A program made the translations under genes and the position numbers. Source: a virus (taxonomy: Duplodnaviria > Caudoviricetes). From it: a stretch of DNA of 38,710 nucleotides. Below the pieces are notes generated by a model. The model worked only from the letters and a program-made list of their open reading frames with translations, made no database searches and was not told the origin of the DNA. Below are positions 1 to 38,710 of this stretch, in pieces (position 1 is the first letter of the stretch; each line of letters starts with the position of its first letter). The DNA lies in IMG/VR virus record IMGVR_UViG_3300025803_000029, positions 1 through 38,710 of that record; one strand, written 5' to 3'.

Positions 1-21
1 TGTTAATTTTGTAATAGCCAT
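1..21 (-). CDS. 5' fragment (MAITKLT...) of a tail/receptor-binding module running off the left end, probably the start of the C1q-like gene at the right end
   Basis: ATG at 21 preceded by AAGGAG and overlapping the TAA of the upstream mini-ORF; MAITK leader shared with 37695..38231. Confidence 0.6.
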
Positions 22-107
22 TAGTTAATCTCCTTTAAGCTTTCCTTTGTAAAATTCTTAACTGAAACGAAGTGAAAGTTAAGCGATTGTATTTTTGTTA
101 TTGCCAT
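21..107 (-). CDS. 28-aa mini-ORF MAITKIQSLNFHFVSVKNFTKESLKEIN (truncated tail-cassette leader)
   Basis: Translated by hand; first 23 nt are identical to the start of 37695..38231; TAATG-coupled to the next gene. Confidence 0.5.
   Translation of the reverse strand: MAITKIQSLNFHFVSVKNFTKESLKEIN
57..83 (+). repeat. Inverted repeat CTTAACT-GAA-AC-GAA-GT-GAA-AGTTAAG
   Basis: 7-bp outer stem, symmetric GAA internal loop and C-GAA-G triloop, read directly. Confidence 0.6.
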
Positions 108-108
108 C

Positions 109-936
109 TTATGTATCTCCTAATCTTGTAAATGTAATTTGTGTTTCTGCTTGAGTTGAATTACCTCTTAATGTGGTCGTTCCTCCACCAACAGCATAAG
201 AATAAAGACCTAGTTTGTGCGTTGTTGTGTCTGTTACATCAAAAATAAAATTTGAAACTCCAGTTATTAATTGATTAGAAGGACAATATTGATAAGCTGC
301 TGTTCTTTGATTATAAGTTGAATTATCCGTTGTTGTCCAAATTTTTAAAGCTACGTCTTGTCCTGTAGTTGTTGTTATATCGTATATAACAGTTATTTGA
401 TAAATTCCTGTAGATGGAAAAGTAAAATATCCAGAACTATAACTCATTCCTGTTCCAATAAAACCAGATGTTGTAACAGATGATTGAACTAAATTAGCGG
501 TATTGAGTAAAACATTAGATCCAGATATTGTTACATCAGCATTTAATATCCAAAAATCAGACATTGTAATTCCAGCAGAAATAGTTGAAAAACTATTATC
601 TCCTCTTAGAAATGTTGTGCTGTCTTTTGTACCAGTAGCTGATAGCTGAGATAAACCAACAGAACCATTTGGAGGATTTACTGTTTGAACAGCTTTACCT
701 AAAAACACACAGTACATATCATCTGATGCAGATGTAGCACTTGTTAAATTTAAATTTGTACCACTAGCAGTATATGCAGTTGTAGGTTCTTGTCTTACAA
801 AGTTTATAAATAATGCAATTTCATTTTCGTTAGCTACAGGATTATCTAATGTGTAAGATGTAGTCGCACTTGTAGTGAAGTCTTGCTTAGCAAAACTTGT
901 GTAACTTAATGCTGGTTGGTTTCCTATAAAAGGCAT
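109..936 (-). CDS. Tail fibre / receptor-binding protein
   Basis: MPFIGNQP N-terminal module, LSATGTKDSTTFLRGDN linker, beta-rich C-terminus (FTFPSTGIY); lies in tail module. Confidence 0.7.
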   Translation of the reverse strand: MPFIGNQPALSYTSFAKQDFTTSATTSYTLDNPVANENEIALFINFVRQEPTTAYTASGTNLNLTSATSASDDMYCVFLGKAVQTVNPPNGSVGLSQLSATGTKDSTTFLRGDNSFSTISAGITMSDFWILNADVTISGSNVLLNTANLVQSSVTTSGFIGTGMSYSSGYFTFPSTGIYQITVIYDITTTTGQDVALKIWTTTDNSTYNQRTAAYQYCPSNQLITGVSNFIFDVTDTTTHKLGLYSYAVGGGTTTLRGNSTQAETQITFTRLGDT

Positions 937-945
937 TTATTTCTC

Positions 946-1272
946 CTATGAACTAATTGCATCTACTGTTGATACCCAAACGTCTAATGATGAAGCTGTA
1001 TCTGATATTACTTTTAAAACATCACCAGATTGAACTACAAACTTAGCTCCACCATCTAATACTTGTAATGATGAACCACTTGGTATTGGTGCATCTTTAA
1101 CAAGATAGATGTCATTTGCACCATCATTGATATATACAGATGCTACAACAGCTGATGTTGTTACATTTGAAACTGATATACCTACAACAGTATCATAACT
1201 GTCTGCTGTAAATAAAGTTGCAGCAGATGTCCCTACATCGTTGCTTGTGTATCTTCTAAAATTTTGTGCCAT
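946..1272 (-). CDS. Small virion/tail structural protein (paralog of 34580..34906)
   Basis: Beta-rich 108 aa with the same length and pattern as 34580..34906. Confidence 0.6.
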   Translation of the reverse strand: MAQNFRRYTSNDVGTSAATLFTADSYDTVVGISVSNVTTSAVVASVYINDGANDIYLVKDAPIPSGSSLQVLDGGAKFVVQSGDVLKVISDTASSLDVWVSTVDAISS

Positions 1273-1296
1273 TTTTATTACCTATTATTGTTGTTG

Positions 1297-3081
1297 TTAA
1301 AGAGCTATTGCCATTGCGATAGCAAATCCATTTGTTGCTGCGTTTAAATTTGTTAGATTACTTCCATCAACAGCTGGAAGTTGAGCTGATCCATTTAATT
1401 GAACTACGTTATTAGCAGAAGTTCCAACATCCTGTGTAGATGCAGTTCCTAGTCCTGTAATTTTAGTGTTTGCAATAGAATTAACTGCAAGGTTGATTGT
1501 ACCTGATGAAGTAATTGGCGAACCAGTTACTGTAAATTCTGATGAGCCTGAATCTGCAACACCTACTGAAGTTACTGTTCCAACATTAGCTGGTGTAATT
1601 TGTGTGTAAGTTATATTGCTAGATCCTATTACTGCATCGCTATCTGTAGTACATAAAAATATTTTATTGTCATTTGCTGTACCTTGATTAACTACGATCA
1701 TCTGGCCTGATAGTTCTGCAATAGTATCATGCTCAGGATCTCTTGATGCAGCACCACTTGATACTGCTAAGTATAGACCATTTTCTGTAGCATCAGTTTG
1801 ATCTTTTACTAAAACTCTATCACCAGCTACAAGAGTAACACCATCAATGCTATCTCCAGCTTCTAAGCCATTCGTTAAATTTACATTTGCTGTAGTAGCA
1901 GCTTCTGCAATAACTCTAGTTCTTAATCCAGCAACCGCCTGGTCTACATAATTTTTAGTAGCCGCATCTGATGTAGATGATGGATCACCTAAACCAGTAA
2001 CAGATCCACCAGATATAGAAACATTATTTGCATCTTGAGTTGCAATCGTTCCTAAACCTAAATTAGTTCTAGCTGTACTATCTGAAGTTAAATCTGATAA
2101 GTTATTTGCTTTAACAAGTTTAGCATCTAATTGAGTTTGTATTGCTGATGTTACACCATTTAGATAACCAAATTCTACATTTGCAACTGTACCATTATAA
2201 ATTTTAGTAGCTTCAATAGCTGCACTAGCATTAATATCTGCATTAATAATAGTACCATCTAAAATTTTTGCTGAAGTAATATTTGAATCTGCAATCTTAG
2301 CAGTTGTTACTTGGCTATCTCCAATGTGAGCTGTGTCTATACTTCCATCAACATACTGATCTGAGTCCACAGAATTAGCAGCCATTTTAGCATTAGTAAT
2401 TTGAGAATCAGCTATATGTACTGTATCTATAGATCCATCTACATATTGATCTGAATCAACTGAGTTAGCTGCCATCTTGGCATTTGTAATTTGTGAGTCT
2501 GCAATATGTTGAGTATCAATACTGCCATCTACATAATGCTCAGAATCTATACTGTCATCTGCAATCTTAGAACCATTTACAGCATCTGCACCAAGTTTGG
2601 CAGTTGTTACTGATCCATCCGCAAGAGTTGCAGTAGCAACCACACCCTCAGGTATAGAATTATTAGTTGCTGATAATGCTGCAACATAAACATTAGATAT
2701 TGCTTCGTTAGATAAGTTACCGCTATCCCAAGTTACATTTACTGTTGTGTCTGTTGAAAATGATGAGCTTGAGATTGTACCATAGATAGTACCAGGAGTA
2801 GTTGCTGTAACTTTAATTCTTCTGTTTGCATGGTAAATAGAAGTTACATCTGCACCAGCAATTGTAAAAGAAGTTGATGAAGCATAGCTTGCAGTGTAAG
2901 CACCATCGCCATCACCATATTCAATCCATTGTGCATCGTTAAACCAATCTCTAGTATTTTTCATTAATGCTCTAATAGCATTGTTTAAATTACTAGGTAG
3001 CATCCCCTCATCTACATCAATAGAATTTAATGTAGTGTTGCTTGCTTGTGTAGTTGAGTAATCTTTAATATTTGTTGGCAT
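1297..3081 (-). CDS. Long tail fibre protein
   Basis: 10/30-aa repeats (AKxAxxSVDSDQYVDGSIDT), DAATKNYVD, GDRVLVKDQT and VVQLNGSAQLPAVDGSNLT fibre motifs. Confidence 0.8.
   Translation of the reverse strand: MPTNIKDYSTTQASNTTLNSIDVDEGMLPSNLNNAIRALMKNTRDWFNDAQWIEYGDGDGAYTASYASSTSFTIAGADVTSIYHANRRIKVTATTPGTIYGTISSSSFSTDTTVNVTWDSGNLSNEAISNVYVAALSATNNSIPEGVVATATLADGSVTTAKLGADAVNGSKIADDSIDSEHYVDGSIDTQHIADSQITNAKMAANSVDSDQYVDGSIDTVHIADSQITNAKMAANSVDSDQYVDGSIDTAHIGDSQVTTAKIADSNITSAKILDGTIINADINASAAIEATKIYNGTVANVEFGYLNGVTSAIQTQLDAKLVKANNLSDLTSDSTARTNLGLGTIATQDANNVSISGGSVTGLGDPSSTSDAATKNYVDQAVAGLRTRVIAEAATTANVNLTNGLEAGDSIDGVTLVAGDRVLVKDQTDATENGLYLAVSSGAASRDPEHDTIAELSGQMIVVNQGTANDNKIFLCTTDSDAVIGSSNITYTQITPANVGTVTSVGVADSGSSEFTVTGSPITSSGTINLAVNSIANTKITGLGTASTQDVGTSANNVVQLNGSAQLPAVDGSNLTNLNAATNGFAIAMAIAL
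2250..2620 (-). repeat. Intragenic tandem repeats of about 90 bp (30 aa) in the tail fibre shaft
   Basis: HIADSQITNAKMAANSVDSDQYVDGSIDT occurs twice, with degenerate flanking copies; boundaries approximate. Confidence 0.8.
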
Positions 3082-3088
3082 ATAACTC

Positions 3089-3235
3089 CTAATTCATAAA
3101 CCAAGAAAAAGCTTTATCGCTTTCACTATTATTTTTATTAATTAAATTATTTACAGCTTCTTCCACTTGTCTTTGAAAGAACTCTTGAGTTTCAATTGAA
3201 TACCTTATGTTATCTATATCCACTTTATCACTCAT
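3089..3235 (-). CDS. 48-aa hypothetical protein, not in ORF track (MSDKVDIDNIRYSIETQEFF...)
   Basis: TAATG overlap with the upstream gene; stop overlaps the GGAG RBS of the fibre gene. Confidence 0.7.
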   Translation of the reverse strand: MSDKVDIDNIRYSIETQEFFQRQVEEAVNNLINKNNSESDKAFSWFMN

Positions 3236-4719
3236 TACCTAGAGCCTCCTTGACTAGCAGTTAAGTCTATTCCTTGAGCATGAGTCCAAATACTCTCTGC
3301 TGGTATTTTTACACTTGCTCTAAAATATCTTCCTGATTGTCTTACTGGTGCTATACCAGTTGTATTTATTGTACTTGAAGAAGAACTTGTAACTGCATCT
3401 GCAAGTTTATCTCTAGTTTTAATTACAACATTTGATGAAGCATCAACTAAGGGTCTAACTCCTGTTATGTTTGCTCTAAGGCCAGGAAATAATTCTGTTT
3501 CTTTTGTTTCTAATTCTGCTTCTAAAGCTTTTCCAGAAAATATAGCTGCCTTAAAGTTTTCATCAATTGCACCTAAGTATAACTGTCCACTTGTCCAGTA
3601 AGCACTGTCTAGTGATATATTTATATCATCTAAATTTTCTGAAATAATATCCATCAGTTCTACAGTATTAACCACCATAAACTGTTTAAATATTTGTGAA
3701 GCTTTTACATTAGCTACTGACCATTTTTGCGTTACATAATTATAAATTAATATTTTATCGCAAATACCAGTAGTGTTAGGATTATTTTTACTTGGATATA
3801 ACCATAACGCTAAAGTATTAAATGGATCTACCGCAGCTGTAATTCTATCTGTGTAAGCTTTGTTTAAATCACTATCAAAAAATCTATTAACTTTTTCTGC
3901 ACCAATCGGTAAAACCTGGTCGCCATTAATTTGAAAAAAACCATCTTCGGCATAGAAAAATATTTGTCTGTTGTCCTGGCAAACTGTTTGTCCATAAACA
4001 GCTCCTCTGTTTGGTGATATAACTGAAAATCTAAAAATTACATTACCACCGACAAAGTCCATTCTAATTATTTGATTTTGCCTAAATACATAACCAACCT
4101 CACCAGAAGTTATGGCAACAATCTGTCCACCAGAACCAGGTAAGTCTTGTGTATCACTAGATTTAACTCCAGCTTCCCAAGTTGATATGTCATTCAAACC
4201 TGACCAAGCAACTCTGTTTTTTGCATTTTCAATGTTACCAGTTACTAAAAAATCCCTAACAACACCACTTACTCTAAATTTAGATGGTACTGTACCTGAG
4301 CCACTACTTGTAACTAAGCTTTGCAAAGTTGCAAAATTAGTTGATGTACCCATTAAATAATACATTGGAGGATTAACTCCATTACTTGCAATTACATATT
4401 GGCCAAACTGAGTAAATGTAAAAAAATCTGTATCGCCACCACTAACTGTGCAGCTACCTTTAACACTTGTAAATGTACCAGATGTTAATTTGTAAATATT
4501 GTCTTTTGTACCAACAAAAGTAAATACTGTGTTTGTGTTATCTCTAAAACTACCAGCACCTTTAGCATTTTGTGTTACATTAGATGCACCACTATAAGCA
4601 ACTAAACCTTTAACTGGTTTGTAACTTGATTGTGCATGATACACATTGGTTGCTACTGTAGCACCAGGATTAAGATGATCTGGTTGATCAGGTAGCCATT
4701 CTCCAAAAGGTAATTGCAT
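3235..4719 (-). CDS. Tail nozzle / head-closure (packaged-DNA stabilization) protein, P22 gp10 / tubular-B-like
   Basis: Size, beta-propeller-like sequence (FGEWLPDQP, RVAWSGLND) and position after the adaptor. Confidence 0.7.
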   Translation of the reverse strand: MQLPFGEWLPDQPDHLNPGATVATNVYHAQSSYKPVKGLVAYSGASNVTQNAKGAGSFRDNTNTVFTFVGTKDNIYKLTSGTFTSVKGSCTVSGGDTDFFTFTQFGQYVIASNGVNPPMYYLMGTSTNFATLQSLVTSSGSGTVPSKFRVSGVVRDFLVTGNIENAKNRVAWSGLNDISTWEAGVKSSDTQDLPGSGGQIVAITSGEVGYVFRQNQIIRMDFVGGNVIFRFSVISPNRGAVYGQTVCQDNRQIFFYAEDGFFQINGDQVLPIGAEKVNRFFDSDLNKAYTDRITAAVDPFNTLALWLYPSKNNPNTTGICDKILIYNYVTQKWSVANVKASQIFKQFMVVNTVELMDIISENLDDINISLDSAYWTSGQLYLGAIDENFKAAIFSGKALEAELETKETELFPGLRANITGVRPLVDASSNVVIKTRDKLADAVTSSSSSTINTTGIAPVRQSGRYFRASVKIPAESIWTHAQGIDLTASQGGSR

Positions 4720-4721
4720 AA

Positions 4722-5396
4722 TTAAGCCGAATTAGTTGTTGATGTATAATTTTCTTTAAATGGTGAAGCGATTGTATCTTCACTTCTTATTTGTAGAGGT
4801 GATCCACTAAATTGATCTTCCCTATCATTTAATTCTAGTCGTTCAAGAGCTGTAGCGTACATCTGTTGCCAAGTTTGAACTTGTTGCGGATTGTAGCCAC
4901 CTAAAAAATTAGCAGCATGAAATAATGAGCCATATAAATATATAGCTGGGTGATCTGTTAAAATAAAATTTGTAGCATTAGTTGATGATAGTGCATCAAA
5001 CTTTTTATAATAATTTAAGTAACCTGAGTAACTACTATCAGGCTTTGGTGTAAATCTAAATGTATCACCTAAAATTGTATAAGCTTGTGGTATGCCGGTA
5101 ACAGAAGTACCTTTTACTTGATCCATTTGTGATGGAGTCATGTAACGTAAAGGATATTTCGTACTACCACTTAAAATGTAAAAATCTCTTACTTGTAAAA
5201 AGCCTGTAGGTATAGACTCAGTTTCACTATCAATTGTAATAGTGCTTTGAGCTATCATTTTTCTAACTCTTAACTTAGAGTTAAAATCAGCTTCTGTTAA
5301 AACTATAAAATCATCTGCTATCTCATCAGTTAAATCTGATCTGTTTAACCAGTTAGCTATAGATGCTTTAAGTGTTGTGTAGTTAGTTAATGCCAT
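4722..5396 (-). CDS. Head-to-tail adaptor (tail tubular protein A-like)
   Basis: NYTTLKASIANWLNRSDL and HPAIYLYGSL motifs typical of podovirus adaptors; synteny. Confidence 0.7.
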   Translation of the reverse strand: MALTNYTTLKASIANWLNRSDLTDEIADDFIVLTEADFNSKLRVRKMIAQSTITIDSETESIPTGFLQVRDFYILSGSTKYPLRYMTPSQMDQVKGTSVTGIPQAYTILGDTFRFTPKPDSSYSGYLNYYKKFDALSSTNATNFILTDHPAIYLYGSLFHAANFLGGYNPQQVQTWQQMYATALERLELNDREDQFSGSPLQIRSEDTIASPFKENYTSTTNSA

Positions 5397-5731
5397 TAAA
5401 AATTACCTGGTGCAGTTCTAAAATATCTATAATCAGAACTATTTAATTTTTCTTTTAAAATTTTAGTTTGAACATCTTTTGGTAAAGCAAACCAATTACC
5501 TTTGTTTTGATCACCATTATATTCTTTTGCCCAAATCTCTAAAATGATTGTAGGAATAGAAGCTATTCTTTTTAATCCTTTATCAGGTGAGTAACCATCA
5601 TTTTGATTATATAATTTTTTATTGTGTTCTAAAATTGGTTTATGATCAATTTTTCTTTCCTGGACAACACCCTTTTCTGTTCCATAAAAAGTTTCTGTAA
5701 CTAAACCATTTTTTTCAACAATCTTACTCAT
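5396..5731 (-). CDS. Hypothetical phage protein
   Basis: ORF track; coupled to neighbours; RIASIP motif. Confidence 0.7.
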   Translation of the reverse strand: MSKIVEKNGLVTETFYGTEKGVVQERKIDHKPILEHNKKLYNQNDGYSPDKGLKRIASIPTIILEIWAKEYNGDQNKGNWFALPKDVQTKILKEKLNSSDYRYFRTAPGNF

Positions 5732-5859
5732 CGGCCACCACCTTTATATCTAGTTTGTTTCTTTTGCCTTTTCTCCGATTTGGATTGAGATTTTTTGTGC
5801 TTTCCTAATTTAGGAGGCTTATCTCTTGGAACGAAATGAACAAATTTTTGTTTTGCCAC
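5728..5859 (-). CDS. 43-aa Lys-rich peptide with GTG start (…KHKKSQSKSEKRQKKQTRYKGGGR)
   Basis: Hand translation; TAGTG and ATGA overlaps at both ends. Confidence 0.65.
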   Translation of the reverse strand: MAKQKFVHFVPRDKPPKLGKHKKSQSKSEKRQKKQTRYKGGGR

Positions 5860-6128
5860 TAGCTTAATTCAGAAATAGAAACATTTGCTGAACCTATAGC
5901 TGCAACTTTTTCACCTGGATTAACCTTAAATATTTCTGGTTGATCTGCCGGTATAAAGATACTGCTAGAAGTAGCTGTAGGACTTGAACCGAACAAAATA
6001 TGACAATCTGCGTCTGCACATATTCTTACATATAAAGTATATGCACCAAAAGCACTTGAGGCACTTGATGTACCACTTGATGCTAACATTTGTACTGTTG
6101 TTGGTCTTAAACCATAATTAAAAGCCAT
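5859..6128 (-). CDS. Small virion protein (putative)
   Basis: ORF with AAGGAG RBS in the head module. Confidence 0.65.
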   Translation of the reverse strand: MAFNYGLRPTTVQMLASSGTSSASSAFGAYTLYVRICADADCHILFGSSPTATSSSIFIPADQPEIFKVNPGEKVAAIGSANVSISELS

Positions 6129-6140
6129 CTTATTTACTCC

Positions 6141-6248
6141 TTATTTTCTTTTCTTCATTTTAGATTTGACAATCTTTGCTTGAAGCTTTTTTGGTAAAGT
6201 TTTTTGCTTAGCAGTAAGAACTGCTTTGCCTTTCATTTTACCTTTCAT
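6141..6248 (-). CDS. 35-aa basic peptide MKGKMKGKAVLTAKQKTLPKKLQAKIVKSKMKKRK
   Basis: Hand translation; TAATG coupling. Confidence 0.65.
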   Translation of the reverse strand: MKGKMKGKAVLTAKQKTLPKKLQAKIVKSKMKKRK

Positions 6249-6355
6249 TAATATTTTCTCATTTTTACTTTTTTGCCCATTTTCTTCGCAGCTTTTTTTG
6301 CAGCAGCTTTACCTTTTTTTGTATAAGCAAATTTCTTTTTTCCCACCATTGGCAT
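6248..6355 (-). CDS. 35-aa basic peptide MPMVGKKKFAYTKKGKAAAKKAAKKMGKKVKMRKY
   Basis: Hand translation; strong TAGGAG RBS. Confidence 0.7.
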   Translation of the reverse strand: MPMVGKKKFAYTKKGKAAAKKAAKKMGKKVKMRKY

Positions 6356-6388
6356 AGTCGTTTCTCCTAAAAAATTTTTGTTGTGTAC

Positions 6389-6422
6389 TTGGGGGAAGTA
6401 CCGGCTAGGCAAGATCCCCCAA
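6389..6422 (-). promoter_or_regulatory. GC-rich stem-loop TTGGGGGA...TCCCCCAA
   Basis: Perfect 8-bp inverted repeat in an intergenic gap, with no U-tract. Confidence 0.5.
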
Positions 6423-6428
6423 ATTCTG

Positions 6429-6776
6429 TTATCTTCTAACTACAAATGTAACTAAAAGTTTTTGTGCTCCAGTTGATGCACCATCTGTAATCATTTCAAT
6501 AGTTCCATCTTCTGATACTGAGTTTGCAGCTGTAGGCTCTGATGTATCTACATCACCAGCAGCTGAACCAGATTGAGCTACAGTAATTGCTGAGCTAGTC
6601 ATAGCAGTTCCACCAATTTCAAAAGTGATAGCTGCATCAGAACCAGAAATAGCACCTTGTAGAGCAGTTATAATTTTAATAACTCTACCGCCATCTGGTA
6701 CTGCAACAAAAGTAGAAGATGCAGTTGATATATCTTCTATTTCAGCAGTTAAAAAGTAATCGTTTAAAGTTCTCAT
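6429..6776 (-). CDS. Capsid-associated / decoration protein (putative)
   Basis: Follows the major capsid gene; Ala/Ser/Thr-rich beta protein. Confidence 0.55.
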   Translation of the reverse strand: MRTLNDYFLTAEIEDISTASSTFVAVPDGGRVIKIITALQGAISGSDAAITFEIGGTAMTSSAITVAQSGSAAGDVDTSEPTAANSVSEDGTIEMITDGASTGAQKLLVTFVVRR

Positions 6777-6851
6777 GATTTATTCCTATTTATTTGCTTC
6801 GTTCCGCCATTGATTGACTTCAAAGACCAAACAAAATGTTAATGATAAGTA

Positions 6852-6869
6852 GAGGGGATTGCTCCCCTC
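6852..6869 (-). terminator. Hairpin after the major capsid gene (GAGGGGA-GCAA-TCCCCTC); partial terminator or stability element
   Basis: 7-bp stem with GNRA loop shortly after the capsid stop; weak U-tract. Confidence 0.55.
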
Positions 6870-6884
6870 CACATTAATTTAAGA

Positions 6885-7832
6885 TTATGATGTTGTTAAA
6901 TCAAATACACCACCACTTGCTTTTTCGTTTTTAGAAACAAGTGTGTATTCTGCTAACAATGCCTGTTTAGTTGCGTCACCAGTCTTAGCAAGATCCATAA
7001 GTTGGAAATCTCTTAAGAAAGCAACACCCCACATATCAGGTTGTATCACATAAGCTGATCTGCTTCTTGAGAATCTGTTAGGTACAACAGTCATTGCACC
7101 AAAGTCAGACTCATATACATCAACAGCAGCAACTAATCTTTTGTTTTCAGCTGGGTCAAATCTAGTTGATCCACCAGTAAAACCAGATAGCACTTGCTTA
7201 TTGAAAGAGCCAAGCATGATCATAGATGGATCTCCACCCTCATCCCAACACTGCTTAATTACGTCTTTAAGCTGTGCTTCAGTGAAAGCTCTTTGAGTTC
7301 CATCAGTTCTAGCGTTAGTTCCAGAAGTTGTTGGATCTGCACCAGAACCACCGCCTTTTGATGTGTTAGTTTTAATCCAAGATTCTAAACCAGCTAATCT
7401 TCTAGGTGTAGAGTCGTCACCAGTTACTGGTGCTTGGTTAGCAGTTAGCGATGTTTCCATATCTCTTTTTAGCTCTTTAGAAGCTTTAGAGATTTGGTAA
7501 GCTAACTCATTGTTTCTACCAGCTTTAGATACTGAATCTAAAGTACCAGAAACGATCACAGATTTTCTTGAAATTTGTGTTCTGTTTCCAAGTCTAGTAG
7601 TAGCAGATGGAGCAGCGAAAGAAATTTCGTCACCCTCAATCTGATAGTTGTTAGATGCAGCCGCAGCTAAAGCATCTGTTTGCCACTCATGAAAAATTGC
7701 GTTTGCGTTTGATTTCGCAATACCTGACATGAATGGAGTGTCAGTTGGAGAGATTGAATAGATAATATCTGATAAATCTTCTCTTTCACCAACTGCATCA
7801 TATGTACTGTAAGTATTTGTTACCTGAGCCAT
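6885..7832 (-). CDS. Major capsid protein (DUF5309/SU10-like)
   Basis: GEREDLSDIIYSISPTDTPF, HEWQTDAL, ELKRDME and YESDFG motifs; follows the scaffold gene. Confidence 0.9.
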   Translation of the reverse strand: MAQVTNTYSTYDAVGEREDLSDIIYSISPTDTPFMSGIAKSNANAIFHEWQTDALAAAASNNYQIEGDEISFAAPSATTRLGNRTQISRKSVIVSGTLDSVSKAGRNNELAYQISKASKELKRDMETSLTANQAPVTGDDSTPRRLAGLESWIKTNTSKGGGSGADPTTSGTNARTDGTQRAFTEAQLKDVIKQCWDEGGDPSMIMLGSFNKQVLSGFTGGSTRFDPAENKRLVAAVDVYESDFGAMTVVPNRFSRSRSAYVIQPDMWGVAFLRDFQLMDLAKTGDATKQALLAEYTLVSKNEKASGGVFDLTTS

Positions 7833-7852
7833 AATGTTCTCCTGTTGTTGAG

Positions 7853-8887
7853 TTATTTTTTGTTAATCATATCTAAGAAGATGCTAGTAGCGTCTTTAAC
7901 GCTTCCAGATTTTCTTAGTCGGCTCAACTTTTCTTTTCTAGCTTTAGAACTAATTTCAGATTTGCTTTGTTTCACTCCAGAAGTAAAAACTTTGCCAGGC
8001 TTTGTAATTTTTTTAGCAATATTTGGTTTTGCTTTTTGTAAATTACGATATTTCATGGCATCGTTCACCAACATTACTATTCTATGGTCATAAACTTGTG
8101 CTACTTCTGTGTCGTTAAACCCATAAGCATTTAAAGTTGATTTCATAGAAGTTTTAAGCTGACTTGCTTTGTCAGGATCACTAAATTCTGGCATTTTAGA
8201 TACCAATTTAGTTTGTTGATCCTTTAAAAACATATCAAACTGTCTTTTTTGCTCAGATTGGTTTTTGGCCATTGCAGAATTTATTTTTTCTTGCTTTTTT
8301 CTTAGCCTATGTTCAATCCTAGCAGCTTCTGTTGGATCTTCTTCGTACAACTTCTCTAAATCAGCAGAATTTATCTCTTGATTGAGTTGTTGTTGTGCAA
8401 CTGACAGCATCTGATTAGCTTCGTTAAGCTTTGCAGAATAGTCTTGCCTTTGCTTTTCAGACTCAGACATAAATTGTTTCTTTTCATAAGAAAGTTCTTC
8501 TGTCTTTCGTCTATAATCAGCATCTCTTGAGTAACCATTTCTCAACTCATCAAGGGTAACATCGTATTCTTGACCAGCAACTTTAACTTTGTAAAGTTGA
8601 TCTTCGGTGGAATCCTGTTTCTCTTGAGTCTCAATTTGTTCTTCGTCTTGAGATACTTCTTCGGTTGCTTCTTCTTGCGATTCAGCTTCCATGTTTTCCT
8701 GTTCCTCAGGTTGATCTTCTGTAGAAGATTCCTGTTGTGTAGGCTCAGGAGAATTTTGTTGTTCTTCTGTTTGTTGTTGTTCTGGTTTTGCCTCTTGTTT
8801 GGGGTCTAACAAACCAGTTATTGCTTTTGTTGCTTTTGTTATGTCAGTTTCAGCTTCCGCAAGCGGATTAGCATAATTGTCTGCCAT
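7853..8887 (-). CDS. Capsid scaffolding protein
   Basis: Acidic N-terminus, VKVAGQEYDVTLDELRNGYSRDADYRRKT, coiled coils; lies between portal and capsid. Confidence 0.85.
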   Translation of the reverse strand: MADNYANPLAEAETDITKATKAITGLLDPKQEAKPEQQQTEEQQNSPEPTQQESSTEDQPEEQENMEAESQEEATEEVSQDEEQIETQEKQDSTEDQLYKVKVAGQEYDVTLDELRNGYSRDADYRRKTEELSYEKKQFMSESEKQRQDYSAKLNEANQMLSVAQQQLNQEINSADLEKLYEEDPTEAARIEHRLRKKQEKINSAMAKNQSEQKRQFDMFLKDQQTKLVSKMPEFSDPDKASQLKTSMKSTLNAYGFNDTEVAQVYDHRIVMLVNDAMKYRNLQKAKPNIAKKITKPGKVFTSGVKQSKSEISSKARKEKLSRLRKSGSVKDATSIFLDMINKK

Positions 8888-8900
8888 TGTGTTCTCCTTT

Positions 8901-8942
8901 AAGTTAAGCTCCTGTTGTGCAAGGTTGGCTTATCCTAAACTT
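8901..8942 (-). promoter_or_regulatory. Multi-stem RNA structure abutting the scaffold RBS
   Basis: AAGT/ACTT, TAAGC/GCTTA and CCT/AGG stems end just before AAAGGAG. Confidence 0.45.
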
Positions 8943-8948
8943 GAGTGT

Positions 8949-9242
8949 TTAGAATTTTTGATTTTTGATTGATTTACGATAATCCTCTAACTGTTTTGTA
9001 GCTAGCTTTCCTGTATCAATCATTTCTAATAAATTTTGTTCTACTTTGCCTACTACATTGTAAGCTAACCAAAGTTTCTCTCTGGCCTCAGTTTCCTTTG
9101 CACCAGTATTAAATAAACTATCTGCGTAAAGTTTTTTTAATTTATCAAAACTTTCTTGTAATAAAGGGTTGTCAAAAAGCTGTTTAGCTTTGTTCGCCTG
9201 GCTCACTTCCTTTTGGAGCTTGCCCACCTGATCCTTGTCCAT
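8949..9242 (-). CDS. Hypothetical phage head-module protein
   Basis: ORF overlapping the portal end; typical portal-scaffold position. Confidence 0.7.
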   Translation of the reverse strand: MDKDQVGKLQKEVSQANKAKQLFDNPLLQESFDKLKKLYADSLFNTGAKETEAREKLWLAYNVVGKVEQNLLEMIDTGKLATKQLEDYRKSIKNQKF

Positions 9243-11376
9243 ATAATTGTCTTATCTGATCTTGTACTTGTTGCGATTGCTCTGCTGCTTTTCTAAAATC
9301 GTTTGTGCTTTCAGCAACTAACATTTTATTTAAATCAGCGTCTGCCTTTATTTGTTGTGAGTCTAATTGAGCATTGTATTTAAGTTCTAGCTCTTTTAGT
9401 TTAATTTCATTTTCGTAAAGAATTTCTGCGTTTTGTGATTTAACTTTTTTCAGTTCTATTTCTAGTTCAGCAATCTTACGCTGTTCTTCACTTGCAATTC
9501 TTCTAAACTCAATTTTTTCAATTGGTGTTAATGGTGGCTCAGGTGGAGGTGTAACCATACCTTTACCCATTTCAGGATTTACAAAGTAATTCTCAACATT
9601 TTTCAGGCCAGCATTTTCAATAATTTTTGCTAAACTATTATAAATATTTTTAAGACTAACCATTGGGTATTCTCTATTGCCTTGCAATTGGAACGCCTGG
9701 AGTTGTCTTTCTAAAATATTATTTAGCATCATTATTTGTTGTTCTTTAGAACCTGATCCTAAACCAACAGTAATACTAATATTAAATCTGTTTCTCCACT
9801 CAGTAGGTTTTACTGGAATGAACTGATTATTTAATTCTACAATTCTTTCTTTGTCTTGGTACTTACAAGTTAGTTCAAAGATACGTCTAAATAAATCTTT
9901 GATACCAGTTTCTGCAAACACTCTAGCAATTAACTCCATACGCATTTGCGATTGAGTCATAATTGCATTTACGCCAGTTGCAGTTTTATTCAAGCTATCT
10001 GCATCTAAGCCTTGATTATATCTTGTAATACCAGTTCTAGTTTCCCTTACAGTATCTAAGTATTCTAATAATGGGAAAGCTTGTTGCGATATAGTTTGCG
10101 ATTGCATTGGCAACATAACTTGTGATGGTGGTTGTTTAGTTCTAACTACACCGCCTGGTCTTGAAGTAAGTAAATCATCTAGATTTACCATACCATCCAT
10201 TATTGCAACTCTGTTGTTGTTAGTTAAATACATATTGTCTAACAACTGTCGCATTACTGTAGATTTAACTAGCTGCACATCTTCTACTAACTCTGCAACT
10301 GATCTACCATAAAATCTATGTGGCATTGGAATAGGTGTTAGTGAACAGAATGGAATATTATCGCAACTTTCATTGGATAAAATTTCATAACCACTTTCAC
10401 CGGCAACAATAACTTTTCTAAGTTCTGCAACGCCATCGCCATCAATATCACATCTTACATAGCACTCATAAATTTCGATCTCAGCTGTCGAATTATCTGG
10501 TGCATTGTCAAATGGTGCTTGGTCTATATCTGAGTATCTTGTTAATCTTTCGTTATTTAAAATTATGTTATTTGTAGTTGGTAGGTTTTCTACTACCTCT
10601 TTATCAAATCCCATTTCAATTAAATCGGATCTAGTTTTAGATACTCTGTGTGCTACAAAGTTTGCTGACTCAATAGATTTTGCAGTTCTTTGTATTAAAA
10701 ATTCTTCTGGTGGAACATTTTCTATTTTAACTTTACCACCTCTTGATGTTCGTTTAATAACGCAGTTGTGAAGCATAGGTGTAGGCTCATCTGCAACTAA
10801 CTTACCTTGCTTAGTTGCCTCTACTAATAATAAGTCCATAGCAGCTTTCATCTTCTCATCAACAAAAGACTCTTCTTCAACTACTGTAACATTTTCATCG
10901 TCAAGCAATAATTGATATTCTTGATCGTTTAAATTCTCATAAGTTTCTTGTTCAACACTACTACTGTCATCCCAATAAACTTTTACAATTCCATTTTTTT
11001 CTAAAAGTGCATCCTTGAACCAGGTATATAAAATTGAAAAACCAGGATTATCTTTATTAAAAATATAATTAATATAATTTGTAGCTTGTTCTGCTAAAGG
11101 TACATCTTCACTTTTAACCGGCTCACATTTAACTACTTGATCTGATGCTGTAAAAATTCTAAGCAAGTTAGGTAATATTGTTTCAATTGTGTCTGCAACA
11201 TCTGTACTCACAACCTGGCTACGACCATCTATCTCAGTACCAAGTTTCTCCCCCATATAATATTCCATAGATTTTTTTCTTTGTGAAGTAAGGTTACTTC
11301 CCATAAAACCTATAGAGTTATTTATTTCTGAGTTAATGATTGCTCTTAACTGTTCGTTTGTAACTTTGTCTGCCAT
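9184..11376 (-). CDS. Portal protein (P22-like)
   Basis: GRSQVVSTDVADTIETILP, DALLEKNGIVKVYWD and PMPHRFYGRS motifs, C-terminal coiled coil. Confidence 0.9.
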   Translation of the reverse strand: MADKVTNEQLRAIINSEINNSIGFMGSNLTSQRKKSMEYYMGEKLGTEIDGRSQVVSTDVADTIETILPNLLRIFTASDQVVKCEPVKSEDVPLAEQATNYINYIFNKDNPGFSILYTWFKDALLEKNGIVKVYWDDSSSVEQETYENLNDQEYQLLLDDENVTVVEEESFVDEKMKAAMDLLLVEATKQGKLVADEPTPMLHNCVIKRTSRGGKVKIENVPPEEFLIQRTAKSIESANFVAHRVSKTRSDLIEMGFDKEVVENLPTTNNIILNNERLTRYSDIDQAPFDNAPDNSTAEIEIYECYVRCDIDGDGVAELRKVIVAGESGYEILSNESCDNIPFCSLTPIPMPHRFYGRSVAELVEDVQLVKSTVMRQLLDNMYLTNNNRVAIMDGMVNLDDLLTSRPGGVVRTKQPPSQVMLPMQSQTISQQAFPLLEYLDTVRETRTGITRYNQGLDADSLNKTATGVNAIMTQSQMRMELIARVFAETGIKDLFRRIFELTCKYQDKERIVELNNQFIPVKPTEWRNRFNISITVGLGSGSKEQQIMMLNNILERQLQAFQLQGNREYPMVSLKNIYNSLAKIIENAGLKNVENYFVNPEMGKGMVTPPPEPPLTPIEKIEFRRIASEEQRKIAELEIELKKVKSQNAEILYENEIKLKELELKYNAQLDSQQIKADADLNKMLVAESTNDFRKAAEQSQQVQDQIRQLYGQGSGGQAPKGSEPGEQS

Positions 11377-11377
11377 A

Positions 11378-12646
11378 TTAAACTATATAATTTGTGTTAA
11401 TTGGAACTTGATTAGTCCAATCTGAAATTTCAGCACCCTGTCCTATTATGCCAGTCCTAAAACTATCGGCACAATGCGATGCGTAATTGTGCATGGGTTT
11501 ATTTTTAAAGCATTGGTTTTTATCATCCCACCTTTTTTGGTAGGCTTTTAAATACTCAATTCCTGTTTTGCATTTTTCTTTATCAAACCAACAATTCGGC
11601 AATGCTTTTCGTACTGCTTCAATTCCATCTTCAATTGACAGCTTTGGAGCTACTTCGCCAGCTATTCCTAATTCTAATAAACTTTCTAATCTTGATTTAC
11701 CAAAATTACCTATTTCCCTTACTTGAACATCATGGGGAAATACATGAGTAGAATATTCATAATCTTTTTCATTTAGAACATCTGAATAATGATCCAAACC
11801 ATAACCACTATTTTCATAGTAATCTATTAATCTTATTTCACCTTTGTACTTTTGCACAAACCAAATAGCTGTTGAATCGTTAAGACCCAAATCCCACCAG
11901 GTTTCTACTTCTAGGTTATCATCGTAAGGCACATCGGTAATTCTACCATCTTTTGCTAGACCCTCTATGATAGCACCATAATAAGAACCAGTAATCGCAG
12001 CATTGAAACTTACTTCAAATTCTTGGTTGTACAAATCTTTAGACATTACAGCTTTAGCTGCATCTAACTCATCTTGGTCTAAAATTTTTGTATCGCTTGC
12101 TTTAAATTTACAAGCATACCAATCTTTGTTTTCTTTTGCTTGTTCGTATAATTCAAAAAAATAATTTCTGCCTTTTGGTGTTCCTATAAACACACACCAT
12201 CCTTTTCGGTCTGCCAAAGCTGGTCTTATGACTTCTGGAAATATGGTAGGCTTAATACTTTGGGTTTCATCAAACACACATCCATCTAAGAAAATTCCTC
12301 TTAAAGATTGATCGTTCTCAGCCCCTAATATTGTTATCCTTGCACCATTTGGTAAATCGCACCTAAGCTCACTTTCGTTGAATTTAGTGCCAGGTATTTT
12401 ACCAGCGTATGTTTTTATGTAATCCCAAGCGGTGGCCTTTCCCTGTTTGAATGTGGGCGATAGAAACGCATATCTGGGGTTAGGCAAGGGATTTGTTAAA
12501 GCTGCTTTCAGCATATGATTTATGGTCATTACTGTTTTGCCAGCTCTACGATGCAGCACTAAAACACTAAATCGGTGCTTATCAATTTTCTTGTGCAAAA
12601 AATTTTGTAATTCTCTTGGTTTGTATGGAATGACTATGTTTGCCAT
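11378..12646 (-). CDS. terL: Terminase large subunit
   Basis: HRRAGKT Walker A, LRGIFLDGCVFDE Walker B, GTPKG, WDLG nuclease motif, HCADSFR. Confidence 0.95.
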   Translation of the reverse strand: MANIVIPYKPRELQNFLHKKIDKHRFSVLVLHRRAGKTVMTINHMLKAALTNPLPNPRYAFLSPTFKQGKATAWDYIKTYAGKIPGTKFNESELRCDLPNGARITILGAENDQSLRGIFLDGCVFDETQSIKPTIFPEVIRPALADRKGWCVFIGTPKGRNYFFELYEQAKENKDWYACKFKASDTKILDQDELDAAKAVMSKDLYNQEFEVSFNAAITGSYYGAIIEGLAKDGRITDVPYDDNLEVETWWDLGLNDSTAIWFVQKYKGEIRLIDYYENSGYGLDHYSDVLNEKDYEYSTHVFPHDVQVREIGNFGKSRLESLLELGIAGEVAPKLSIEDGIEAVRKALPNCWFDKEKCKTGIEYLKAYQKRWDDKNQCFKNKPMHNYASHCADSFRTGIIGQGAEISDWTNQVPINTNYIV

Positions 12647-12664
12647 TTTAAAACAAAACCCCCC

Positions 12665-12856
12665 TTAGTGTACTGTGACACCTCTAGGTACATTTAATAA
12701 TTGTTCTATTCCAAGATCATCCATGATGTGATGTGAAAAATATCTGCACTCAGTTAAATCATTGAAACCGCCAAAGTGTACTACAACGCTATTGGTAGAC
12801 TCCATAATGTAGATAACTGCTGAATATCCTTGTTTGCCATCTTCGTAGTCGAACAT
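12665..12856 (-). CDS. Hypothetical protein
   Basis: ORF track; AAGGG RBS. Confidence 0.6.
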   Translation of the reverse strand: MFDYEDGKQGYSAVIYIMESTNSVVVHFGGFNDLTECRYFSHHIMDDLGIEQLLNVPRGVTVH

Positions 12857-13191
12857 ATTAAAAACCCTTGTTTATTTGTGTGTAACATCCCTAATTTTTT
12901 TTTTAGTTACCGATATAGCTTTGGGGTATGGCTTCGTTCAAAACCCCCCAAAATCTAGGTTTAGAACTAAAAACTGATTAGTAATCAATTGGTTTAGTCT
13001 ATTAACCTTGATAAATAATAATTTTATTATGCCGGTATAGTTTTGGTATAGCTTAGCTCTAATATTTTCTGTAGTTTAGAATAATTCTAGAACAAAATGT
13101 GAACATTTAAACCTTAGCTATAAGGTTCGGTGTGCTAGTTTTATCTGCAACTCACATAATATTAAACTATTACCAGTAAAATCAATAACTT

Positions 13192-13611
13192 TTACTTATC
13201 CCACTTAACAACTAATGGAGTATTTTTATCAAAATTTAATGTAGTTGCATCCCTTTTAGCATAGTATTTGGGTGCAATTCGTTCAGATTTCCACTTACTT
13301 AGATCAACAAATGACTTAATTAAATGTGTTTGTCCTAAATCTGTCTTTTCTTTAAACTTACTGTTCTCAATACTTTCGTTAAGTAAATCTTGTGCATCAG
13401 ATAATAAATATTCAATACCATCTGTTTTAGCATCTTCGTATTGCTGCCTAAGCTCAGGATCTTTTCTCATCCATGATCTAAAGGTTTCCCAACATGGTCT
13501 ATCTTTAGCTTTATTTATTGGTGTAAGACAGCTTCTGATACTTTTGCCTACAGCAAGCTCAGATAGTATTTCTTTGATCAAAGTCTTGTTGTATTTAGTT
13601 TTATTGGCCAT
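13192..13611 (-). CDS. terS: Terminase small subunit (Sf6-like)
   Basis: LAVGKSIRSC...P...TFRSW...QYEDAK and KW..ERIAPKYY motifs; upstream of terL. Confidence 0.8.
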   Translation of the reverse strand: MANKTKYNKTLIKEILSELAVGKSIRSCLTPINKAKDRPCWETFRSWMRKDPELRQQYEDAKTDGIEYLLSDAQDLLNESIENSKFKEKTDLGQTHLIKSFVDLSKWKSERIAPKYYAKRDATTLNFDKNTPLVVKWDK

Positions 13612-13630
13612 TTTATTAATCTATTTCTGG

Positions 13631-13659
13631 TTGTAATACTGTTAGCGATAGTGTTTAAT
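13631..13659 (+). promoter_or_regulatory. Sigma70-like promoter TTGTAA-N17-TTTAAT
   Basis: 17-bp spacing; spacer begins TACTGTTA as in the integrase-operon promoter. Confidence 0.4.
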
Positions 13660-13699
13660 AGTGTTATCAACTGATTCTAACGAATCAAAGGAGAGAAAT

Positions 13700-13858
13700 A
13701 TGTTTAATAAAAATAAAATACTAACTACTCCAATTGTTATGTTTAGAGTTCCTATTCTTAAATACTACAAGAACAAGGATAAGTTCAAATCAGCATTAAA
13801 CAATAGGAAAGAGTTAAAAAAGCTTAAATTAAAAGACTTTAAGCCTATCGAACATTAA
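13700..13858 (+). CDS. 52-aa basic protein, counter-oriented (moron-like); true start probably 13700
   Basis: AAGGAGAGAAAT RBS precedes the ATG at 13700, in frame with ORF 13661..13858. Confidence 0.6.
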   Translation: MFNKNKILTTPIVMFRVPILKYYKNKDKFKSALNNRKELKKLKLKDFKPIEH

Positions 13859-13860
13859 TA

Positions 13861-13926
13861 ATCATAGTGGGGTGTAACCTAAGAGAGAGAGAAAGAAAGA
13901 AAGGACTGACCACCCCACAATATGAT
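13861..13926 (-). ncRNA. Candidate structured RNA with a pyrimidine-rich (anti-SD-like) loop; strand uncertain
   Basis: GTGGGGTG/CACCCCAC and ATCATA/TATGAT stems enclose CCTTTCTTTCTTTCTCTCTCTCTT on the minus strand. Confidence 0.4.
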
Positions 13927-14012
13927 TCAAACTAAAAAAAAAGGTTTTATAAAAAACACTTATTTCAAGTATAATTTTTTTTTCTTACTTATTTGATAAC
14001 TTGTCAAATACT

Positions 14013-14426
14013 TTACAAATATTTTGTTAAGTTCTTATTAGCTTGTACACAAGCATCAACCAATGCTCTGTGATATTGGTATCTAATCTTTTCATGGCTA
14101 TCACCAATATAAAATCTTTTAAGCTGCCTAAAGGATCTGTAAGGAAAATGTCTTAGATACATCAGTTCTCTGTGATCCTTTTTAATATCAATCAACAAGA
14201 GAAGTACGAATTCATAGATTGATAATTGTTTTGATGTTGGAACTATCTTGAGTCTAGCAGTAGAGGTTGCCGAATCCTTGTAAGTATTTTTATCTGGTGC
14301 TACATCTAACATTTGAAAGTTAGTAGTACATACTGGTTTCTTTACTCCAGGTGATATTCTATCTACAAATGCTGCAATACTTAAAAATCTATCTAATTCA
14401 TCTGTAGTTAATCTAGCTGTAATCAT
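14013..14426 (-). CDS. Putative late-transcription regulator (DUF6362-like)
   Basis: Last early gene before terS; C-terminal helical DNA-binding-like segment. Confidence 0.45.
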   Translation of the reverse strand: MITARLTTDELDRFLSIAAFVDRISPGVKKPVCTTNFQMLDVAPDKNTYKDSATSTARLKIVPTSKQLSIYEFVLLLLIDIKKDHRELMYLRHFPYRSFRQLKRFYIGDSHEKIRYQYHRALVDACVQANKNLTKYL

Positions 14427-14626
14427 TGTTTGTAAATATCCTCTATGTATTGGTTGAATCTATCTTTACTGAGTGATTTTTGTTTATTTTTTATTTCCTT
14501 ATTAAGATCATGTTGTTTTCTGTTCTTAATTCTTGATTGTTTAGCTTGTGAGTAGAAATAGTTAGTATTTTTAACTATTTTATTTAATTGTTTCTGGATT
14601 ATCTTAGGATCTACATACTTAGTCAT
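14423..14626 (-). CDS. Hypothetical basic protein
   Basis: ORF track; ATGA overlap. Confidence 0.6.
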   Translation of the reverse strand: MTKYVDPKIIQKQLNKIVKNTNYFYSQAKQSRIKNRKQHDLNKEIKNKQKSLSKDRFNQYIEDIYKQ

Positions 14627-14670
14627 TACTAACCCTATAGATATGAGTATATAGTTCTATATTAAGATAT

Positions 14671-14709
14671 GTTTTTGATACACCCAAATGAAGTTTTTGA
14701 TACACCCAA
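14671..14709. repeat. Two 17-bp direct repeats GTTTTTGATACACCCAA with 22-bp period; candidate iterons / origin
   Basis: Exact copies at 14671-14687 and 14693-14709, adjacent to the HTH gene stop and an AT-rich tract. Confidence 0.75.
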
Positions 14710-15099
14710 CTATTTCCTGTTATTAACTATGTGAATAACTTTTGGATTATTCATGGCATAGTTCTTTTGTTGTTTATTCTTAGCTAAAGTAATTTTTCTT
14801 CGCTTATTTAGATTGTGTTGTATATAATCTTGCATTAATTTTTTCTCAAAAACATAATGGTTTGTGCCATTGTTAATTTGTTTTCTAGCAAGCATCCCAA
14901 ACAACTGTAGTCGGTCAAGGCACTTAGTAAGTGTTCTCCTGGTTTTAATACCAGTTCTTAACATCAGGTATTTGTGCGATATTCGGCAACCATTGGGTGC
15001 AAACTCAAAGGATTTGCAAATGACATAGATTAGCTTTTCATGGCTATTTAAGTTTCTGTTGTTAATTAAATCTTTGTCAAATTTTTCAAAATATTTCAT
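14710..15099 (-). CDS. Winged-HTH replication-initiator-like protein
   Basis: LNSHEKLIY...SHKYLMLRTGIKTRRTLTKCLDRL...NHY pattern typical of phage initiator N-termini. Confidence 0.65.
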   Translation of the reverse strand: MKYFEKFDKDLINNRNLNSHEKLIYVICKSFEFAPNGCRISHKYLMLRTGIKTRRTLTKCLDRLQLFGMLARKQINNGTNHYVFEKKLMQDYIQHNLNKRRKITLAKNKQQKNYAMNNPKVIHIVNNRK

Positions 15100-15632
15100 A
15101 CTTCGTTACCCCAACAATCCCATCCATCAACTTTCTGTCTGGCAAAGAGTTCAATTCTAGGTAAATCACCACAAAGCTGTACGATTCTATCCCTTACACA
15201 ATCAGGCTTTCTGCTGTGTTCTCTAATTTTATCAAGCACTACCTGGTGGACAGATGATGATATTCTTTTTGGCTTACCTTTTGTGGCCAGCAAACAAATC
15301 TCATTATTGGATCTTGTATAATAACCCATTCCCCAAAATAAACTGTCAGCTTTTTTATTTTTTTTTATCCAACTAAAACCACAAGTTTTATATGTAAATC
15401 CCCATCGTTTTATGGTTTCTAAACCCTCTAATAAATTTGGATATGTTACCCAAATAAATAAAATACAATTATCGTCTGCAATTTCATTTACAGGCATTTT
15501 ATAAATATCCTCAGCTGACATGAGATCATAATGATCTGAAACTTTTCTTTGTGCTTTGTTGCTCCAAAAAGTAAAAGTCCAAGCTGGATCTGCATAAATA
15601 ATATTGTATTTTTTGTTTGGCAGCTTAATCAT
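15096..15632 (-). CDS. MT-A70 family adenine methyltransferase (start probably 15632)
   Basis: YNIIYADPAW, LFIWVT, WGFTYKT, GMGYYTRSNNE, HSRKP and IELFAR motifs. Confidence 0.92.
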   Translation of the reverse strand: MIKLPNKKYNIIYADPAWTFTFWSNKAQRKVSDHYDLMSAEDIYKMPVNEIADDNCILFIWVTYPNLLEGLETIKRWGFTYKTCGFSWIKKNKKADSLFWGMGYYTRSNNEICLLATKGKPKRISSSVHQVVLDKIREHSRKPDCVRDRIVQLCGDLPRIELFARQKVDGWDCWGNEV

Positions 15633-15792
15633 CCTCACCACCTTTACCTATTTCCTCTAATGGTATTTGTAATATTTCAGATGAATAATGATCTGGGCAA
15701 TAATGCTTATTGTTTTCTGTTAGCATAGCTGGTGTATCACAATCTTTCATGCAACACTTCTTTGCCGGATCACCATACATATCTAGTTCCAT
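15625..15792 (-). CDS. 55-aa putative zinc-binding protein (CCMKDC...HYCPDH), not in ORF track
   Basis: Hand translation; fills the gap between the two methyltransferases. Confidence 0.65.
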   Translation of the reverse strand: MELDMYGDPAKKCCMKDCDTPAMLTENNKHYCPDHYSSEILQIPLEEIGKGGEDD

Positions 15793-16685
15793 TCATTTAT
15801 TTCTTCTTCTGCTTTAATAATGGCTTTGCCAATTTCTGTGATGATGGGAGGTACGATTGAATTTCCAAGTGCTTTAATTCTGTTGGCTCTATCTGTGTCC
15901 AATTCTGTTGAAATCCCATGAGGAATTCCAAAAAGTTCGGATTCAGTTTCCCACCAGGTTTGTTGTTTTTTAATATCTGTCTGGCACAACTGTTTTGTGA
16001 GTTCTTGCCCATTTTCCAAGTTGTGTTGTAGCTCATATCCTTGTGATCTGATGCTCTGGGTGTTGGATAATTCCATTTGATTACTGGTTGTTCTGAGTTG
16101 TAATCTTTGATTGCTGTTAAAATATTTATTTGATGTTTCTTCTCCCTTAAATTTTTCTGACTTCTTGCACCCCTTGCTGAATCCCAAGCATTTGGTGTTG
16201 GCAGCAACGATCCAGATTCTACTTCTTTTGTGCCATGCTCCTTGCGAACTAGCTGAAATATTAAAAGTTTGGACTTCGAAACCTTGAGATTCCAAATCAT
16301 TGTAAATTCCTTGCAAGATTTCTCCATTTGAGATGTTAGTAAGGTTTTGGACATTTTCGCCAATAATCCATCTGGGTTTAACCTCTTTAATGACTCTAAA
16401 CATTTCATCCCAGAGGTATCGTTCATCATCTTTTCCTTTTTGCTTACCGGCAATACTGAAACTTTGACAGGGAAAACCTCCGACCAACACATCTGCTTTA
16501 ATTTTTCTGGCATCTAATTTTTTAATATCCTCATGTATTGGTATGTTTGGCCAATGCTTATGCAAAACCTTTTGGCAAAACTTGTCTTGCTCACAAAAGG
16601 CAACTGTTTTGAATTTATTAGTTGACTCAAGACCAATACTAAAACCACCAATACCGCTGAATAAATCAAGTACACTTAATTCCAT
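15783..16685 (-). CDS. DNA cytosine-5 methyltransferase, alpha polypeptide
   Basis: Motifs I FSGIGG, IV GFPCQ, VI ENV, VIII HKRSR and X ALGNSIVP; motif IX absent from this frame. Confidence 0.92.
   Translation of the reverse strand: MELSVLDLFSGIGGFSIGLESTNKFKTVAFCEQDKFCQKVLHKHWPNIPIHEDIKKLDARKIKADVLVGGFPCQSFSIAGKQKGKDDERYLWDEMFRVIKEVKPRWIIGENVQNLTNISNGEILQGIYNDLESQGFEVQTFNISASSQGAWHKRSRIWIVAANTKCLGFSKGCKKSEKFKGEETSNKYFNSNQRLQLRTTSNQMELSNTQSIRSQGYELQHNLENGQELTKQLCQTDIKKQQTWWETESELFGIPHGISTELDTDRANRIKALGNSIVPPIITEIGKAIIKAEEEINEWN
15797..16513 (-). CDS. Nested alternative-frame beta polypeptide of the C5 methyltransferase (possible start 16429 or 16426)
   Basis: 238 open codons; motif-IX-like LNPNFLEFLMGFQQNWT; PTPxAxD repeats; AAGGA before ATGATG. 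Confidence 0.75.
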   Translation of the reverse strand: MPEKLKQMCWSEVFPVKVSVLPVSKKEKMMNDTSGMKCLESLKRLNPDGLLAKMSKTLLTSQMEKSCKEFTMIWNLKVSKSKLLIFQLVRKEHGTKEVESGSLLPTPNAWDSARGARSQKNLREKKHQINILTAIKDYNSEQPVIKWNYPTPRASDHKDMSYNTTWKMGKNSQNSCARQILKNNKPGGKLNPNFLEFLMGFQQNWTQIEPTELKHLEIQSYLPSSQKLAKPLLKQKKK

Positions 16686-17185
16686 GCTCCATCTTTCAAA
16701 AATTTAATTGGTGTTAATTTTTCTAATCCTAATGAGTGAACTTTTGGTCGGTCAGTAATACCAAAGTCAGTTAAAAATCTGTCAGTACCTAAAACATGGG
16801 TACTATTAACAAAGCCATGAATTTCAAAAATAGGTGCTTTATCAATAACTAAAATGTAAATTTCGTTTGGCTTACTACCTTTGGGTCTAATAATTAAACT
16901 ATTATGTTTTTTAGGTAACTGCGATCTAACTTGTAAATGTATGTCATGAAATATTATGTCAGGGTTAGAGCCATGATTTACATGAAAATTAAATTGTGTA
17001 TCTAAATATCTGCAAACTGCAAGCTCTGCACAAGCACCACTAATTGATTTTGCTATCTGGTCATTAACTGTGCCTTTATAGTTATGACCCCAATCTTGTT
17101 TTAGTCTTAATGACTCAAATACTCTTAGCAACCCAGTTTGTGAAGCTGCCATAATATCGTATAAATCTAATTTAACTTCTATCAT
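16676..17185 (-). CDS. Hypothetical protein, possible PD-(D/E)xK fold
   Basis: GACAELAV...PDI...QVRS pattern. Confidence 0.55.
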   Translation of the reverse strand: MIEVKLDLYDIMAASQTGLLRVFESLRLKQDWGHNYKGTVNDQIAKSISGACAELAVCRYLDTQFNFHVNHGSNPDIIFHDIHLQVRSQLPKKHNSLIIRPKGSKPNEIYILVIDKAPIFEIHGFVNSTHVLGTDRFLTDFGITDRPKVHSLGLEKLTPIKFLKDGAWN

Positions 17186-17187
17186 AA

Positions 17188-17454
17188 TTAATTTGGTATT
17201 TTTTCTAAATGTAAATGATGTGATTTAATTTTATCCAATTCTCTATCTGACAGTTCTGGATTTAATTTTTCACAAAATGCTAAGATTAAACTTCTCATTT
17301 CAGAGTTGCTTAACAAATCAAATCCTGCCATTTCAAAAATTTGGTTGTATTCTTTAGGGGTAAAATTAATTTCTTCTAAATCTTTTATTTTTTCTTTTAT
17401 TTCTTTGTATTTTTTTAAATTAATATCAAATTCCACAATAACCCTCACACTCAT
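17188..17454 (-). CDS. Hypothetical protein
   Basis: ORF track; co-oriented in operon. Confidence 0.5.
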   Translation of the reverse strand: MSVRVIVEFDINLKKYKEIKEKIKDLEEINFTPKEYNQIFEMAGFDLLSNSEMRSLILAFCEKLNPELSDRELDKIKSHHLHLEKIPN

Positions 17455-18256
17455 TATTAAATAAATCTAGTTGATCAGTTTTTGGATCAAAATCTATTTC
17501 ATCAATTGGTTTGCAACTGTTGTGTAAATACAGCTCATCTTTTAAAGTTGCCGAACCTTTATTTTTTTCCTTAAATCTTTCTTGTGTTCTTATTGCTTTA
17601 TCCAATGCAACAACTTCATCCCACTCTCTACTATTATTTTTTATTTCAAGCCATTCTTTTGCAGAATGAAATGGGCAAAAAGTACAAGCTGATCTTGGTG
17701 GTTTAGGATAATTATTTTTTTCCATCCATGTTAAACAATGTGCTCTCCTAAAATCTTTATCTATTAATGGGTAAATATTTTTAATATATTTAATTGGGTT
17801 GATTTTCATTCTTTGAACTTCATCTTTAGATATGCCCATTAACAGTTCAACTTGAGTACCCTCTTTTCTTCTTTCACCTTTTTTTAAACCAAGTAATTCT
17901 CTTATTTTTTGTAATACAGGTTTTATCTTGTAATCTGCTGTGCATTGTCTGCGAAGCATACCTTTTTTTCCTGTTTCTAAATTTTTGGTGTAAAATGGTG
18001 CTGTAAAAGCTTTAAATTCACCTTTAGAAGCATCTAATATATCTTGTTTTAAATCTCTGTAGCTAACAATATAAATTGGAAATTTAGTAATTTGTTTTTT
18101 TAAATAATTTAGCCAATCATAAACCGCTTTTGGCTCACCTTTTACATCTGCAAAAATAGCTGCACTGACGTTCTCAATTTCACCCTTTTGAATCATAAGT
18201 GCTAAAGTAGAACTTTGAACACCAGCACCTAAACTTAATATTCTTAATTTTTTCAT
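17426..18256 (-). CDS. PAPS-reductase-like / PP-loop (adenine nucleotide alpha-hydrolase) family protein
   Basis: ILSLGAGVQSS, IFADVKGE, RQCTADYKIKP, PPRSACTFCPF and terminal ECEGYCG motifs. Confidence 0.75.
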   Translation of the reverse strand: MKKLRILSLGAGVQSSTLALMIQKGEIENVSAAIFADVKGEPKAVYDWLNYLKKQITKFPIYIVSYRDLKQDILDASKGEFKAFTAPFYTKNLETGKKGMLRRQCTADYKIKPVLQKIRELLGLKKGERRKEGTQVELLMGISKDEVQRMKINPIKYIKNIYPLIDKDFRRAHCLTWMEKNNYPKPPRSACTFCPFHSAKEWLEIKNNSREWDEVVALDKAIRTQERFKEKNKGSATLKDELYLHNSCKPIDEIDFDPKTDQLDLFNNECEGYCGI

Positions 18257-18495
18257 AGCAACCAGTTACCCTCCTGGTCTTTGCAGTACGAAGCTACTAT
18301 CTGTTTATTGTTGTAAATATAAAAACCCCAAAGCTGACCATTGCCATCTTCAAACTTTGGGTTGTCATACCAGGTTGCTTTGCTTTCATAAGCAGAATCA
18401 CAATCTGTGTAATTTTCAATGTGTATTTTTTCGTAATGTAATCCTTGTTGTGTAAGTAAAACTAAAAACAAAAAGGCTTTCATTTGGCAGCACAA
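18253..18495 (-). CDS. Hypothetical protein with a hydrophobic N-terminus (start probably MKAFLFLVLL)
   Basis: ORF track. Confidence 0.55.
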   Translation of the reverse strand: MCCQMKAFLFLVLLTQQGLHYEKIHIENYTDCDSAYESKATWYDNPKFEDGNGQLWGFYIYNNKQIVASYCKDQEGNWLL

Positions 18496-18800
18496 CTTTT
18501 TATAAAAGTTATTAATTTAGGATTTTGTAAAAAAATTTTAGAAAACTCTGAGCCTATAAAACTTGCTACACCCTCCTCACCAAGATTTTTTAAACGAATC
18601 TCTGACTTGTGAGCTATCATGTGTGCAATTTCATGCAGTAAGGTGTCTAGCAAGGTGATATTTTTAATATCTTCTTGGATAGCTATGATTGATTTGTCTG
18701 TATCGTAGTAACCCCAGATATTGTCTTTTTTAGCGTCTTTCCTAGCTAATTTAACTATTTTTACCTTAAAATTACGATATTTAATCTCTTTCAGAATCAT
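18480..18800 (-). CDS. Small HExxH zinc-metallopeptidase-like protein
   Basis: WGYY...IAI...TLLHEIAH...EE motif. Confidence 0.65.
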   Translation of the reverse strand: MILKEIKYRNFKVKIVKLARKDAKKDNIWGYYDTDKSIIAIQEDIKNITLLDTLLHEIAHMIAHKSEIRLKNLGEEGVASFIGSEFSKIFLQNPKLITFIKSCAAK

Positions 18801-18811
18801 AACTAAGCTTT

Positions 18812-18840
18812 GTTATAAATAAAATTATATTATGTTGCAA
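18812..18840 (-). promoter_or_regulatory. Leftward early promoter TTGCAA-N17-TATAAC
   Basis: Exact 17-bp spacing; -10 lies 11 nt from the ATG at 18800. Confidence 0.6.
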
Positions 18841-18847
18841 TTATTAT

Positions 18848-18870
18848 TTGTTATAATATATCTATAACAA
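18848..18870. promoter_or_regulatory. Operator-like inverted repeat TTGTTATA-N7-TATAACAA
   Basis: Perfect 8-bp arms in the divergent intergenic region. Confidence 0.55.
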
Positions 18871-18902
18871 CATGATAATAGACAATAATAATAGGAGGTG
18901 TT

Positions 18903-19592
18903 ATGGTTATAGATATAATTAAGACTACATTAGACATGTTTCAAAAAGAAAAATTGGAAGAATTGTTAAAAATTCACAACGTATCAAGAGATCAAGTTTT
19001 AAGAGATACACTTGGTAAGAATGTTAGAGAGTTTAACAATTGGAAAGTTAAATGGTCTAGGCTTGTAAATAAAAAAGATAAAGACCCTAGTAATTTTGGT
19101 TTGTTAGAATTTTCAACACTTTTATCTAAATATTTTAACGCTAGAGGTAAAATTGATGAACCAATTATATCTAATACTTATTTTATAACTCCAGATTGTA
19201 CTATTAATGGTGTTGGTGAATTACAAATAAATGGTCAAGTAAGAGTATGGTCTAAAAAAGAACAAAAAAAATTAAAAGTTATAGAAAAATGGAAAGGCTA
19301 TAATTTTATAGTGTTAAGATTAGGCTCAACCAGAGGATCAGTTCGTTTTTTTAAACCATTAAAAATTATTGAAACTGAATCTTTATATTCCATGTCAATT
19401 ATAAGAGAAAAGAAAACTAAAAAATTATTTGCTGGATTTTTAATACCTTTAAATAATGGTAATTATGATGTGGTTGATAAATCTACAATTACTGACCAAA
19501 CTATATCTGTTATGGCTCAAAATATTCAAATTGATGCAGCTTCAAAGTTTATGGCAGCAAACTTCCCTAACAACAATCAATGGGTGTTATAG
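18903..19592 (+). CDS. Putative repressor / regulator at the divergent switch
   Basis: CI-like size and position, AGGAGG RBS, helical N-terminus and beta C-terminus; no firm family motif. Confidence 0.4.
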   Translation: MVIDIIKTTLDMFQKEKLEELLKIHNVSRDQVLRDTLGKNVREFNNWKVKWSRLVNKKDKDPSNFGLLEFSTLLSKYFNARGKIDEPIISNTYFITPDCTINGVGELQINGQVRVWSKKEQKKLKVIEKWKGYNFIVLRLGSTRGSVRFFKPLKIIETESLYSMSIIREKKTKKLFAGFLIPLNNGNYDVVDKSTITDQTISVMAQNIQIDAASKFMAANFPNNNQWVL

Positions 19593-19637
19593 ATAATTTA
19601 TAATACTGTTGCAATTATCATATAATAACATTATAAG
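19586..19637. promoter_or_regulatory. Bidirectional promoter sharing palindromic -35 TTGCAA (19609-19614)
   Basis: Plus strand N17-TATAAG ends 8 nt before ATG 19646 (leaderless); minus strand N17-TATAAC. Confidence 0.55.
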
Positions 19638-19645
19638 TTATTTAT

Positions 19646-20518
19646 ATGACGAATCACCCAAAAATATTAGGCGATTGTTACAAAAAATTTAACTTGGCAC
19701 ATACTAGTAAAAGCCAAAACACAATTCCTGACGATATAAGATTCAGAAATTACATTGTACTTACCCCAAAAGAAAAAGCTAACTTACCAAGTAATTGTTC
19801 TTTTACTGGCGGTACGATTGCACATGAAATAATTCAAAGAATTTTATGTAAAAATTTATCTTACCAACAAGCACTAGAGTCTGTGCAAGATAGAATAACT
19901 AATTACAAAAGTATTGATGAAAAAGATGATTTAAAATTTGGTCACATCATAGATAACATGGAAGATTTAGTTAATAACCATTTAGCTAACATTGATGAAG
20001 TAGGCAAACAAACCTGGCAAGATGAATTAGAATATACACATTGGGCAGATGGCATTAATACTTATTTTTTAATGTATGTAGATTTGGTTGGCCAAACAGA
20101 ATTTTTTGATATTAAAAATGTATTCGGCACACTAACTAAAACTAAAAAAGGTTTTAGTTATTCCAAAAAAAAATGCCCTAAAGTTCCATACCATTCAGAT
20201 TGTATGCAGCTTGCCTTGTACAGTAAGGAACTACCAAAACTTAAACCTTGCCTGACTTATGCAAGTGATAGCGATAGAGTTGTTTTTACACCTAGCAACT
20301 GTGTAGAACTTAGACCTGATAGCTTACAATATTATTATGAAGAATTAGTTCTTTACCAAAAGTGTTGGGAAACAAAATTAGAATTAGCTAATGGCGACCC
20401 TAAAGTTCTAGCAAAACTTTGCAAACCTGACTTATCAGAAATTAGAAAAGATGGCTTCTGGTGGAAAGGTTTAGATCCAGAAATTATTAAAAGATTTAGA
20501 GGTTATTATGAACTTTAA
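19646..20518 (+). CDS. PD-(D/E)xK RecB/Cas4-like exonuclease
   Basis: GTIAH...E...YVDLV...DIK...QLALY motifs. Confidence 0.75.
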   Translation: MTNHPKILGDCYKKFNLAHTSKSQNTIPDDIRFRNYIVLTPKEKANLPSNCSFTGGTIAHEIIQRILCKNLSYQQALESVQDRITNYKSIDEKDDLKFGHIIDNMEDLVNNHLANIDEVGKQTWQDELEYTHWADGINTYFLMYVDLVGQTEFFDIKNVFGTLTKTKKGFSYSKKKCPKVPYHSDCMQLALYSKELPKLKPCLTYASDSDRVVFTPSNCVELRPDSLQYYYEELVLYQKCWETKLELANGDPKVLAKLCKPDLSEIRKDGFWWKGLDPEIIKRFRGYYEL

Positions 20519-20723
20519 ACAACTGATTGCACACTACGATTCATTGCCAAAAGATCAGCTAATACAAAAGCTAGTAGATAAAAATGCTTTGTTGCTAAAA
20601 CAAGAAAACGAAATTGAAAGACTTGGCAAGGAGCTAAAAGATGTCAAGGAAATAGAACAAGATCACAAACAATTAAATGGCAACTTACAAAAAGAATTAG
20701 ACAAACTAAGGGAGAGAAAATGA
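20508..20723 (+). CDS. Coiled-coil hypothetical protein
   Basis: Heptad pattern; overlaps neighbours. Confidence 0.6.
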   Translation: MNFKQLIAHYDSLPKDQLIQKLVDKNALLLKQENEIERLGKELKDVKEIEQDHKQLNGNLQKELDKLRERK

Positions 20724-21367
20724 AAAATTTACAGGAAGCTATAGCTCAATTTAAAGCAAGTATTAAAAAAACAGATTATGAAAAAGTTAAAGGTAATAGA
20801 GATTATCTTGGTGTTGCTTACCGATTAAAATTTTGTAGAGAATTTTTTGGTGAAAGACTTCAAATACTTACTAAAAGTGTTGAGCTATCTAATGGCTCTC
20901 ACAAATTTATAGCTGAAATTTTTATAGATAATAATTGTTTAGCAGTTGGTGAGTCTAAGCAAATGCACAATAAAGAAAAAGATTTTGAAAAAACACAAAC
21001 TGTAGCTATTGGTAGAGGGTTAGCTTTTCTTGGGTTTATGGGTGATGAGATTGCTTCTAAAGAAGAAATGGATCAATTTTATAGAAATGATGAAACTATT
21101 ACTGAACCAAAAGAAGAAAACAAACCATCAAAAAAAGTTTCAAAAAATATTACTCAGTTAGCTGATGATTGGATTGGTCAAATGCAAACTGTTGCAAAAC
21201 ATTCTAAGTCACAACTTTATTTCGAAAAAAATTTAACTCCTATTAAAGATAAATACAAAGATGATTTACTTTTAATAGCAGCTGACCCTATTGAACAGCT
21301 AAGGGTTGATACAGAATACAACAAACTAAAATCACAAATACAATCAAGAGGAACAAATGGCAGATAG
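20720..21367 (+). CDS. Single-strand annealing recombinase (Rad52/Sak-like)
   Basis: YLGVAYRL...EKTQTVAIGRGLAFLG...IASKEE; paired with the exonuclease. Confidence 0.65.
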   Translation: MKNLQEAIAQFKASIKKTDYEKVKGNRDYLGVAYRLKFCREFFGERLQILTKSVELSNGSHKFIAEIFIDNNCLAVGESKQMHNKEKDFEKTQTVAIGRGLAFLGFMGDEIASKEEMDQFYRNDETITEPKEENKPSKKVSKNITQLADDWIGQMQTVAKHSKSQLYFEKNLTPIKDKYKDDLLLIAADPIEQLRVDTEYNKLKSQIQSRGTNGR

Positions 21368-21581
21368 TAAATACGATAATTCAGGTGCATTATGGAAAAG
21401 ACAACCAAGAGATAATGATGATCCTGGTAAAAAATATCCACATTACACAGGCAACGTAACTATTAATGGAACTACTAAGTCAGCTTCGGCTTGGCTTAAT
21501 ACTGAAAAAGGTACTGATCCAGAAAAGGCTACTCAACCTGACATATCAATTAAATTAAACGACCCAATAAAGAAAGATTAA
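21357..21581 (+). CDS. Small ssDNA-binding-like protein (DUF736-like)
   Basis: NSGALWK...PHYTG...SAWLN...ISIKL motif. Confidence 0.6.
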   Translation: MADSKYDNSGALWKRQPRDNDDPGKKYPHYTGNVTINGTTKSASAWLNTEKGTDPEKATQPDISIKLNDPIKKD

Positions 21582-21582
21582 C

Positions 21583-21876
21583 ATGGAAAGTAAAAACCCT
21601 CCTCACTATCAAAAAGGAATACAAACTTGCGATGCCATTATGAGTCAAATGACTCCAGAAGAAAACATCGGCTTTTTGAGAGGATCAGCAATGAAATACT
21701 TATCTAGGTTTGGTGCTAAAGGAGGGCAAACACTAGAAAAGGCAATTATGGATTTAGAAAAATCTAATTGGTTTAACCAAAAGTTAATTAACTATTTAAA
21801 AAGTCTAGCAAGCGATGGCAATGATTTACGAACTACTAAAACCAACGTAACAAATTTATTTGAGGAAATTAAATGA
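21583..21876 (+). CDS. DUF3310 (SaV-like / T7 gp1.7-related) protein
   Basis: NPPHY...GIQTCDAI...GFLRGSAMKYLSR..K...DLEK..W. Confidence 0.8.
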   Translation: MESKNPPHYQKGIQTCDAIMSQMTPEENIGFLRGSAMKYLSRFGAKGGQTLEKAIMDLEKSNWFNQKLINYLKSLASDGNDLRTTKTNVTNLFEEIK

Positions 21877-22184
21877 TACTTAAAAATGGAAATGGCAATG
21901 GCAATGGTCATATTTACCTAAGCCAAATAAAAAAAGATGTTCTTGATTTTATAAAGCACTTCATTGAAACTTATGACTATGCTCCAACCTACAAAGAGAT
22001 AAGTGAAAAATTTCATTTTACTAGAGCAAGAGCTGGTGCTTTAATTGCAGAGTTTCGTAAATTAAATCTAATTAGTAAAAGCAACCAGGCTCATAGAAAT
22101 ATTGCCTTATCTAAAAAACAATTAAAATTAATACCCACACTTAAAGTTAATAAAAGTTATTCAACAATGGAGTTCAGAAAATGA
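21873..22184 (+). CDS. LexA-like DNA-binding domain protein without a peptidase domain
   Basis: VLDFIKHFIETYDYAPTYKEISEKF matches the LexA winged HTH. Confidence 0.75.
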   Translation: MILKNGNGNGNGHIYLSQIKKDVLDFIKHFIETYDYAPTYKEISEKFHFTRARAGALIAEFRKLNLISKSNQAHRNIALSKKQLKLIPTLKVNKSYSTMEFRK

Positions 22185-22381
22185 GCAAAGTAACAAAAGA
22201 AAGTTTTTTTGAAGCTAACTTCAAAGTTGATGAAGAATTTGACAATGCAGAAATAGCTGCAAAATCAAATACTCCTAGCAATGATGCTAGGGTTACTGTC
22301 CTAGATATTAAGTTTGATAAATCTAGGATTAAATTAAACAAAGATGAGGAGTCTAAAGAGGATGGCTTTAAGGAAAAGTAA
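22181..22381 (+). CDS. Hypothetical protein
   Basis: ORF track; ATGA overlap. Confidence 0.6.
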   Translation: MSKVTKESFFEANFKVDEEFDNAEIAAKSNTPSNDARVTVLDIKFDKSRIKLNKDEESKEDGFKEK

Positions 22382-22562
22382 TAGTCTTACAAGACGTTAC
22401 CAAAAACTTGAAAAGTATCATGCTGAAATTATGAAACCGGCTAAGTCTGGCAAACCAAGACAGTGTGTTCATTCAAGTGTAGCGTTCAAAAAATATGTTA
22501 AGACTTTTAGGCAGATATGCTTGGTAGAAAATGAAGATGCCAAGTTCATGTATTCGCCTTAA
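22344..22562 (+). CDS. Hypothetical protein (start probably MALRKS)
   Basis: ORF track; co-oriented. Confidence 0.55.
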   Translation: MRSLKRMALRKSNSLTRRYQKLEKYHAEIMKPAKSGKPRQCVHSSVAFKKYVKTFRQICLVENEDAKFMYSP

Positions 22563-22629
22563 TAACTGATGTACTTAAAAGTTGTAAAAAACTATAGGCT
22601 AGGAGTCTGCACAAATTAAGGAGAGAAAG

Positions 22630-23034
22630 ATGGCATTGAGTAAATCCAAAACAGATTTTGAAGTAACGATTGCAAAAGCTGTTGGTAAGAAAATAAAATA
22701 TTGTAGAGAAAATTATTATAGATCGGTTAAAGAAATAGTAGATGGTGAGTTTAAAGGTACTTATAAACCAGTTAAAATGCTTGTTACTCAATCAAGGTTA
22801 GCAAAGTTTTGCGGTGTAACATTTCAACAGATTCAAAAATATGAGAAAGGTGGCAATAGTTGTAGCCTACCAAAGCTGCTAATGATTGCAGCATTTTTTC
22901 AAAAACCAATAACTTATTTTTTAGAAGATATAAATTTAGAAGAATTATTAGGGCAAGACACTTCTCCAAATAATAACCCAATAGCTCCCTCTTTAAAAGA
23001 GTATGGGATAACAGAAAAAAGTAAGTGTCATTAA
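22630..23034 (+). CDS. XRE-family HTH transcriptional regulator
   Basis: TQSRLAKFCGVTFQQIQKYEKGGN, the alphaproteobacterial XRE signature. Confidence 0.88.
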   Translation: MALSKSKTDFEVTIAKAVGKKIKYCRENYYRSVKEIVDGEFKGTYKPVKMLVTQSRLAKFCGVTFQQIQKYEKGGNSCSLPKLLMIAAFFQKPITYFLEDINLEELLGQDTSPNNNPIAPSLKEYGITEKSKCH

Positions 23035-23094
23035 ATGTGAAAACTATAAGAGCTTTGTAAAAGAAACTCTTATATTTATTTGTTGTGTGATTGA

Positions 23095-23123
23095 GGGGGA
23101 GAGAGATCTCCCCCTTTTTTTTT
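23095..23123 (+). terminator. Rho-independent terminator
   Basis: GGGGGAGA-GAGA-TCTCCCCC followed by T9. Confidence 0.85.
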
Positions 23124-23294
23124 ATGTATTTTGTAATTTGGAAACCTAAAGATAAATTTACTAGCTTTAGCAATGTACTATTTGCATTGGAAAAGGATGC
23201 TATAGAGTTTGCTAAAAAAAGTGTTAAACGAAAAATAGAATGGGATGTAGTCCTCTACAATTCAGAGAACTACAATAAGTATTGGTATAAATAA
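23124..23294 (+). CDS. 56-aa hypothetical protein (MYFVIWKPKDKF...)
   Basis: ATG directly after the terminator T-tract; converges on the integrase stop. Confidence 0.5.
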   Translation: MYFVIWKPKDKFTSFSNVLFALEKDAIEFAKKSVKRKIEWDVVLYNSENYNKYWYK

Positions 23295-24440
23295 TTAACC
23301 CCAATTGTAGTGTTTGTTTTGATAATCAATGTTCTGCACTTCATCACCATTGCTTTGATATGGTTTGATGTAAGTGTCCTGGACAAAGTTAATATCCTTA
23401 TCCCCTAGTGCTTTTGCCAAATCTATAGCGTTAGTGTACTTGCCGGTATATGCCCAGTAAGTAGCTGTGAAATGGCGAAAGAAGTACGACTTTCTATCTA
23501 TGGGTAGTTGCACCTTATTTTTAGCTAGCACCCTCTCTAAGTGGCTAATAATAGCTTCAATACATATATATTTACCTTTGCTATTAAGAAACAATATAGA
23601 TTGTTTGCTAGGCAAAGAATTAACATAATCTGTCAAAACATCTTTAAGTGCAGTAGAAATAACTAAAGTTCTATTACCATTAACTGTCTTAGTATCGCCA
23701 AGTTTCTTTTTAGCTTTGACCGCTTTATCAAATCTAATCATTGGTATATTGCCTTTAAACAATAAGCTTTTTCTATCTAAGGCTCTGGCCTCACTTGGTC
23801 TGCAAGCAGTTTCAAGCAGAACCATACAGATAATTTGAATCATTTTATTACTTATACCGCTAACAATATTAGACACTCTCTCTAACGACCACTCATGAAA
23901 ATCCAATGCTTTTGTAATTTTTTTGGGTGTAACAATAGTAACTAAGTAATCTTTATCTTTGCAGATATTCTTAGCTAACTTATCAGTATCTACCTGGTGC
24001 TGAATAATTAAGCTTAAAGTATTAAATATCTTCCTAGCGGTACTAGATTTAATTTGAGCTTTTAGGATCTTATTTTTTAAGTAATCTATAAACTCAAATA
24101 CCTTATGCTTATCAATAGTTCTTATATCTACATTTTCAAAAAAAGGTAAAATGTGATTGATATAAAAGCTACTATATTCACCAACAGTAGAGGGTTGGAT
24201 TTTATTTTCTAACTGTTTGTATTTTTGGTGCTGCATAAAAGCTATATTAGCTTCACTTAAAAATACTTGTGAGGATGATGTTTTAAATACACCAACCTCA
24301 GTTACTTTTTCTTTAGCTAATGACTCTAATACAGATTTATTTTTATGGGATATAAACTTAACTTTACCATCTATACCCCAATAAGAATAACGCCATATTC
24401 TTTTACCATTTTTTTGTACTGGTCTAATTTGTAGTTCCAT
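23295..24440 (-). CDS. int: Tyrosine integrase
   Basis: ETACRPSEARAL, KT, YFFRH, LGD and DTY catalytic-region motifs; N-terminal arm and SAM-like domains. Confidence 0.92.
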   Translation of the reverse strand: MELQIRPVQKNGKRIWRYSYWGIDGKVKFISHKNKSVLESLAKEKVTEVGVFKTSSSQVFLSEANIAFMQHQKYKQLENKIQPSTVGEYSSFYINHILPFFENVDIRTIDKHKVFEFIDYLKNKILKAQIKSSTARKIFNTLSLIIQHQVDTDKLAKNICKDKDYLVTIVTPKKITKALDFHEWSLERVSNIVSGISNKMIQIICMVLLETACRPSEARALDRKSLLFKGNIPMIRFDKAVKAKKKLGDTKTVNGNRTLVISTALKDVLTDYVNSLPSKQSILFLNSKGKYICIEAIISHLERVLAKNKVQLPIDRKSYFFRHFTATYWAYTGKYTNAIDLAKALGDKDINFVQDTYIKPYQSNGDEVQNIDYQNKHYNWG

Positions 24441-24452
24441 ACTCTCTCCTTG

Positions 24453-24626
24453 TTAATTTTCTCTATTACAAATATCGCAATCTTCTGTTCTTTCTTCATG
24501 CTCTTTACCTTGAACAGGAATCTGACCAGAACCATCACAATTTGGACATTCCTCAATTCCAAACAAATCAGATGTAATTGCTTTTTCTTTTTTGTATTTT
24601 CTTGGGTGCTTAAAAATAAATGTCAT
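24453..24626 (-). CDS. 57-aa zinc-finger protein (CPNCDGSG...CDIC), not in ORF track
   Basis: Hand translation; ATGA overlap with the upstream gene and GGAGG RBS. Confidence 0.7.
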   Translation of the reverse strand: MTFIFKHPRKYKKEKAITSDLFGIEECPNCDGSGQIPVQGKEHEERTEDCDICNREN

Positions 24627-24916
24627 GCTCTACCTCCATAATAGTTTAACTCATTTTCTTTTTGACATTCCTCTAGCTCATCAATTGGAAGTTTTGGTTG
24701 AGGTTTGCTTAGAGTTATTAATTTAAACTCATAACCAAAAATTTTGTAAGATTGTCCAAAATTTAGATCACAAATTTTATTAGATAAATCTTCTCTATAA
24801 TTTTTGTGTAAAGGAAAATCTAAAATAAATCTTAAATCCCAACACAGATCCATTTTGTCATAATAAGTTTTATTAGTAACAACATCTTGCTTATCTTTTA
24901 TTTGAACTTTAATCAT
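24623..24916 (-). CDS. Hypothetical protein, first gene of the integrase operon
   Basis: AGGAGAG RBS; ORF track. Confidence 0.6.
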   Translation of the reverse strand: MIKVQIKDKQDVVTNKTYYDKMDLCWDLRFILDFPLHKNYREDLSNKICDLNFGQSYKIFGYEFKLITLSKPQPKLPIDELEECQKENELNYYGGRA

Positions 24917-24949
24917 TTTTCTCTCCTATATTTATTAAGTTATAACAAT

Positions 24950-24978
24950 GTTATACTATACCTATAACAGTATTGCAA
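24950..24978 (-). promoter_or_regulatory. Integrase-operon promoter TTGCAA-N17-TATAAC
   Basis: Same hexamers and spacing as the copies at 18840 and 19614. Confidence 0.6.
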
Positions 24979-25100
24979 ATAATCAATTGGTGTTATTTCC
25001 CTTATTTCCCAATCATTTTGTAATGGGTATTTCCAAAGTATAGCTAGCAAGGGTATAAAAAAGGTATAGAACGCAATGATTCTATTTATATTTTGGGCAT

Positions 25101-25140
25101 AAAAAAAAAGCCGAAAAGAATCTTGCGATTCAATTCGGCT
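25101..25140 (-). terminator. Rho-independent terminator of the late operon
   Basis: GCCGAA-TT-GAATC-GCAA-GATTC-TT-TTCGGC followed by T9. Confidence 0.75.
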
Positions 25141-25151
25141 ATATATATAAG
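25123..25151 (+). promoter_or_regulatory. Promoter TTGCGA-N17-TATAAG for the tRNA half-gene
   Basis: -10 ends 12 nt before the first tRNA base. Confidence 0.55.
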
Positions 25152-25163
25152 CTTTTTCTAAAT

Positions 25164-25204
25164 GCCCTTGTAGCTCAGTTGGTAGAGCAATTGATTTGTA
25201 ATCA
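25164..25204 (+). mobile_element. attP: attP core: 5' half of tRNA-Thr(UGU)
   Basis: GCCCTTG-TA-GCTC-AGTTGGTA-GAGC-A-ATTGA-TTTGTAA-TCA, after which similarity stops (no T-arm); near the integrase. Confidence 0.85.
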
Positions 25205-25430
25205 CTAATAACAATAAAATTACTCTTATTATTACTAGCAAATCTGCTACTTGGTATATTATTGGTATAGTTCACAATTGTTAGTTTTTATCTTTTCTCA
25301 GAATCAATACTATAACATCATTAATTCAGAGTCCAATTATACCTATACCAATTGATTCTGTACCCACCCTTTCCCACTAGCTAAAGCTAGAACTATACCT
25401 ACTTAATAAGTAGATATTCCTATTCGGTAA

Positions 25431-25646
25431 TTACATTTGTTCTTCTAATAATTTTTTCATAGCATTTAATGAAGAAATATTTTTAGGTAGAGATTTGTTT
25501 AAAAACTCTAACTCTTTTTCACCAGCTGCAACTCCAGTTATTTTTTTTCTGTATTCATTAAAAACTTTTGTAGCTTCTTTGTTAAACTTATCTTTATCTT
25601 CCTCATTCATAGATTTAAAGTTTTGTTTTAAAAATTTACTTGCCAT
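25431..25646 (-). CDS. 71-aa protein carrying a copy of an ejection-protein motif
   Basis: FNEYRKKITGVAAGEKE versus FNQYRKEITGVAAGEKE in 31258..32343. Confidence 0.75.
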   Translation of the reverse strand: MASKFLKQNFKSMNEEDKDKFNKEATKVFNEYRKKITGVAAGEKELEFLNKSLPKNISSLNAMKKLLEEQM

Positions 25647-25649
25647 TAT

Positions 25650-25817
25650 TTACCTCTTTTTCTTTGTTGGTTTTTTAGCTGTCTTTGCAGCTCTTTTAAA
25701 ATTAGCAGCAGTTGGAGCTCCTTTAGAACCTACTTTTCTCATTCGTTCACCGCTACCAGCTTTAATTCTTTTACGCTTTGCTGCGATATTAGCGTAAAGA
25801 CCTTTTCTTTTTGCCAT
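25650..25817 (-). CDS. 55-aa basic protein MAKRKGLYANIAAKRKRIKAGSGERMRKVGSKGAP...
   Basis: Hand translation; GLYANI motif familiar from small basic phage proteins. Confidence 0.75.
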   Translation of the reverse strand: MAKRKGLYANIAAKRKRIKAGSGERMRKVGSKGAPTAANFKRAAKTAKKPTKKKR

Positions 25818-25820
25818 AGT

Positions 25821-25997
25821 TTATTTATCCTTATTTAATTGTTTGTTATGGTCATCTTTCTTCATACAAAGATAATGAGCATGACCCTCTGGGTAAAAAC
25901 TTACAAATGAATCTGTATTAACAATATTGTCTGAGCAATACCTACACTTACCAACATCAGTTAAGATGTTAGTTTTCTTCCATAATTTTTTTGACAC
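25821..25997 (-). CDS. 58-aa putative zinc-binding protein with GTG start (CRYC...HYLC)
   Basis: Hand translation; exactly fills the intergenic gap. Confidence 0.6.
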   Translation of the reverse strand: MSKKLWKKTNILTDVGKCRYCSDNIVNTDSFVSFYPEGHAHYLCMKKDDHNKQLNKDK

Positions 25998-26273
25998 TTA
26001 GCAGTTCCATTTTCTAAGAGCTTTGTTAATTCTTGAATTAGGATCTCTTGCGGTCTTGGCAGATGTAAGTCTTTTCTTCATACCTAACATCCTTGCACAA
26101 AATGATTTACGTCTGTTAGCTGCCTTACTACCCTTTTTTAATTTACTTGGTTTAGTAGTAACTGGTGCTTTTAGATTGCCACCAGTAGCTCTATTATAGC
26201 TAGCTCTACCTTTTGCATTAAGTCCACCAGATTTAGATTTACCAGCTTTACGCTGCCATGATGGAGTTGCCAT
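25998..26273 (-). CDS. Basic phage protein (DUF6321-like)
   Basis: GGLNAKGRASYN...RRKSFCARM...SRINKALRKWNC. Confidence 0.7.
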   Translation of the reverse strand: MATPSWQRKAGKSKSGGLNAKGRASYNRATGGNLKAPVTTKPSKLKKGSKAANRRKSFCARMLGMKKRLTSAKTARDPNSRINKALRKWNC

Positions 26274-26482
26274 TAGACCTCCTTAACAGTTTTGCATTGA
26301 AACTGTACATACAACTTATATTCATTTGTTTTTTGCATACCTACATCTTCTGTATAAGTCTGTGCTTTGTTATAGCCGGCCATCATACAATCGTACCAGG
26401 TGCTGTGTTGTGATGCTGTTTGTGGTGGTAAGCAATTTTGTTCTAAGGCAGAGCAAAATATTACCACTAATACAAATTTCAT
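26273..26482 (-). CDS. Small exported Cys-containing protein
   Basis: Hydrophobic N-terminus, four Cys. Confidence 0.55.
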   Translation of the reverse strand: MKFVLVVIFCSALEQNCLPPQTASQHSTWYDCMMAGYNKAQTYTEDVGMQKTNEYKLYVQFQCKTVKEV

Positions 26483-26700
26483 TCATTGTCTTTCTTATTA
26501 ATTTTATGTAGTTGATCTTCTAACTCTGTTATTTTTTTATTAGCTTGATCTAAGTCTTGTTGTGAATGTTCAAGTTTCTGTAAGCATCTTTTATTAGCAG
26601 AGTCCTTAGACTTACCAGCATCTTGTAGCTCAGCTACTTCTTGCTTTAAGATACGAACTTGTTCTTTATATTCGTTAATCAAATCTAGGTTGTCAGACAT
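26479..26700 (-). CDS. Coiled-coil hypothetical protein
   Basis: Heptad pattern. Confidence 0.6.
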   Translation of the reverse strand: MSDNLDLINEYKEQVRILKQEVAELQDAGKSKDSANKRCLQKLEHSQQDLDQANKKITELEDQLHKINKKDNE

Positions 26701-26703
26701 TTA

Positions 26704-27096
26704 TTATTTTTTGCCTACACCTCTGTTTTGAAATATCTGTGTTCCTTTAATTCCATATATTGAAGCAACTACAAGAATCCAGAGATTTACAAACCATTGG
26801 GGAAAATTGTTAAAATGTTCAAAAAATAAATTAATCTTATCCATAGAAGATTCATCACCAAACCAAACTCCATACGCTAAAACTAGAATTGGCAAAGTTA
26901 GTATGGCAAGAACTACCTCATCTTTGTAATCATTTTGCCTGGCTTCTAAAAGTTTGCCAGAGTATTCAAGCTGTCCTTGTGCCATCTTAGAGGCATGATT
27001 AGCTTGAGCATCTGCCATTAGCATTTTAGTTTCTTGTTTCTTTTTATAGATATGAGTACCAGCGTTTAAAGCTAGTTTAATTGCACTTAACCACAT
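26704..27096 (-). CDS. Holin-like membrane protein
   Basis: Two to three TM segments, KDE motif, basic C-terminus; next to the lysozyme. Confidence 0.65.
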   Translation of the reverse strand: MWLSAIKLALNAGTHIYKKKQETKMLMADAQANHASKMAQGQLEYSGKLLEARQNDYKDEVVLAILTLPILVLAYGVWFGDESSMDKINLFFEHFNNFPQWFVNLWILVVASIYGIKGTQIFQNRGVGKK

Positions 27097-27530
27097 TAGA
27101 CCTCCTTTGCTGCTCTCATTTTACCGGCAAGCTTACCAGCTCTAGCTGGAGTTTGTTTTGCCCATAAACTGTCAAGCATTTGGAAACTAGCTTCACCATA
27201 ATCTTTAGTGTCTAGTGCTTTCCACATATTCTTAAATTTAGATACGCCACCCTCACCTATTTGATAGACCATATTTATAATAACTTCTTTAGCCATGTTA
27301 TTAATAGCTCTATCACCAATAAGTCTTTCGGCAGCTTCTAGTGTTCTTTGGAAATCTCTTTCAAATACAAGCTCACCCTCTTGTTTAGTGTATTGAATAC
27401 CATGTTCATAATCATCATCAGGTGTTATTTTGTGTCCATAAAAAATAGTATCAAAACCCTCTGAGCATTGGTAAATCTTATTTACATAACCCTCACAAAG
27501 CTTAATTTCTTCTTTTACTTCTTCGTACAT
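27096..27530 (-). CDS. Endolysin, T4-type (GH24) lysozyme
   Basis: EG...Y.CSEG..TIFYGH, FKNM..AL and MLDSLWAKQTPARA motifs. Confidence 0.88.
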   Translation of the reverse strand: MYEEVKEEIKLCEGYVNKIYQCSEGFDTIFYGHKITPDDDYEHGIQYTKQEGELVFERDFQRTLEAAERLIGDRAINNMAKEVIINMVYQIGEGGVSKFKNMWKALDTKDYGEASFQMLDSLWAKQTPARAGKLAGKMRAAKEV

Positions 27531-27642
27531 TAGTTTTCCTTGTTAGATTTGTTGTGAATACAATTCGGTAGTACCAAACCTTAGAATAGATTTTTCGGCA
27601 AAAGCACTCTATTGCTAAAAGAATTTTTTCTATAACTGTCAT
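27502..27642 (-). CDS. 46-aa hypothetical protein (MTVIEKILLAIECFCRKIYSKVWYYR...)
   Basis: Hand translation; AGGAG RBS. Confidence 0.55.
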   Translation of the reverse strand: MTVIEKILLAIECFCRKIYSKVWYYRIVFTTNLTRKTNVRRSKRRN

Positions 27643-27651
27643 AATCTTCTC

Positions 27652-27852
27652 CTAGCATTTACAACCCTCACAGTTACAAAGTTCCTGGTCAAATTTATTT
27701 ATGTGTAAATCATCTTTGCAATGACAATTGCATTTACAATTCTTACATTTCTTTTTTTTTCTTTTTTTAGGTTTTGGAAATATTATTTTATCTAAGTGAT
27801 CCGCAAAAGAATCTAAATAACCAAATAATTTATAAATAATTTTATCTAACAT
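27652..27852 (-). CDS. Cys-rich, metallothionein-like small protein
   Basis: CKNCKCNCHC...CNCEGCKC after a Lys tract. Confidence 0.6.
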   Translation of the reverse strand: MLDKIIYKLFGYLDSFADHLDKIIFPKPKKRKKKKCKNCKCNCHCKDDLHINKFDQELCNCEGCKC

Positions 27853-27853
27853 T

Positions 27854-28069
27854 TTATTCTAAAATAAGTTTTTTAATTGAATAAGAGCCATCAATGTTTT
27901 TTTCTAGCTCTGCTTTTGATTTGATACATCTGTATTCAACATTAGTTCCAGTATTGCTACGATTTGCTTTTCGCTTACCAGATAGGCAAGTGCTTAAATC
28001 TGGTTGTAATCTTGCTTCATTAATTTCATTATTAACTAGCATTAATAAAGCTATAACTATCTGCTCCAT
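27854..28069 (-). CDS. Hypothetical protein
   Basis: ORF track; coupled. Confidence 0.6.
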   Translation of the reverse strand: MEQIVIALLMLVNNEINEARLQPDLSTCLSGKRKANRSNTGTNVEYRCIKSKAELEKNIDGSYSIKKLILE

Positions 28070-28437
28070 TAATGATCTCCATTAGCTCTAACTTTATCTT
28101 TTATGATTTCTAATTGTTCTTTAATTTTCTCTATGTCACTCATGGCGTATTTAATATTTACATTGTTGTTTCTCATGAGTTCCATTTCTTTTTGCACAGA
28201 CTCTAGTTGTGAAGCTATATGTTCTAGCAACATAAATTGCTCTTGATCAGTAGGTAATTGTTCTGACTTTTTTAGTAGATCAGCTTGAAATAATTCTCTA
28301 CTTGTTTCAAGTGAGCCAATCCTATTTTCTAATTCAAAAAAACTTACTGTTGCAATTACTGCACCAGCTACAATCATTAAAAGATTCTTTGCTGGTAATT
28401 GTATTCCTGTATCTTCTGATAGTTTAAAATTTTTCAT
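28069..28437 (-). CDS. Membrane-anchored coiled-coil protein
   Basis: One TM segment followed by heptads. Confidence 0.6.
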   Translation of the reverse strand: MKNFKLSEDTGIQLPAKNLLMIVAGAVIATVSFFELENRIGSLETSRELFQADLLKKSEQLPTDQEQFMLLEHIASQLESVQKEMELMRNNNVNIKYAMSDIEKIKEQLEIIKDKVRANGDH

Positions 28438-28796
28438 TTTAAAAATTCTTCAATTTTTTTACCAGCTGGTGTAAATGTTAATGCGAAACTAAGCGATGAT
28501 GCAACCAATGCTGTAATAGCTGCTTCTGTCCACCAATAACCATAGTGTGTATCATGGGTGATTAGATCGCCAATAAAACAACCTATAAACATAAATATAG
28601 GAAGTTTATATTTAAACTGTAATTTTATTAATGACATCAGTACAACAATTATGCCTGTAAGCGTTCCTGTTTTAGAAGCTACTATTGCATGACCTATGTT
28701 TAATACTGACAAATCTCCTCTAACCATACAAAGCATACAAGCTATCCAGGCTAAAGAAAATTTATTTACAAATAATTTAATTTTGTTCGTTACCAT
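28434..28796 (-). CDS. Multi-pass membrane protein
   Basis: About four hydrophobic segments. Confidence 0.6.
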   Translation of the reverse strand: MVTNKIKLFVNKFSLAWIACMLCMVRGDLSVLNIGHAIVASKTGTLTGIIVVLMSLIKLQFKYKLPIFMFIGCFIGDLITHDTHYGYWWTEAAITALVASSLSFALTFTPAGKKIEEFLK

Positions 28797-29115
28797 GATC
28801 TACCATCACAATTTTTATTCCTAATTTCTTTTGCTTAGCAGATGGTGTACGCCAAATTTTTCTGCGGTACGATTTTACGTTTTTGCGATATGTATTAGTT
28901 TTAATGTCAAGCAATTTGACTTTGCCATCAGGCGAAACTGTTACTAAATCAAATGGACATTGTGGATCACAAGCTTTGGCCACCCAATAACCTTGTTTAG
29001 TCAAATTAACTATTTCTTGGTACTCACCAATTGTGCCTTTGATATTTGTTGTTAGCTTAGTAGATTTACTACTAGGCTTATCAAGGAACTTAGGCTTATT
29101 AGACCTACTGCCCAT
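28777..29115 (-). CDS. PD-(D/E)xK endonuclease (resolvase-like)
   Basis: KGTIGE...L...GYWV...FDLV...DIKT. Confidence 0.7.
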   Translation of the reverse strand: MGSRSNKPKFLDKPSSKSTKLTTNIKGTIGEYQEIVNLTKQGYWVAKACDPQCPFDLVTVSPDGKVKLLDIKTNTYRKNVKSYRRKIWRTPSAKQKKLGIKIVMVDHGNEQN

Positions 29116-29258
29116 AAAAGTTTATAAACATTATCCACCTTAATATCTAAGTGAGCTAAATGATTATCCTTTATTACTGAAATCTTGTTGTGTATGAGTT
29201 TGATCTCACCTTGTAACTTTATAATTTGCTCTGTGTTTTTTTGTGATTGTGTCGGCAT
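29052..29258 (-). CDS. Small coiled-coil protein with a C-terminal TM segment
   Basis: IKDNHLAHL motif followed by a hydrophobic tail. Confidence 0.6.
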   Translation of the reverse strand: MPTQSQKNTEQIIKLQGEIKLIHNKISVIKDNHLAHLDIKVDNVYKLLWAVGLISLSSLISLVVNLLS

Positions 29259-31258
29259 TATTCTAACTCATCAGTTCCAATAGTTAAAGCTCTTATCAAA
29301 CTTACAGCTTTGTTTTTGTTTTTCCAATTTTGAGCTAAATCTATAAAAGCATTAATACCATCTTTACTAACAAGAGCTTCTGCAATTTCTTGTGATGATT
29401 TACTATATGCTCTTTCGCCAAACCATTTTTTAATACCAGTTAATGCAAAACCCTCTATGACATCAAATGGTGTTTTACTTAATTGTTCTTTAGCACCTAT
29501 GTTTGTAGCAGTTGTAGAACCTACTTTACCACCAGCTCCACTAGCTTTTAAAACATTAGCAAAAGAAGTTACTGCTTTTTGAACATCAGATTTTTTAACA
29601 TTTTTATTTGTTGTCAAAGCTAACTGATACATAACCTCAGTAAAGTTTTCTTTGTTTCTAGGTGTTTTTAAAATTGCATTATAAAAATTGTTACCAGTAT
29701 TTAAACCTCTATTCATATTATCAATAGCAGCTTTATTGAAAGCATTGTTAAAGAAATCACTTGCTATATTTTCCCAAGCACCCTCAACACCACTTTTATT
29801 AACTGCTGTTGCTAATTTTTCTATATCAGCTGATCTAACATTTGGTGATGTAATATATTTATAAATATTTGCATTTGTTTTAGAGCTTTCAATCCATCTA
29901 CCTTTTTTAAGATCGTTAAACAGTTCTGTTACTGAACCTTTACTTAATGGTTTTTCAAAAGTTTCAGAAAATACTCTGTATTTTTTATTAGCACTAACCC
30001 AATCATCATTGGTAACTAATAATTTTTTTATTACATCTTTAGCTTCTTCAAAACTTTTAGCAGCTGTAAAGTTTTCACCTTTAGCTGATTGAATACCACC
30101 ATCTCTTAAATCTTGATAAATTTTATTTATTACAGATCCTTTACCATCTGATTTACCAATAGCATTTGCTTGTCTTGTTAAATATTTAGCAATTTCCTCA
30201 GGTGCATTTTCAGCAACCTTTAACAATTCAATTTTAATATTATCTACTGATTGTGAGTCAAAGAAGCTTTTATTAAATTTTTCACCACCAGATTTAAGCC
30301 ACATTTTTGATCTTTGTTGATCTAATTGTAATGCAACTTTTTTAACTTGTTCGTTAATACTACTACTTGTTATTAAACCTGAGTCAGGCAATAAACCATT
30401 AGCTTTACCCCAGTTAGTTATATAATTTTTTAATTGTTGTGGTCTGTTTTTCCAATGAGCATCTAATACTTTATTACCTATAAGGTTTGCATTTGTAGAA
30501 CCCTCTAATTTTAATATAGATGCAGATTCTGTTGCTTCACCAGTAGTAATATTAAGACCATATTTTTTTGCATCTTTTTGTATTTTTTTTGCATTATTAA
30601 TTGTTTTTTGGTCTGGCAAAACATTCTCAATTACACCAGCTAAATTACCTTTTTTAAGTGCAAGTAAATCTAATATAACATTACTTACAACACCAACACC
30701 AGTACCCATACCCTCACTTTGTAAAGTTTGTGTAGCAGTTTCATCTATTAAACCACTTGCACCACCAGTACCCATTAAAACAGTTTTAGCTTTTGGGGTT
30801 TTAGAAAGTAATCCATAAGGCATATATTCAGCAGCAGTACCAGCAAACTGACCAACTGTTGTTTTAGCCTCATAGTTAGCAGCATCACCTAAAAAATTAT
30901 CATTAATATATTTACCTGGTCTAAACTCAGTTACATCTACTGGTAATTTACTTTTTTCAATAATTTCATTTTGATCAGCTTCTGACATTCCAGATGCAGT
31001 TGCCATTTTTTTAAAAACAAAATCTTTACCAGTATCAACAGCATCTAAAAGCATAAAAGGTAAATCTAATATTTGTACTGCATTACCAACAAATTTATTT
31101 GATGCAGTTAAAAGCGGATCTAAAGATTGCTCAATAATAGATATATCTTGGTTTTCTACTTTTTCTGTATCTATAGTTTTATCATCTGTTGGTAAAAGTT
31201 TTTCTACTTCTTTTTCAACGTCAATAGTTTTGTAATAATTACTTAAAAAATCTGACAT
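29258..31258 (-). CDS. Large internal virion / DNA-ejection protein
   Basis: Helical and Gly/Ala-rich, ITTGEAT motif; last of the ejection-protein block. Confidence 0.65.
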   Translation of the reverse strand: MSDFLSNYYKTIDVEKEVEKLLPTDDKTIDTEKVENQDISIIEQSLDPLLTASNKFVGNAVQILDLPFMLLDAVDTGKDFVFKKMATASGMSEADQNEIIEKSKLPVDVTEFRPGKYINDNFLGDAANYEAKTTVGQFAGTAAEYMPYGLLSKTPKAKTVLMGTGGASGLIDETATQTLQSEGMGTGVGVVSNVILDLLALKKGNLAGVIENVLPDQKTINNAKKIQKDAKKYGLNITTGEATESASILKLEGSTNANLIGNKVLDAHWKNRPQQLKNYITNWGKANGLLPDSGLITSSSINEQVKKVALQLDQQRSKMWLKSGGEKFNKSFFDSQSVDNIKIELLKVAENAPEEIAKYLTRQANAIGKSDGKGSVINKIYQDLRDGGIQSAKGENFTAAKSFEEAKDVIKKLLVTNDDWVSANKKYRVFSETFEKPLSKGSVTELFNDLKKGRWIESSKTNANIYKYITSPNVRSADIEKLATAVNKSGVEGAWENIASDFFNNAFNKAAIDNMNRGLNTGNNFYNAILKTPRNKENFTEVMYQLALTTNKNVKKSDVQKAVTSFANVLKASGAGGKVGSTTATNIGAKEQLSKTPFDVIEGFALTGIKKWFGERAYSKSSQEIAEALVSKDGINAFIDLAQNWKNKNKAVSLIRALTIGTDELE

Positions 31259-32343
31259 TATAAAGCACCCCCAGTTTGACCAGCTATATATTTTTGTAAA
31301 ATTTCTTCCCAGTTTTGATTAGGGAACTGTATGTTCATTAATTGTATTGCTTGTTCTGGTTTGTAATTATAATCAACTTTATAAGAAATAAATAATTCAT
31401 TTAAGTATTCACCACTTGGTTTTATTTTATTTTTTAGATATTTACCAAAACCCTCAGAATAAACTTTTTCGCCTTTATCATTTATTTTATAAACTGTACC
31501 ACCTGACTCTTTAAATGCTTTAGCTTTTTCTAGTAGCTCTGTTTGTATTCTAATTTGATTTTTCATCTTAGCTCTGTAGGTAGTTTGTGTATCTTTAGAA
31601 CTAGGTATAGATGCTTCTAACCATGCAATCTCTTTTTCACCAGCAGCAACACCAGTAATTTCTTTTCTGTATTGGTTAAAGTATTGTAGGTTATTTTGAT
31701 CCCATGTACTGTAGCTTCTTAAATATGCAGCATCATCTTGATTTAATGGTATATTGGCTTTATCAAGTAATAAAAGTTTTTGATACCTAATTTTACCACC
31801 AACAGTTAAAAACTCATCTTTAAACATAGCTTGAGTAGCTTGTAACTGACCTAAAAGTTTATCTGCACCTTGCAGTTCTTTTTCAACTTTTGTTTTAGTA
31901 CCTTTACTTAAACCACTAACATCTGTTGATGTTACATTTTGTTTAAACTCTGTATAGTTTTCTTTTAATAATTGCTCTAAAGTAGTTTGATCATTAGGGT
32001 TAGATAAATTTAAACTTCTTATATCTTTACCATCAGGTGATTTTAAAGTTACTAAATTAGGTTTTTGTGGTTTTTGAAACTTTTTATTTTTTATGTATTC
32101 TAATGGAAATGCTTTAAATAAAGCTTTATCTTCTTCTGGAACTTGATTAGCAAATTGTTTTCTAAACTTTCTTTTTTCTTCTTCTTCCTCCATAGCTTGA
32201 AACATAGAAGCTGTTTTCATACCTTGTTGAATCATCGGAAGTGCTGCACCAGGATTTTGACCTGATAGTCCAGCAGTTAATAAACCAATACCCCCTAATA
32301 CTTCTGGTGAGTATAGTAAGCCTTTAAAAGGTGAGTCCGCCAT
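31258..32343 (-). CDS. Internal virion / DNA-ejection protein
   Basis: GIGLL N-terminus, ITGVAAGEKE motif; synteny. Confidence 0.65.
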   Translation of the reverse strand: MADSPFKGLLYSPEVLGGIGLLTAGLSGQNPGAALPMIQQGMKTASMFQAMEEEEEKRKFRKQFANQVPEEDKALFKAFPLEYIKNKKFQKPQKPNLVTLKSPDGKDIRSLNLSNPNDQTTLEQLLKENYTEFKQNVTSTDVSGLSKGTKTKVEKELQGADKLLGQLQATQAMFKDEFLTVGGKIRYQKLLLLDKANIPLNQDDAAYLRSYSTWDQNNLQYFNQYRKEITGVAAGEKEIAWLEASIPSSKDTQTTYRAKMKNQIRIQTELLEKAKAFKESGGTVYKINDKGEKVYSEGFGKYLKNKIKPSGEYLNELFISYKVDYNYKPEQAIQLMNIQFPNQNWEEILQKYIAGQTGGAL

Positions 32344-33326
32344 TATAATAGTCCTTGTTCTTTAAGATAGTTGTAATAGATATTGCTTGATGACATATTG
32401 GCATTGTAGCCAAACTGACTAGCATTAGTTGTCATGTTTAATGTTTTAGCTAAATCTGCTTTTGCTTGATCATAGCTATTCATAAAATTTTGAGAAATAC
32501 CTAGATTATTTGATTCCATATTATTAAAATAATTATCAACTTGTGAAAATGGATTAGGATTATTTATTAAATTACTTTCAGTTACGTCTTGTGGATTGTC
32601 AAAAAAACTAGATGGATCATTTTCGTTTCTGTTATCATCATTATTAAATTGTTGAAAATAATCTGTTTCGTTTTTTAAATATTTATATTCAGCTGAGTCT
32701 TTATTAGTAACATTATTAGGATTCCAATTTTTACCAGTACCTAATTCGTACTCTTTTATATCTGCTGTGGACATAAAATTATTTCTTCTTTTTTTATTAT
32801 GACTCTCAGCAAAATTAGAAATAGCTTTAAAAGTATTTCCAATTATTCCACCACTAGCAATAAAATCTTTTAGTTTATCCATTGCTGATTTTTCTGGAGT
32901 TACGTCAAAACTTGTAGAGGTATAAGTAGAGTCTATATCGTCATTATTGTTAGAAGTGTTTATGTAACCACTTCCTCCCCCAGCACCACTTGTTGTTGTT
33001 GTTCTTCCTGATGTATTTTTTGAGGAGTCATACCCACCTCCAGTATATTGAGATTCAGTATCTTGCCTACCTTGACCACCAGAATAACCACTACCTCCAC
33101 CAGCTCCACTTGTAGAAGAAGTTCTGCCTGATGTGTTTTGTGAGGAGTCGTAACTGCTAGTTTGATTATCTTGAGGTGGATATGCAAAAATACCAGATGG
33201 TGTAGGAGTTTTAACTCCACCAGCATCTACCAACATATCTCTTTCACCAGGAGTGATGTAAGCAAGAAAGTGATTTTCTGGTGCTTCATCATTTAATAGT
33301 CCAGCAAATTTTTTTAAATCATTCAT
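32343..33326 (-). CDS. Internal virion protein with Gly/Ser/Asn low-complexity region
   Basis: HFLAYITPGERDML..AGG N-terminal motif; internal duplication. Confidence 0.6.
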   Translation of the reverse strand: MNDLKKFAGLLNDEAPENHFLAYITPGERDMLVDAGGVKTPTPSGIFAYPPQDNQTSSYDSSQNTSGRTSSTSGAGGGSGYSGGQGRQDTESQYTGGGYDSSKNTSGRTTTTSGAGGGSGYINTSNNNDDIDSTYTSTSFDVTPEKSAMDKLKDFIASGGIIGNTFKAISNFAESHNKKRRNNFMSTADIKEYELGTGKNWNPNNVTNKDSAEYKYLKNETDYFQQFNNDDNRNENDPSSFFDNPQDVTESNLINNPNPFSQVDNYFNNMESNNLGISQNFMNSYDQAKADLAKTLNMTTNASQFGYNANMSSSNIYYNYLKEQGLL

Positions 33327-33436
33327 TAAAATATAATTCCAAGAACGCTAAGTATTAATAATAACATTATGTACTTTGAAGTTTTTCTATCTATATCAAC
33401 TTCAATATCAAAAATTATTTTCTTAAATTTATCCAT
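33326..33436 (-). CDS. 36-aa membrane peptide MDKFKKIIFDIEVDIDRKTSKYIMLLLILSVLGIIF
   Basis: Hand translation; TAATG coupling at both ends. Confidence 0.65.
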   Translation of the reverse strand: MDKFKKIIFDIEVDIDRKTSKYIMLLLILSVLGIIF

Positions 33437-34140
33437 TATAATAACCCTCCTAAAAATCCTAGACCACCACCGATAGCAGCACCTATACCGCCAAATTTAC
33501 TTCCGATTAATGCACCACCCATAGCAGTTGTTATAGGATTAGATGATGTTTGTGTTTGTGATGTTTGTACTGGTAAGCCAGTTGCTATAGGATTTACAAT
33601 ACCACTATATTGTTGTAGTGCAGCAAAAGGTGCTAAGTTTCTTTGTCTTTCAATATTTTCTAATTGAGCTCCAGTTTGCACAAGTGTTGGTGTAGCACTA
33701 GCAATACCTAATTGTCTTTGACGTTCTCTTTCGTACTGCTCAAACGCCATTGGTAAAGCTGCATCTGTTATACCGGCAATTATTTGTTGTTGATTCATTG
33801 CTGATCCTGGTGTTCTACCAGCACCGCTAAACTCTGTATTAATAGCTGTTGCTACATCTGCTCCAGCACCTTGTAGTAAAGGTGATAAAAAAGGATTTAG
33901 ATATTTACCTGATAATGTATCTGCTAATTGTTGTTGTGCAGCAGAACCCATTAATTCTTGGCCAGCAAGACCAGAAATTGTTTGCTGTGATGGGGCTACA
34001 TACCCAGCTGCTTTTACACCTTGTCCATATAGATTACCAGCTTCTGATAGTATTTGATTAAGAGCTGGCTCTGCTGGTTTGTATGGATTGACACTTTGTA
34101 CTTGTGATCCACCACCTGAGTTTCCACCGCCAAATGACAT
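33436..34140 (-). CDS. Ejection / pilot protein (P22 gp7-like position)
   Basis: MSFGGG N-terminus, Gln-rich, Gly-zipper C-terminus (GAAIGGGLGFLGGLL). Confidence 0.65.
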   Translation of the reverse strand: MSFGGGNSGGGSQVQSVNPYKPAEPALNQILSEAGNLYGQGVKAAGYVAPSQQTISGLAGQELMGSAAQQQLADTLSGKYLNPFLSPLLQGAGADVATAINTEFSGAGRTPGSAMNQQQIIAGITDAALPMAFEQYERERQRQLGIASATPTLVQTGAQLENIERQRNLAPFAALQQYSGIVNPIATGLPVQTSQTQTSSNPITTAMGGALIGSKFGGIGAAIGGGLGFLGGLL

Positions 34141-34580
34141 TATTCATTCTCCTTTATTAATTGTTTTTCAAGAACTACATGAGTTCTTTTATAGTTATGG
34201 TTTTTCATTATTTTATCCCAACCTGGTCTAGCAAATAATTCCATGCAATCACATTTGTTTTTAATAGCAAAGTTTTCTAGTTCTTTAACTAGGTGTTGCC
34301 ATTTTTGTCTGTGTCTGCCTGTAACAATAAATATATTGCAAGACCGCTTTAATTTTCTTTGGATTATTTCTGTAACTACAACACCATAATATTTATCGGT
34401 TGTTGTTTGTTTAGTCTTATCCCAAAGCACCCAAAGCTGAAATTTCTTTTGTTTTAATTGCTCTAATACAAAATCACTATCAGTATAATTACCTGAATAT
34501 GATAAGGCTTGTGCAATATCTTTTTTAACTAAATTCCAAACATTATCTAAATCAGATAATGGTATTTCTACTATATTCAT
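34140..34580 (-). CDS. GNAT-like virion assembly protein
   Basis: QLW...VVTEI...LENFA....CD.MEL.ARPGW; position before the ejection genes. Confidence 0.6.
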   Translation of the reverse strand: MNIVEIPLSDLDNVWNLVKKDIAQALSYSGNYTDSDFVLEQLKQKKFQLWVLWDKTKQTTTDKYYGVVVTEIIQRKLKRSCNIFIVTGRHRQKWQHLVKELENFAIKNKCDCMELFARPGWDKIMKNHNYKRTHVVLEKQLIKENE

Positions 34581-34906
34581 TAAGTAATAACTAAATAACT
34601 AATACTTATGTGAACACTATCTGTTGAGCTTATTGTTGCTTTAAGTGCATCTGAGTTTTCTAAAACTAAAGGCACACTTAATAACTCCTCTGAATTATTT
34701 GCTGTAAGTGATTTTGTGTTAAATATTGTGTATTCTGTACTAGCACTATTATCTGCTACATCCATTGAAACTGTTGGTGTGCTACCAGTATTATTAGTAA
34801 CTCTAATAGATTTTATAATTATTGTTTCGGTGCTAGCAGCTGTTAGTAGTGTAGTTTCTGATGTAGTTGCTAACGCAACACCTTTAAATTTATAACTATT
34901 AGCCAT
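34580..34906 (-). CDS. Small tail structural protein
   Basis: MANSYK...IIKSIRVTN...PLVLENSDALK; paralog of 946..1272. Confidence 0.6.
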   Translation of the reverse strand: MANSYKFKGVALATTSETTLLTAASTETIIIKSIRVTNNTGSTPTVSMDVADNSASTEYTIFNTKSLTANNSEELLSVPLVLENSDALKATISSTDSVHISISYLVIT

Positions 34907-35216
34907 TCTTAGGATTCTTTACCTTAACTGCTTTAATAGCTTCATAGAAATCAAAGTATTGAGATTTTAATGCTGGGTTTTGATCTATAGAGTGCCATAG
35001 CATATCTAGTTGATCTCCAATGCTAGGATAAACTCTATCTCTTTGATATTGGTTAGCATCATACTCTGCTTGTACCTCTACCATTTTAGCTTCTATGTCA
35101 GCTTTAGGAATAGGTGTTGTTCCATTGTGCCAAGTAATATCATCTAAGCTATTATCACCAATAGAAAATTCTGCATTAGGATTTATTTTTTTAATTGCTT
35201 TATTTATATTGTTCAT
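34899..35216 (-). CDS. Tail fibre assembly / chaperone-like protein
   Basis: YQRDRVYPSIGDQLDMLWH...VK..NPK. Confidence 0.65.
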   Translation of the reverse strand: MNNINKAIKKINPNAEFSIGDNSLDDITWHNGTTPIPKADIEAKMVEVQAEYDANQYQRDRVYPSIGDQLDMLWHSIDQNPALKSQYFDFYEAIKAVKVKNPKNG

Positions 35217-35737
35217 TATCCAGCTACCTCATATAAAACACATGTACTATTTCTATCTCCATAATTTACTGATGTACTACAACTTGCATTAACAGATGCG
35301 ATTGTAAATTTTACAGTAATTGCAGATGTAGTTGATGGTGAAATTAAATATTGAAAAACTAAATTATTTAAATAAGAAAGTCCATGATTACCATAATCAT
35401 ACATAGAATAATGTTGTCTATTATTTAAAGTTGTGTATGAACCACCACCTATTTTATAAAGAATATCTACATAACTTCTTAAATCAGCAGCACCAAAAAT
35501 ACTACTTTGCAAACTTAAATTAGAAGATATAAGTATTTTTGAAGATGTAGAACTTGGTGTAATTGCTGTTTCCCAAGTAACACCACTTGCAGACGGAACA
35601 TCAACAGTAGATGATGAGGTATGGTCTATTGCATAACTATTATCAGAACTCACAACTTGCAAAACCTTACCACCTACACCAGCAGGTAATGCTGTTACAC
35701 TAGATAAAGAATTATTATTTAAAGTTATTATTGCCAT
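35216..35737 (-). CDS. Receptor-binding / tail fibre module
   Basis: MAIITLNNNSL leader, GKVLQVV, ITPSSTSSKILI, terminal EVAG. Confidence 0.7.
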   Translation of the reverse strand: MAIITLNNNSLSSVTALPAGVGGKVLQVVSSDNSYAIDHTSSSTVDVPSASGVTWETAITPSSTSSKILISSNLSLQSSIFGAADLRSYVDILYKIGGGSYTTLNNRQHYSMYDYGNHGLSYLNNLVFQYLISPSTTSAITVKFTIASVNASCSTSVNYGDRNSTCVLYEVAG

Positions 35738-35922
35738 TACTCTCCACCTCCATTATCTATTACTGTTCCACCATCTGCTATCCACTCTTGTATTGCTTGG
35801 TAATCTGTGTTTGCTTCGTCTAGGGGTACTGTGTGTATTTGTTCACCAGTTAATACTTTGTAAGCATAAAAATTATTTTTATAATATAATTTTTCTACAT
35901 TTGTAATATTTTCTATATTCAT
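35737..35922 (-). CDS. Small tail-fibre-associated protein
   Basis: VPLDEANTDYQAIQEWIADG motif, follows the fibre gene. Confidence 0.65.
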   Translation of the reverse strand: MNIENITNVEKLYYKNNFYAYKVLTGEQIHTVPLDEANTDYQAIQEWIADGGTVIDNGGGE

Positions 35923-35924
35923 AT

Positions 35925-37343
35925 TTATAACTCCGCTGATAAATGTATTTTAGCACCTGATGCAAAATCTATATGTACAGCATATCCATTAGCACCAGTT
36001 ACTGAAGATGCTAAAGTTCTTAATCCTCTAGTTCCAGTTTGAATACCTAAATCAGATTTATTTGTTCCTGCACTTGCAACATAGCAATTAAATGTTCCTG
36101 TATAACTAACAGTTGGTGCTGCTCTCATACTTACAGGAAACACATATGGACAAATAGCAGTACCATTAGTGCCATCATGAGCTCCAGCTATAAAAGTTGT
36201 AGAGTTATTAGCTTCATTTATTTCATTGTAATATCTCATACATCTATTTAAATTAACATCAACAGGCAAGAACTCAAAATCAGATGCGGCGGAGCCTACT
36301 TCTAATTGTACTCCTGTCAAATAAACTTCGTCAGCTGTTGAACCACCAAGACCAGCTAAATCAGAATTAGCAAATCTATTTGCAGCATAATTTGTCCAAG
36401 TGTTACTAACACCTCCAGATGTAAAACCACTAGCAGCACTAAATAACCAAAATAACGTAAAATTTTCTACATTTGAATTATCAAAACCTTGAGAAGTATC
36501 TCCTGGAATTGTAATTGTTTTCTTTTCCCAAGTATCTGCACTATCAATACTATAACCAAAACTAACTACTCTATTCTGTGTTGTGTTAAAATTACCTAAT
36601 GCTACATAATAATTTCCAGTTTTATTTGATTTAATCCAAAAACTTAAAGTAAGACTTTCAGCAGATGATGTTCCATATTTTAAATATTGTAAATTTTGAC
36701 CTTCAAATTTTTGTCTAATCATTACTTCATCAGCATTACCAGTTCCAGCAGATGTGCAATCCATTTTAAATGAATTAACAAATCCTTGACCAGTTGGCAC
36801 ATCAGTTGATTGTGAGATAGTCCAAGTACCAGTATCGGTTTGAGAATACCATCTATCACAAGCATAATAACCATCAGTTGTTGTTACTCCACTTGTTGAA
36901 GTTCCTCTTTGAGCAATACTCATATCACCATTGATGATGATGTTTTTAAATGCTGATTGATTTTGTACAGTACCACTTGCAAGTTTAGCAGCAGTAATTG
37001 TTGCATCAGTTATCTTAGCAGCAGTAACAGAACTGTCAGCTAGTTTAGCTGTAGTAACTGTGCCATCACTAACTGTTGTAATTAAACCAATTCCATAATG
37101 TAAAATAAAATCGCAAGTAGAAGTTCCAGCAACTGCTGTTCCAAAATCTATTGTTGAACCAGATACAGTAAAGTTACCAGCTTGAACGACACCATCAATG
37201 CTAACTAATAATGTGTTCGCACTACTAGGTGTAAAATTACTTCCACCTTTTTGTAATGTGTATGATGAACTACCATCAAAGGTAATGTTATCCAGTACCT
37301 CTACATTACTTATTTTATCTGTATCTCTACCTATATACGCCAT
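35925..37343 (-). CDS. Tail fibre with putative carbohydrate-binding domain
   Basis: MAYIG module, VTTAKLAD repeats, NIIINGDMSIAQRGTS, TGVQLEVG..ASDFE, RCMRYY. Confidence 0.8.
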   Translation of the reverse strand: MAYIGRDTDKISNVEVLDNITFDGSSSYTLQKGGSNFTPSSANTLLVSIDGVVQAGNFTVSGSTIDFGTAVAGTSTCDFILHYGIGLITTVSDGTVTTAKLADSSVTAAKITDATITAAKLASGTVQNQSAFKNIIINGDMSIAQRGTSTSGVTTTDGYYACDRWYSQTDTGTWTISQSTDVPTGQGFVNSFKMDCTSAGTGNADEVMIRQKFEGQNLQYLKYGTSSAESLTLSFWIKSNKTGNYYVALGNFNTTQNRVVSFGYSIDSADTWEKKTITIPGDTSQGFDNSNVENFTLFWLFSAASGFTSGGVSNTWTNYAANRFANSDLAGLGGSTADEVYLTGVQLEVGSAASDFEFLPVDVNLNRCMRYYNEINEANNSTTFIAGAHDGTNGTAICPYVFPVSMRAAPTVSYTGTFNCYVASAGTNKSDLGIQTGTRGLRTLASSVTGANGYAVHIDFASGAKIHLSAEL

Positions 37344-37346
37344 TAA

Positions 37347-37676
37347 TTATCCTTTTGGATTATTATCCTTGATTGTTTGTATTCTTGTTTTCCAAGCTTC
37401 AATGTCATGGTAGATTTCATCTAACTGATCTCCCCAAGAACCATATTGGCTTTTTCTTGTTGCATCTACTTGAGCATTCGCTTCAACAGTATTTGCAGCA
37501 GTCTCAAATGTTGCTAGTTGTGCGTCAGTTGGTTGTGCAATATCTAAATTCCATTCAGCTATATAAACACCTTGACCATTACTGTCGTCTTGCAACAATA
37601 CATCACTTGTGAAATCTACATCGCTAACATTGTTAGCTTTGCAGTATTCTTTTATTTTTGTACTTAGTTGTGCCAT
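37347..37676 (-). CDS. Tail fibre chaperone-like (XkdW-like) protein
   Basis: LQDDSNGQGVYIAEWN...PTDAQL; YGSWGDQLDEIYH. Confidence 0.65.
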   Translation of the reverse strand: MAQLSTKIKEYCKANNVSDVDFTSDVLLQDDSNGQGVYIAEWNLDIAQPTDAQLATFETAANTVEANAQVDATRKSQYGSWGDQLDEIYHDIEAWKTRIQTIKDNNPKG

Positions 37677-37694
37677 AGTTTTACCTCCTTAATT

Positions 37695-38231
37695 TTATGT
37701 AATTATTTTATATCCACCAAAATAAGTATCAGCTCCTGCTGTACCACCTATAAAAGATATACCAGAACCATTATAAGTTCTTAATCTTCCATATAATTCT
37801 ACATAATCTGAAGAACCATTCATATCAATTGCAGCAACTATATTACCATGATATAATGACATAGCTGTTGAGCCTGTGTTTAAAAAAAAATCATTTCTTT
37901 TATAAGAAGAACCATTTTTATAAATACTTAAAGTTAGTCTTGTCAAATTTCCTGTACCTGGATCAACTCTTGTTTGACCATAAATGAAAAATTTTCCAGC
38001 TGTTGTTGGTGTAAAACGATAATTAGTTGAATTGTCATAATTTGAATCTGTATCATAAATTTCAGTATTACATTGTAATTTAGTAAAACTATCATTTGTT
38101 GCAGATTGATCTGCACTTAACCATGCTTCAAAAGCTGGAGTATTAACACCACCAGCACCAGTTACAGTTCCTGTGAAATCGTAAGTGTCTGCAAGGTTAA
38201 GACTTTCAGATTGTATTTTTGTTATTGCCAT
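37695..38231 (-). CDS. C1q/TNF-like domain receptor-binding module
   Basis: TPAFEA...YD...YRFTP..AGKFFIY...IYKNG...DYVELY...FGGYK. Confidence 0.75.
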   Translation of the reverse strand: MAITKIQSESLNLADTYDFTGTVTGAGGVNTPAFEAWLSADQSATNDSFTKLQCNTEIYDTDSNYDNSTNYRFTPTTAGKFFIYGQTRVDPGTGNLTRLTLSIYKNGSSYKRNDFFLNTGSTAMSLYHGNIVAAIDMNGSSDYVELYGRLRTYNGSGISFIGGTAGADTYFGGYKIIT

Positions 38232-38243
38232 AATTTAATTTCC

Positions 38244-38710
38244 TTATTCTATAATTTTAAATCCACCAAATGTGCTTTCACCATTCTGCGCTCTAAATTC
38301 AACATTACCACTAGCTCTATTAACTTGTGCATATATCTCAACATAATCTCCAACAGATAACACCATAGTACTAGCTACAGAAAGTTGTGTATATCTAGTA
38401 TAGTTAGTTTCATTATTCATTATTGTTCTTTTAAAAACAGAACCATTTTTATAAATTAAAACTTTAGCATCTACTAAATCTGTATTTTGACTTGTTCCTA
38501 AAGTAACATTAGCATAAATATGGTATTTACCAGCTTTGCCACTAGGTACTGTAAACCTCTGATTTGTACTATGGTCATAAGCACCATCAGTATCAAAACT
38601 TTCTTCATCAAAATCCATTTTTGTAAATACATCATCACTTGCACTTTGTTCTGCTGATAATGTTGCTTCAAAAGCTGGAGTGTTATCTGGTAATACTCCA
38701 CTAGCTAATT
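38244..38710 (-). CDS. C1q/TNF-like domain module, 5'-partial (frame open to the window end)
   Basis: LASGVLPDNTPAFEATLSAEQ precedes the listed MDFDEE; paralog of 37695..38231. Confidence 0.75.
   Translation of the reverse strand, partial: LASGVLPDNTPAFEATLSAEQSASDDVFTKMDFDEESFDTDGAYDHSTNQRFTVPSGKAGKYHIYANVTLGTSQNTDLVDAKVLIYKNGSVFKRTIMNNETNYTRYTQLSVASTMVLSVGDYVEIYAQVNRASGNVEFRAQNGESTFGGFKIIE

Follow-up and report, generated by a model that had tools for sequence, protein, structure and literature searches.

A small late-operon protein of HTVC106P-type pelagiphages copies a motif of a putative DNA-ejection protein and probably that of a second one

Here we show that a 71-residue protein encoded among the late genes of a pelagiphage carries a copy of a helix-loop-helix motif of EJ2, the second putative DNA-ejection protein of the same phage. 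The N-terminus of the small protein probably copies that of EJ3, the third putative ejection protein, a resemblance that is new here and is based on sequence comparison. Because the gene lies among the virion genes and the protein has no export signal, the small protein likely acts on the assembly of the injection proteins inside the cell, and not on the entry of other phages. Our preferred reading, which we hold tentatively, is that it works late and in the cytoplasm, as a cap or adaptor for ejection proteins of the same phage. A chaperone for the phage's own ejection protein was the last option offered by a first-pass annotation of this DNA and is the best supported of the options it listed. 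The window, by which we mean the whole stretch of DNA analysed, is a complete virus record of 38,710 nt, and its features are listed in Table 1.

Table 1. Positions of the small gene, the ejection module and neighbouring features in the window
Feature	Position	Strand	Remarks
terS-terL gap (site B)	12856..13192	-	empty in the window; houses the small gene in many relatives
Tyrosine integrase	23295..24440	-	phrog_1, E 1e-33
attP core candidate	25164..25204	+	5' half of tRNA-Thr(TGT), 41-nt copy
Double hairpin after the stop codon	25360..25428	-	stems kept through sequence changes
Small protein, 71 aa	25431..25646	-	GAGGT ribosome site, 3 nt past the upstream stop
I-type motif, small protein residues 29-54	25485..25562	-	copy of the EJ2 helix-loop-helix; dN/dS 0.12
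Probable EJ3 N-terminal peptide copy, small protein residues 1-20	25587..25646	-	
EJ3, 666 aa, third putative ejection protein	29258..31258	-	by position
EJ3 residues 1-20	31199-31258	-	resembles the small protein N-terminus
EJ2, 361 aa, second putative ejection protein	31258..32343	-	gp20/gp15-like by position alone
EJ2 residues 222-247, copied stretch	31603..31680	-	spans the end of helix 202-230, a Gly loop and the short helix 239-244
EJ1, 234 aa	33436..34140	-	phrog_4287 'DNA ejection protein', E 4e-7; anchors the module assignment

The closest isolate to the window is the Pelagibacter phage HTVC106P, with a portal that is 62% identical and a syntenic gene order; an HTVC010P-type assignment, our first guess, was replaced by an HTVC106P-type one. 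The window has the shared structural genes, the tyrosine integrase and the SAR11 tRNA-Thr/Asn core of the integrase-bearing HTVC106P-type phages. This branch, with its tyrosine integrases and SAR11 tRNA-Thr or tRNA-Asn sites, has already been published, and the accessible part of the main text of that paper does not mention the small gene (bioRxiv 10.1101/2019.12.14.876532). The HTVC106P isolate itself differs from the window in having no integrase, a different EJ2 type and no small gene. The assignment to a SAR11 host is a prediction from sequence, and no tRNA or host-phage junction was found in the stretches examined of one contig from a GTDB scan. That scan gave two contigs. The one examined, which is metagenome-assembled (G021:C4:975000-1050000), contains a tandem pair of related but distinct phage sequences; frameshifts are numerous, the two sequences have separate small-gene alleles (of the I and K types described below), and the arrangement is possibly an assembly chimera.

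Some features around the integrase deserve mention in their own right. The candidate attP core is flanked by pairs of TATACC direct repeats (25052-25069 and 25253-25270) that are likely the arm sites of the integrase, and of 35 integrase types, 19 have such pairs nearby. The terS-terL gap contains another pair (13034-13051), which is kept in close relatives only. The genes between attP and the integrase (24453-24916 in the window, and their equivalents) vary among otherwise near-identical phages, which likely makes this interval a cargo hotspot, and in one relative (L079) the integrase type has been swapped (41% vs 100%).

The ejection module is anchored by EJ1, which lies two places upstream of EJ2 and is alone in matching phrog_4287. 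EJ2 follows this gp7-like gene and precedes a larger one, an order that is kept in K-type and in more distant phages, and the gene order and sizes of EJ1-EJ2-EJ3 are like those of P22 gp7/gp20/gp16 and Pa223 gp56/gp54/gp53 (PDB 9nxo). The label 'ejection protein' that had been given to the 361-aa ORF is one by position and not by homology: searches of PHROG, Pfam and PDB gave no match, the fold matches were generic helical bundles with Z below 8, and HHalign comparisons with P22 gp20 and phiM5 gp29 were not significant. Likewise, neither EJ2 nor EJ3 showed a significant sequence or fold match to the ejection proteins of P22 or Pa223. EJ2 is predicted to form a helical bundle at residues 140-283, and its nearest named cluster in the ESM Atlas, PF16928 (23% of members, score 0.90), is a lead only. 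The EJ2-EJ3 pair (29258-32343 in the window, and in relatives) is swapped as a module among HTVC106P-type phages independently of the integrase, and comes in an I-type, a K-type and HTVC106P's own type. The N-termini of EJ3 are of many types that track the C-termini of EJ2 (Spearman 0.51, against 0.34 and 0.19 for other parts of EJ2); at the sequence level, this tracking fits a docking pair.

The alignment reported by the first-pass annotation was recovered exactly: 18 of the 26 residues are identical, including 15 of the first 17, as are 61 of the 78 nucleotides, whereas 200 shuffled versions of the small protein, compared in all six frames, reached a top 26-residue identity of 12. A tblastn search of the small protein against the window returned the EJ2 motif with E 6.9e-10, and HHalign aligned the small-protein motif with EJ2 at a probability of 98.9. 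The copied stretch is the best-conserved internal window of EJ2 (0.88 against a mean of 0.61, among 120 homologues listed of 178 found), and only the N-terminal hydrophobic segment of EJ2 is conserved more (0.90). The small protein is basic and has predicted helices at residues 4-9, 15-37, 43-52 and 57-69; AlphaFold models the helix-loop-helix alike in both proteins, with low confidence in the Gly loop of EJ2. No family or structure match was found for the small protein. The small protein, three variants of it, EJ2 and EJ3 were also compared with 50,697 GenBank phages, and none had a match, apart from hits at E 3-4 for one variant.

The Gly-loop pattern of the motif may offer a clue to its partner. 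The second proteins of Venkman and LUZ24/Pa223 show a similar pattern, and those of phiM5 and P22 a looser one. In Pa223 the protein at the EJ2 position was resolved as a ring around the portal, comprising residues 174-319 (bioRxiv 10.1101/2025.06.11.659172, accessible part), and the similar pattern, at residues 205-213, falls inside this portal-ringing region. A scan of 199,628 residues from other proteins, some of them redundant, gave no match to the pattern, although helices are generically capped in this way. By analogy, we take it as a lead only to a contact between the loop and the portal; HHalign and fold comparisons did not establish a portal link of EJ2 by homology.

The small gene belongs to a family of about 100 distinct proteins of 45-108 aa in HTVC106P-type pelagiphages. 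All 32 candidates left after clustering at 90% were homologues, and when 1.84 billion representatives were searched with a profile, 74 matched, 37 long and 37 short, the short representatives at the 50% identity level numbering 37. The pooled set contains 103 distinct short proteins; some of them are truncated, and at least one, L231, is a false positive. The median dN/dS is 0.19 (10 genes, 42 of 45 pairs), with 0.29 in the N-terminal region, 0.12 in the motif and 0.61 in the C-terminal region. The small gene is under purifying selection, strongest in the motif, and the proposal that it is a real gene for a stand-alone mimic conserved at the protein level is borne out. Some close pairs do have a dN/dS above 1, and three close site-B pairs (see below) have 11-27 replacement against 0.5-2 silent changes; this excess lies in blocks and may be recombination. 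A decaying duplication without function would agree with such pairs and with a gene that is short and missing in many relatives, but it is hardly tenable and already largely refuted by the low median dN/dS, the 37 short representatives and the ribosome sites, which are intact wherever the small gene sits.

The first-pass annotation had taken the synonymous codons in the aligned stretch as a sign that the copy is not a recent DNA duplication. An old copy is indeed what we find, albeit for other reasons. The codons at the 18 identical residues are the same in 14 and differ synonymously in four, and these four changes prove little because the proportion of shared codons (14/18) exceeds the 0.60 seen between distant EJ2 genes. 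In a tree, however, the small-protein cores group apart from the EJ2 cores (3 changes, versus 26 after shuffling; 54 and 32 rows, respectively, with a rough bootstrap), and a non-cognate EJ2 gene is closer to the small gene than the cognate one (64 versus 61 of 78 nt). Thus, the motif copy has an old origin and has not been refreshed from the cognate gene.

The resemblance between the N-termini of the small protein and EJ3 was spotted by eye and then tested. With a matrix built from 36 small-protein 12-mers, one EJ3 N-terminus ranked first of 472,023 sequence windows from 1,460 long ORFs, the top EJ3 hit scoring 20.0 bits and the next unrelated one 8.6, and the EJ3 of the phage studied here was within the top 23. 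An HMM of small-protein N-termini matched EJ3 with E 3e-4, and HHalign gave a modest match (p 0.005, probability 6.8); the reverse search was not significant. The pair formed by the small protein and EJ3 of the window ranks second of 99 N-termini. The cognate EJ3 scored above the median in 15 of 16 alleles, yet 13 of the 16 match one and the same EJ3 type best. For the C-terminal block of the small protein, a profile search gave no clear source.

A degenerate DNA search revealed a second loop type, K: it corresponds to the same element, but in another family of EJ2 proteins, which lytic and some temperate relatives use. When the two families are aligned, their loops fall in register (p 0.003, probability 12), and HHalign aligned the K-type small protein with K-type EJ2 at 95.5. 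The 103 small proteins comprise 58 with one I-type loop, 20 with one K-type loop, 15 with two or three loops, nine of which are of mixed type, and 10 without a clean match. Among 18 phages with an I-type EJ2 and a small gene, the latter is I-type in seven, mixed in one, degenerate I in one, a hybrid in one and K-only in eight, and in all three phages with a K-type EJ2 the small gene is K-type; these counts leave out the rows L021 (K/K) and L088 (I/K). About half of the alleles carry the loop of a different EJ2 family, one that lytic relatives have, and some carry it as two or three copies, which is new here.

Co-variation of the motif with the cognate EJ2, which had been suggested as a check, is not seen inside the clade; three more distant phages show it, but only as an agreement in motif type. 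In these three, the cognate EJ2 gives the best match among 12 motifs or ties for it (14/20, 10/20 and 10/20), whereas I-type alleles have no cognate preference (six pairs, with 10-99% of EJ2 motifs matching better). Loop type thus tracks EJ2 type at a distance, and alleles exchange freely among close relatives. In one near-identical phage (L104) the ejection module has been swapped and the small gene is family-typical. Unrelated small basic late proteins with one to three K-type loops are encoded in distant podophages (L330:8796-9047, L332:16736-17053, L283, L289 and L266), which suggests that stand-alone loop copies arose more than once.

The late genes of the window lie on the minus strand, from terS down to position 25431, and the small gene is, as first proposed, the last minus-strand gene before the tRNA-Thr(TGT) 5' half. 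In relatives, however, this location (site A) is one of three: the small gene also occurs between terS and a 63-aa gene preceding terL (site B; 18 distinct proteins) and between a 146-aa gene and EJ1 (site C; 3 distinct proteins). At every site, whether at the start, middle or end of the late operon, it is in sense with that operon, and the upstream gap is at most 11 nt in 27 of the 29 A- and C-site contexts with an upstream gene in view, the two exceptions being on an error-rich contig. A search for consensus promoters found none on the minus strand (3 sites, all plus, against 7.3 expected). The double hairpin after the stop codon is likely the end of the late transcript; it has no U-tract and no Rfam family, and is not specific to the gene, since it occurs in temperate and lytic relatives, including those without the small gene there. 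Four RNA-library runs, accessible as contigs only, cover the small gene and neighbouring late genes, but are uninformative on transcription because they also cover the intergenic attP. Very basic small late proteins of variable presence (55 aa; 91 aa, DUF6321) are encoded beside the small gene (25650-26273, minus strand) and are possibly internal DNA-binding virion proteins. A conserved element containing TACACAC (12870-12900, minus strand) is found, in most relatives that carry an integrase, immediately ahead of where the first ribosome site of the late genes lies and is possibly a late regulatory or packaging site.

The first-pass annotation noted the proximity to attP, at what would be the prophage end, and offered superinfection exclusion among its options. 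On this reading, a protein expressed in the lysogen would block the ejection channel of an incoming phage, much as SieA of P22 might. The small gene is confined to the integrase-bearing clade. It shares with SieA the setting of a temperate podophage and a connection with the second and third ejection proteins, SieA having gp16 and gp20 as its genetic targets (PMC10883804, accessible part). We nevertheless consider entry exclusion very unlikely. As the attP site is one of several and no sense promoter was found there, the argument from attP fails. HTVC028P integrates through a 5'-half tRNA core (accessible part of PMC8477408), and from the geometry of the window the host tRNA promoter would, after integration, read antisense into the 3' end of the small gene. 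Moreover, SieA resides in the inner membrane, whereas no membrane or signal segment that could take the small protein to the periplasm was found, and we predict it to be cytoplasmic and soluble because its top 19-residue hydropathy is only 0.04 (family maximum 1.26). Exclusion at entry would work only if the protein were delivered by the virion. The accessible part of the source on SieA describes no motif copy (PMC10883804).

In genomes covering sites A and B, exactly one copy of the small gene, at A or B, is found in nine of nine with an integrase and none in seven of seven without; HTVC106P is among the seven, two of which stop with the final late gene. The whole-record search covered 22 of the 32 loci. 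If site A is counted by itself, the small gene is present in 14 of 33 integrase-bearing and in 0 of 37 integrase-free repressor types. The site-A counts would suit a decoy against rival HTVC106P-type phages that acts at assembly, in the lysogen or a co-infected cell, by replacing the rival's motifs so that non-infectious particles result, an effect comparable to that of Tab on tails but achieved by mimicry. Several features of the alleles point the same way: the K-type loops carried by I-type phages share 12 of 20 residues with the EJ2 loop of lytic relatives, loops are stacked and mixed, and close site-B alleles show the excess of replacement changes noted above. We nevertheless regard such a decoy as rather unlikely. 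In a terL tree all carriers fall into a single clade (18 of 24 rows, support 93/89), so the link to lysogeny is a single contrast. A distant phage that is 96% complete and in which no integrase was found encodes an analogous protein of 83 aa, its gene being placed between terL and portal. In addition, no promoter of the small gene's own was found, a cognate copy made late would poison the phage's own assembly with no antidote evident, and the replacement excess may be recombination. Inside the carrier clade, one integrase-bearing contig (L352) has an empty site B, site A lying outside the contig.

Beside terS, the window has a divergent, basic 52-aa gene (13700-13858, plus strand; leader 13629-13702) with no PHROG match, whose leader resembles that of the integrase operon (24914-24978; 72% over 72 nt). 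In the integrase-bearing group, 17 of 21 terS types have it, against none of nine in the integrase-free group; in two relatives an opposite-strand gene of 173-176 aa takes its place. Tab and anti-Tab of Pseudomonas phage JBD26 are small cytoplasmic proteins acting on virion assembly, as the small protein may be, and both are encoded between terS and terL, the equivalent of site B; neither is described as a mimic in the accessible part of the source (PMC10884400). Tab is antisense, has its own promoter and targets the tape measure protein, whereas the small gene is in sense, and its late, accessory placement is that of anti-Tab and not of Tab (PMC10884400, accessible part). The small protein could accordingly be a late counter-defence decoy that soaks up a host or prophage factor recognising ejection motifs, much as anti-Tab protects the tail. 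The in-sense position of anti-Tab in the late operon, equivalent to site B, favours this idea (accessible part of PMC10884400), which also fits an accessory, cytoplasmic protein with interchangeable alleles; the distribution of the opposite-strand 52-aa gene, which has its own leader, is a further point for it. We think it unlikely, since no such factor was identified, two carriers (L285 and L325) have no 52-aa gene, and a mimic could trigger a sensor instead of blocking it. No Tab-like cognate antidote gene was identified, the 52-aa gene being a candidate partner only.

Loading of ejection proteins in the cytoplasm is established for P22-like phages, and the preferred reading, a cap or adaptor, would place the small protein at this step. 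In favour are the in-sense placement in the late operon at every site, the lack of minus-strand promoters in the search, and the single copy in all nine integrase-bearing genomes that cover sites A and B. Made late with the virion genes, it would meet the ejection proteins in the cytoplasm at head assembly and not in the periplasm. Its EJ3-like N-terminal peptide would dock on the C-terminal domain of EJ2, capping the EJ2 docking site, and its EJ2-like loop would occupy, or tether to, a loop partner common to both EJ2 families. That the partner is shared is suggested because both EJ2 families use one portal family and either allele type occurs with one EJ2, and a common partner would explain why alleles are interchangeable; it would most likely be the portal or another EJ2 subunit. 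During loading of the phage's ejection proteins into the head, the small protein would thus serve as a cap or adaptor that is not essential, and it may be co-packaged into the virion. It should be noted that seven of seven integrase-free genomes build virions with the same EJ2 types but without the small gene, that I-type motifs do not match the cognate EJ2 better than they match others, and that the eight K-only alleles and the one hybrid in I-type phages, the module swap in L104 and the modest N-terminal match also argue against this reading.

T4 internal proteins are likewise small, late and packaged, and share a short capsid-targeting peptide with other virion proteins. Their peptide targets the capsid, whereas the motifs of the small protein are copied from ejection proteins, and its packaging is hypothetical. 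Where checked, the defining features of SieA and Tab are absent from the small protein, and a two-motif design is, in the literature searched, undescribed among small late phage proteins acting on assembly. In the literature searched, i.e. outside subscription journals and bioRxiv supplements, no stand-alone copy of an ejection motif has been described.

A bolder idea, possible if improbable, is that of a modular decoy built from two ejection-protein docking motifs, which swaps and stacks loop types, including those of lytic competitors, and which, made late or carried by the virion and injected, would jam the ejectosome assembly of rivals. This would be exclusion by mimicry without an export signal, arisen more than once in marine podophages. 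If the small protein is a decoy, it would represent a way for phages to compete with one another in SAR11, the bacteria most abundant in the sea, of which we found no example in the literature searched. A natural protein of 71 residues in which only two motifs are kept by selection indicates which docking surfaces may serve to bring ejection proteins to the head and join them into a channel, and the small protein would be a ready probe or inhibitor for these surfaces.
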